DNA from: Selaginella moellendorffii
Taxonomy: Eukaryota > Plantae > Lycopodiophyta
DNA: 64,000 nucleotides
Direction: 5' to 3'
Assembly (NCBI RefSeq): GCF_000143415.4
Contig: NW_003314261.1
Coordinates: forward strand, 3,216,880 to 3,280,879
Shown: positions 1 through 64,000 of the stretch, one piece after another
Layout of the letters: each line of letters starts with the position of its first letter
How positions within the stretch are numbered: position 1 is the stretch's first letter
Made by a program: the position numbers and the translations under genes
Notes under the pieces: model-generated
Seen by the model: the letters and a program-made list of their open reading frames with translations, nothing else
Told to the model about the DNA's origin: nothing
Database searches by the model: none

Positions 1-1326
1 TACTTGGGATGACGAAGGCTGAGGATGAGTCGGAGTCGGGATAGAAGCTTTCGCCGAGGACGACTTTCCAACCGTGTGAAGCTTTGGAACAGGGCTGGGC
101 GCTCTCTCTTTCTCTTTCGGAGTGCGTTGCGGACTGCGAGAATCTCGAGCCGGATGGTCTTTAGGAGCTTGTTTGTGTCCCGTGACGGTCAGCTTCTTTA
201 CGCTGGTCTCCCCAGGCATCTCCACCAGTGGAGGTCGCACATCAAACCTCGACTTCTTAACCGGAGAGCCAAGCTCCTTGCATGCCGGCCGCTCCCTCTT
301 CTGCTGCGAATGAACTCTCTGGTTCCGGCCGTGAGAATCCGACGTCGAGTGCGAGTGGTCGTGATACTTGGTGATTGAGTTCCGCCCATACACTTTCCTC
401 CTGATGTTATCCTCCGGCGTAAGCTGTCCATCCTCACGATCATCATCTTCCCTGTGATAATGCCGTCGCCCTTCGTAGCTCTGCCTCGCCGGCAATGGAG
501 AGCTCCGCTCCACCACCCTCGACGCTCTCTGGTACCGAGCTGGGCTTCTCTCGCGGCTCCTGTTACGTACCTCTCGATCGTAGTGTGGCCGCGGCGAGCT
601 CACCATGGACCTGGACGCCAAATGCCCGCTCTCGACTTCCACAAACCGGCGATCGCTACCACGCAATGGCGATGGAGTCCTCCGCTGGTAAGCTCTGGGA
701 ACCATCACCTCGGCCGAGTAGAGATTGCTGGGAGGAGGCTGCCAGTATACGTTCCTGTCGTGTGGAGAGTCCGCCATGGAAGCATGCGGCCTATAGTTTG
801 CGCTACTCGGTGCTAATCTACTATCCGGTGGAAACCTCCCGTCTAGCACCACGCTAGAATCGATACGCATCTCCGGCCCCTGATGCGGCATTGGCGGAAG
901 AAGATGATGATTCCGAAAATTCCTCTCGTCCCAGCCGGGAGAGGGCTGGAGCCGCTGCTGCTGGGGGGCCAAAATCCCGTGGCTAGACTGGGGTGGCGGC
1001 GCCGGCACCGCTCGCTGCCGGTATGCCGCCATGGCCAGATCAAGAACAGCCGGCACGCCAGCGGCGCCGCCGCCGTGAAGAAGAACCTCTCGCGGCTGGT
1101 GATAGGAGTGAGGATGAGGAGACGCTTGTACCTGGTGGTGATTTTGCCGCGGGGGCTGCTGCTGCGGCTGCTGCTGATGCTGGTGGTGATGATACTGGAA
1201 AGAAGGCGGCATTGGAATGTGCGGAGGCGCCGCCGGGCTCCCCGCCGCGAGGATTGGCGGCACGGATGGCGGCGGCGGGGGATACATCCGGTAGGAGCCC
1301 CGATCGCGCGATCGCTGGAGCGCCAT
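1..1326 (-). CDS. 5' part of an unknown low-complexity (Pro/Gln/His/Arg-Ser-rich) protein; runs off the window
   Basis: ATG at 1326 reads MALQRSRDRGSYRMYPPPPP...FQYHHHQHQQQPQQQ...SYEGRRHYHREDDDREDGQL. The frame appears open to base 1 (absent from the ORF track, consistent with no stop). A telo-box-like AACCCTAA lies just upstream. Confidence 0.75.
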   Translation of the reverse strand, partial: MALQRSRDRGSYRMYPPPPPSVPPILAAGSPAAPPHIPMPPSFQYHHHQHQQQPQQQPPRQNHHQVQASPHPHSYHQPREVLLHGGGAAGVPAVLDLAMAAYRQRAVPAPPPQSSHGILAPQQQRLQPSPGWDERNFRNHHLLPPMPHQGPEMRIDSSVVLDGRFPPDSRLAPSSANYRPHASMADSPHDRNVYWQPPPSNLYSAEVMVPRAYQRRTPSPLRGSDRRFVEVESGHLASRSMVSSPRPHYDREVRNRSRERSPARYQRASRVVERSSPLPARQSYEGRRHYHREDDDREDGQLTPEDNIRRKVYGRNSITKYHDHSHSTSDSHGRNQRVHSQQKRERPACKELGSPVKKSRFDVRPPLVEMPGETSVKKLTVTGHKQAPKDHPARDSRSPQRTPKEKERAPSPVPKLHTVGKSSSAKASIPTPTHPQPSSSQV

Positions 1327-1401
1327 AGCTATCTAACCCTAAATTATTAAACCAATTTGCCTTAGCCTGGAAATTATTGTTTATTAATGTAGTGATTTAT
1401 G

Positions 1402-3636
<2,235 letters not shown>

Positions 3637-4171
3637 TGCGAAAAATGGAAAATTTTCGAGAACCCTAGGCACGATTCCAAGTGATTTAAACTCAAACCCG
3701 GAATCGTACAAGTGGAACAATTAGAACCGTCCGATTGCCCATCCAACGGTCCAATCGGAGACAAGGGGACCAAAAATAGCTTTACCAGTGGATAGACTTC
3801 GCGTGCGACGATGATCGCATTCTTTACACACGACATTGAAACCGATTTGATGGATCGATCAAAAAAAAAAAATTTTGTTTGCGTTTTCTTGGTTATCTCT
3901 CTGGAACAACGAAAGTTAGAAGGCGAAGAACAGCGTTGCAAGTAAAACCTGGACGCTTTGATATAATCTCTAGAGAGAACTTTTAGGAAAGCAGGGAAGT
4001 TCCAGCCCCCTTCAAAAGCAAAGTTGTGAACGATTAGACGAGCTAATACAAAGAGAAACTTTCTTACGCTAAATGTAAAAACCGGAGCTTTTCGTTGTCT
4101 CGTTTCGTCTTGTGGCATGGACGCCAAAATGAGAAGAGGATATATACAGTCTCGCCTGCCTTGCTTGCCTG

Positions 4172-7144
<2,973 letters not shown>

Positions 7145-7429
7145 GCCGGCGCGCGCCTTCCTTGATTCACAGCCCTAGCGCGCCATCGCCTACCCTAATT
7201 CCCAGAGCGCCCTCCAAGCGCCGCTCACACGTTAATGCCTCCAAATGAAAACCCTAGAACAGAGACGGCGCGGTGCTTTATTACAATCGTGGCATCTAAA
7301 CACACACCACGTGGCATAGCACACTAGGATTCAGGAATTTTCGAGAGAGTCCTCCATGGAAGAACACATTGAATCGAGGAAGAACTAGAGGATTAATCAA
7401 GAACACAAGAGCGGTCGATCGATCCATTA

Positions 7430-7990
7430 CTACCGCGCCTTGGGATCGGGAGCAGCGAACATCATCCCGGCATTGGCAGCGGCGCCGCGCGGGGGAGCGA
7501 ACCCTAGCAGCTTCTGGAGATTGGATCGGATGCTCACCGAGCAGAGGAAGTAGAAGAAGACCATGGAACAATCGGTGGGATCGTCGCCGGGCAGGCCCCT
7601 GTGCGTCATCTTCTGGATGAATGGCGACGGCGCGAATGGGAGCTTCGCCACAGGCTTGCCCTCGAAGAGCGACGAGAGGAGGCCAAACACGACGAGCAAG
7701 ACGAGCGCCACGACGGCGCCGGATTTGAACTTGAAAAAGGAGAGATCCCTGCTCGATTCCTTGAGGCTCGACTCGAATCGATCCATCTTCTTGGTGCGCG
7801 AGGATTTCTTGGCGCCTCCCCCGCCGCTCTTCATCGTCTCCAGCTTCTTGCTGGTGCGATCTATGGTGTAGCGCAGCGCCTTGTAGGAGGAGGAGCGGTA
7901 GATCAGGAGCCAGGAGATCCCCTCGCAGATACACGCGGAGGCGAAGGCGATGGCGAGGATGAGCAGCGAGTCGCCATACCCCGGATCCAT
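7430..7990 (-). CDS. TMCO1: TMCO1 (EMC3/TMCO1, DUF106) ER membrane protein, intronless
   Basis: CEGISWLLIYR, FEGKPVAKLPF, HRGLPGDDPTDCSMVFFYFLCS, NLQKLLGFAPPR. Confidence 0.93.
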   Translation of the reverse strand: MDPGYGDSLLILAIAFASACICEGISWLLIYRSSSYKALRYTIDRTSKKLETMKSGGGGAKKSSRTKKMDRFESSLKESSRDLSFFKFKSGAVVALVLLVVFGLLSSLFEGKPVAKLPFAPSPFIQKMTHRGLPGDDPTDCSMVFFYFLCSVSIRSNLQKLLGFAPPRGAAANAGMMFAAPDPKAR

Positions 7991-8160
7991 CCAAGATCCC
8001 TAAAATATTTTGCCCAAGAACCCTAGAAAGCTTTGGCAATGGCGGCGAGGCGCGGAATCGACGCGATCGCAATGTCACATTTGGATGCGGCTTGTGGATT
8101 CGTGAGGCTCATCGTTGGAATCTCCAGGATCCAGGGCTTTAGCTAGGGTTTAAGGGGAGA

Positions 8161-9939
8161 ATGATCTCGCTGCGATCGCTGCGATCCGGCGAGGCTACCG
8201 GCCCGCACTGGAAGCTCCTTGGGAGGATGATGTGCTCGTCGGCGGCTAGTCCCAGGTATCCAGCAATTTCTTCTCAGAAAAACTCCACTTCATCGTCCAA
8301 AGATCCAGCACCTGGAATAAATCAATCCAATCCAGCTCCAGCTTCATCGTCCGGGGATCCAGTAACTGGAAGAAATCAATCCATTGCAGCTCCAGCTCCA
8401 GCGCCAGCTCCCAAAGATCACACTCCATCATACTGCTTCCCGCCCGGCCAGCATCCATCCCGGCTCAAGGCCAGCCTCTACAACTACAAGTATGAGATCT
8501 TCAAGTCGCCCACCAAGACTGGGGTTTTCGGGCACAGGGTCGGCCCAGCCAGGATCCACGCTCCACACCGCATGGCTCGAAAAGCCAGGAACGCTCCACT
8601 GGCCAAGCGGGAGAGCCTGCCATGGGAGGTTCGCTCGCTCATGAGAAGCCACGAGAACTCCAAGAGAAGGAAGCCAAACATGGCGAGCAACGTTCTTCCA
8701 ATAGGTGGCGGAGCTCACGCGCCCAACCTGGCGCTCAAGCTCCTCCAGACGGTGGACGTCTCGGAGATGGTACGCTCGGTTCTCCTCGGCTCGCTGCTCG
8801 GCCACGGCAATCTCTTCGTGGACAGGGACAAGTACCCCGACGCCGCGGTGCTGTTCTTCCGGAACCACGCCATGAACAAGGAGTACTTCGACTGGAAGGC
8901 CGAGCAGTTCAAGGAGATGGCGTTCGAGCACTCTTTTGGCACCCGGGCCGACAAGCTCGAGTTCCGGACGGTCCCGGTGCCCGAGTTCCGGGACTTCCAC
9001 CACATGACTTGCTGGAAGAACCACACGGTGGTGAAGCGGAAGTGGCTCAACCACATGACGCCGGTGTCGCTGGCGGTGTGGTGGTGCGATCGCGGGAGTA
9101 TCATCGCTCGCGGGACCAAAGGCCGGATCATCCTGGACAAGTTTGACAAGCAGTCGGTGGAGATGATCCAGAAATACCTCAAAGTTATGTGGAAGGTGGA
9201 GGCGGAGGTGGTGTGCCTCCACCGGGCTGATCGGCTGTGGGGGAGGAGCCGCGTCGAGAAGTGGTACTATCGGCTCCACCTCCGCACTCCGCAGCTCAAG
9301 ATCTTCCTGCGGATCATCATGGGATACATTCCCGTGCCTGGGATGATCAAGAAGACGGTGGTGATACACGACAGCGTCTCCAAGCAGAAGGCCTGGGTGG
9401 AGGAGATGAAGGCGGCCATGCCGCAGTGGTTCGAGGAGATCGACGCGGAGGTGGCACGGCAGAAGGGCGCCCGGGAGAGCGTGAGGGAGATGGCGAGGAG
9501 GCGAGAGTGGGAGGTGATGAACAAGGCGAGCTTGGACGCTGGTGGTAAAGGATGTGAGCTCAGCGACGTTCCCTTGCGGAGGACGAGGTGGTATGCTGAT
9601 CGAAGATCACGTAGCGAGTGGAAAGGTGCGACTAAGATGGATCAAACAGGAGCTAGTGGTGAAGACGCAGCGAAAAAGACACTAAGGATGAACAGCCGGA
9701 AGCTGGGAGTGAGATCAGAAGCTCCGGAAGTCAAAGTAGGCCATGCCAAGCTGGATCAAACAGCCTCGAAAGCTAAAGTTGACAAATTCGATCAAGACAT
9801 GAAGAAACGAAGAAGTGACAAGGAGAAATTCAACCAGAAGAAGCCGCAAGGAGGAGAAGTGAAGGCGAGAGGAGTGGAGATTACCAAACTGTTCAACATT
9901 TTCACGAACAGGGATGAGAAAGCGGCTGTTGCTGCGTAA
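8161..9939 (+). CDS. Intronless protein with organelle-targeting-like N-terminus and a degenerate I-SceI-type (LAGLIDADG_2) homing-endonuclease domain
   Basis: 592-aa ORF. Motif 1 VLLGSLLGHGNL (aa 207-218) and motif 2 KWLNHMTPVSLAVWWCDRGS (about aa 294-313), followed by YYRL and FLRIIMGYIPV. Strong GC3 codon bias across the domain. Confidence 0.82.
   Translation: MISLRSLRSGEATGPHWKLLGRMMCSSAASPRYPAISSQKNSTSSSKDPAPGINQSNPAPASSSGDPVTGRNQSIAAPAPAPAPKDHTPSYCFPPGQHPSRLKASLYNYKYEIFKSPTKTGVFGHRVGPARIHAPHRMARKARNAPLAKRESLPWEVRSLMRSHENSKRRKPNMASNVLPIGGGAHAPNLALKLLQTVDVSEMVRSVLLGSLLGHGNLFVDRDKYPDAAVLFFRNHAMNKEYFDWKAEQFKEMAFEHSFGTRADKLEFRTVPVPEFRDFHHMTCWKNHTVVKRKWLNHMTPVSLAVWWCDRGSIIARGTKGRIILDKFDKQSVEMIQKYLKVMWKVEAEVVCLHRADRLWGRSRVEKWYYRLHLRTPQLKIFLRIIMGYIPVPGMIKKTVVIHDSVSKQKAWVEEMKAAMPQWFEEIDAEVARQKGARESVREMARRREWEVMNKASLDAGGKGCELSDVPLRRTRWYADRRSRSEWKGATKMDQTGASGEDAAKKTLRMNSRKLGVRSEAPEVKVGHAKLDQTASKAKVDKFDQDMKKRRSDKEKFNQKKPQGGEVKARGVEITKLFNIFTNRDEKAAVAA
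8287..8412 (+). repeat. Imperfect 54-bp in-frame tandem repeat plus (PA)n stretch in the N-terminal linker
   Basis: cttcatcgtcc...gatccag...ggaa.aaatcaatcca...cagctcca occurs twice, 54 bp apart. Confidence 0.7.
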
Positions 9940-9997
9940 GTAATAATGGAACAAAACCTCTCAAGTTTACAAGGCAGGAAAACTTTCACCTTTGAGA

Positions 9998-12708
9998 TCA
10001 CAAGTACTGTGCTATGTCGCCTATTCCTTGCGGAGCTTCCATCCCTGCGCGCATCGCCTCTCTCTCCTCCCTGAAAACCTCGGTTATCACCACCTCCGTT
10101 GTTGTTAGCAGTGACGAGATACTGGAGAAAAAAACCCGACATAACCCAAGCTTGAAAGCTTTCTGGAAAGAAAAAAATAAAAAGAAATGTACCTTGCAGC
10201 ATCCATGAGAGCTATTCTGATGACTTTCACTGGATCTATAATCCCGGCTTTGATCATATCAACGTACTCACCTGGTTTCCATCAAAAACTCCCTTAAAAC
10301 GCGAGACCACAGGAAGAAATAGCGTCTTTTACCTGTGGCAGCATCGTAACCAAAGTTTGGACTGCTCTGCTCGAGAAGCTTGGACACCACCAGAGCGCCT
10401 TCGACGCCAGCGTTTGCAGCGATTGTGTGCGTTGGTATCTGCAGAAGAAATTAAAAAATTGATATTCGAGAGCTTGTTTTTATTTTTTAATCACGAACCT
10501 TTAGAGCGTTCTGGATGACTTGAACTCCGATCTTTTGATCAAAGCTTGGTACATTGAGGTTTTTTAGCGCGTTAGCCGCATAGAGCAATGCAACTCCACC
10601 TCCTAAACACAGTTAAGAGTATAAAATGAAAGCATCGGTGGTTGCTTACCAGGAACAATGCCTTCTTCTATCGCTGCGTTTGTTGCGTTAAGCGCATCCA
10701 TCACGCGGTCTTTCTTTTCCATGACTTCTGCTTCACTTCCGCCCCCGACCTGGCACAGCATCGGATAAATGACGCACGAATAGCAAAATGTTTCCACCTT
10801 TAACATGGCCACTCCACCGGATAGCTTTCCCAAACGCTCCTCCAGCTTTTCCCTGTCGTACTTGGAAATCGCAACAGGTATTTCTAGCCGGATCTGAGAA
10901 AATAGAACCATTAAGACCATCGTCACGAACTGTTTTCATGTATAAAACCTGCTCGCAACGCTCTTCAATGGCTGCTTTGTCGCCTCCTCCATTTAGGATA
11001 ATGGTGTCTTCTTGAGCAATTGTCACCTGAGAGATCGGTTTACCGCAAGTTCAAACCATTGGGGCAACGGACCTGTTTTGCCGTTCCGAGCAGTTCAACA
11101 CGAACATCCTCAAGCTTCAACCCCATCTCGTTTGTGATTAGCTGCCACAAATTTGGTTCGACCACCACATGACAAGCCGTGAAGTAACAGCTTACTTGTG
11201 CACCGGTCAAAATACCAATGTCCTCCAGAGTGTTTCTCCTATTTTCACCGTAGGCTGGGGATCTTATGGCAGCTACCTGAAAGCTCGACGTTTAGAAAAG
11301 AAGAGAAGAAAAAAATAACAAACAAACAGAAGAAGATTCTCATACCTTGAGTCCACCCCGCATTTTATTCACGACTAAAGATGCCAAAGCCTCGCCTTCC
11401 ACATCTTCAGCAATAATAAGTAGAGGCCTTTGAAGCTGAAGAAGCAGTCATTTTGAGACCAGGCAAAGAAAGACGGATCCAAATGAACTAGAACTACCTT
11501 CTTGATGATCTCAAGCACAGGTGCAAGTTTCTGTGCGCTTGAAATTTTGTCAGGATGGAGGAGAATCAATGCGTCTTCAAACTCCTGCAAAAGCTCGGCA
11601 AATCAAGCAGGTGCCAGCCAGCAAGACTCGCATACCGCTTTTTGCGTCTTTGCATTGGTGACAAAGTATGGCGATATATATCCCTTGTCTATCTCCATCC
11701 CCTCGACAACAGTAAGCTCGTTATGGAGTTTTTGACCATCCTGCGAAATGAAATGTTAAAGCCAGAGAAAACCATGTAGGAAGCTGTTCTAGTACCCAGA
11801 TAGTGATCAATCCCTCCTTGCCAACTCTTTCCATAGCTTTAGCAACCAGATCGCCAATTTCCTTGTCACCATTTGCCGAAACAGTCGCGACCTGCGCAAG
11901 AATTACGAACACAAGCCAAAAGGAAGCACAGCACAAACCTGTGAAATCTCCTCGGAAGTACTGATCATCTTAGCCCGATTTTTAAGATGAAATACAACGT
12001 GATCGACTGCTAGATTAATACCACGACGGAGTTCCATTGCGTTCATGCCAGCAGCCACCAATTTGCAGCCCTCGGTGAAGATTGCACGCGTTAAAACCGT
12101 GGCAAGGGTCGTCCCTGCAACTCCATCACTGTGAAGCGAATGAAAAAAGAAAAACATCGATCGAAAGCTTACCATCTCCAGCAGCATCGTTAGTTGATAT
12201 TGCCACGCGCTTGACAAGGTCTGCTCCAACGTTTTTCATCTTATCCTTGAAACCAATGGCCTTGGCAACCGTGACACCGTCTTTGGTAACTCTGGGAGGT
12301 CCATACTTATCTTGCTCGATGATCACATTTCTTCCCTAGAAATTTCAAGCATCAGATGAAAGAACGATGACAATCCTACACTCTAGATTTTATTTTATTT
12401 TTCTACCTTTGGACCCATTGTCACTTTGACACAATCTGCGAGCTGCTGGACTCCTTGAAGCATAAGTAATCTCGCCTCCACACCATACTTGGTGTTCTTG
12501 GGGATAAGTCCATAGTGTCTCGCAAGGAACTACGATGAAACAACAAAAAATCTAAGATAGCTAAAAGAAAAAATGAGGGAAACAAACCTACCTGTGCTTG
12601 TGTCTTGGATCTTAGCAACCCAGCAGCGAGAGAATTTCGTTAGCTCTCAGCGGGAACGAAATCTCCAGTTGCTTACCTGGAAATCAAGGCGCCGGCTACC
12701 TTGTACAT
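9998..12708 (-). CDS. HSP60: Mitochondrial chaperonin 60 (divergent paralogue), multi-exon
   Basis: [11 protein letters not shown] start; [42 protein letters not shown]; ends ...GIGDIAQYL*. Confidence 0.93.
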
Positions 12709-12939
12709 GTTAAACCCTAAACCCTGAGAATTCGGGGACGCAGCGCCACGCACTCCCACTGCTCCGCTACATTCCTGTCGATTGCCGAAGAGAAGACGAG
12801 ATCATCCCCGCGCAGCGCAATCCATCGACGATGGCCACGACGACAACGAAGACAGATATATTCCCTTGGAATCAAATAACTCATAGCATATTCTTTGAAA
12901 GTAAGAGAATATACTTTTCCGTTAGGTAGTTTAATTAAG

Positions 12940-14200
12940 TTACGAAGCTGCAAGAGTCAAGTCTTGGGGATACATGGGCCACAATAGCATTCGCAAGAGT
13001 ATCAATCAATCCAGGGCCACTGTCAAAGGAGGACTTCCTTGTGCCTCCATCCGCAAATCTCCGGCCCATGGATCAAGTTTACTGGACGAGGAAGTCCAGG
13101 GCAAGCTCGCTTTCCAGATCCGAAAGGAAGCAACTCCTTGTGCCTCCATCCGCAAATCTCCACCCCATGGATCAAGTTTACTGGACGTGGAAGTCCAGGG
13201 CAAGCTCGCTTTCCAGATCCGAAAGGAAGCAACTCAAATTCGTGGTAGACTGATATTGCTATCAACAAACTTCCCAGACTTGAACATTTCCGGATCTGGC
13301 CAGGCCTGGGAAACCCTTCCTGTTGATGAGCATTGTCGCCTTTGCTGGAATCTCAAAGCCTGCAACTAGTCGAGGCTCCGGGGACGTGTGTGGGATCAGC
13401 AGCGCTAGCGGAAATGTCTCCTTGATTACAGCTTCCCAAGTCGGACTCCTCCACCATTCACCGCGCTTTCAATCTCTTGCATCCATTCAGGACTAGGCCA
13501 TAGCCCATTCAATCACGGTCAAACAATGTCTGCGAGCCACCACTAAGTAAATCCTAGGCGAGCAAAGAGAGACTTAGCTCGATTAATAGAGAGTTTTCAC
13601 TTGGCAGACTCTGGGTCTGGTCGGGGCCGTTGACTCGCACCTTTGTCATTTCCACAAAGTCTGGAATTTCTCCAGATCTTTGCTCATCCATAACATTGTC
13701 CAGGAACGCATCCATCTTCCAGTAGGCTATGCTCCATCTAGGGAAATAATTTGCTATGGAGAACACCGCGACTGCCTCTTAGCATCTCCACAAAATACCG
13801 TGCCTCTGGATCATCACCAGAAGTCTTGGATCCAAATTCCAAAGTCTTGTTCATGAGGATGTGGGTCATAACATTGAAGCCCAGTGATCTCAACTTCCCT
13901 TGCAATGCCACTGGTTGATGCACCTTAGAAGCCTTGGCGTGCTTGGCAGTGAGCTCCCACAGCTCGTCCCAGATGATTGGGTTTGGTGAAGGATGGCCGT
14001 GAAGAGCTCCATGGAGCACATCCTTCGAATGTTCTTGTACTCACCTTCCAAGTAAGATAAGCTCTTGAAGTTGTACATGGCGATCTCAACGGCCACTCTG
14101 GGTCTGCTAGCTAGTGAATGCGGCATCGTGGGTCTTGAGGAACAGCTACCATGAGTGGAATGGATCCCAGGAGCAAGTACATGAGGGATCCAAACTTCTG
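12940..14200 (-). pseudogene. Cytochrome P450 (CYP71 clan) pseudogene 1
   Basis: Collinear with the P450 at 22785-24333 but with many small deletions/frameshifts and no 5' end; heme-motif segment duplicated. Confidence 0.9.
13037..13235. repeat. 99-bp tandem duplication inside P450 pseudogene 1
   Basis: ELLPFGSGKRACPGLPRPVNLIHG appears twice in ORF 13023-13268; copies are nearly identical. Confidence 0.92.
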
Positions 14201-14727
14201 TTGCTATCTCTTGCTATCAGGACTCATTGAACTATATTAGTGTCAATATGAGCTTAGTTTCATGTTTCAACTCATATTAACAAGAAATTAACCAAAGGAA
14301 TTGTGAATGGCCACAACTCTTGTTTTCCTAAGATGAATACAATATCGTCTAAAGTGATTTTATCATGAAATAACAGGTACTCTACAATTGCCACCTTAGT
14401 GTGTGAATAAACCCCCACAGTCAACTATGAATTTCCCAAATCATCAATTGCTGACACTGCTTTTGGGTTGTTTAGCTTGCTGGGCAAGATGTTCACCAAG
14501 CACAACATCATTACTTGTGCAACAGGTGTATGTTGCTGTAAGAAGTAGAAAACTCACAATATGTTTGCCAGGCATAACATCATTACTTTTGCAACAGGTG
14601 TATGTTGCTGTAGAAAATCCTTGTGTTATAGAATTCTTAGGAAAAGAGTGAATCACAATGCTTAAGCTATCCTATATCAACCTTTAGGCAGGAAAAAGAT
14701 ATTTGCAACAAGAGAGTGTAGGCCAAG

Positions 14728-15690
14728 TCAAACAGTGCATCTCTTGGTGGAAACAAGCAGTCTATCCAGTGCCACTGGAGTGAAATAGGCTGAGCTATAG
14801 GAAGCGATGAATGTGCTCCATGTCACTACGTCCCTGGCCTGCACTTGCATGGTGTTGAACACCTCCCTTGCAGCTTGGAGCAACTCACACTTGGCGTACA
14901 TGTTGAGGACCGCAATTGCCACCTTGGTCACCTTGGCAAGAAGTTGGCCATCGTACCACATTGCAGTTCATGAAGCATGTGTTTCCAAGGTTCTGGAGCC
15001 CCACCAGTCCTTGCAGTCCGCCTCCCTAATAGGCAATCACCAAGCTGTTCTCACTGCTCCCGCTCACTATCTCAACTAGGCTTGCGTAGTTGACATCATC
15101 AAGCTCCATGCCCTCTAGATCCGTGGCACAGAAGGTGGCAACCGATGCCCAGCTTGGGCATACGCCAAAACAATGGTGTTCCATGACACGGTGTCCCGCT
15201 TGTTCACTTCCATGGTCAACACGGTGTCTTGCTCATCCATTGCATCGAAGGTGGCATTTACCTGCTCAATAAGCTTGAGCTGAGCATACACCCCCACCAC
15301 AACACCGTGCATGGAAGCGTTCAGGGTGTTATCACTACACACCACCAATAGGCTTGTCCACGACACCAGATCCACTCCAGCATCTCCAACTTCATTTCAA
15401 GAGCATCTGAAGCCCAACTGTAGCCTATAAGCAAGGCGTTCCAAGCCATGATATCCCAGCAGGCCATCCTGGTAAAAACTTCCCTAGCCAGCTCTAGACT
15501 CTTGAGACTGTTGTGCTCCTTGGCCAGAGCCATCACAAACGTCGTCCAAGAGAACAAGTCCTGGACACATTCCTAGAAGCTCTCTTCTCCAAGTAGTTGC
15601 ATGACGAACCACTAGGCTCTGGCATGGAGGGTGACATTACAAGCCACCAGGCTATGGTACGGGATCTTCTCCAAACACAACCAAGCTGAC
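14728..15690 (-). pseudogene. Degenerate PLS-class PPR gene fragments
   Basis: MYAKC...AREVFN...RDVVTWS, RDTVSWNTIVLAYAQAG, DIMAWNALLIGY in broken frames. Confidence 0.8.
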
Positions 15691-17604
15691 TTTCTTCTGA
15701 CGGGATTTGAGAATGAAAATATTGTTAATTCTCTTCTTTTCTCATCCATTATTTCAAGTTGCCAGAACCATATGTCTTCATTTTTACCTAGTTTGGCTAC
15801 ATTTTTGCTACAAGATTTACCATGGATTTGATTTCAAAGACACTCTTATATTGAAGCCCTGTAACTTATGATTTTCAGCCATTATAGAGATAGCATTTTC
15901 CATCACAGGGTCCTTGTGCAAATTGTGGAAGTAAAACTCCTACTTTGGAACAATACTAGGTGTTGGTATATAAAATGTGAACAGTGAGTGCTTTCGGTTT
16001 TTCACTATTGTTAACAAGGTTTCTGTAGGTGTAAGACTCTCTTAAAATTTAATTCAAACACGTCTTATAACACTTCAAAAACTTCATGAGGTAAGGTAAA
16101 GGAACAATGCAAGTTTGTCTTTTCACTATTTAAACACTTTCTAGTTATATTACAGGGCAAGCCAAAGATGGCCATTTCATTTAGATGATATATGTTGATT
16201 AAATTAATTTTGTGTTACAATTTTAATGTTCTGAAACCTTACCATTTAGTAATGTATTTTTTTTAAATTTTTTTTTGCCATAGATGCAAAAACATTAGCT
16301 AAAGCCCACAAAGTGATGATTTTAACTTCACTTAAGGTACATATAATTTTACTGCCTCTAAGCAAAGTATCATTGATTCCTCTCATGGCTCCCTATAGCC
16401 CTTTCTTGATCCAAGCCTATTAATGTCATGCATTTGCTATCTCTTTATAATTAATGAGGAATATATTCACCACTTTTGACCATAACAAGAATCAAACCTC
16501 AAATTGAATTTCTTTCATTTCCATTGTTTTAATATTTTATTAGTAAATTCTTCATCTCTTCTTCTGTCAAAATTCTGATAATTTAAACACTCTAATATCA
16601 ATGGATTCCTTAAATCTTCTTTTTCTAGTTCCAGTCAAATCTTAATGATCTAAAAAAGTCATATAATACGTTGGAGCAATCTATTACAACATTTCACTTG
16701 CAACTCTAGCAAATTATTTAGCACCAATAGTAACTTTTTATTTTAGAACCAAACTTTGGAAGATTGATGGCATCTAAGTTTAATGGGTTTCTCAAATAAA
16801 TCAAGCTTTAAATTGCTATGCAACTTGATAAATATTTCAGTCTAATGTTTTGTGTGAGCCTAATTGAATCTCTTCTTACTAGGATATACCTTTCTTGATT
16901 TTTCACTCTTTTTGAAAAGAGCAACTTTAAAATTTTGATCTCTTTGTCTAATACTTCATTAATATATTTAATAATACTAATCAAGAACATATTGCCATCA
17001 ATAAATTGTAGCAAAGCTCTAAGTTTGCATCTGCCTATGCATTGAAGTTTTAAATGATCACCACTAATATTTTATAGGACAATGCAACCTTAAAGAATAT
17101 TGATATGAAAGATCTGTGCTTTCTTATCTAAATTCAACATCTCTCACAATTATCATTGATTTTGTTATTTACTATGATAATCAATCGCAAGAATAACATC
17201 ATCCTCAAACCTTTTCATATTATTACTCACTTTTAGTCCAACTTCCCTTTTTTAGTTTGAGATGGTAATGGTATCAATATAAACTTCATTAGCTAGGATT
17301 TTACACTTTCTCATATCCTTGTTAATTGTACACCACTTCAACACAAGTTACTATATTATTTTTAGTTTATTATTATACATAACTAAGGAAAAGTATGAGA
17401 AAAAAATCTCTAAACCCCAACGTAGAGTTAGAAGTGCGCTATGGTTGAAATGGGAGTCTAGCAACTGTAACACACTTGGACCAAATGCTTCAACTCAAAG
17501 AGTCAAGAGTAGGAATGAAACTCCTAACAAAATGCTCATACGAAAGAGTTAATGAATAAATTCTAGAAAGGGATACAAAAAAGATTGATACATGAAAGTG
17601 TTAG

Positions 17605-17800
17605 AATTGAGTCCAAGATAGAGTCCAAAATGGAATCTAAGATAGATCTAAGATGGAATTCGAAATGGAGTCCAAAATAAACTTTGAGATGGAATTTGAG
17701 ATAGAGTCTAAAATGGAATTTAAGATGGAGTCTAGATGGAGTCTAAAATGGAGTTCAAGACTCCAAAACCAAGACTAAGATTGAAACCAAGTTTGAATCC
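17605..17800. repeat. Degenerate 12-bp tandem repeat (gagtctaagatg-like)
   Basis: Repeated gagtc(c/t)aa(g/a)at(g/a) and gaatt..a.atg units. Confidence 0.65.
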
Positions 17801-17873
17801 AAATACTAATACAAGGTTGTGGGGTGAGGAGTTCAATGCTAAAATAAACATGGATAGATACTTATTTAGATAC

Positions 17874-18342
17874 TGTAAACTCTTGAGTTTGGACTTCTCG
17901 AGAGGTCACCCAGCCCAATATTATTCAAACCCAAAGACACTTAACCCCAAATATCCCAAGACCCTTAACCAATTGAAAAAAGGGGGTGCACATTTATTCA
18001 TAGGCCTTTTTCTTTACAAGTTCACGCCCTCATAAACAGAAGATAAGAGTTGTAGTTCTCTTGAGAGCCCCACTCTCTTGACACCCTACCCCTAAAGTCG
18101 AGCCCAACAGGAGTAAATTGGACCAGCCAGATGTCAATCAACATGTGGTGTGATTCCTTTAGCCAACCAATAGAGTCGGACTCAAGACCCCTCTAATATC
18201 AAATGTAAGCTCCTGAGTTTGGACTTTTCAGGAGCTCATCCAGCCCAATACTATTCAAACCCATGGACGCTTAACCCCAAGTATCCTAAAACCCTTAACC
18301 AATTGGAAAAAAGTGCACTCTTATTCATAAACCCTTTCCCTC
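17874..18342 (-). mobile_element. Cassandra-like TRIM (non-autonomous LTR retrotransposon with 5S rRNA-derived segment in its LTRs); 5' LTR truncated
   Basis: LTR copies start TGTAA at 17874 and 18204; the complete copy 17874-18083 is TG...CA. 5S-like segments at 17891-17946 and 18221-18276. PBS-like TGATATTAGAG at 18191-18201 and PPT AGGGGTAGGG at 18084-18093, both on the minus strand. Confidence 0.8.
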
Positions 18343-18781
18343 TATATTTGAATCCCATAGATCATCACTCGAATCGTTCTTTTTGGTTATTTATAAATAT
18401 CTAGTGTGGCATATTAAAAATTCACTTTTGCTATATGGCTAGAGTACCTAGAAGCAGAAGGTGAGGGGATCACTTACAATGCTCACGTAAGGCTACAATA
18501 TTTCAAAATGTTATTTTAAAGTCTTGGTTGAGGAGTAATTCTCTTGTATAGTAACCATACATAGTGAAAAGATCCCAAAGATTTAGTGGTCAGGCCTTTG
18601 AGCCCTAACCCAATGATAGTATTAGTGAGTATAGCTATGGATGGAAAAGGACTTAGTGGAGACCGAAGAAAGGATATTAAAAAAGGGTGTTCCTCATATC
18701 TCTAGGCATTCTAAAAATGTTAAAGTGTGGTTATAAAATGACCATTTATGGATAGATAACTTAGTCTTTGGGAGATAAAAC

Positions 18782-21070
18782 TGTGGTATAGGTCAAAAGT
18801 GAATGAACATAGCTTTAGTATAACAAGTTGATATATCAATGCTACCTTTGGGTGTCTATTGTGGGATTGGACACATGGAGCACTTGGACCAAGTGCAAAG
18901 GCTGAATGGCATAAATGCTATTCATGGGGCTAACAAGTCTCCAAGTTGAGAATAAAACTTATGGAAGTTGTGAATAAAACTCCTTTAAATGGTTAAATGT
19001 GTAGTTAAGTGATTAAAATAGAATAGAAAAGTTAATCACTTACAAAAAGGTGATACTCTTACTTGATATAGTTATGTTGTATCTTAGATTAAGTATTAGT
19101 ATTGTAAATTTTATTATTTGGTCAACTGGCTTAAGCATTCTTTTATCTTATGTATTTGGGAGTATGCTTCTCATCTTGCTTATTATGTTTATACTTCTAA
19201 GTTATTAAATTTCTATCGATAACATCCCCTTAAATTTGGTCTTATACCACTTTAGTTATCAATCAATGTTTTGACATTAGAAGGTTATGTATTATTTATT
19301 GAAGAATACTATTTTCTATAATAGAAATTGAACCCTAAACTTTTGCTCATGGGATTTGAACTTAATACTTATTATGCATGTAGATTCCTAGATTAGTTTG
19401 AGTTTACAGAGTGTATAAAAGTAGGGTTTTGAGGATTTTAGAGTATGTCATCCTTTTGACAATTAAGCACTATATTTTAAAATTACTAATAATTCATATT
19501 AAATAAATTTAAATTCTAAATTCACCAAATGATATAAGTAGTATAAATTATATAAAAAAGTAAAATTTTTTAATTCACTGATAAATATCAAAACAAATTT
19601 AACTCACTATTCTATTTAATATACAAAAAAGATCCATTAAAAACTTATAATAGCTTCAGTATCAAAAGGTCCAAAAAATTATAACAATCCAAAAGTTAAT
19701 TTTCCATCTTTTAAATGAGAGGAATTCCATTGCTATTATCTATGAAATTGAAAACTTTCATCTCCCAAATGGGGAAAAATGTCATTGCCATTATTTATAA
19801 AATCAAACATTATTTCTTAAATAGAAGGAAATGTCAATCCCATTACCAAAAATTTCCAATCTCCTATATAGGAGGAAATATTATTGCTATTTTCTAATGA
19901 GATCTAAACATTCTATCTCTCAAAGGAAATTCCATTGTGGTATAGGTTAAAGGTGAATGGATATAGCCTTAGTGTAATGAGTTGATATATCAGTGCTACC
20001 TTTGGGTGTTTATTATGGGATTGAACATGTGAAACACTTGGACCAAGTGCAAAGGCTGAGTGGCATAAATGCTATTCATGGGGTTAATAAGTCTCTAAGT
20101 TAGGAATAAAACTTATGGAAGTTATGAATAAGACTCTTTTAAATAGTCAAATGTGTGGTTAAGTGACTAAAATAGAATAGAAAAATTAATCACTTACAAA
20201 AAGGTGATATTCTTACTTGAGAGTTATGTTGTATCTTAAATTAAGTATTAGTATTATAGATTTATTATTTAGTCAACTAGCTTAAGCATTCTTTTATCTT
20301 ATATATTTGGGAGTATGCTTCTCATCTTGCTTATTGTGTTTATACTTCTAAGTTGTTAAATTTCTATCAATAACATCCCCTTAAATTTGGTTTTACACCA
20401 CTTTAGCTATCAATCAATACTTTGACATTAGAAGGTCATGTATTATTTATTGAAGAATAGGAATTGAACCCTAAACTTTTGCTTATGGGATTTGAACTTA
20501 ATACTTATTATGCATGTAGATTCCTAGATTAGTTTGAGTTTACAGAACCTATAAAAGTAGGGTTTTGAGGATTTTAGAGTATGTTAGTATTTTATTAATA
20601 GTTTTGTCATCCTTTTGATAAAACTACTAATAATTCATATGAAATAAACCTAAATTCTAAATTCACGAAATGATATAAGTACTATAAATTATGTAAAAAG
20701 GTAAAATTTGTTAATTCACTGATGAATATCAAAACAAATTTAATTCACCATTCTATTTAATGTACAAAAAAGATCCATTAAAAACTTATAATAGCTTCAG
20801 TATCAAAAGGTCCAAAAAATCATAACAATTCAGAAGTTAATAAGATCCAAAATTTTCCATCTTTTAAATGAGAGGAACTCCATTGCTATTATCTATGAAA
20901 TTGAAAAATTTCATCTCCCAAATGAGGAAAAAAGTCATTGCCATTGTTTATAAAATCCAACATTATTTCAATCCCATTACCAAAAATTTCCAATCTCCTA
21001 TATAGAAGGAAATACTATTGTTATTTCTAATGAGATCTAAATGTTCTATCTGTCAAAGAAAACTCCATTG
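18782..21070. repeat. Tandem duplication of an AT-rich unit of about 1.15 kb (18782-19935 / 19936-21070)
   Basis: tgtggtatagg...gaaattccatt repeated with scattered substitutions and indels. Confidence 0.9.
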
Positions 21071-21170
21071 CCATTGTCATTGAAATTGAAAGTTTCCATC
21101 TCCCAAAAGGGAGGTACATCACTTATGCCATTGTAAAAATCCAATTTATTTACCGAAAACTAAAAAAAAA

Positions 21171-22691
21171 AGAAAAGGTCTAGATAAGTTAATCAATCTT
21201 TTAAATTTAAATTTAAACATATCAAGACATACCAAGAAACAATGAGAATAAAAGAAAATTAATACTTTTATATCAAATGCAAAAAGTATAATCCGGGACA
21301 AAATTAATGCAAATCGAAAAATATAAAAGAGAAGAGAGATATCATAATGCCTCTAATACTTGAAACTTCCAAGGAATAAATGCGCCCGGGGAGTTGACCC
21401 AAAGTATGTTGACTCAGGCGAGAGTCACGGGAATCGAGCAAGAAAAGCATGGACTTCCCAGTGTCATGGTTGTGCAAGGCATGCCAGGGCCATTGGTTTC
21501 AAGGATAAAACAATTTGCTAGATTGATTCTCTCTATTGTATATTCTCCTTCATAAAATTACAAGCTTTCTAGAGTAGACTTTTAGATAGGACAATTTTTC
21601 CCACTCAACATTAAAAAGGTAGCTCTGACATGAAGAAGTGATTAAAAATAAAGAGTTACATTGAGATGCTGTTAGCTATTGTCCTTGTTCCAACTCTTGT
21701 GTTTCTTGATCACACAATGGATTTCGAGCAAGCGCGTGAAAGCCCCACAGAAGGTTATTCTATCACTTCTTCAAAAAGTTGTTGACATGAAGCTATGTCA
21801 AGTTCATATTGACACGATTATAATTCATGTTCTCGCTATATAATGATGGAGGGAAGAATGATGCAAAGTAGAGTTCTACATCCTAGCGTTTTTTTCTACC
21901 TTTGGACCCATTGTCACTTTGACAATTCCATGAGCTATGCAAGAACATAAATATTAATCAATAACTCGTAGAATTTTATTCACAAGAAAAGGTCTAGATA
22001 AGTTAATCAATCTTTTAAATTTAAATTTAAACATATCAAGACATACCAAGAAACAATGAGAATAAAAGAAAATTAATACTTCTATATCAAATGCAAAAAG
22101 TATAATCCGGGACAAAATTAATGCAAATCAAAAAACATAAAAGAGAAGAGAGATATCATAATGCTTCTAATACTTGAAACTTCCAGGGAATAAATGCACC
22201 TAGGGAGTTGACCCAAAGTATGTTGACTCAGGCGAGATTCACGGGAATCGAGCAAGCTAGTGTCATGGTTGTGCAAGGCATGCCAAGGCCATTGGTTTCA
22301 AGGATAAAACAATTTGCCGGATTGATTCTCTCTATTGTATATTCTCCTTAATAAAATTATAAACTTTCTAGAGTAGACTTTTAGATAGGACAATTTTTCC
22401 CACTCAACATTAAAAAGGCAGCTCTGACATGAAGAAGTTTGGAGCAAGCGCATGAAGGCCCCACAAAAGGTTATTCTATCACTTCTTCAAAAAGTTGTTG
22501 ACATGAAGCTATGTCAAGTTCATATTGACACGATTATAGTTCATGTTCTCGCTATATAATGATGGAGGGAAGAATGATGCAAAGCAGAGTTCTACATCCT
22601 AGCATTTTTTTCTACCTTTGAACCCATTGTCACTTTAACAATTCCGTGAGCTATGCAAGAACATAAATATTAATCAATAACTCGTAGAATT
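21171..22691. repeat. Tandem duplication (21171-21972 / 21985-22691) containing an HSP60 remnant
   Basis: agaaaaggtctagataag...ctcgtagaatt repeated; second copy has internal deletions. Confidence 0.9.
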
Positions 22692-22784
22692 CTTCAAAGG
22701 TAACAAGCGAAATCAATGACTTCCAACCGTGCCCTAGCCCACGTTTTCTACATTTTAGCTTTATATTACATGTTAATATATGAG

Positions 22785-24333
22785 TTACGAAGCTGCTAGA
22801 GTGCCAAAAGCACACTGCTCAAGTCTCGGTGATACTTGAGCGACAACAGCATCTGCAATAATGTTAATAAATCCAGGGCCGCTGTCAAAGGACAACTTCC
22901 TTGTAGCTCCGTCCCGAAATCTCCAGTCAAACCCATGGATCAAGTTTGAGAGCACCAACTGAACATTCCGCAGTCCAAGAGGAAGCCCTGGACAACCTCG
23001 CCTTCCGGATCCGAAAGGAAGCAACTCAAAGTCATGGCCATAGACGTTGATGTTGCTACCAACAAATCTCCCAGGCTTGAACTTGTCCGGATCGTTTGGC
23101 CAAGCCTGGGAGTCCCTTCCAATGGCGTACGTGTTGATGAGAACGGTTGCCTTTGCTGGAATCTCAAAGCCCGCAACTAGTCGAGGCTCCGGGGACGTGT
23201 GCGGGACCATCAGCGACAGCGGGGGATGGAGACGAAATGTCTCCTTGATAACAGCGTTGACAAGCTCCAGCTTCGCCAAGTCCGACTCTTCCACCATTCG
23301 ATCTCGCCCAACCACGCTTTCAATCTCTTGCTGGAGTTTCTCCATCCACTCGGGATTGTGGAGAAGCTCGGCCATAGCCCATTCCACCACGGTTGACGAT
23401 GTCTCGGAGCCACCAAGCAGTAAATCCTAGTAGAAAACACCATGCGAGAACAAAGATAGCCCGAACAAATCAAGAGTTTTCACTTACCATTAGCAAGGCT
23501 TTGAGATACTGGGCCTGTTCAGGGCCGTCCACTCGCGCCTTCGTCATCTCCACAAAGTCTGGAATTTCTCCGGGTCTTTGCTCGTTCAGAACTTTGTCCA
23601 GGAACGCATCCATCCTCTGGTGAGCTCGTCTACAACGGGCTATGCTCCAGTCGAGCCAGCCGACACTGGGGAAGTAATCTGCTATGGAGAACGCCCCGGC
23701 TGCATCCATCACCTCGTCAATCACCCCCACAAATTCCCGCGCCTGGGGATCATCGCTGGAAGCCTTAGATCCAAAGTAAGTCTTGTTCATGAGGATGCGA
23801 GTCATGACATTGAAGCTCAGTGATCTCAGCTTGCCTCGCAGTGCCACTGGTTGACCCGCCTTGGAAGCCTTGGCGAGCTCGGCAGTAAGATCCCACAGCT
23901 CGTCCCGGATGATTTTGGTGAAGGAGGTGACCCTCCTGGCCGTGAAGAGCTCCATGGAGCACATCCTCCTGATGTTCTTGTGGTACTCACCCTCAGAATA
24001 AGATAAGCTCTTGAACTTGTACATGAGAATGTCTACGGCCACTCTGGGTGGCCTGCGAGCGAATGCGGCATCGTGGGTCTTAAGGAACTCCCTGGCCATG
24101 GCAGGACTGGAAATCACAATGAGTGGCGCGGATCCCAGGCGCAAGTACATGAGGGGTCCAAACTTCTTGGAGAGGTGATAGAGTGAGATCTGGGGGATCC
24201 TTCCCAGGAGGTGGAAGTGGCCGATGAGAGGCAAAGCTCTGGGGCCTGGGGGGAGCTTGATGGCGCGCTTGCTCCACATCCATTGCGTGACGAAGAACGC
24301 AAGAGTTAGAACGAGGACAATCGCTGGCAACAT
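22785..24333 (-). CDS. Cytochrome P450, CYP71 clan (A-type), intact; intron 23427-23487
   Basis: Membrane anchor, LPPGP hinge, GGSETS I-helix, ETFR, FGSGRRGCPG heme motif; single GT-AG intron just before the I-helix. Confidence 0.95.
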
Positions 24334-24714
24334 TGCCAGTTTAACTCTTTGCTTGAGACTCCTTCTCCAGCGAGTGAATGAGTGTTGTGTCAAACCTTGC
24401 TGCCTTTTTAATCAGAATTAGACTAATTAATTTAATTAATTAATCGAGCGAGCAGAGACTAGTACTTGGAAGAGTGGTTGCCACTCATTCAACGATTCGA
24501 GGGGGAAAATTTCTATTCAATTCAAGGACTGCTCGAAATTTAGGTCCGGGAGGAGCGATTCGCGCGCGCGCATGAGACATCCATCGGTCTCTCACTGTTT
24601 GAATTGACTGTTTGTTACTGGGGTCGCCGCCACGCCACACCCAACAAGAGAAGGGATCGATCCATCTCGAGCTAGGGATGGTCTGCTGCTAGAATCGGAG
24701 GATTTCCAGAGAGA

Positions 24715-26895
24715 ATGGCGACCAGTCGAGCCGTGGTGTCGGGTAATCTAGCGCTCGCGCGGCGGCCCAGCTGCTCGTCCAGCGCCTGTGGCGAGAGGGT
24801 TGTGAGCGTGAGGGTTGGGCGAGGGCGAGGGATTCGATGCGAGGCGGCGGAGAACAAGAGCGCCAATGTGGCTGTGGAGCCAGAGGGCAGCTTCGATTCC
24901 AAGATCTTTCGCAAGAATTTGATGCGGAGCGACAATTACAACCGGAGTGGATTTGGCTACAAGAAGGAGACGCTCGAGAGGCTGGATCAAGAATACAACA
25001 CAAGTAAGCTTTGCTCGCCTTAGAAACTTTCCTCGCGAAGAAGATCTATTCCTTGTTTTTCCACCTTGCATGAGTTCTTGCGGTCATACTCCTTTGATTT
25101 TCTTGCCTGGTTTTTCTACTTACTTCGCGAGCTTTGCTCCAACGATTTGCTGGATTGATGCTTGCTTTGGTATTCCAAACTTCGTGATCTTTGCAAGCCA
25201 TCTTTCATTTGATGCTTGATTAAAGGTGTTGTTTCTTTCTTTCTTTCAATTGCTTTCATCCTTGCTATGGCATTTCCAACTATTGCGGTCCACTGGCTAA
25301 AAGTTTTCAATTTCTGGTCAGGTGACATGCTTAAGTCGCTCAAGGAGAACGATTACTCGTACACTTGGGGAGATGTCACGGTGAAACTTGCAAATTCCTA
25401 TGGATTTTGCTGGGGAGTGGAGCGTGCCGTGCAAATAGCATACGAAGCACGTAAACAGTTCCCCGATCAGCATATCTGGATCACCAACGAAATCATTCAC
25501 AATCCAACCGTGAACCAGGTATGAACTTAGAACTCCATTGTCATGCTATATAATCTTTTTCCGTTTTAGAAACTGGAGGAGATGGAAATTAAGATGATCC
25601 CTGTGGAGGACAAAGTCAAAGATTTTAGCGTGGTGAAAGAGAAAGACGTCGTTGTGTTCCCAGCATTTGGTGCTACTGTCCAAGAGATGCAGCTCCTCGC
25701 TGAAAAAAAAGTTCAAATCGTCGACACTACATGCCCGTGGGTAGCAAAGGTATTGCATTCTCTTTTCCCTTCCTTGTGGAGCTATGAATAAATCGAGTGT
25801 TTGTGGAAAGGTTTGGAACTCGGTGGAAAAGCACAAGAAATCGTCCTATACTTCCGTGATCCATGGAAAGTATGCTCACGAGGAGACTGTTGCGACTGCT
25901 TCATTTGCTGGGAAATATATTATCGTCAAGAACATGAAAGAGGTTTGTATAGCTTCCTTAGATTTGTTGCATCAATCGCCAAATGATCTTAATTTTCTCT
26001 CTACAGGCTACATACGTGTGCGACTACATTCTCGGTGGAAAGCTCGATGGCTCCAGTGGAACTAAGGAAGAGCTGTTGGAGGTAAATCTCTGAAAGGAAA
26101 GTCTACTCACTCACAAGCCAAGGTTTTCTTTTGTTTGTTTGTAGAAATTTAAATACGCAACCTCCAAAGGCTTTGATCCGGACGAAGATCTCGTCAGGGT
26201 CGGGATTGCGAATCAGACGACGATGCTTAAAGGGGAAACAGAAGATATTGGTAAGCATGTCGCCATTGTGTCTCGCGTGATCAAAACCACCACCTTCTTG
26301 CAGGGAAGCTACTCCAGAGGACGATGATGCAAAAGTATGGAGTGGAGAACACAAACGATCACTTCATGAGCTTCAACACAATTTGTGACGCTACTCAGGT
26401 ATAAAGTTTTAAGACGTCCTGCAATTCGGAATGATATCGTAAATCACTGCGTAGGAGCGGCAAGATGCGATGTTCACGCTGGTGAAAGAGAAGCTCGACC
26501 TCCTTATCGTCGTCGGTGGCTGGAACTCAAGCAACACGTCGCACCTCCAAGAGATTGGAGAGATCAACAACATCCCCTCTTACTGGATCGACACTGAAGA
26601 ACGGATTGGTCCGGGAAACAAAATCGCTTACAGGCTCAACGTAAGAATGTCTAGCTTTCCTCGCAGCTCCTCATGAACTTTAAAACTTTGGATTGCAGCA
26701 TGGAGAGCTTGTCGAGAAGGAGAACTGGCTCCCAACTGGACCCGTGACAATCGGTATCACATCAGGTGCTTCCACACCCGACAAGGTATGAGTGAGAATC
26801 TCTAAACCCTGATCGCTTGAATTTCCAATTTCCAGGTCGTGGAGGACGTTCTAAAGCAGGTATTCCAGCTGAAAAAGCAAGAAGCGCTGCTGTGA
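24715..26895 (+). CDS. HDR: 4-hydroxy-3-methylbut-2-enyl diphosphate reductase (MEP pathway), plastid-targeted, multi-exon
   Basis: Transit peptide; [11 protein letters not shown]-terminal domain; Fe-S cysteines in [24 protein letters not shown]; GGWNSSNT; [10 protein letters not shown]. Confidence 0.97.
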
Positions 26896-27070
26896 TTTTC
26901 CATGGTCTTGTAACTCCAAAGCCTGCAAACGTATGGGCATTTCTCAGAATTCGATTGTATTATTTTCATAATGAGAGAATTTCCAAGTATAAATTCATCC
27001 GAGTTTTAGCTATCTTGCAACAGTTTCATGCTGCTTGGCGATAGCTGATCGCAGATAGAAAGACCGCATC

Positions 27071-27143
27071 GAGCGCTAGATTGCCATTCTCTCTGGAAAA
27101 TCCTCCGATTCTAGCAGCAGACCATCCCTAGCTCGATCCCTTC
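27071..27143 (-). repeat. Inverted, internally deleted copy of the HDR 5' leader/start region (24651-24755)
   Basis: gccattctctctggaaaatcctccgattctagcagcagaccatccctagctcga is the near-exact reverse complement of 24668-24719. Confidence 0.9.
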
Positions 27144-27620
27144 CCTTATACATCAGGTTGCCTTGCTCTCGCACCAAAACAGCACACTTCTCCTATTTGA
27201 GTTCTCTCTCTCTCGTTCATTGAACATGAGCTCTGGAGTCTATTGTCACTGTCCATCGTTTTCCAGGAGCGATCTTCCAGATCGATTCCCGATGGAAAAC
27301 TTTCGATACCAGCAGCACAGAGGTCACGTTTAAATTCTTGCTGCTATAGTAGAGATTGACTCCCATCTAGATGAACTGAGAACTTGACCACATGCTACTC
27401 AGGATTGGCCAGAACGCATAAATTTATCATTTTTGGTTGCCACTCTTTCAACGATTCGAGGGGGAAAATCTCTATATGCTGCTGGAAATTTAGGTCCGGG
27501 AGGAGTGGTTGAGACGCACTCACTCTTCCAAGTACTAAAGATCAGTTCTATTACTTTCACATTAAAAAAGGCAGTAAGGTTAGACGCGACACTCTCAAGA
27601 AAAGATTAGCAAGATTGAGA

Positions 27621-29145
27621 ATGTTGTTCGCGATTGTCCTCGTTCTAGCTCTTGTGTTCTTTGTCACGCAATGGATGTGGAGCAAGCGCGCCAATCTTCC
27701 CCCAGGTCCAAGAGCTTTGCCTCTCATCGGCCACTTCCACCTCCTGGGAAGGATCCCCCAGATCTCACTCTATCACCTCTCCAAGAAGTTCGGACCCCTC
27801 ATGTACTTGCGCCTGGGATCTCTGCCACTCTTTGTAGTTTCCAGTCCTGCCATGGCCAGGGAGTTCCTCAAGACCCACGATGCAGCATTCGCGCACAGGC
27901 CACCCAAGGTGGCCGTGTATAGCTACAAGAGCGTATCTTACTCGGAGGGTGAGTACCACAAGAACCTTCGGCGGATGTGCTCCATGGAGCTCTTCACGGC
28001 CAGGAGGGTCACCTCCTTCACGAAAATCATCCGGGACGAGCTGTGGGACCTCACTGCCGAGCTCGCCAATGCTTCCAAGGCGGATCAACCAGTGGCACTG
28101 CGAGGCAAGCTGAGAGCACTGAGCTTCAATGTCATGACTCGGATCCTCATGAACAAGACTTTCTTCGGATCCAAGGCTTCCGGCGGTGGTGACCAAGAGG
28201 CGCGGAATTTTTTGGAGACGATTGACGAGGTGCTAGCGGCATTCGGGGCGTTCGCCATAGAAGATTATTTCCCCAGTATCGGCTGGCTCGACCTGAGCAT
28301 AGCCCGCCGGTGTAGACGAGCTTACGGGAAGATGGATGTGTTCCTGGAGAATGTTTTGGATGAGCAAAGGCCTGGAGAAATTCCAGACTTTGTGGAGATG
28401 ACGAAGGCGCGAGTCAACGGCCCCGACCAGACCCAGAGTCTTAAAGCGTTGCTCATGGTAAGTGAAAACTCTTCATTTGATCGTGCTAAGTCTCTCTTTG
28501 CTCGCCTAGGATTTACTTGTTGCTGGCTCCGAGACATCGTCAACCACGACTGAATGGGCTATGGCCGAGCTTCTCCACAATCCCGAGTGGATGGAGAAAC
28601 TCCAGCAAGAGATTGAAAGCGTGGTTGGGCGAGATCGAATGGTGGAAGAGTCGGACTTGGCGAAGCTGGAGCTTGTCAACGCTGTTATCAAGGAGACATT
28701 TCGTCTCCATCCCCCGCTGGGGCTGCTGGTTCCACACACATCCCCGGAGCCTCGACTAGTTGCGGGCTTTGAGATTCCAGCAAAGGCGACAGTGCTCATC
28801 AACGCATACGCGATTGGAAGGGACTCCCAGGCTTGGCCAAACGATCCGGACAAGTTCAAGCCTGGGAGATTTGTTGGTAGCAATATCAACGTCTATGGCC
28901 ATGACTTTGAGTTGCTTCCCTTTGGATCAGGAAAGCGAGGTTGTCCAGGGCTTCCTCTTGGGCTGCGGAACGTCCAGTTGGTGCTCTCAAACTTGATCCA
29001 TGGGTTTGACTGGAGATTTTCAGAAGATGCAAGGAACCTGTCCCTTGACAGTGGCCCTGGATTGGTTGATACTGTTGCAGATGCTGTTGTGGCCCATGTT
29101 TCCCCAAGACTTCAGCAGTGTGCTTTTGACACTCTTGCAGCGTAA
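27621..29145 (+). CDS. Cytochrome P450, CYP71 clan, intact; intron 28458-28509
   Basis: Paralogue of 22785-24333; AGSETS, ETFR, FGSGKRGCPG; splicing restores the frame. Confidence 0.95.
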
Positions 29146-29724
29146 TAACTTATAAAGTATGTCCTAATTAAAATAAATTGCTATGTGTTGCATGCAGCAA
29201 GTGTTATTCTTACTTATTAATTTAATAAAGTTTATAATTATAAGCATGTTTGTAATTTATAAACACAAGATTAATTTTATTGCATTAGATGATAGAATAA
29301 AAAAGAATATACTAGAAATTAAGAAAGTTTATAAATTATAAACATTGTATAAATTATAAATACAAGATTAATCTAAATGAATAACAACCGTAAAATGGTA
29401 AAATATCCTAGAATATTCAAGCATATTCTAGGTATATCCACTACCATCCTATAAGCAAACAAAAAATCCATGGTTTAGGGTTTATCATGTTAGTTCTTAC
29501 GAAATTAAAAGATATAGTTTTGCTTGTCTGAACTTTAACTTCTTATATATGTTATAAATTAGAGTGAGTTATTAATATCAGAGTGTTTTAAACTGTTAAA
29601 AGCTCATTAGCAAGAAAAGGGAAGACAATGAAACTACTAAAGTACTAAAGAATAGAGAATAAAGGGTAAATTTATATTAAACATTTTGAGTACAAAGTCC
29701 TTAAATTTTAACTTTTCTCTACTT

Positions 29725-30500
29725 TATGATATGGTGTCAATAAACTAACATGAAACACATCATATAGATAAGATAATTCATCCAAAAGATCCAACTTACA
29801 AGATATATCACCATCTTTTTAACACTGAATAAGGCTCAATATATTTTGGTAATAACTTCTAAGACAAATACCCCTTAACATTCATAACCACACCTAATCT
29901 CCTATTTAATATGTTATATTTGGTAATGTTAATCCTTCTCATATTGATATCTATCTTGAGTTTTGCTTATCACCTCAGTTACCTTAGACTAACCTTGGTG
30001 CAATTGTTTTGCATAAGTTTCAATGGATAAAACCAACACTTCAGACATTAATTTTGAAATAATGATCTATTAAAGAACCCCATGAGTATTTCATTATAAC
30101 ATCTCTTATAAAGAATAATTAATAATGTTGTAAAATGTGTTGTTATAATAGATTTCTATTGTGTCCAAATGCTCAACTTAATTGCATTGGTCCATTACAA
30201 CATAGTACTGCAAATAATCTTCTAAGCATTTATATGTTTGGTCTGCCCATATGTTTGAGGATGATAAATTGTAAACATAATACCAAATAATTAGAATATG
30301 TGCCTAAAATTTTCTTATAAACCTCAAATCCCTATTTGAGATTATCCCATAATACTTCATGGAAAAAGAGTTTTGCCACTTGTTTAACATTCATTGTAAA
30401 AGCTAAAGATGCCCATATAATAGGTTTTGAATTTAAATAAAAGGTTGGGTTTGATTATTATCATAATCAATAATAATAAATATACTCCTCAATAAACACA
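29725..30500 (-). mobile_element. Highly degenerate Ty3/gypsy integrase remnant
   Basis: Minus-strand fragments HPQTYGQT, KLLPKYIEPY and VFHVSLLTPYH resemble the integrase core end and the GPY/F module. Confidence 0.65.
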
Positions 30501-30826
30501 TTTACATTTTATCAATTATCATTAAGTCAATTTCTTTCATATAAGATGATATATGAAAATGAAAGATTTTCCATGGGCTAAAGTATAAGTGTACAAACAC
30601 AATCATCTTTAGAGAGTTAAAAGTCTTAAAAGCCTATTTCTCTTGCATAGGCAATGACTTCTAGCTTCAAAGATTCTCACAACTTTCATTAATGCCTAAG
30701 ACTTTTAGCTACAGGAGGACAATTTATTCTCCCCACAACTTTGAATCACTCTTCTAAATTATTCTAAGGCTCTCTTCACTTTAAAAAGGTGACACCAACA
30801 TTTAAGAAAAAAGAGTTAGACTGAGA

Positions 30827-32857
30827 ATGTTGTTAGTGATTGTCGCTCTAATTGCTCTGCTTTTTATCACACAATGGATGTGGAGCAAGCGCGTCAAGCT
30901 TCCCCCAGGCCCCAGAGCTTTACCTCTCATCACTCTATCACCTCTCCAAGAAGTTTGGAGCCCTCACGTACTTGTGCCTGGGATCCGTGCCACTCTTTGT
31001 AGTTTCCAGTTCATCCATGGCCAAGGAGTTCCTCAAAACCCACGATGCGGCATTCGCACACAGGCCACCCAGAGTGTCCGTCGAGATCGCCATGTATAAC
31101 TACAAGAGCTTATCCTACGGCGAGGGTGACTACCACAAGAACATTAGGAGGATGCGTTCCATGGAGCTCTTCACGGCCAAGAGGGTCACCTCCTTCACCA
31201 AAATCATCCGGGACGAGCTGTGAGATCTTACTGCCGAGCTCTCCAAGGCTTCCAAGGGGGATCAACTGGTGCCATTGCGAGGCAAGCTGAGATCATAGCT
31301 GCCGGAAAACGTATGAAACTAAAAAAACGTAACGTTTTAAACGCGTTAAAAAACGCCGTTCTAAACTCCCAACGCGTTTGCACTATTTGCGAAAAGAGAC
31401 AAAGGTTTCTTTAAGGTTTCTTTAGGGGGTTCATGTAGTCATGGCAGGAATTGGAGGACGCCACGAATGCTAGAGCTGGAAGCATGTGATATGAGCAGAG
31501 TGGCACTGGACATGTAAGTATTGTCATGAGATTCACACTGGGGGAGCAGAGTGAGTGTGAGCACATCTGGCTGGAGTTTGGGCAAAAGGTGTGAAAACGT
31601 GCAAGGCAATGAGGGAGATCCCTTATGAAGTTCGTGATTTCGAGCTAGCATCTTCTTTCATTTGTTTTAGTATGTTATTCGGTTGGGTTTTATAAACTAA
31701 ATATCAGATTAAAGTGTCTTTAGTAAATATTAGTGTTTTCTTAATCATTTTAGGCTTTAACATGTAAACGTTTGATTGTCCTGAAAAAAACGTTTTAAAT
31801 GGCGTTTAAACGTGGACACGTTTAAACGTTTGCACGTCAAGCTGCAACTATGGCTGAGATCACTGAGCTTCAATGCCATGACTCGCATCCTTATGAACAA
31901 GACTTACTTTCCAGCGATGATCCAGAGGCGCGGGAGTTTGTGGAGGTCATTGACGAATTGCTAGAGGCAGCCGGAAGTTTTTCCTTGGCCGATTACTTCC
32001 CCAGTATCAGCTGGCTCGACTGGAGCATAGCCCGCTGCAGACAAGCTCACTGCAAGATGGATGCATTCCTGGACAAAGTTTTGAGCTAGCAAAGACCCGG
32101 AGAAGTTCCTGACTTTGTGGAGATGACGAAGGCACGAGTGAACGGCCCCGAGTACCTCAAAGCCTTGTTCATAGTAAGCTCAAAACTCTTGATTTGAGCG
32201 AGCTAACTCTTTGTGGTTCTTTACTAGGACTTACTTCTTGGTGGCTCGGAGAAATCGTCAACCGTGATTGAATGGGCTATGGCCGAGCTTCTCCACAATC
32301 CCGAGTGGATGGAGAAACTCCAGCAAGAGATTGAAAGCGTGGTTGGGCGAGATCGAATGGTGGAGGAGTCTGACTTGGCAAAGCTGGAGCTTGTCAACGC
32401 TGTTATCAAGGAGACATTTCGTCTGCATCCCCCGCTGCCCCTTATGATCCCACACACGTCCCTGGAGTCTCGAATAGTCGCCGTCTTTGAGATTCCAGCA
32501 AAGGCGACAGTGCTCATCAACGCATACGCGATTGGAAGGGACTCCGAGGCTTGGCCAAATGATCCGGACAAGTTCAAGCCTGGGAGATTTGTTGGTAGCA
32601 ATATCAACGTCTATGGCCATGACTTTGAGCTGCTTCCCTTTGGATCAGGAAAGCGAGGTTGTCCAGGGCTTCCTCTTGGGCTGCGGAACGTCCAGTTGGT
32701 GCTCTCAAACTTGATCCATGGGTTTGACTGGAGATTTCCAGATGGAAGGTTGTCCCTTGACAGTGGCCCTGGCTTCATCAATGTTATTACGGATGTTGTT
32801 GTGGCCCAAGTATTACTAAGGCTTGAGCAGTGTGTCTTTGACGATCTTAAAACTTAA
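30827..32857 (+). pseudogene. Cytochrome P450 (CYP71 clan) pseudogene 2, interrupted by a MITE
   Basis: Frameshifting deletion near 30930, TGG>TGA at 31221, 559-bp insertion, TAG at 32087, I-helix Thr>Lys (GGSEKS); exon 2 still open. Confidence 0.92.
31294..31852. mobile_element. Non-autonomous hAT-type DNA transposon (MITE-like)
   Basis: 8-bp TSD GCTGAGAT (31286-31293, 31853-31860); imperfect TIR CATAGCTGC...GCAACTATG; subterminal AAACG(T) clusters at both ends. Confidence 0.88.
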
Positions 32858-32908
32858 GTTTTGTGGCAAGATCAAGAAATATCCTCTATACAGCTGTACG
32901 TTTATACG

Positions 32909-34141
32909 ATGGGCAAGATCGTTTGCGTCACGGGAGCCAATGGCTTCATCGCCTCCTGGATCGTGTGCAAGCTCCTCCAAAGGGGCTACACAGTTCGTGG
33001 CACGGTGAGAAACCCAGGTAAAAGATCTAGCAAGTTATAAGAAGATCCTGACTGATCGACCGGCAATCGAGCAGAAAAATGCGGCCATCTCTTGGGGCTG
33101 GATGGGGCAAAGGAGCGCCTCACACTTTTCAAGGCCGATCTCCTGAGCTATGAATCACTGCTGCCGGCGTTTCGCGGCTGCTATGGAGTCTTCCACACAG
33201 CTTGTCCTGTGGCCTTCCAATTCGACAATCCAGATGTATGGTATTCTCATCTCTTTCTCCTCCTAAATCTCGCTCACGAGTTTCTTTTCGTTGCTAGGAT
33301 GTTTTGGGTCCTGCGATTCAAGGCACCGAAAACGTGATGGCTGCTTGCTCCAACGAGAAAGTCCAGAGGGTGGTGATGACTTCTTCTGGAGCAGCCATTG
33401 TTGCCGATCCAAACAGGCCCAAAGATAAGGTGGTGGACGAGAGCTGCTGGAGCGACTCGGAAGCTTGCAAGGAACGAAAGGTAAGAAACTAAAGCGAGAG
33501 TTCTTCGTATTTGATTGATCTTTCTGTGAATTGAAACAGTCGTGGTACTCGCTCGCCAAGACCGAATCCGAGAAGCTGGCATGGAAGTTTGCAAAGGAGA
33601 AAGGCCTCGACTTGATTGTCATCTGTCCGGTGATGGTTTTTGGCCCGATCTTACAGCCCACCTCCAACACCACGGTGGAGGCTCTCAAGAATATCATCAA
33701 AGGTATAAAGCTCACAGCGGAAGAAAATAAAAAACTCTTTTTTTTCTTATCCAGGATCGAGCATTCCAAATTCATGGGTTCGACTGGTAGACGTGAGAGA
33801 CGTCGCGGAATCTCACATTGTGGCTTTGGAAAACGAGGCGGCGTCCGGGCGATACTTTTGCTTTGCGCATTGCATTCACTACAAGGACGTCGTCAGCGTC
33901 CTGGCCAAGAAATTCCCGCAACACTGCAATCCCGAGCTCCAGTAAGTTGATTTTCTCTCCACAGTCCATGTATATGATCTTCTTCTCTTGGTGAAGGTGC
34001 GATGAGAGCCAGCCCGTGGGTGGAATTGCTCCAGAGCTCGCCAAGAATGACAAGCTTTTGAGCTTGATCAAGGAGACAATACCATATGAGCAGACACTGA
34101 TCGACACAATAAGCTGCCTTGACGACAAAGGTTTCATGTAA
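32909..34141 (+). CDS. Cinnamoyl-CoA reductase-like / DFR-superfamily NAD(P)H reductase, 6 exons
   Basis: [13 protein letters not shown] Rossmann motif, [26 protein letters not shown] (YxxxK), VDVRDVA; splices in frame to DDKGFM*. Confidence 0.92.
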
Positions 34142-34242
34142 ATCAAGGTTCTTTTCAATAAAATTCACGAACTTTCAAAGGATTCGTATCAAGCTTTTGT
34201 CAAACTTTGAATTTGAAACGCAAGAACAATCTTTCTCTTTTG

Positions 34243-35697
34243 TCAAAAGCTCTGCCGACAACGCGAAAGCGATGCCCAATCAAACTCGTCTGGCAAGAAC
34301 GGCATGTCATCGACAAGATCCCATGCCTCTTTTACGTATCCGCCTCGTGAGAGAGTGTCCACAACGCTGGCAAAGTGTTGCTTCGACGCATCAATCCCAA
34401 AGTCGGTGCGCATGGATCCAAAACAAGAGCAAACCCACGAAAAAGCCCCGGCGTGGTTGCCAACAAGCAAGATTCCAGCCAAAGTTATGTCGTTTGGCAT
34501 TTCAGTGAAAACCATCTTCCGAAAGAGATCTTTGGTTTCCAGCCATCGTCCCTTTCGAGCGAACGCGATCATCAAGGAGTTCCAAGACACAAGGTCTTTC
34601 GTTGGAAGCCTTTCTAAGAGTTTCGTACCTTTATCAGCATGCCCTTTCTCGGTATATGCAGATAGAAAAGTGTTCCACGACACTAAGTCTCTCTGCGGCA
34701 TTTGATAGAAAAATTTCTCCATTTCGCAAGAACCAGATCTAGCGTAGCTTGCTAGCATGGCATTCCACGAAACTATGTTTCTTTCCTGCATGAAATCAAA
34801 CACATTCTTCGTTTGATCAAGGTACCCGTGCCGGGCATACGAAGAGAGCAAACACGTTGATGAGACCACATTCCCTCCTGTCAATGACTCCAACTTTCCT
34901 TCACACCTCACTTGAGATAGAAATGCATTCCAGCAAGCACTATCTTTGTCCGGAATCATTGTAAAAATCCTCATTGAATTCTCGAGCTGCTGGTTCCGGG
35001 CATACAACACCATCATGCACGTCCATGAAACGACGTCGACCTCGGGCATTTCCGCAAACAAAGCCTCAGCCTCGCGTGTATACCCAACCTGGGCATACGC
35101 GCTCAGCAAGGAGTTCCACGAAACCAAGTTCCATTCTGGCATCCTGCTTTCGAAATACTCCTCCGCCTCCCTTATTTGTTCATTTGACACAAATGCTGAA
35201 AGCAAAGCGGTTGTGGAAACAACATTGCGTTCTTGCATGCCGTCATAGATTCTCGATGCCTCGTAGATATGCCCTTCACGGGCATATACTGCAAGCATCG
35301 CATTCCAGGCGACAAGATCATGCTCGGGCATGCCAAGAAACATTACACGAGATTTATCAACATTTCCGGATTGTGAATGTGCTACTAGCATGATTGTCCA
35401 AGATACGAGGTTTTGCTCTGGCATGGAATCAAATAATAACCCGCATTCCTGTAGATGCCAGTTCTGGGCATATGCACTAAGCATCAAAACCCAGGAAAAC
35501 AAGTTCTTTCGACGGATCGAATCAAACACCTGACGAGCAGAACTTGGGCTCCCACACCTCCCATACATTTCGATCACCAGGTTACACAAGTAAACCTCGT
35601 ATTTCAGTGAATCGCTCAGACGAGCATGGATCTCACGACCTGCTGGGAGGTCTCTACAGACCCTTATCGCGTCCAAAGTTTCATTCCTCGCCTGCAT
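34243..35697 (-). CDS. PLS-class PPR protein with truncated E domain
   Basis: Tandem ~31-aa repeats (NLVSW...YA..G); C-terminal HFASVVDTLSRGG...MPFLPD; no DYW. Confidence 0.85.
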   Translation of the reverse strand: MQARNETLDAIRVCRDLPAGREIHARLSDSLKYEVYLCNLVIEMYGRCGSPSSARQVFDSIRRKNLFSWVLMLSAYAQNWHLQECGLLFDSMPEQNLVSWTIMLVAHSQSGNVDKSRVMFLGMPEHDLVAWNAMLAVYAREGHIYEASRIYDGMQERNVVSTTALLSAFVSNEQIREAEEYFESRMPEWNLVSWNSLLSAYAQVGYTREAEALFAEMPEVDVVSWTCMMVLYARNQQLENSMRIFTMIPDKDSACWNAFLSQVRCEGKLESLTGGNVVSSTCLLSSYARHGYLDQTKNVFDFMQERNIVSWNAMLASYARSGSCEMEKFFYQMPQRDLVSWNTFLSAYTEKGHADKGTKLLERLPTKDLVSWNSLMIAFARKGRWLETKDLFRKMVFTEMPNDITLAGILLVGNHAGAFSWVCSCFGSMRTDFGIDASKQHFASVVDTLSRGGYVKEAWDLVDDMPFLPDEFDWASLSRCRQSF

Positions 35698-37453
35698 GCC
35701 TCAATATGATCGATCTGCCAGCCACCACCTTTTTCTCTTCCGCGTTCACAGGCCCATGGCTATGAAACTCGTTCGAGAACGCATTGGCTAGCAGGAGATA
35801 AGCCGCGGTGTGATCGGATTTGAGCTCGAGGAGCTCTTTCGCCACCCCAGCCCGGATCTCTCTTTGCTTGTGGCTCTTACAAGCGGCGAGCAAACACGTC
35901 CAGTCCAAGGTATCGGGAACAAAAGGCATGGTGGCGATCAAATCTCTTGCCTCTTCAATGTAGCCACTTCGTGCGAGGAGATCGATCATACCGCTAAAGT
36001 GTTGCTTGCTTACCTCCAGTCCATAGTCCCAATGGATGGAACAAAAGCACGAAATCCCAGCTTTCAGGTCTCCGGCATGGCTGCAAGTCATAAGGATACA
36101 AATGCAGGAAACATCGTCCGGATTCCGGCCACTCATGTTCAAGGAGCTGAAAATCTCGTGGTTTCCGCTGCGAACATTGATCGAGAGCAGGGAATTCCAT
36201 GAGAGCATGTCAGGATCTGGCTCGATCCGATCGAAAACTCTCTTTGCTCCGTGAAGATCACAAGCTCGAGCGTACAGAACCATCAACGCATTGTACGAGG
36301 CTGTGTTCCTGAATGGCATGCGGACGTAAAAGAGCAAAGATTCGTGGGTGCTCCCGCTTTGGGCATATGCCGTGAGCATCGCATTGCAGGCCACAACGTC
36401 CCATTCCTCCATGGAATCAAAGAGCTGCTTGGATTCCTCAAGATGCCCGTTTTGGGCATATGCTGTTAGCATCGTCGTCCACGATATCAAGTTCTTTGTT
36501 TGCATGGATTCAAAAACAACACTGGCTTTGATTACGTCTCCATTGTGCGTGTGTCCGCCCAGTACGGAATTCCAGGATACCGTGTCTAGCTCGGGCATAT
36601 TCTCTAGAACCTTTGCTATCATAGCATTATGCCCAGAGTGGGCATATCCCGCTAGAATTGTGTTCCAAGAGAAGATATTCTTCTCTTTCATTCCATCAAA
36701 AACTCGTTCGGCTAAATCCATCTCTCCGACTTGGCAGTAGCACGAGAGCATGGCATTGGACGATACTAGGTCATATTCCGGGATCTTTTTGAAGAGATGC
36801 TCGGACTTTAACAGATAACCGGCTTGGGCATATGCCATTAGCATTGTCGTCCACGACACGATATCCCGCTCGGGCATAGAATCGAACACTGAACCGGCCT
36901 CGGCCGTACGGCTGCCTCGCACGTACGCCGCCAGCATGGAGTTCCACGTCACCAAGTTCCTCTCGGGCATAGCCTCAAACATGGTTTGGGCTTCTAGCAA
37001 ATACCCATTGACCGCAAATGCTGATAGCATGGTGGTCCAAGACACAACATCCTTCTCACGCATCGAATTGAAAATCTGCCTGGCGCCATCGAGATCCTTG
37101 TTCCTGGCAAACGCTGCGAGCATCACATTCCAGATCACAAGGCTCCAATTGGGCATCGCCTCGTACATAGATCTTGCCTGGGCGAGGTGCCCATTGCGGG
37201 CGTAAGTCGCAAGCATCGCCGCCCAGGTGAATGCGTTCTTGGGCTGGATGCCATCGAAGAGGCGGCGCGCGTCCGCCACAGCGCCCCAATTGCCATAGAT
37301 TTGGAGCAAGAGATTGGAGGCATAGACGTCGGAATCGAGGAGTTTGCTGCGCGAGTGGAGCTCGCGGAGGTGATCGAGGCTCTTGCATCTCCTAAGCTCG
37401 CGGAGGAGAGCGTCCCTAGCGGTGCCGGACAAGGAGGAGGTGTCCGTACACAT
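35681..37453 (-). CDS. PLS-class PPR-E protein
   Basis: Many 31-aa repeats; ACSHAG-like TCSHAG, MIDLLARSG, MPFVPD..W..LLAAC, AAYLLLAN; no DYW. Confidence 0.9.
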   Translation of the reverse strand: MCTDTSSLSGTARDALLRELRRCKSLDHLRELHSRSKLLDSDVYASNLLLQIYGNWGAVADARRLFDGIQPKNAFTWAAMLATYARNGHLAQARSMYEAMPNWSLVIWNVMLAAFARNKDLDGARQIFNSMREKDVVSWTTMLSAFAVNGYLLEAQTMFEAMPERNLVTWNSMLAAYVRGSRTAEAGSVFDSMPERDIVSWTTMLMAYAQAGYLLKSEHLFKKIPEYDLVSSNAMLSCYCQVGEMDLAERVFDGMKEKNIFSWNTILAGYAHSGHNAMIAKVLENMPELDTVSWNSVLGGHTHNGDVIKASVVFESMQTKNLISWTTMLTAYAQNGHLEESKQLFDSMEEWDVVACNAMLTAYAQSGSTHESLLFYVRMPFRNTASYNALMVLYARACDLHGAKRVFDRIEPDPDMLSWNSLLSINVRSGNHEIFSSLNMSGRNPDDVSCICILMTCSHAGDLKAGISCFCSIHWDYGLEVSKQHFSGMIDLLARSGYIEEARDLIATMPFVPDTLDWTCLLAACKSHKQREIRAGVAKELLELKSDHTAAYLLLANAFSNEFHSHGPVNAEEKKVVAGRSIILRHAGEE

Positions 37454-37635
37454 CTGGGATCTATCAGATTCGTGTTTTATTCCATGGGAGAATTAGGGTT
37501 GCCCCTTTCTCGTCCAGGAGAGGCGATCCCATGCGCTAGGGAGCTCATCGATCCACATTGTGAGTGTTGTTGTGCCGTGCCGCGCGCGCTGGTCGGTTGA
37601 TCGATCGCCTGGCGAGTCAAAGCCCTAGCGCGGCG

Positions 37636-39588
37636 ATGATGGACGGCAGCGGCGGCCATCCCCTGGATCCAGATCGCAGGTACTCGGTGGAGAGCTTGAC
37701 CATGGATCCTCTCCTAGCTGACAGGGACGAGGAGGAATCCAGCCGGTCCAATTCCAACAGCACCTATAGCTTGGTCGCGTCGCCGGTGGATCCTCTTGCT
37801 CATCCGCTGGGCCGCGAGGATTCCCAGGAAGAAGAGCTAGAATTCTCCAAGGAAACCAACGACGACGACGACGACGACGACGACGACAGATTGGAAGATG
37901 CTTCTTCGGCTACAATCACGAGCACTGCCGGGGGGGATCGATTGATCCACCAGCTGCAATCCAGCTCCGAGGGAGAATTCTTAAACATCATCGTCACGCA
38001 GCCCCAGAAGGAGGCCGATTCCGCGAGCTCGCTCATCCCAGGTGGGAGCTACTTCGTGACTTATCTCGTCAGCGCTAGAACAAACATGCCAGAGTATGGG
38101 AAGAGCGAGCACAACGTGAGGAGGAGATTCAAGGACATCGTTGCTCTTGCCGATAGCCTGGTGGAGAAGTACCGTGGCTATTTCATCCCGGCCCGGCCAG
38201 ACAAGAGCATCGTAGAGAGCCAGATCATGGACAAGCACAACTTCATTGAGCAGCGGCGGCTGGGGATCGAGCGCTACTTGCGCCGGCTGGCCTCTCACTC
38301 AGTGTTGAGAAAGAGCGAGGAGCTCAGGACTTTCATAGTTTCCAAGGCCAAGCTCCAGATGGTTCCGACGCTGGATGTGGCGTCGAGGATGCTCGACGGT
38401 GCTGCCAAGCTTCCACGGCAGCTCTTTGGCGATGGCCCGGCGGCAGTGAATCCGCAGGAGGTGGTGCACTCTGCGAAAGGTGGCAGGGATTTGCTGAGAC
38501 TGTTCAAGGAGCTCAGGCAGTCTGTGACGAATGACTGGGGTGCAAGCAGACCTCCCGTGGTTGAGGAGGACAAGGAGTTTGTGGAGAAGAAGGAGCATCT
38601 CCGAGAGTGTGAGCGGCGGCTAGCTCATGCTTCACAGCAGGCAAGTTTACACTTTTTCTTTTCCTTGCTTTATCTGATTCTCCGATCTTTCCTTTCTCTC
38701 CCGTTATTCGTTTTCTCATTTGATGTTGTGTGTGAAACACAGGCTGATGCATTCACCAAGGCTCAGAAAAATCTTGCCTCCGTGCTGGGGGATGTGGGAC
38801 TTTCGTTTATGAAACTGGCCAAGTTGGAAACGCAGCAGGCACCCAATAAACCGCATGGAGCAGACGTGCGGCGCCTAGCTACCGCAGTCGTGAGATCGAG
38901 CAGAGGCCAAAGAGCATCAAATGCGCAAGCCGAAAGACATCTGGTATGTTTTCGTTTTTTCTTTTTCTCGCTCGAGAACTTGAGGTTTCTTTTTGTTGCA
39001 TAGGACTATCTTCACGAGCACCTTGCAGTACTGCAGTCGGCTCAATACGCATTTGCGGACCGCGACAATGCGCTGCTAACTGTGCAGACTTTGCTATCGG
39101 ATATCTCTATGATGCATGCACGCGCTGAAAAGCATAGCGCTGCGGCGTCAAAAGTTTTTGGAGGGGATAAAGGCAGGAACAAGAAGATCGACGATTTGAA
39201 AGACTCTATAAGAATGACTGAGGAGGCCTGTGAGTGTGCTCAACAAAAGTACAACCAAATCAAGGTCTCGATTTCTCTGTTGCTTTTACGTTTTCGCTCT
39301 TTCTGACCCTCGAAGCCCGTCTCTCAGGATCACAACCGGACAGAGATTGAGCGTTTGGAAGCAACAAAGCAAAGCGAATTTTTTAATATGATTCACGGGT
39401 TTGTCCAGTCTCAGGTTGGATGAAGAGGTTTTTCTATTCCAACTGATCATTGCTCTTTTGCATTCCAGGTCGGCTACGCTGAGAGAATTGCAAAAGAATG
39501 GACCCGAGTAGCGGAGGAGTCTGCTGAGTACTCCGGCAGGCGTGTAGATTCGCCCATTTTCAAATCCAATCTATCGTTCCATGGGTAA
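37636..39588 (+). CDS. SNX2: Sorting nexin 2 (PX + BAR), multi-exon; first intron GC-AG
   Basis: VRRRFKDIVALAD, GYFIPARPDKSIVE, FIEQRR, GGRDLLRLFKELRQSVTNDWG. Confidence 0.93.
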
Positions 39589-39662
39589 TGCAACTCATAT
39601 CTTTGCACTCTTGGGAGGAAGCTTTGATGTTTTGCCAGGAGATAAAAACCAGGCAAAACAGG

Positions 39663-39703
39663 CACGTGGCAGCATGCAAGATAGCACAAGTGTCAAGTGC
39701 ATG
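39663..39703 (+). promoter_or_regulatory. ABRE/G-box plus RY motifs upstream of OBAP
   Basis: CACGTGGC at 39663-39670, CATGCA at 39673-39678, TGCATG at 39698-39703. Confidence 0.55.
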
Positions 39704-39786
39704 GATCTTATTCCTTGAAGAAGGAAGAGCAAAAGAGGGTAGAGGAGGAAAACAATCTAGCGTTGTAGCACAGCAGCGTCGATTGA

Positions 39787-40758
39787 ATGGCTTCGTGCGA
39801 CAAGGTACCGGCTGGACAGATCCCAAGTTCGCCGGATGATGTTCCTGGAAAGCCCACCACGATGATGTCCAAAATAATGGAGAAGGGTGCCGATATGCTC
39901 CAGTCCCTCGAGCCAGTGAAGCAGATTCAAGAGGTAAGCTTTGTCAAAGTTGTGATTTTTCTCAGAGTTCTTTGGATGTTAATTCTCCTGCAGCACATCT
40001 GTACCTTTGCGTTCTACTCCCACGATATGAAGCGGCAGATTGAAACCCATCACTATGCTTCTCGTGTCAACGAGGACTTTACACAGTGCCTGGTCTTCGA
40101 TCGAGACGACTCTCAGGCTCGTCTCATAGGCAAGCGAGAATTTCTTTCTTTCCTTTTCGTCCGTTACTCACGCCTGGTTTGAGTTCAGGAGTGGAGTACA
40201 TTGTCTCGGATCGCATCTTTGTAACGCTGCCAGACGAGGAAAAGAAGCTTTGGCATTCTCATTCTCACGAGGTAATTTCATTCTCTTTTCCTGGAAAACT
40301 AAGCGGGAAGCTGCTCCTCTCTTTAGATCAAGGCCGGGCTTTGGGTTCACCCAGGCGTGCCCGAGGCCGTCCAAAAGCAGGAACTCCACAAGCTGGCCCC
40401 AACATACGGGAAGTTTTGGTGCACTTGGCAGTTCGATCGAGGCAAGAACATCTTTCCTGGAAAACTCGAGTTTTTATCCTTGTGATCAGGTGACAGGCTT
40501 CCAATGGGACCTCCAGCGCTGATGATGTCGCCGCAGGAGGAATGCCCGGTTGATTCCAAGCTCGTGGAAGCGCGAGACAAGAAATATAACATCTCCACGA
40601 CTGAGAGAGCCGAGTCGAGACGAGATATAGCCGGACTCTCCCGTGTGGATCCTCTGGCCGATCACTGGAAGGCTGGCGGCAAAGGCATGGTCGTGGAGCT
40701 CAAGGAAGTTGATATGGCTCTTCCAGGTCCGTATCCAAGCTCTCAGCTTTCGCTGTGA
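39787..40758 (+). CDS. OBAP2: Oil body-associated protein (DUF1264), 5 exons
   Basis: [64 protein letters not shown]. Confidence 0.92.
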
Positions 40759-40992
40759 TGGGAGAGACGATGATCAAAACTTGGAACTTCCAGGACTCGC
40801 GGAAAGGAAGTAGATCCTGTTTCAAGCTCTCAAACGTTTCGAACTTTCATGTGAGAGATGTGATCAACTTCCCAAGTTCGTGGACAGCAGCCACAAAATA
40901 AAATCCAAAGCCTGGTTTTTCAGCACCATCTATCAGATCTAAAAGTTCGGTTTCTTCTAGCTTCCCCCATTTATTTCGTGGAGGTGGTGTTC

Positions 40993-41477
40993 TTACTTGG
41001 CTTTTGGATGCTTGGCAACGAAATCCACCGCTGCTGGAACCGAGACGAGCTTATCAGCAACTTCGTCGGGGATGTAGAGCACGAATTCCTCCTCGAAACC
41101 CATCACAATCTCCACCACATCCAAGCTATCCAGGCCCAGGTCGTTCATGAAATGGCTGGATTGAGTGAGCTGCGAGGAGACAAAGCACGCATGAACCCTA
41201 AATTCCAGAGAAGCAAATTCTCGATCGATCAATCACTCACTTTGGCTGGATTCACTTTGGGGTGCGCCTTGACGATCATCATCACCCTGTCCAGCGCCTC
41301 CTTCTCGCTGATGCCGTCTTGCGCAGGGGCGGACATCCATCGCCGCCACAGCAATCCCCATCCCCGCCCGGCATCGATCTGGGCGTGTATAGAGGACGAT
41401 GGAGCTGGCGCTGGCGGCGCCAACGCCGCCCTCGATCGAAGCAGCGAGCCACCGCGAGCGGCGATTCTCCTCAGCAT
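40993..41477 (-). CDS. mtACP: Mitochondrial acyl carrier protein; intron 41170-41240
   Basis: Arg-rich presequence; DLGLDSLDVVEIVM phosphopantetheine site; ends HPKAK. Confidence 0.95.
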
Positions 41478-41544
41478 TTTCTTCCCCTAGAGCTCTTTAT
41501 CCCAGTGGAGTCATTCCTATTCTATTCCAATCCAGGCCGCTCAT

Positions 41545-41620
41545 CACGTGGCCTATTCCGAGACCATCTTGGCCGTTGAATCGCTCACCCATAATTTGTG
41601 TATAATCTCTGTATATATTT
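41545..41620 (+). promoter_or_regulatory. G-box and TATA-like element upstream of small Tat-signal gene copy 1
   Basis: CACGTGGC at 41545; TATATAT at 41612. Confidence 0.45.
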
Positions 41621-41681
41621 CGATTTCCATGTACTACAGATAGCGTACTTTATCTATCCTCGCAACAAGAGAGCCTCCGCC

Positions 41682-42025
41682 ATGGTGAGTGCCATTCAGC
41701 CTTTTGCTGCTGCAATCAAGCACAAGGATTTAGCTCTGCCATCGCCACACAAGGTTGTGCTCTAGACTTCACTCCAAAATCTTATCGTCCAAAATCGCTG
41801 GCATGGCCATGGATAATTTTGCAGGATCCTTCTCCGCCCGCGTCGAGTAGCGCCAGGAGAAATGTGGCACTGGGTGTGATTGGGGCTTTTGTTTTGGGGG
41901 CTCTCGCGGTGGAGCGCCCGGACAAAGCTGCCGCGGTTGTCACGGGAGGATCCCGCTTCGTCAGGCCCGAAACGCGAGAGAAAATCCGCGAGGAGATCGA
42001 AGAGGTCAAGAAGAAAAACAAGTAG
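41682..42025 (+). CDS. Small putative thylakoid-lumen protein with twin-arginine signal, copy 1 (2 exons)
   Basis: MVSAIQPF...HK/intron/DPSPPASSSARRNVALGVIGAFVLGALAVERPDKAAA-VVTGG...KKKNK*; structure conserved in copy 2. Confidence 0.72.
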
Positions 42026-42110
42026 AACATCCATCGTCCATTAATATGTAAATCACATCAAGCAAAGCACCAATGGTAAAACATCACAAAATCATCATAG
42101 TAAAACTATG

Positions 42111-42562
42111 TGCTAGAACGCATAGATCGAATCACCGGCTTTAGTGGGAGCCAGGATCTGGTATCTCCAAAGAGAGAGGGAGCCAGGTAACCCCAGATTG
42201 CTCCTCCACTCTTGCTACCAAGTCCAGCAAGCTATTGATCAATCATCTGATTAGTATCATCTAGTATAGACTAAGTTTACTTACAGTTTCCCATACGTGA
42301 TCGTGAGCCCAAACAAGCGAATGGTGACGAGCATTTGAGATTTTCCAAAGTCGTTGTCAGGGGTAATTTGGTGGTGGATTTGCCCAGTCGCGGCAAATGA
42401 AGGAGAAGACATAGTCGCCACCGAGCCTGTTACACCACCTTATGGCTCCAGTCTCCGTGTCGAGTGAAACCACGCATCGTCGCAGAGGGTTGCGTTTGAT
42501 GGGAAGCAATTGGTTCGATTTCGAGGCATGCTTGGACAGAGGCTGGAACCGTGTAGAGATTT
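42111..42562 (-). pseudogene. Collapsed fragment of the PQQ-type beta-propeller gene
   Basis: Collinear patches of 55304-56155 (VSLDTETGAIRWCNRLGGDYVFSFICRD) including the intron, with many deletions. Confidence 0.9.
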
Positions 42563-42696
42563 TCTCCTCATCCTCTAGCTCTTTTCTAGTCCAATCCAGG
42601 CCGCTCATCATATTCCGAGACCATCCTGGCCGTCGAGTCGCTCACTCATACTTCTAGAGATAGGTACTTTATCCTTGCAACAAGCGAGCCTCCGCC

Positions 42697-43028
42697 ATGG
42701 TGAGTGTCATCCAGCCATTCGCTACTGCAATCAAGCACAAGGATTTAGCTCCAGGCAAGGTTGTCCTCTAGACTTTACTTGAAAATCTTATCGCCCAAAT
42801 CACCGGCATTGCCTTTGCGCTGCAATGCAGGATGCACCTCCGAGTAGCGCGAGGAGAAATGTGGCATTGGGTGTGATTGGGGCTTTTGTTTTGGGCGCTC
42901 TCGCGGTCGAGTGCCCGGACAACGCTGCCGCGGTTGTCACGGGAGGATCCCGCTTCGTCAGGCCAGAAATTCGAGAGAAACTCCGCGAAGGGATCGAAAA
43001 GGTCAAGAAGAAACACAAGAAAAAGTAG
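42697..43028 (+). CDS. Small putative thylakoid-lumen Tat-signal protein, copy 2 (2 exons)
   Basis: Paralogue of 41682-42025 with the same intron position and open frame. Confidence 0.62.
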
Positions 43029-43040
43029 AAACATCCGTAA

Positions 43041-43045
<5 letters not shown>

Positions 43046-43081
<36 letters not shown>
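43046..43081. repeat. (TA)18 microsatellite
   Basis: Seen directly. Confidence 0.97.
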
Positions 43082-43084
<3 letters not shown>

Positions 43085-43099
43085 CCCATCGCAAAAGCT

Positions 43100-44527
43100 T
43101 TAAAATTTGCCAGTGAAACCACGACCCTGGAATGGCAGGAATGAAACACGAGGAGCATCCACTCCACCACTGCCGCCACCTCCAATTCCATCCGATAAGT
43201 CCTTGAAAGCTTTGTGCCCGAACCTCTCCACGTCCTCTGCAAGCATCAGCACCACCTCCTTGGTGACATTGTGAATAGAGGCGTTGCACACCATTGACAA
43301 CCAGCGTCTCGTTGGCGAGGCCGTAAGATCATCGTTGAGCTGCCGGAAGCGAACGGTGGGCGAGAGTGCGACCCAGAGATCAAGCTTGAGTTTCTTGTCC
43401 AGCTCCGTCATGGTGTCGTTGACGAATCGTGCTTTCCCCTGGCATTGCACGGCCTTGTCAATCTGCTGCTTGAGTGTGTACTTGGAGATGTCGCTCCACA
43501 TGTAGACCGCCGAGAGACCATTCCTGGAGCCTGCAAAACTGGTGTCTGGAGTCCCACTATAGTTCGGATTGCTCGGTGGGTTCAGTTGGTATCTGGCGTC
43601 CAAGGAAGAGTCATAACTTTCGCCAATGCAATGGAAGAACAGATCACCTTGTCTTGGACATGAAAATGCCGCATGGAACCAGTGCACCTATCCACTTGTG
43701 CCCGCTCATTGCGATGGAATGCACAGCGTCCAGGCTGAGATCAAACTCGGGGGCGACTGCCACAGCGCAACCCCACGAAGGTGGGGAAGTTGACGTGTCG
43801 GGCCCTCTTTGCAAACGAGTAGTGCGTGTCCTCCGAGTAGAACGCAACCGGCGAGAAGTAGTTCTCGCAAAACTCTTCTCAGCACTCTGGGAATGGAGCC
43901 GTGCTCCTCCTGGCTCGGGCAGGCTTGGCATTTGGAGGCACGGCTGCTTGGCGAAAGACAAGCCGTGGAGACGCCGCCACTTTCTTTTTGTCTACACCGG
44001 ATTCCATGAGGAGGATTTTGCCACCGAGAAAATCTCGGGCATTCCACAGCGTGTTGCCTTTGGGAATCCGTAATAGCTCTTCCCTTCCTCGTCACCCTTC
44101 GCGTTCCACAGTGATGCGTAGTAGTCGAGCACAGGGCGCACCATGAATTTGGTGTTGGTGGAAATGCGGTCTCGTGGAATGTTGTTGATCTGGGGTCATA
44201 GTAACCAGCCAATCATACAAACATTTGACCACGATCACTTACATGCACGCCGAGGAAGTCATTCAGTTCGTCAATCTTCTGGTTGGCCTGGACCATGAAC
44301 CGGGGTAGCTGCTGCTTCAGATAGGCGAGCGTCCTGGTGAGCGTCTCCTTGCGGGCTTGCAGACGGTCGGCTGGATGTTCTTCGAGATTGCCGTCCGTCA
44401 AGCTGGACGCAAGATCGAAGTTGACACCCTCGAGAGCTTTCCGTGGTGGGAGGGGAATCCCGCTGCGCGGGTACCATGGATGGATGGTCTTGGCGACCAG
44501 CGAGATTGTCGTAGGGTCGTTGTCCAT
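43100..44527 (-). pseudogene. Decayed group II PLP-dependent (histidine decarboxylase-like) decarboxylase of non-SDC1 type
   Basis: VQANQ...GVH/intron/INNI, VLDYYASLWNA, LWNARDFL, PVAFYSEDTHYS, HSIAMSGHKWIG (PLP Lys), PDTSFAGSRNG; frameshifts and a large central deletion. Confidence 0.82.
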
Positions 44528-45344
44528 GGCGATTCTTCCAAACAGAGAACTTCACGTAAGTTTCAATGTTGTTTTCTCATAGTTCTCTCTTTTAAGTTTT
44601 ACTTTGTCTCACTCGTTTCGGGGAGGATTGCTGTTCTACCCGATCGGATGCTGGATCGTTGAAGCTCCAAAGCTGTAGACCAAGAGCATATGCGCCAAAT
44701 ACCAAGAGTCATGCCTGGCTCACAGGTTCGTCTTTGAGACTTTCACTTGCTAGAATTTCTAGGTGCTGGCAGGACGATCTTTTCAGAACAGTTACGTTGG
44801 ACGCACAAGTCATCGCCCTCGGAAGTTAGGTCTCGAGAGTTGGAGGGGTTTTGGGAGAGGAAGATCCTTTCGTCGGACTCGAAGCTTTCAGTGTCTTCTC
44901 TTCCGGCAAGTTTCTCGGCTGACGCCACGACCAAGTGGCCCGATTTTAGATTCTTTCCAAAGCGGAAGGTGTTTGCGAGAGCATTTTCCGCCGAGGCTCG
45001 CGACGTAGCAGTGGAGATGCGAGCGCTCTTGCCGGGAGGCCCAAGCAACTACGATGGTCGAGAGTTCGCCAAGGATATGCTCAAGGGTTTGACAGCGAGG
45101 CAATTCGCACAGCTTAGCAAAAGTTTGCGACGTCGACGTCTACCACTTCCTCAGCTATGGCGAGCTGGAGGAAGGGCCGGTAAGTCTGGGCGAGCAGCCG
45201 CGAGCAGCGCTATCCCAGCACAGCATGGAGTCCCGTGATCAAGAACAGGAGGGATCTCTACTGGCGGAGCTAGACCGAGCATGGCAAGAAGAAAATTTAA
45301 GAAGTGGAAGACTGAAAACTTCGCATTCTTCGTCGAGATCCTGG
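44484..45344 (+). repeat. 861-bp near-identical segmental duplication, copy A
   Basis: Matches 51252-52112 at offset 6768; ORF translations identical. Confidence 0.95.
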
Positions 45345-45759
45345 CTGAGAAGCAGCAGCTCAAGGCACTGATTGGCAGAAGACATAGCATAGACAAGAAG
45401 AGCTCGACAAAAGAGCTGAGACGACGAACGCTGGTCCTCTCATTCCTCTTTATTGTCTAACGTCTTTCATTTAAACAAGACTCCGGAGAACAAAGCGAAG
45501 TTACTCTTTCTCTCCAAACTTTTCTACCAACAGAATCTTATTGATTTGCCTGGGCTTGCAAAGGACAGCAATCTACATAGTTAACGTTCTAGACTACAAA
45601 CGCCCAAACTTACACATTCACTTTGGAAACGACTAATAAAGTTTATTTTCCTGCCTGCAAAATCTATGAGGAGAAGAAAAAAAGGAAAAATAAAAACACA
45701 AAAAAAAATTTAAAAAATCCAGGGGAAAGCACTGCAGGCTGTGGAAAGAAACACTTAGA

Positions 45760-45819
45760 GACGAGCTTTTGCGATTACCACATGAGCAGCTGCTCATGTG
45801 GTAATCGCAAAAGCTCGTC
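45760..45819. repeat. Perfect 60-bp palindrome with no spacer
   Basis: gacgagcttttgcgattaccacatgagcag|ctgctcatgtggtaatcgcaaaagctcgtc. Confidence 0.97.
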
Positions 45820-46413
45820 ACTGCATCATCGCTTCCAATGATTGACAGACTGTCTGCAATCTCTGACAACTAAGAAGAGCAACACCTACATTACAATCAC
45901 AAACCTCTCTCCAAAGTTTTCTCGTGCGAGGCAGATTGTGTACCCCGGGTCCGATCCAAGGCGCGAGTACTGTCCAGATCGGATGATATTTCCCACCAGC
46001 TGGCTGTACAAATTCCGCACAAAAAGAATCAAGCACGCTGCAAGCAAAGTCCCTTACAAAAGTAGAGTACACATTATCGTCAAGAACGCGACCAGCACCT
46101 GGATCGCCACACAGTAGCTAACAATCGCTCGAAAGCTTTGACAGACCATTTTGAGTTTTCTGCTTGTTCAACAGCATCACCGTCGTCAGTGTCCGCTTCC
46201 TGAATCATCGATGTTCGTGCCCTCTCTCATGAGCATTTCAGGCCTTGGAACCTTCCGTCAACTTCGTGATCGAAAGGAAGAAGGAAATCCATCAAAACTT
46301 TCAAACCATCGACCGCTATAGAATATTCTCTGTATTATATCGGGCGAGGGTCGAACCCACGACCTAGGTTGAGCTGTTGGATCGTTTAAAGTTGGCCAAT
46401 TTGGGGGTCTGGA

Positions 46414-47488
46414 ATGGAGGAGCAGGCGAATGTGGATAGCCTCTTCAAGGGTGTGAAAGTGCCGCCGCGCTTGAGAGAAGCCGTGGATGCCACGCTCGAG
46501 TTGCGGAGGGTCATCTCCGCCTTCAGGCAGAGTTGCTTCTTCTCTGTGGAGGGTGGAGCTCTGTTCGAGACAATTCAAGCGTGGTACGTGAAGAAATACG
46601 TGCCCAGTTCCAACCTGAAGGAGTACCCCAAGGTACACACTGTTTTTCTCGCTGTAGAGTTTAATTTGCTGCTTTAGGACCTGGAGGAAAGGAACCCATA
46701 TGCACGGTATAAGACTCAATTCCCAAAGGCTGCAAGGGCGTGGTCCTCAAAGCTGGATTTCTTGCTTGATGAAATCCCGCTCTGCAACTCATCGCTGCAG
46801 TCGCTTGAGCGATGTACGTTTCCCTCGCAGCCAGATGAAAATACTGACAAAAAGAACAACAGGGACTGTAAGTGCAGCGGAGCTGGAGCAGCTCCTGCTA
46901 GACCTGGGTGACGGCGGAAGGCTTGCTCCTCTTATTACTGTGTGCCCTTACCTTACACACTTGGAGAACGTCTACATGGCCGTGTTAGACGCGCGGCTGT
47001 GGCTCAGCTATTCAGAGCTTCCTGTCGAACCTCTTCGGAACAGCGGATCATGTGAGTGAGCCTTCAGCATTCTTGACTTTTTAGTTGCTCATGCATGGTT
47101 TATAGACAAGGCAATTCGTATGGGGTCCGCTCGACCTGTGCGGCAGCTGCAGGGCAAGCCTCCCTCCTCCTTCTACGCCCTCGAGATGCAGCTTGAAGCG
47201 AGCAACTACTTGGGCATTCTCAGCGACCCGGGTTCGACGGTGTACTACGTGACGCCAATGGATTTTGAGCCAGGGAGACGCGGCTGTTACATGGCGAGGA
47301 TGTTGAGATTGGGGCGGGGCGTCATGCGCAAGCGCGGGATGTCACCAAAACAGCTTGCTGCAAGCCTGGCTGCAACGCCCATTGATGATAAGGAGTTCAA
47401 GGACCGCTTCCTCAAGCACAATAAGATGACAGAAACATCTTCCATGGCCAAGCTCCTGGCTCACCGCATATACGACATCGGTGTCTAG
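46414..47488 (+). pseudogene. Unknown multi-exon gene or pseudogene
   Basis: Coding-like GC-rich blocks separated by GT-AG introns (e.g. 46633-46677); one intron appears collapsed to 17 nt and the frame does not join cleanly; no recognised domain. Confidence 0.4.
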
Positions 47489-47832
47489 CGGCATGTTTTG
47501 TTTCTGCTTGTGTGGTCTTTCTTTCAGTTGCTGCTCCTTGTCAGCTTTTATCCAGATCTTTTTTAAGATTGAATAGCCACTGGACCTTCATGCACCGTTT
47601 GTGATCTTTATTTATAACAAAAAGGTATAAAGGTATCATGTCTACAGCTTGAGGTAACAACTGAACTCTATAAATTAAATAATTGATATTATTTAATAGT
47701 ATTATGAGCGAAGTGTATGTAGCGGGATTTTGATACTTGTTCTGTTTAATTAGTTTTAATTTAGACCACTCATTTCTATATATAAACTAAGGTTTTTGGG
47801 TTAATTGATATATACATTTTTATATTCCAAAA

Positions 47833-48845
47833 TGTGCAAGCTTAAAAAGCCTTTATATGGATTAAAGTAGTTTCCACGGCAGTGGTATGAGAAGATGAAT
47901 GGTTATCTCCTCTCCATCGGTTTTGTGAGTTTCAGCAGATTCTAATGTTTATCTTTGCAAGTCAGGTACGACATATATTTATCTTGCACTCTATGTAGAC
48001 GATTGTCTACTAGTCGGTCCAACTCGCATAGCTTTGCAGCAGCTCAAGCATGAGCTACAGGCACGATTTAAGATGGCGGATCTTGGATCAGTGAAATATT
48101 GTTTGGGGATAAGTTTATATGCAACAGGCAGGCTGGTATCATACAATTATCTCAGCAGAAATATGTTGACGATATCTTGGAGAGGTTTCATCTTGCTGAG
48201 TTGAATGAAGGGTCAACTCCTATGGAAGCTGGCCTCCATCTCAGCAAAGATCAAGTCCCACAAACAGTTGAGAAATGCGAGAAGATAAAGCACATACCAT
48301 GGTTGGCAGCTTGGTCTGCACACAGCCAGATTTGGCTTTTTCAGTGGGAGCAGTGTCCCAGTTTCTCAAGACTCCAGGATTTCCCCATTGGTTGGCAGTC
48401 AAACGCATCTTTCGCTACTTGAAGGGGACCTGACATTATGCACTCATGTACTCCAAAGTCCCAGCAGGTATGCAACTGTTTGGCTTCACGGATAGGTGAG
48501 GTTGAGCAGCCAGGTTATATTTTTAGTCTCGGCAGCGGCGCTATCACATGGTCCAGTAAGCGACAGTCAACTATAGCGTTATCGTCGACCGAAGCAGAGT
48601 GTATGTTGCAGCTACTCAAGCAGCGAAGGAATGTTGCTGGCTACGACAGCTTTTGGACGGCATCGGCTATTCTCAGCTAGCGCCAACGGTTATTTTTGGC
48701 GATAACCAGGGTGCTATCGCACTCACCAAGAATCCCAGGTAACATATCCAGGTGCAGTTCCATTATATTCGAGATCAAGTGAACCGAGCTCATCCATTGT
48801 GGAACAACAGAGCAGGTTGCAGATATTTTTACCAAGGCATTACCT
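47833..48845 (+). mobile_element. Degenerate Ty1/copia reverse transcriptase-RNase H fragment
   Basis: CKLKKPLYGLK, LALYVDD, SQQKY, ITWSSKRQSTIALSSTEAE, DNQGAIAL, QVADIFTK; stops and frameshifts. Confidence 0.92.
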
Positions 48846-49040
48846 CCAGGGATTCCAGTGCTGTGGTGCTACTGCAAGCCTTGAGAGCAGCCACGAAGCT
48901 CAAGACGTCGTGCTCGCAGCCCTGGGAGTCCAAGCACGAGAAGAGCTCCAGCGCCATCTCTCCCTCTCCACAGTCTGCGTATCCCATCATCAAAGAGTTC
49001 CACGAAACCACGTCCCTGTGCCTCATCTCTGATAAGGATG
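48846..49040 (-). pseudogene. PPR fragment
   Basis: RDVVSWNSLMMGYADCGEGEMALELF...SFVAALKACSS. Confidence 0.75.
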
Positions 49041-49184
49041 AACAGAGTCTCGTTCATCACAAGAGGCTACAAAGGAACACATACCCCCTTCGATGTCCCC
49101 TAACTGCCTACCGCGCCTCTAGAGAGCTCTGGAGAATATGCTATGCCAGCATATTCATATCACTCCCACTCGAGCACTAAGGTG

Positions 49185-49433
49185 CTCGCTCAAGGAGCTC
49201 TCTCACGCCAAGTGCTTCTCAGCTGCGAGGAATCGATCGAGCCAAGCGATCTGTCAGTGGTCAAGAACTGCCTGCTAGATCTCTACGGAAAATGCGGGAG
49301 CATGGTCGACGCTCAGATCGTTTTTGATTCGCTGGAGACGAGAAGCTCGCTCAACTGGAGCTCGGTGGTGGCAGGATATGGCCGCAAGGGAGACGCTCAC
49401 TGGGTTTTAGAGATGTTTGACAATATGAATTGA
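49185..49433 (+). pseudogene. PPR fragment
   Basis: NCLLDLYGKCGSMVDAQIVFD...WSSVVAGY. Confidence 0.75.
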
Positions 49434-49584
49434 CTGCTTAGGGCTAACTACCTAACTGTTGACCAATATTATTTACAATGAATCAATGTTTTTTTGTTTT
49501 CTCCCAACTTTGGAGCACAGACGAGGATGGAGAAGCTACTTCAAACGATCATCCTGGCGAGCCGCGAGAGCTGTCCACCAATTC

Positions 49585-50697
49585 TCACAAGCTCTTGGAT
49601 CTCTTCTTGACGATCCGGCGAAGAACCACCAGTCTGGCCCTCCGGATGTCCCTGCTGCAGCGATCGACGTGCTCCTCCAGTTCGTCCAGATCCCGGATGA
49701 ATGCGCTCTGCCGGCTCTTGAGCTGCTCTACCACCAGATGCATGCCAAAGCCGTCCGCGTGCCTCTGCCCAAACTGTATGCAGTGGACGATCGATTCCAT
49801 GGAGTTCCTGAGGCTGTTGATGAGCGCTCGTATCGTGTCCATCTCCTTGATCGTCACAAACGTCTTGAAGTTCGCTTCTCTCATCAGATCCCGGCGTGCC
49901 TGGAGCTCCTTCTCGTACTTGGTGAGGAAGGACTTGATCCATCTTCCCAGGGTCTCGAGTGGCATCGACGATACCGCTGCCACCGCCCCTACGATCGCTG
50001 GGACTGTCATCACCGCCGCCACCACCGCACAGATCACCAGCGCCGCGCAAGTCGCAGCGTAGATGATCGTCGACACCTTCGTCCAGCCGCGGACATACCG
50101 CAGCTTCCTGTCCAGCGACTTCTTCTTCGCCTGAAGCTTTCTCTGCAGCTCCATCTGCTTCTGGTAGACGGTCTGGAACTTGTCCATGAACTCGTCCGTG
50201 AAGGGGTTGCCGGCGTCCACGTACTGGTTGAGCTCTTTGAGAATTGCCTGGCACTGCTCCTCGTTTGGATCTCCTTCGCTGGGCATCATGTTGATCGCTA
50301 CCTGGATCGACATCTGGTTCTCCCTGGCCTGTTTGATACACTTGTTGAGCTCCTCGCAAAAGTCTAGCGTAGCCATGCTGTTGTCGAAGTAGTCCTTCAC
50401 CAGCTCAAACAGCGAGTCGCTTGCCCACACGTCCTTCTTGTAGTTGAGAATTACGTTCACAACCTCCTGGTCGAGCTCTAAAAAGCTGGTGGTCACATCC
50501 TTTAACGATTGGAATGAAAGTCCCCTCTCGTCCACCCCGGCCACCATGCTCTGGAGCACCCTCTCTGTTCGTTCCTTGAGCCCATCCCCAAATTTTCTCA
50601 CGTCTGGATCCATGGCACATACTCTCTCGTACTCGCTGAGATCTATGCTGCTCAAACTTTCTCCCGGCGAGAGTGACCGGCTGCTCTGGTTACCCAT
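49585..50697 (-). CDS. UPF0496 / DUF677 family protein, intronless CDS
   Basis: MGN N-terminus, LSFQSLKDVT, LVKDYFDNS..TLDFC, AGNPFT, central hydrophobic segment, ELEEHVDRCSRDIRRAR. Confidence 0.92.
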   Translation of the reverse strand: MGNQSSRSLSPGESLSSIDLSEYERVCAMDPDVRKFGDGLKERTERVLQSMVAGVDERGLSFQSLKDVTTSFLELDQEVVNVILNYKKDVWASDSLFELVKDYFDNSMATLDFCEELNKCIKQARENQMSIQVAINMMPSEGDPNEEQCQAILKELNQYVDAGNPFTDEFMDKFQTVYQKQMELQRKLQAKKKSLDRKLRYVRGWTKVSTIIYAATCAALVICAVVAAVMTVPAIVGAVAAVSSMPLETLGRWIKSFLTKYEKELQARRDLMREANFKTFVTIKEMDTIRALINSLRNSMESIVHCIQFGQRHADGFGMHLVVEQLKSRQSAFIRDLDELEEHVDRCSRDIRRARLVVLRRIVKKRSKSL

Positions 50698-51251
50698 TTC
50701 TTCTTTTTCCTTGCCCTGTTCTAAATTCCTGTAGGCCTACCAGATTGACAGTTCTAACTACCATCCAATCCCCTCGACTCCAACTCACATTGGCACCTTT
50801 TGTGAGAAGGTATGTGCATGAGATTTTCATCCTTACCTCTCACTTTGGTAATAGGCAGGTGCGGCGGTTGATCTCGTGCGCTATGGAATCGGCGCTTGCC
50901 ACAGCAATGGAATCCCGTTCGATGCAAATGCAGCACCCGATGAGTTGGCCGAGCTTCTGTAAGCTTCTAATTGTTTATTTTTTCTTATTTAAAGCTTGTG
51001 TTCTTCACAGCTGGACGGCGAACTCCTGACGAAAGACTCGTAGTATCGAGAACAAAATCATGGACTTGTGCTACCGTTCCTGGTCCATAGCGTTGAGTTG
51101 TGTTGTGATCTGGCCCAGATGCTCCTAACTGGATTAAGACTGGTAAGAAGGTTTCCAATATAGTCAGACGAATTTTGAATTTTCTTTTTTTTTTTCCTCT
51201 CTCTTTTCCTTTAGATTTTCTTTTTGAGTGACGAGAGCAAACAGTCGCCTT

Positions 51252-52112
51252 ATGGTCTTGGCGACCAGCGAGATTGTCGTAGGGTCGTTGTCCATGGCGA
51301 TTCTTCCAAACAGAGAACTTCACGTAAGTTTCAATGTTGTTTTCTCATAGTTCTCTCTTTTAAGTTTTACTTTGTCTCACTCGTTTCGGGGAGGATTGCT
51401 GTTCTACCCGATCGGATGCTGGATCGTTGAAGCTCCAAAGCTGTAGACCAAGAGCATATGCGCCAAATACCAAGAGTCATGCCTGGCTCACAGGTTCGTC
51501 TTTGAGACTTTCACTTGCTAGAATTTCTAGGTGCTGGCAGGACGATCTTTTCAGAACAGTTACGTTGGACGCACAAGTCATCGCCCTCGGAAGTTAGGTC
51601 TCGAGAGTTGGAGGGGTTTTGGGAGAGGAAGATCCTTTCGTCGGACTCGAAGCTTTCAGTGTCTTCTCTTCCGGCAAGTTTCTCGGCTGACGCCACGACC
51701 AAGTGGCCCGATTTTAGATTCTTTCCAAAGCGGAAGGTGTTTGCGAGAGCATTTTCCGCCGAGGCTCGCGACGTAGCAGTGGAGATGCGAGCGCTCTTGC
51801 CGGGAGGCCCAAGCAACTACGATGGTCGAGAGTTCGCCAAGGATATGCTCAAGGGTTTGACAGCGAGGCAATTCGCACAGCTTAGCAAAAGTTTGCGACG
51901 ACGACGTCTACCACTTCCTCAGCTATGGCGAGCTGGAGGAAGGGCCGGTAAGTCTGGGCGAGCAGCCGCGAGCAGCGCTATCCCAGCACAGCATGGAGTC
52001 CCGTGATCAAGAACAGGAGGGATCTCTACTGGCGGAGCTAGACCGAGCATGGCAAGAAGAAAATTTAAGAAGTGGAAGACTGAAAACTTCGCATTCTTCG
52101 TCGAGATCCTGG
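51252..52112 (+). repeat. 861-bp near-identical segmental duplication, copy B
   Basis: Matches 44484-45344. Confidence 0.95.
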
Positions 52113-52129
52113 AGAGAACGAGAAAGGAC

Positions 52130-54850
52130 TAAATACTGCTGTGGAACATTCATAAAAGCTTTTGTTCAAGTGTATTGCTCATGCTAGGTGGACTGTCTCA
52201 ATTAGGGTGTCCCTGCATTCCTCCATGGCTTGAAGGTACTTTGCAACATCTGCAGATGTTGTAAGATCTCCCAGGAAGGTGGGTAAGTAGTGTGTGTGAA
52301 AGCTGAGTATTGGGACGTAGACGTGCGATCTTAGACGCTGGTAGACCACGTTGGAGATCTTTGACTTCAAGCCAGCAAAGCTGGTAGAGTTGCTACTCTT
52401 GTGGAGTAGACGGTGACTTGACAACATGGAAATGGTGTGCACCAGTTATAGCATAGTGGCACTGTGCGTTTGCATCACTATCCTGTGCTCTGCCTTTGGA
52501 CCCGTCTATGCATACATGGAAATGCTGAGGGAGAATTGGACATGTGCTGGGACTGATGGCATGGTACAACAGAAGTCCAATTTGTCACTGTAGGTTGATG
52601 TGTAGCAAGTATTCTTTAAAACGTGGTTTTACATTGGTCCTCGCAAGCCATCCTTTCAAAGCAAGCTCAAGAGATTGTCATGGCTGGTTGGGCAAGGAGC
52701 GCTTCCAAGTGAATTCCCAATCGTGCTGTCTAGGTAATACGGTCGTTCCACCATCTGGTTTAGAGTTCCTTGTGAAGACCAATGGAGTTAGTGATTGCAG
52801 TGACCACACATCAGTCCATAGTCTTATGTTTGGTTGTGACTGAATACCTAGTCCCCATGCGTCAAGAGAAGAGTGGTTGTGATCCACATGTTGAAGTGTT
52901 GTTTCCTCGCATCCCAACGATAGATGGAGGCATTGTGTGTGCTAGGCAATTGCTTCTCAATGGGTCACATAAGTGGTCCACGTGCACTGGCGGTGGATTT
53001 ACAGACTCAAATATTTATAGCCCTCAACTTTCTCTCCTCAGTAAAGTTGTGGTGAGAGACCCTTCTTCAAGCCAAAGACAACTATTTGTGTCTTTGCAGT
53101 GTTAACAACTAGAAACGTTTATTGACTAACAAGAGCATGCATGGCTTACTCAAATGGAGGCAAAGAGGAGTGGGTCATCCGCATAGAGCAACAGGTGAAG
53201 ATAAAGGCTAGCCATTTGGATCAAGGAGAGTGATTTGTGTGTAAACAATGTCCTGAGAGTGTTAATGTTAATGCTGACGACACTGGGGGAGAGTGGGCAT
53301 CCCTGTTTAACTCTTGCATCACTTATGATGGAGACATCTTTGTTAAGCTCTGCTTGGATGTGAGAGTAAAGGTGACAAATGTGAAGCGGTGCTCCAGGGT
53401 GTTCAAGGTGTTGGTTAAGCAAATGTCACAACACATTATTGAAAACCTTTTGAAAGTCCACAAAACACGTCGTTTTTTTAGCTCTAGTTTTGTTTAGCAG
53501 TGTTCACAAAGTAATCAAGTGATCAATGCAGCTGCATTTGGGCCGAAATCCAGCCTTTCCCCACACTTCTATCCTCATGTCCTCTACCCAAAGTGTAAGG
53601 TGGTGCTCGAGAAGCTAAGTGTAGAGTTTTAAAAACACACTACTAACCATGGTACAACATTAGTTGGTAGGTTGAGTTGGATTGCAATACTCCTGTTGAT
53701 TTTTCTAGTGAGTGATCTTTATTGCAAGATTAGAGTATGACAAGTCTACTTATATCATGAGAGAAAATAACAGTAATAGACGTAAATTGGATCAGTTTCT
53801 AGCAATCTTAAGGGCTGTGTAGTATTTAGTTGTACATTGACAAACCATTAACACCTCAAGAAGTAAGCCTTGATGTTAGAGATAGGTTGAGTTGAAATAG
53901 TGTTGTCTAAGAAGGCTAGGTAGAGTCGGATCCTTGGCTTGTCATCAGGATGGAGATAGGATGATGGTTCCATGTGTCCCCTTTGGAACAGTTTTTGAAG
54001 GGGGAAACTTTTAACCTTTTGTTCTGTTCATCCCTTAAGTGACAGCACTGAAAAATGCTTGAAACCTGTAGAACAAACTAATAAAATAATGCCATGTATA
54101 AAAATGGCAATCATCACTACAATTTTATATTAATGACAGCATTTTTCTTAAAATTTTATTAGGGGAGTTTTTTCTTTTAGGGGGAAAAAAGGGGGACACA
54201 TGGACCCAGATTGAAATTTCATTCTTTTTGATGGTGGTGGGGGTGTTGTAAGCAGGTGGGAGTGGCCTAGGACAGCTTGTGGCAACAACTTGGTGTAGAT
54301 AAAATGACTAGTCATGAGCCATGGTTGGTGTGATATTGAGTCTAATACGGAAGAGATCATGGTATGGTATGGATCACAGATGGTGATCTCTATAGGAATT
54401 GGGATATGAGCAAGGACTTCATATGTAATGTGATAGATAAGCAGGTCTGTTGTGACATAGTGTCTGGCTGGAAGAGATTGTAGAGTGCATCAATGGTCTA
54501 ACACGATGCATCAACATTTGAGATGCAGCAATGGAGTGAGAAGCATTTTGGCTGTGGTGGCCCTTATTGAGATGGACACTTTGTGGATATGCAAGACATC
54601 AACAGCATCATGTGGTCCTGGAGAAAGGCAGAAGTTAGTGTATCCGTATATGGTGTGGAGCATACTTCCAAACCAGGGTAGGGCATGCCTGTAGTAATAC
54701 AGCCAATGGTGATGAACTGCTATTGGACCGCTCGAATTTCGAATAGATAAGGTGGCGTATCTCCTAATTTAAATGACAGTTGTTGTGTTGTTAACAGTCT
54801 TTGTATGTTTGTCCAGAGAGCTCTTGTGGTTGACATTTATCTCTCCCATT
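52130..54850 (-). mobile_element. Degenerate LINE (non-LTR) retrotransposon; ends approximate
   Basis: VKQGCPLSP and LLLYADD RT motifs at 53150-53422; flanking decayed coding-like sequence. Confidence 0.72.
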
Positions 54851-55305
54851 GGAAAATATTTATATAAGTTTAAAAAATTATAATCTAAAAGTTATATCAA
54901 CCGTTTTAGAAAACTAAAACTCCAGTGATCCTTTTCTTCCAAAAGTCTTCAGCCGTATCAGCTAGTAAATGCAGGTTTGTCAGAATATAAAAATACCGAG
55001 CATGCTTCTTAATTTTATATTTGTGGGTGGGGTGCCTCCGTGAGGAAGCGTTCCAAAAATTTGGATATGCCGCTATTGTGTGGCCAGCACACGGTATTCT
55101 TTAGTAAAAGGCGAAAGAATAATTCGCTTTGCGCTGACCACACGGCCCGTGTATTCAAAAGTTGATCCTTAATCTCTTTATATACACATCCCCAGGCATG
55201 AAACCAAGCTCCGGCATGTGGGATATGTCCAAAAGCCCTAGGTCACCGTACACTTTCGTACTGCCCTTATTCTTAGAATTCAAAAGTTTATCAAGTTTGA
55301 AATTG

Positions 55306-56976
55306 CTAGGCCACACAGAACGCGTAGATCGAATCACCGGTCGTGGGAGGCATGTATCCAGATCCAACGAAAGCACACCCGTCGGCCACAGAGAATCCCC
55401 CGCCCTGTTTGGCATTTGTCATGCCCCTCCACACAATGCTCCCATTCCTGGCGTCCAGCGCGTAAATGTAACCCGCGTCCTCGAACGATCCAACAAACAA
55501 CACATCGTTTGCAATGGCCACCGCTCCATAAGCTAGAGCGCCGGTGGGATTTGCCGTGGACCAGCGTATCACTCCAGTGTTGGCATCCATGGCTACCCAG
55601 CCGCCCCCCCGAGTGACATTGCTAGATGGGATGAGCGTGAAGTTCAGCCCATCTCTGTTGACGATGTTGGTGTAGATCCTCGTGTTATCAGCGGCAGCTC
55701 CCCAGATTGCTCCTCCACTCTTGCTACCAGGTCCAGCAAGCTATAGAACAATCATCGGATTAGTATCATCTCGTATACACTAAGTTTACTTACAGTTTCC
55801 CATACGAGTTCTCCAGTTGATCGGTCGTGAGCCCAGACAATGCCGCTCTTCTGGCCCGTGACAACCACATCTCTCCATCTGTTTCTGTGACGAATGGTGA
55901 CGAGCATTGGAGATTCTCCAAAGTCGTAGTCCGGGCCCGGCTGTGAGGGGCAATTTGGTAGTGGATTTGCCCGGTCGCGGCAAATGAAGGAGAAGACATC
56001 GTCGCCACCGAGCCTGTTACACCACCTTATGGCTCCGGTCTCCGTGTCGAGTGCAACCACCGCATCGTCGCAGAGGGTTGCGTTTGATGGAAAGCAACCG
56101 GTTCGATTTGCATCGAGGCATGCCTGGACGGACGCTGGAACCGTGTAGAGGTTTCCAGTTGCGATGTAGACGAGGCCTCGCTCTTCGTCAATGGAAGGGC
56201 TGCTTCCCCAGATTGCGGCTCCAGAGTAAAGTCCATTTTGCCCGTGGTTGTCCGGAAGCATGCCCGTTTTCCAGATTCGTGCCCCTGTCTTCAGACTGAG
56301 CTTTTGAAAGCTCCCTTGGAAGGTGCAGCAAATGGTGTCGTTCACCTCTTGGTCTGACGAGATTCCAACGTAGAAAGCACTGAAAACATATAAACATCAA
56401 TAGTAATAAGTAATATAAATAGGAAAAATATTTACTCTTTGTTAGCTGTTCCAGACATGGTAATTTTCGCAAGGGGCGTTTCCTCAAGCTCCTGGGAGAT
56501 CCATACTAGCTTTCCAGTCTCTCTTTCCAACGCGACAACCTTGGCAGGGCCGAGCAATCCAAGGATTACCAGCTCTTTTGTCACTGCCGGAGAAGTTCTC
56601 GAGATCACCCCACTCAAGCCTGTGATCTGTGTCAAATTCACCCTCCAGACCAAAGATCCTTGCATAGACACTGCAAAGACAAGCCCACTCCAAGTTGGAA
56701 CGTAGATCACACCCTTGTAGATGGCTGGAGTCGCCGAGACGAATGGTCCGGTGACAAATCTCCACTTTTGAGCGAGGGTGTGAGCGTTTTGGGGGCTAAT
56801 CTTGTGCTCCTTCTCCTGGAAGCGCCTGTTGGTGATATCTCCTCCATGGTTTGTCCAATCTCCTTGATCACATTCACATATAGTCTTGAAGAAACACAGT
56901 AAGAAATCTAGAAAATCGCTGTGCTACTTACCAGCAGGAAGAAGCAAATCACAAGTGTTATACTAGAACACGCCAT
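55306..56976 (-). CDS. Secreted PQQ-type beta-propeller protein (polyvinyl alcohol dehydrogenase-like), 4 exons
   Basis: Signal peptide; DWTNHGGDITNRR, SATPAI, CCTFQGSF, GAAIWGSSPSID, GPDYDFGESP, GQKSGIVWA; repeated A(L)D..TG...W propeller motifs. Confidence 0.9.
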
Positions 56977-57088
56977 TGAACTGATCCATCAAGGAATGGA
57001 CTTTTATAAAGGAAAATCCAAGTTTGCTACAACCGTCATTGACATTAAAGACGAATAAGATAGAATATAAGTTGACGTTAAAGTCTCA

Positions 57089-57140
57089 TAAACCCTAAAT
57101 GCATATGCCCTAAAACCCTAAATGCCACTGGATTAGGGTT
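57089..57140. promoter_or_regulatory. Telo-box cluster in the PQQ/THADA bidirectional promoter
   Basis: AAACCCTAA twice and TTAGGGTT within about 60 bp upstream of the THADA ATG. Confidence 0.6.
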
Positions 57141-57148
57141 CTTGGACT

Positions 57149-60100
57149 ATGGCCGCGAAATGGAAGGCGCAGCAGCGGAAGCAGCGATGGCAGCACAGCG
57201 CGGTGCTGCTCCCCTCCTCTCTAATCTCTCGCGCCGGCGCGGACGCGAGGATCTCTTCTTTCTGCACGGCTCTGCGCGAGTGGAGCTCGCTGGGAAACAC
57301 GTTTGATCAGGTATCCGGCGCCAAGCGCCTCGTAGCAGCGCTAGAGGCGGTCGCAGGGGTAGAATCCGAGGCGCTGGCCGTGGCATTGTCGGTGTTCGTG
57401 GAGATTTTGTTCCAGGAGGGATCCAGGCCCGTCCACCGCACGATGCTCTCGGCTCTCACGCAATTCCAGCAGTGTCGCGAGGTTCTAGAAGGGATATTCC
57501 AGCGGTGTTGTGCGGATTATGGACTGGGGGGCTCGAATGAGAGAAGATTTGCGCTGGTGGCGGTGGGGCTCTCTCTCGCGAGCTTGCCAAAGCCGGGGCT
57601 ACTCAAGGACGTGGTTCGCAAGTGCTCTACGCTGATAGCTTCCAGCGCAAGCTTCGACGTCCGGGACGTGTTGACGCGGTCGGAGAGTGGTGAGAATGCC
57701 ACTCCATCGCTCATGGAGGATTGCCAGGACGCCATGTCCACGGTCTACTACATGCTCCAGAACTCGTCCCAGGACTTTGGAAGCCAGGCTTTTGGGGACG
57801 TGGTGGTGACTTCGCTGGATGTTTTGCAAAGCTCGCTCATGTCCCGGGACTGCGTGGTAGCAGCGGGGGTTTGCTTGTGTGCTACCGCCCAGATGTCGAG
57901 CTCGCGGTCGAGACTGGCGTTGATGCTCGCCGAGGCTCTCTTCCCAGAGGTGAATTCACAGTGTTGTGCCGTGGAAGAGGAGTTTAGCAGGGATAATAGC
58001 GAACAAGGCAAGCTAGAGAGCGTGATTCACAGATTACGTCGCTCGACTATGGCCGAGGAGGCCGAGAAGTTCACGGATTTTGGTCGGCTGTGCGTACTTC
58101 GAGGACTTCTCACGGCTGCTCCTCGAGAGGTTTTGAATTACTGCCTGCTCAAAAAGGTGACGGTAGAAGAAGATGGTCGAAGAACCTCCAACTTGGTCGT
58201 GTGGACGCTTCTATACGATGGGATCTTGCCGGCTCTCTGTGCCGCAACGGAGAGCTCCTTCGACAGCCACTTCAAGTTCCATGTTATGACTGCGCTCCAG
58301 ATATGTCTACAACAGATCAAGGCGTCGATCTTGGGCAACGTTACAGCAGCCGCGATTGACGAGCTCCGGAGCGTCAAAGGAGCAGCTTTTACTGCTCCAG
58401 CGACGCCATTTTCTCCGACGATGACGAGCAGAGTTATGCAGATCATTTGGAACAACTGGGAAGACCCTCTCAATCAGACCGTCCGGCAGGTCCAGATGGT
58501 TTTCGACTTACTTGCGGACTTGCAATCTTCGTCAACAAGTGAAGGCGGTGAAACGGCACAGGCACAAAATGGCACGCAGTCTTTTTTGCATCAGATTGCG
58601 AACGATCTCCTCACAGTTGGTGGACACCGGAAAGGAAGATATGTTCCTCTGGCTACGTTGGCGTTGCGACTTGGAGCTCAGACGCTGTTGGAGATGTGCC
58701 CGGGCCTTCTTTTCCAGACCATTCACGCCATGTCCGATGATGGAGTTTGCTGCGCAGCAAGCTCGTTTTTAAAGTTGTTCCTGGAGCGGCTTCGCGACGA
58801 GTGCTGGAACAACGAAGGCGTTACGCAGGGAAGCATACGATTTCGGCAACTTTGGGTTCCTCCGATGGTGGCTGGCGTCGTTGCTGGAAACCCAAGACTT
58901 CGGATCAACTTACACACGTACGCACTTTCGGTGGGACTGGAGATTGACAGCGATAGCCTTTTACAGATGCTGGGGTTCGTTTTAGATGGCTTGGCTGTTC
59001 GTGAGGTGCCATCATGGGAGGACTTGCGGGGTGCTGCTGGAATGCCAGATTTTTTGACGCAGAACCAACGGGTGGCCTTGTTTGTGTCTCTTATCAAGGT
59101 CGCTCGGGGATTAGCTCTGATGGAAAACGAAATCAGGACGTCTGGAAGTGCGTCGGAGATGACGTTTCTGGTGAAAGGTGTGGCCGTTTACGCACCAATA
59201 TCTCTTCTAGAGCTCGCGCTTACTCATCTCGAAGAAGGTTTACGGGTGGATTCTGCGGAGCTTATTTGCTTGAATCCCAAGACAGCGGTGATGCCTTCAC
59301 CTTTCGAGCTGCATCTTTTGAGGGTGGCAATGCCTTTGAACATGAGGTGCTCTTCGACAGCTTTCCGGATGAAATGGACGAGTTTGCTCAAGAAGTTTTT
59401 CAGCAGAGTTCGGGTGGCGACTGACAGGCAGATGAAACTGGAATCATCAAAGGGTGGCTACAGAAATGGAGAACAGGCTTCTGGAGCTATTCAGAGGAAG
59501 CTCGACAGCTCAGTGGTGACGCTCGCAGAGATGCAGGCGTTCATGCAATGGTTGACGCGGCTGCTGGTTTCATCCTTATACCCGTCAGCTCCTTACGAGC
59601 GGAAGTACATGGCGATGGAAATACTCAACGTACTACTCGACGTTTGGCCCACGACGGATCAGCTGCAGTCCAAGAAAAACTTCTCGCCGTATGGAAAGGA
59701 GCTCTTCTCGGCAGACTACACGATGGTTCTTCTCGGTGCTGTCGTGGATAGCTGGGACCGTCTCAGAGAGAGCGCCTACAAGATACTTTTACGCTATCCG
59801 ACTCCATTACCGGGCTTAGAAGCACAAGAGAAGGTGGCGGAGGTGTTACAATGGGGAAAAGTTCTTGCGAATAGTCCTCGTGTCAGAGAAAGCGATGCAG
59901 GAGCGCTTGTGTTGAGGCTCATATTTCGAAAGTACGTCTGCGAGCTCGGATGGAGAGTTTCACTACATCCAGAAGCTGAGGCTGTGCAGACGAAGCCTGT
60001 TTCTGGGGATCAGATTGTTCGCTACATCGAGTCACTCAACGATTGGCTCGAGGCTGGGGTTTTGGAAGGTGAAAGGAACCTCGTAACGGCTTGCAAGCAC

Positions 60101-63100
60101 AGCTTTGTACACGGGGTTCTACTCACGCTCCGTTACACTTTCAGCGAGCTGGATTGGATTTCTGATGGAGTGAGGACCAATGTCGCCGGACTTCGCACGG
60201 CCTGTGAAAGGCTTTTTAAGCTCCTGTTGAAGGTTACGTCTCTAGCTCTCTGGGTTGTATCAGTTGATGCTCTCAACCTCAAGGAGAAAGAGTATGAAGG
60301 CTTGGACGAAGACGTTGAGGATCTACATGTGTCTGATTCTGATGATATTGAAGGTGATGATGATGGCATTGGTGGAGATGACGATGCTAGCCTTTTGGCT
60401 CCACTGGAACAGATGGTTATGGTAGGCTGCTGGCTATCCATGAAAGAGGTACGTGAAAGTTTTTTCTTTCTATTTTTCTTTGCTTAACGTTTTTCAGGTC
60501 AGCTTGCTCCTAGGGACTGTTGCACGAGGGGCACCACTACCCGGTTGTAGCTACAACGCTAGGACTGGAAATGGTGTTCTCCAGTCTTTAGAAGAATCGA
60601 AGTTTATTATGTTGGAGTCTGCACAGCTTGAAGAAATCGGTCAGCATTTTTTGCAAGTGCTTCTTGCTATGAAGCATAATGGCGCTATTGACAAAACTCG
60701 AGTTGGCTTTGTCGCTCTGTGCAATCGTTTACTGCTCTCAAGCGACACAAGGTTAGGTGGTTCGTTCTTCATCAAACTCGGACTAATCTGTGTTTTTACA
60801 GGTTAAGCAAGATGCCTGAGATTTGGATGCAGCAACTTATGAAACGGACTGTTCTTAAGGACCAATCGCTCGATGATCTGCTGAGAAGGAGCGCAGGAAT
60901 TCCGGCGTCGTTTCTCGCGTTGTTTCTTTCGGAACACGACGGTGCGCCGAGAAAGCTTCTTCCCATGGGCTTAAGGTGGCTGATTGACAACATCAAACAA
61001 TTTCTCAACTCCTCGACCAGTAAAGATGTGGTGCCTGTCGTGCACGCCTTCAACACTCTCAGAGTAACTTTCAACGACACGAACTTATCAACTGATACGT
61101 CTGGATTTTGCGCTGAAGCTTTGATAGTTGCCATTAAAGCATTTGCTTCTCCTTATTGGCAAGTCCGGAACAGTGCCACACTCGCTTTCACTGCGCTACT
61201 ACATCGTATCGTTGGATTTCTAAACGTACACAAGCAGGCTACAGCACGTCGTGCTATTACTGGTTTTGAGTTCTTTAACAGGTATGGTTAGGCTCGTTTC
61301 TTGATCTATTACATGTTTCGATTTCAGGTATCCCGCTCTACATCCGTTCCTTCTGGAGGAACTAGAATGTGCTACCATGAACTTACAACAGGGGGTGACG
61401 CAAAGCCGGCTTCATCCGAGCCTTGCACCAATTCTGGTGATTCTTTCGCGTCTGAGGCCATCGATTGTCAACACAAGGACGGACGACTGGCTGAGCCCTT
61501 CAGCATTCATGCCGTCCGTCGTGCGGTGTGCAACTCAGTGCAATTTAAAGCTCCGAGTTCTCGCATCTCGTGCGTTAGCACCGCTTGTCACCGCGGAGAA
61601 CCTTTTGAACGTTCTGCTGGAGCTCTGTAGCCAGTTATCGAAGAAGCCAGTGCGTTACAACACCATCCACGGCGTTTTACTGCAGCTATCATCGCTTCTT
61701 AAATCCAACTGTACGGAGGTATCCCAGCAGGAACAGCAGGGACAGATCGTGGTGCAGGTTTTCAACAGGATCAAAGAGTGCACACTACTTGGCACGATAA
61801 ACCGGACATCTTGTTTTATAGTGGTTGCGGCATTTCTTGGAGTTTTACAAGATCTTCTGGAACTGGCTTATCAGTGCCAACAGGTGCCATCAGTGCGGGA
61901 AAGCATGCAACAACTCCAGCCGGTACTCTTGCACCTCAGCAGCGAAAGTGTCAGCCATAGCGACAGTTCCGCAAAGCCGTGGGACTCGACGCTTGTGGAT
62001 TTGAAAGGACTAGCTGCGGATATCTACTTCAGCACAATTCTGCGAGGTTGGCAAACTTCCAACGCTGATATCGCTTCGGGTCAGACGACGGTCTCGAAAA
62101 CTTTTTATACGACTTTACGAGAAGCGCTGGCTGACAAGATGTACGAGGTTAGACTGGCAACACTGAAGGCGCTAAAGTCATTCTCGACACAAGATTTCGC
62201 TGTTGCTTTCACGCAGTTGGACGCGAGAATACTGCATGGCCTGTTAACAGAGCGTTTATATACGGAGCTTCATCCCAGATGCGTGAAGCGCTTATTACAG
62301 GTTTTTCTGAGATGGAACCTTCTCGCAGTTGACAACGATCCTCAGCAGGACCCTTTCAAGATATGGAACACGTTACTCGGAATTTACAACACCTCCAAGG
62401 TCTCCAAGACAAGGGAATCTGCAGTACGTTGTCTCGGCAATTGCATGCAACACCTTCTCGTCTCAATGAAGGCCGACATGGTGGACAGGGACTTGGACGA
62501 CTCCGACTGGGAAGTCTTTCGCGGGGTGCTCGAGACATGGAACGATCTGATACGACGCCACAGTGCGGCCAGCGAGCCTGTAAACTTGAGGAGAGCGATT
62601 TCTTCGGCAATAATCTCCTCGAGGTGCTTGGAGGAGTCTAAGTGGCTCAGGGAGAATACCAGGATGGTGGCAGTGTCTCCGAGGTTGAAGTGGTACAGGA
62701 AAATAGTTCTGAGCGTCTGGTCTGTAACCATCAACCTTTTGGAGGACGAAGACATTGTTCTACGCCAGCAGCTTGCGTTGGCCCTCCAGGACGTCATGGT
62801 ACCCGTTTTCAAAGCTCCGCATGCTAGCGTTCCAGCTCAAGTGGAGAGGGTGCTGGAAACGAGCCTCGCATTCCTGAGGTTCCAGTTCCAGGAATGCGAT
62901 TTCTTCTACGACTTTCTTGCTGGGTGGATACTGGGCGACAACAGCTCTCGTTTTGGAGGCCTCCAGAACACAGACCTGGTCCGTAAGCTGTTCGACAAAG
63001 AGCTCGATAACCACCACGAGGAGCAGCTACTGGTGGTCCAACTTTGCTGCTCGCACATCGAAAGCTTCCTCGACTCGCCGGAACACTCGACCGAGTTTGT

Positions 63101-63494
63101 CACAAAATGGCGAGGCAAATTCCTGGACCAGGCAGTGGCTTGTGCAAAGTGGTGTTTGGAGCTCCAGCGATCAACGCACTGGGTCGGAGGCATAACAAAC
63201 CACCAGGACGTGTTCAAGCACCTATACAGGACCTTGCTCGGATTATTAGTGCTATCAACACCAAAAACCACAGGAAACTCGTCTTTAAGCTCCCTGCAAG
63301 CTCTAAAAGGGAGTCTTTTGGAGCTGACATCGCTAAGCGAGGTACCTCTAAGTCCCATGATTTCTAACTTGCTCTCCAGATTACTCCAAGCGGTCGAGCA
63401 CAGCACCGGCATGAACTTGGTTGCCGATTCTTTCCGAGCTTCCATGCATGACAGCTACTGCCCGGACTTTGAGCCGTTTTTCTTGCTCAAATAG
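57149..63494 (+). CDS. THADA: THADA / Trm732 (DUF2428; tRNA 2'-O-methyltransferase regulator), 4 exons
   Basis: MAAKWKAQQ start, IWNNWEDP, VDSWDRLR, SPRVRESDAGA, CWLSMKEVSLL, KHNGAID, RRSAGIP, VHAFN, WQVRNSA, LFDKELDNHHEE. Confidence 0.95.
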
Positions 63495-63705
63495 AAGTTT
63501 AAGCAACTGTCCAACTTTGTCATCGTGATCCATGTGGGACTGCCAAATTTTTTGACTACGATACAGCTGTGGCAATTTGCCGCTCGCCACGTTTTTGGGA
63601 TATATCCACTCGTCGTGTCGGCATCATATTACTTCCGTCAAGTTTTATCACACTCGTCGAAAAGTGTGATAAACAGTCGCTTAAGAGCGTCTAAAGATAC
63701 GCTTA

Positions 63706-63999
63706 TCACGTTACAGTGACGCTATATCTATCTTTTCGTGTCACAGGAGGAGCGAGCGAGCTTGGGACACTACTCGCAGAGTAAGTCCTTCGGCTCTTAA
63801 TGCGCTGATTGCCGAGTTTTTGTTCTTTTCCAGGTCGATTGATCGAAAAGCCACCATGGTCTATCACAGGAACTTGCTCCAAGTGCAGCCTTCGGAGGCT
63901 ATATACCAAGATCTGAGGGCCATTGGCACCGCGTCCCGTGATATCGGGATCCAGCTCGCCGCTACCGTTTCTGCGGGGCATTTCGGATTCCTGAGATGG
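63706..63999 (-). CDS. Probable last exon of a gene lying beyond the window
   Basis: Frame open from the window end to the stop at 63706, converging on THADA; no domain recognised. Confidence 0.35.
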   Translation of the reverse strand, partial: PSQESEMPRRNGSGELDPDITGRGANGPQILVYSLRRLHLEQVPVIDHGGFSINRPGKEQKLGNQRIKSRRTYSASSVPSSLAPPVTRKDRYSVTVT

Positions 64000-64000
64000 C

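Follow-up and report, generated by a model that had tools for sequence, protein, structure and literature searches.

On balance, we consider it probable that a nuclear gene of Selaginella moellendorffii, found in the 64,000-nucleotide stretch of DNA analyzed here (the window), descends from the LAGLIDADG open reading frame (ORF) of the U793 intron in the mitochondrial small-subunit (SSU) rRNA gene, rrnS, and that its product is a nuclease-dead splicing factor imported into mitochondria. A maturase or splicing role is proposed because the ancestry of the protein points to such an intron and because an ORF-less cognate intron is present in the same organism.

The gene and its two neighbors, which are ordinary nuclear genes, are arranged as follows.

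7430..7990, minus strand: EMC3/TMCO1-family neighbor (ORF; Pfam EMC3_TMCO1 on the allelic copy), divergent from the LAGLIDADG gene, whose start codon is about 170 bp downstream
8161..9939, plus strand: intronless coding sequence of the nuclear LAGLIDADG protein, with an ATG start and 592 codons plus stop (ORF list and sequence)
10121..11437, minus strand: Cpn60-family neighbor with many introns of 46–71 nt (CT..AC joints in 4 RNA runs; Pfam Cpn60_TCP1 on the allelic copy)

The Cpn60-family gene is convergent, its 3′ end adjoining that of the LAGLIDADG gene. The earlier note on this DNA had described an intact, intronless ORF of 592 amino acids among housekeeping genes, and the sequence, the RNA contigs and the second haplotype all bear this out. 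The translation agrees with the quoted segments MISLRSLRS...GRMMCSS, GSLLGHG and LAVWWCDRG. RNA-library contigs from four studies run colinearly across the ORF with no joint, while 9 short introns of the adjoining Cpn60 gene are spliced out of the same contigs. Transcripts of the gene occur in numerous RNA libraries, which come from at least nine studies; the contigs over the ORF are unstranded and run on into the neighbor genes. The second haplotype carries an intact ORF of 595 amino acids between identical neighbors, with all indels in frame and the His and Arg discussed below retained, and in both haplotypes the gene stands free between EMC3/TMCO1 and Cpn60, within no group I intron, intein or mobile context. 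Public annotation of the locus consists only of a partial 'hypothetical protein' of 248/253 amino acids, and a protein-atlas look-up returned generic LAGLIDADG_2 clusters only.

Within the coding sequence, the following parts can be distinguished.

8161..8712, plus strand: N-terminal extension, residues 1–184, recognized by composition and not present in mitochondrial intron ORFs
8713..9480, plus strand: two-lobed LAGLIDADG_2 core with a family-specific C-terminal helical extension, residues 185–440 (Pfam, AlphaFold2, Foldseek)
8788..8808, plus strand: first LAGLIDADG motif, GSLLGHG, with His215 (CAC, 8803–8805) at the position of I-SceI D44
9070..9096, plus strand: second LAGLIDADG motif, LAVWWCDRG, with Arg311 (CGC, 9091–9093) at the position of I-SceI D145
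9481..9936, plus strand: Lys/Arg/Glu-rich C-terminal tail, residues 441–592, specific to Selaginella, with a net charge of +15, and absent from moss orthologues

Residues 205–351 match the Pfam family LAGLIDADG_2 (PF03161; E 3.6e-25, 89.3 bits against a cut-off of 25 bits), and the Pfam search of the 592-residue protein gave no pentatricopeptide (PPR) repeat or other family up to E = 1. The AlphaFold2 model of the region spanning residues 185–440 has a pLDDT of 94.6, a pTM of 0.92 and helices alternating with strands, and the top solved structures matched by Foldseek are I-WcaI and I-SceI (TM 0.62–0.64 by query, 0.70–0.73 by target). The protein is confidently predicted to fold as an I-SceI-like, pseudo-dimeric monomer, a type in which two LAGLIDADG helices meet at the lobe interface next to two beta-saddles. 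The HMM search and the structure prediction that the note had proposed as checks both gave a match. A PDB sequence search with the single protein gave no match, I-SceI and I-WcaI being reached through the family profile (E about 1e-17 and 1e-21, respectively), which places the consensus GslLGDg over I-SceI GLILGDA and wWlDDGs over YWFMDDGG. It is this alignment that assigns His215 and Arg311 to the columns of the catalytic acids, which are occupied by Asp in 89% and 91% of intact relatives; the acidic residue at the end of the LAGLIDADG helix is absent from both helices of the Selaginella protein, as the note had claimed. Because both metal-binding acids are replaced, the known mechanism would predict that the Selaginella protein does not cut DNA, and we regard it as a member of LAGLIDADG_2 by descent and fold from which endonuclease activity is not expected. 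A total of 14 of 42 endonuclease-conserved positions have been lost, including the NAR..RHS strand, and the hydrophobic core and both LAGLIDADG helices are retained.

The N-terminal extension combines a basic, Ser/Arg-rich, presequence-like start, a low-complexity stretch rich in Pro, Ser and Ala, and a basic linker; its first 40 residues contain 6 R+K, 1 D+E and 9 S+T, and residues 1–184 as a whole carry a net charge of +20. It is from this composition that we infer N-terminal organelle targeting of the Selaginella protein. Extensions of at least 100 amino acids are present in every nuclear orthologue, and the N-terminal region evolves fast in mosses (dN/dS 0.4–0.6).

As noted above, the fold is that of I-SceI and I-WcaI from yeast mitochondrial LSU rRNA introns (PDB 1R7M, 5A0M, 6X1J), which are monomeric, two-lobed LAGLIDADG_2 proteins like the one described here, but are only 16–18% identical to it, are active, have an Asp at the end of either motif, and are encoded in an LSU rather than an SSU rRNA intron. 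A functional parallel would be offered by the fungal mitochondrial maturases (yeast bI2, bI3 and bI4, and Aspergillus I-AniI), in which a LAGLIDADG fold binds and folds the cognate group I intron RNA. The yeast bI2 maturase matches the predicted fold at TM 0.63, and bI3, like the Selaginella protein, lacks the catalytic acids. The fungal maturases are products of the very intron on which they act and are translated inside the organelle, whereas the Selaginella protein is nuclear-encoded and would act in trans after import. In plants, the route taken by nMAT1-4, in which the ORF of an organellar intron is transferred to the nucleus, acquires a presequence and, no longer mobile, acts in trans on ORF-less introns (PMC8393795), resembles the one suggested here, although the nMATs belong to an unrelated reverse-transcriptase/X-domain family and serve group II introns.

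The nuclear, organelle-directed and nuclease-dead plant protein OTP51 (At2g15820; rice Q6ZHJ5) shares the fold class (TM 0.61–0.64), and shows that a nuclease-dead LAGLIDADG domain is already used in plastids (PMC9459714, PMC8393795). Since a Ser-rich N-terminus is also characteristic of transit peptides, the Selaginella protein might be a plastid-targeted helper that serves plastid introns as OTP51 serves ycf3 intron 2, or the trnL group I intron. We consider this highly improbable. OTP51 is plastid-targeted, occurs in seed plants, has ten or so PPR repeats ahead of a C-terminal LAGLIDADG domain, and is needed to splice a group II intron (ycf3 intron 2), but the Selaginella protein has no PPR repeats and its ancestry is mitochondrial. 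It is 18–19% identical to the rice and Arabidopsis OTP51 domains in the AlphaFold DB Swiss-Prot set, no closer than to inteins or I-ChuI, and no PPR protein occurs among the best 150 of 1965 profile-search hits. Mosses carry separate OTP51 orthologues, and an exhaustive search did not find the nuclear family in seed plants, although plastid introns are present there. The Selaginella protein and OTP51 belong to separate lineages of different origins, and neither OTP51 nor any other characterized factor found here is an orthologue, in line with what the note had supposed.

The closest relatives of the Selaginella protein, at 35–48% identity over about 250 residues, are ORFs in one group I intron of SSU rRNA genes. 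In an exhaustive profile search, ORFs of Closterium and other algae rank directly below the plant nuclear proteins, and these ORFs, like all further ones examined, lie in an intron between GGATTAGAT and ACCCTGGTAGTCC in SSU rRNA genes of the bacterial type, mitochondrial or other, which places the insertion point after Escherichia coli U793. A metagenome pattern scan for U793 introns yielded 120 loci, about a dozen of which are real, the rest being mostly chance 17-mer matches. The U793-intron ORFs, such as the uncharacterized GJP46270.1 of Closterium sp. NIES-68, share with the Selaginella protein the LAGLIDADG_2 subfamily and a C-terminal helical extension with an LQ..W.SE motif. They differ in being encoded in an organelle intron, in their length of about 250–320 amino acids without a presequence, and in their intact GxLLGDG and WWxDDG motifs, while the Selaginella gene is nuclear, adds 184 residues N-terminally and 152 C-terminally, and carries His and Arg where those ORFs have the two acids.

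A decayed mitochondrial counterpart can be seen in mosses. Sphagnum-type contigs of 141–143 kb, identified as mitochondrial by tatC, nad4L and sdh3 and encoding a TatC 94% identical to a Sphagnum nuclear copy, contain a single rrnS intron, located at the U793 site, and the ORF inside it is scattered over three reading frames and interrupted by stops. The Sphagnum and Closterium introns have core elements in common (5′ (A/G)AUCC...GGUGUCC and 3′ GAGAAUGAUAUAGUCC). The nuclear protein and the mitochondrial remnant are only 42% identical, and the nuclear proteins and the moss remnants have in common the motif WISEMK.A.P, which is absent from the algal ORFs. In a careful tree, the seven nuclear proteins form a single clade (100/99), whose sister group is two moss mitochondrial pseudogenes (89/61), followed by algal mitochondrial ORFs; the backbone of this tree is weak, and AU tests leave alternatives to the sister relation with the moss remnants. 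The note had left the source as organellar or microbial. Its organellar part stands and can probably be narrowed to the U793 group I intron ORF of mitochondrial SSU rRNA genes, and its microbial part falls away: transfer from bacteria is ruled out, as the nearest relatives are streptophyte mitochondrial sequences and derived motifs link the moss remnants to the nuclear proteins. A nuclear mitochondrial pseudogene (NUMT) is ruled out as well by the intact ORF, the spliceosomal intron of the moss genes, expression, low dN/dS and the divergence from the mitochondrial remnant. With the neighboring genes and the RNA libraries, these relatives support the view that the gene is nuclear and expressed and that its LAGLIDADG protein stems from an organellar intron.

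Intact nuclear copies with N-terminal extensions are present in Sphagnum, other mosses and Selaginella, and the gene of Ceratodon is interrupted by a GT..AG intron of 687 nt; a second moss has an intron at the identical position. As judged from these sequences, the nuclear transfer is old and common to mosses and no lycophyte-only event. The catalytic pair is D/E in Sphagnum (GSLLGDG / WWCDEG), D/S or D/A in other mosses, where the second-motif residue is Ser in one lineage and Ala in mosses of the Bryopsida type, and H/R in Selaginella. The cutting residues were thus lost stepwise, from D/E through D/S and D/A to H/R. The LAGLIDADG domain is under strong constraint among mosses (dN/dS 0.09–0.18).

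The Selaginella branch itself is very long, at 1.3–1.8 substitutions per site, and together with the lost conserved positions this could reflect a new function rather than a retained maturase role. It might also be read as the mark of a decaying relic, open and transcribed but non-functional and under relaxed selection, and between haplotypes the N-terminal region indeed shows 5 non-synonymous against 2 synonymous differences. We regard such decay as very unlikely. The 592- and 595-residue ORFs differ by 11 synonymous and 12 non-synonymous changes over the whole gene with no frame damage. Of these, 3 synonymous and 2 non-synonymous changes fall in the LAGLIDADG domain, and 6 and 5, respectively, in the C-terminal tail, which is uninterrupted in either haplotype and also differs by one in-frame codon indel, seen in RNA as well. 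The preserved core and helices, the very confident model and the breadth of transcription likewise argue against decay, and a neutral ORF of 1.8 kb would not remain open across the observed divergence.

The favored reading, a splicing factor derived from the rrnS intron ORF, requires a client. The mitochondrial DNA of S. moellendorffii contains an ORF-less rrnS group I intron whose last 5′-exon nucleotide is an edited U, and a second group I intron, cox1i1305g1T (PMC5654404). This rrnS intron, named rrnSi839g1, is 237 bp long in Isoetes (PMC2731911) and is reported in the early-diverging mosses, with Sphagnum, Atrichum, Tetraphis and Buxbaumia as carriers (PMC13662536). The U793 intron is very probably this plant intron (also rrn18i839g1; Marchantia numbering), the one argument being that the sole rrnS intron of the Sphagnum-type contigs sits at U793. 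On the other side stands the distance of this site from the 5′ end of the rRNA, which in these contigs is about 727 nt as against the 839 of the intron name. The rrnS intron of S. moellendorffii (JF338143–JF338147) and Isoetes engelmannii would then fall between ...GGAUUAGAU and ACCCUGGUAGUCC. The note had proposed the trans-spliced cox1 intron as client. A mitochondrial group I intron remains a plausible target, but rrnSi839g1 is the more natural one, and the cox1 intron as sole client is less likely, because the ancestry points to the rrnS intron; cox1i1305g1T may be a second client.

Mosses of the Ceratodon type reportedly have no rrnS intron and three other mitochondrial group I introns (PMC13662536). 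As these mosses keep the gene under strong constraint, it should have at least one other role there. One such role would be that of a sequence-specific DNA- or RNA-binding factor outside splicing, acting on mitochondrial DNA or on the region of the 790 loop in mitochondrial SSU rRNA (or in the gene encoding it), with a part in ribosome biogenesis, transcription or the control of recombination, in parallel to the bacterial LAGLIDADG-derived transcription factor WhiA. The constraint in intron-less mosses, the presence of WhiA among the structural matches, the unusually recombinogenic mitochondrial DNA of Selaginella (PMC5654404) and the basic C-terminal tail gained there would all fit such a factor. 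However, much of the conserved first beta-hairpin region is replaced in Selaginella, which makes it less likely that the ancestral DNA site is still recognized, and the three remaining group I introns of the intron-less mosses are possible clients, so that we consider a role outside splicing rather unlikely for the Selaginella protein. A different history, which we judge unlikely, starts from the Sphagnum protein with both acids: it would be an imported, active endonuclease whose cleavage of rrnS copies without the intron keeps that intron in place. In derived mosses now free of the intron, and in Selaginella, its scaffold would have taken on a new essential task, candidates being recognition of the 790-loop region of mitochondrial SSU rRNA in ribosome assembly or the trans-assembly of cox1i1305g1T.

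For descent of a splicing factor from the rrnS intron ORF, we envisage that the ORF was copied into the nucleus of an early land-plant ancestor, that the nuclear copy acquired its N-terminal extension, and that the mitochondrial copy decayed afterwards. In Selaginella, the protein would be synthesized in the cytosol and then taken up by mitochondria, where the H/R form may bind the ancestral intron RNA, and possibly also cox1i1305g1T, and aid its folding and splicing. The protein would then be needed for maturation of the mitochondrial 18S rRNA.

Plant mitochondria contain many introns that lack helper proteins of their own. For group II introns, helper proteins have moved to the nucleus (the nMATs; PMC8393795), and a search of the literature did not find a relocated nuclear helper for group I introns. 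If our reading is true, the family described here would be the missing group I counterpart of the nMATs, and a candidate answer to how tiny ORF-less introns, such as rrnSi839g1 of Isoetes, are spliced. Retention of the gene in mosses without the intron is a puzzle in its own right. The history of the family can be traced from an intact ORF in algal mitochondria, through a decayed remnant in Sphagnum, to nuclear copies in which the cutting residues are lost step by step, and would provide a natural series for the transition from DNA endonuclease to RNA-binding factor.

Reading the window sequence directly, we found the frame that the earlier note had described, complete and with the quoted N-terminus (MISLRSLRS...GRMMCSS) and the motifs GSLLGHG and LAVWWCDRG:

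Window 8161-9939, + strand: ORF of the LAGLIDADG protein, 592 aa (sequence read)

Codons 215 (CAC, 8803-8805) and 311 (CGC, 9091-9093) are exactly as claimed there. LAGLIDADG_2 is the single Pfam domain of the protein (residues 205-351, E 3.6e-25), and a Pfam scan up to E = 1 found no other family in it, hence no PPR repeats, as had been thought from inspection. A 66-member family profile retrieved I-WcaI (E 1e-21) and I-SceI (E 1e-17), aligning the consensus GslLGDg with GLILGDA of I-SceI and wWlDDGs with YWFMDDGG, and therefore His215 and Arg311 occupy both columns of the catalytic acids; among 57 endonuclease-type relatives, 89% and 91% have Asp at these two positions. By this alignment both catalytic acids are absent from the window protein, in agreement with the earlier claim. 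The structure prediction that the note had proposed alongside an HMM search gave a very confident AlphaFold2 model for residues 185-440 (pLDDT 94.6, pTM 0.92), whose best matches among solved structures are I-WcaI and I-SceI (TM 0.64 by query, 0.71-0.73 by target); the predicted fold is thus I-SceI-like and intact.

The gene lies in the nuclear genome and is expressed. Public annotation includes a partial model in the window and an allelic partner, EFJ31993.1 ('SELMODRAFT_4540, partial'). On the second haplotype the neighbours are identical, with EMC3/TMCO1 upstream and Cpn60 downstream, and the ORF has 595 aa. Compared with that of the window it shows 11 synonymous and 12 non-synonymous codon changes plus two in-frame indels; of the codon changes, 3 synonymous and 2 non-synonymous ones fall in the domain, where both His215 and Arg311 are retained. 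A tail of 152 residues rich in Lys, Arg and Glu is Selaginella-specific and open in both haplotypes. The stretch occurs in more than 20 RNA-labelled runs, which come from nine studies or more. In four of them, contigs that are unstranded and fused with neighbouring genes run colinearly from ~7333-7653 to 10121 with no joint within the ORF, while nine 46-71-nt introns of the adjacent Cpn60 gene (CT..AC on the + strand) are spliced out, and we therefore take the LAGLIDADG gene to be transcribed and, as proposed, intronless. An in-frame insertion of GCT after window 9799 and T>C at 9431 (Phe424Ser) both occur in one RNA run; as these two changes set the second haplotype apart, both alleles are expressed in public material. 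The divergent start codons of the EMC3/TMCO1 and LAGLIDADG genes are ~170 bp apart (window 7990-8160) and are crossed directly by RNA contigs; the two genes may share a bidirectional promoter with overlapping transcripts. Adjoining EMC3/TMCO1, a 273-aa ORF (window 6323-7144, - strand), with RS/RD repeats, the stretch HKHRKHKH and an extremely high content of Arg, Ser, Asp, Glu and Lys, looks like a gene for an SR-like or RNA-processing protein.

A word-indexed search returned three moss proteins, including one of Ceratodon purpureus, with 39-40% identity. When 1.84 billion representatives were searched exhaustively with a profile, 1965 matched; among them the moss, Sphagnum and Selaginella proteins are directly followed by proteins that are ~290-320 aa long and keep GTLLGDG and WWCDDG intact. 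One of these comes from Closterium sp. NIES-68; its organellar contig also has LSU rRNA, tRNAs and a weak match to sdh4, and the ORF lies within the SSU rRNA gene (rrnS), in a 1117-nt intron between ...AAACAGGATTAGAT and ACCCTGGTAGTCC; a related metagenomic ORF has exactly the same insertion place. The insertion follows position 783 of the Rfam bacterial SSU model, which we take to be E. coli U793 by standard 785F primer numbering. Scanning metagenome contigs with the exon-intron junction pattern revealed additional introns at this U793 site, each long enough one encoding a homologue of the window protein, as P0011 does too. With these U793-intron ORFs the Selaginella domain has 35-36% identity, and the nuclear protein of Sphagnum as much as 48%. 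The window protein most probably descends from this family; the organellar or microbial homing-endonuclease origin suggested earlier thus stands in outline and now has a specific probable source.

Further features of these algal rRNA genes were seen. The mitochondrial rrnS of Closterium (L001 7046-13630) has more than one interruption: its first rRNA piece stops close to model position 546, and 12339-13192 gives a separate group I intron match in Rfam. It therefore contains several introns beyond that at U793. In an algal mitochondrial rrnS intron (L004 2160-3130), ~1 kb of the sequence downstream of the ORF consists of many copies of a short palindromic element (…GAAAAGAGGTGGCTG…CAGCCACCTCTTTTC…, both orientations), which look like a proliferating hairpin repeat. 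On algal mitochondrial contig L003 a LAGLIDADG_1-type ORF (3286-3795) directly follows the LSU rRNA match, and thus the rRNA cluster hosts homing-endonuclease ORFs from two LAGLIDADG families.

Two recovered U793 loci are on contigs of 141,455 and 41,418 bp in which tatC, nad4L and intron-split sdh3 adjoin rrnS, rrn5 and group II introns; from this gene content and the TatC identities (94% to a nuclear copy of mitochondrial DNA in Sphagnum magellanicum, 84% to Andreaea, 76% to Marchantia), they are Sphagnum-type mitochondrial DNA. Their rrnS has one insertion only, 1173 nt at the U793 site, in which the ORF is broken across three reading frames and has several stops; in another moss-type mitochondrial contig the intron is 935 nt long and its ORF remnant still more eroded. 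C-to-U editing cannot mend frameshifts or stop codons, so these remnants are pseudogenes. Right after the Sphagnum-type intron the 3' exon reads ACCCCGGTAGTCC, versus ACCCTGG in all other taxa examined; here a U that is universally conserved in the 790-800 region of SSU rRNA is encoded as C, which suggests a C-to-U editing site in a moss mitochondrial rRNA, directly beside the splice site.

The Sphagnum nuclear protein (423 aa) is encoded on chromosomes of 31-34 Mb, and the Ceratodon gene has a 687-nt GT..AG intron after codon 141, where a third moss lineage has an intron too. All nuclear proteins have N-terminal extensions of at least 100 aa, which mitochondrial ORFs lack. The phylogeny and dN/dS analysis that the earlier note had also proposed place the nuclear proteins beside organellar ORFs and under constraint: in a maximum-likelihood tree seven nuclear proteins form one clade (100/99), with the two moss mitochondrial remnants as sister (89/61) and then algal mitochondrial ORFs, AU tests neither rejecting nor proving the wider groupings, and among three Bryopsida-type mosses dN/dS is 0.09-0.18 in the domain and 0.4-0.6 in the N-terminal region. 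Nuclear proteins and moss remnants have in common the derived motif WISEMK.A.P (WISEQCSALP in Closterium). The simplest history would be that an early land plant transferred the U793-intron ORF to its nucleus once and that the organellar copy decayed afterwards.

Judged from the motifs, active-site loss among the nuclear copies was stepwise.

Active-site motifs of nuclear copies
Sphagnum: motif 1 GSLLGDG, motif 2 WWCDEG
One moss lineage (P0007 type): motif 1 GSLLGDG, motif 2 WWCDSG
Ceratodon type: motif 1 GSLLGDS, motif 2 WWCDAG
Selaginella: motif 1 GSLLGHG, motif 2 WWCDRG

Of 43 columns with at least 75% conservation among endonuclease-type relatives, 37 are kept in Sphagnum and 34 in Ceratodon; Selaginella retains 28 of 42, its losses clustering in the NAR..RHS segment past the first helix while core positions are retained. 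In branch length Selaginella exceeds Sphagnum four- to fivefold.

Orthology to OTP51, the PPR-LAGLIDADG plastid splicing factor, was rejected: the rice and Arabidopsis domains are 18-19% identical to the window protein, the level of inteins and I-ChuI; the window protein, unlike OTP51, has no PPR repeats; the best 150 of the 1965 profile matches include no PPR protein; and mosses have separate OTP51 orthologues (PMC9459714). The bI2 maturase matches the fold of the model (TM 0.63). The nMAT family, group II intron maturases that moved to the nucleus (PMC8393795), is the nearest parallel in evolutionary terms. We found no description, in an incomplete coverage of the literature, of a nuclear non-PPR plant LAGLIDADG protein or a relocated group I intron ORF, which does not prove that none exists.

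The mitochondrial DNA of S. moellendorffii has the group I introns cox1i1305g1T (trans-spliced) and rrnSi839g1, all correctly spliced, and in its rrnS C-to-U editing creates the nucleotide preceding the splice site (PMC5654404). Isoetes has the same rrnS intron, only 237 bp and without an ORF (PMC2731911), and Huperzia has no group I intron (PMC3325193). PMC13662536, citing Liu et al. 2014, gives the moss intron for Sphagnum palustre, Atrichum, Tetraphis and Buxbaumia and as absent from other lineages. We infer that the rrnSi839g1 site is U793, because the sole rrnS intron in the Sphagnum-type contigs is there; its distance of ~727 nt from the rRNA model's 5' end does not reproduce the Marchantia-based 839.

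We suggest that the window protein would not cleave DNA, given the established two-metal LAGLIDADG mechanism, would be imported into mitochondria, as its composition and the extensions common to all nuclear copies indicate, and would bind the rrnS intron RNA, perhaps also cox1i1305g1T, to promote splicing, a step argued from ancestry, from LAGLIDADG maturases as a precedent and from the lack of an ORF in the cognate intron of this organism. The interpretation of the earlier note is kept in outline and sharpened by a named source intron and candidate client. Ceratodon-type mosses are reported to lack the rrnS intron (PMC13662536), yet their protein is strongly conserved, and so the family must have another task in them, possibly on the mitochondrial group I introns cobi420g1, cox1i624g1 or nad5i753g1, the rRNA itself, or DNA; such a role could likewise hold in Selaginella, given its accelerated evolution. 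For these reasons we lean only slightly towards a maturase function of the window protein; its ancestry from a U793-intron ORF is much more secure.
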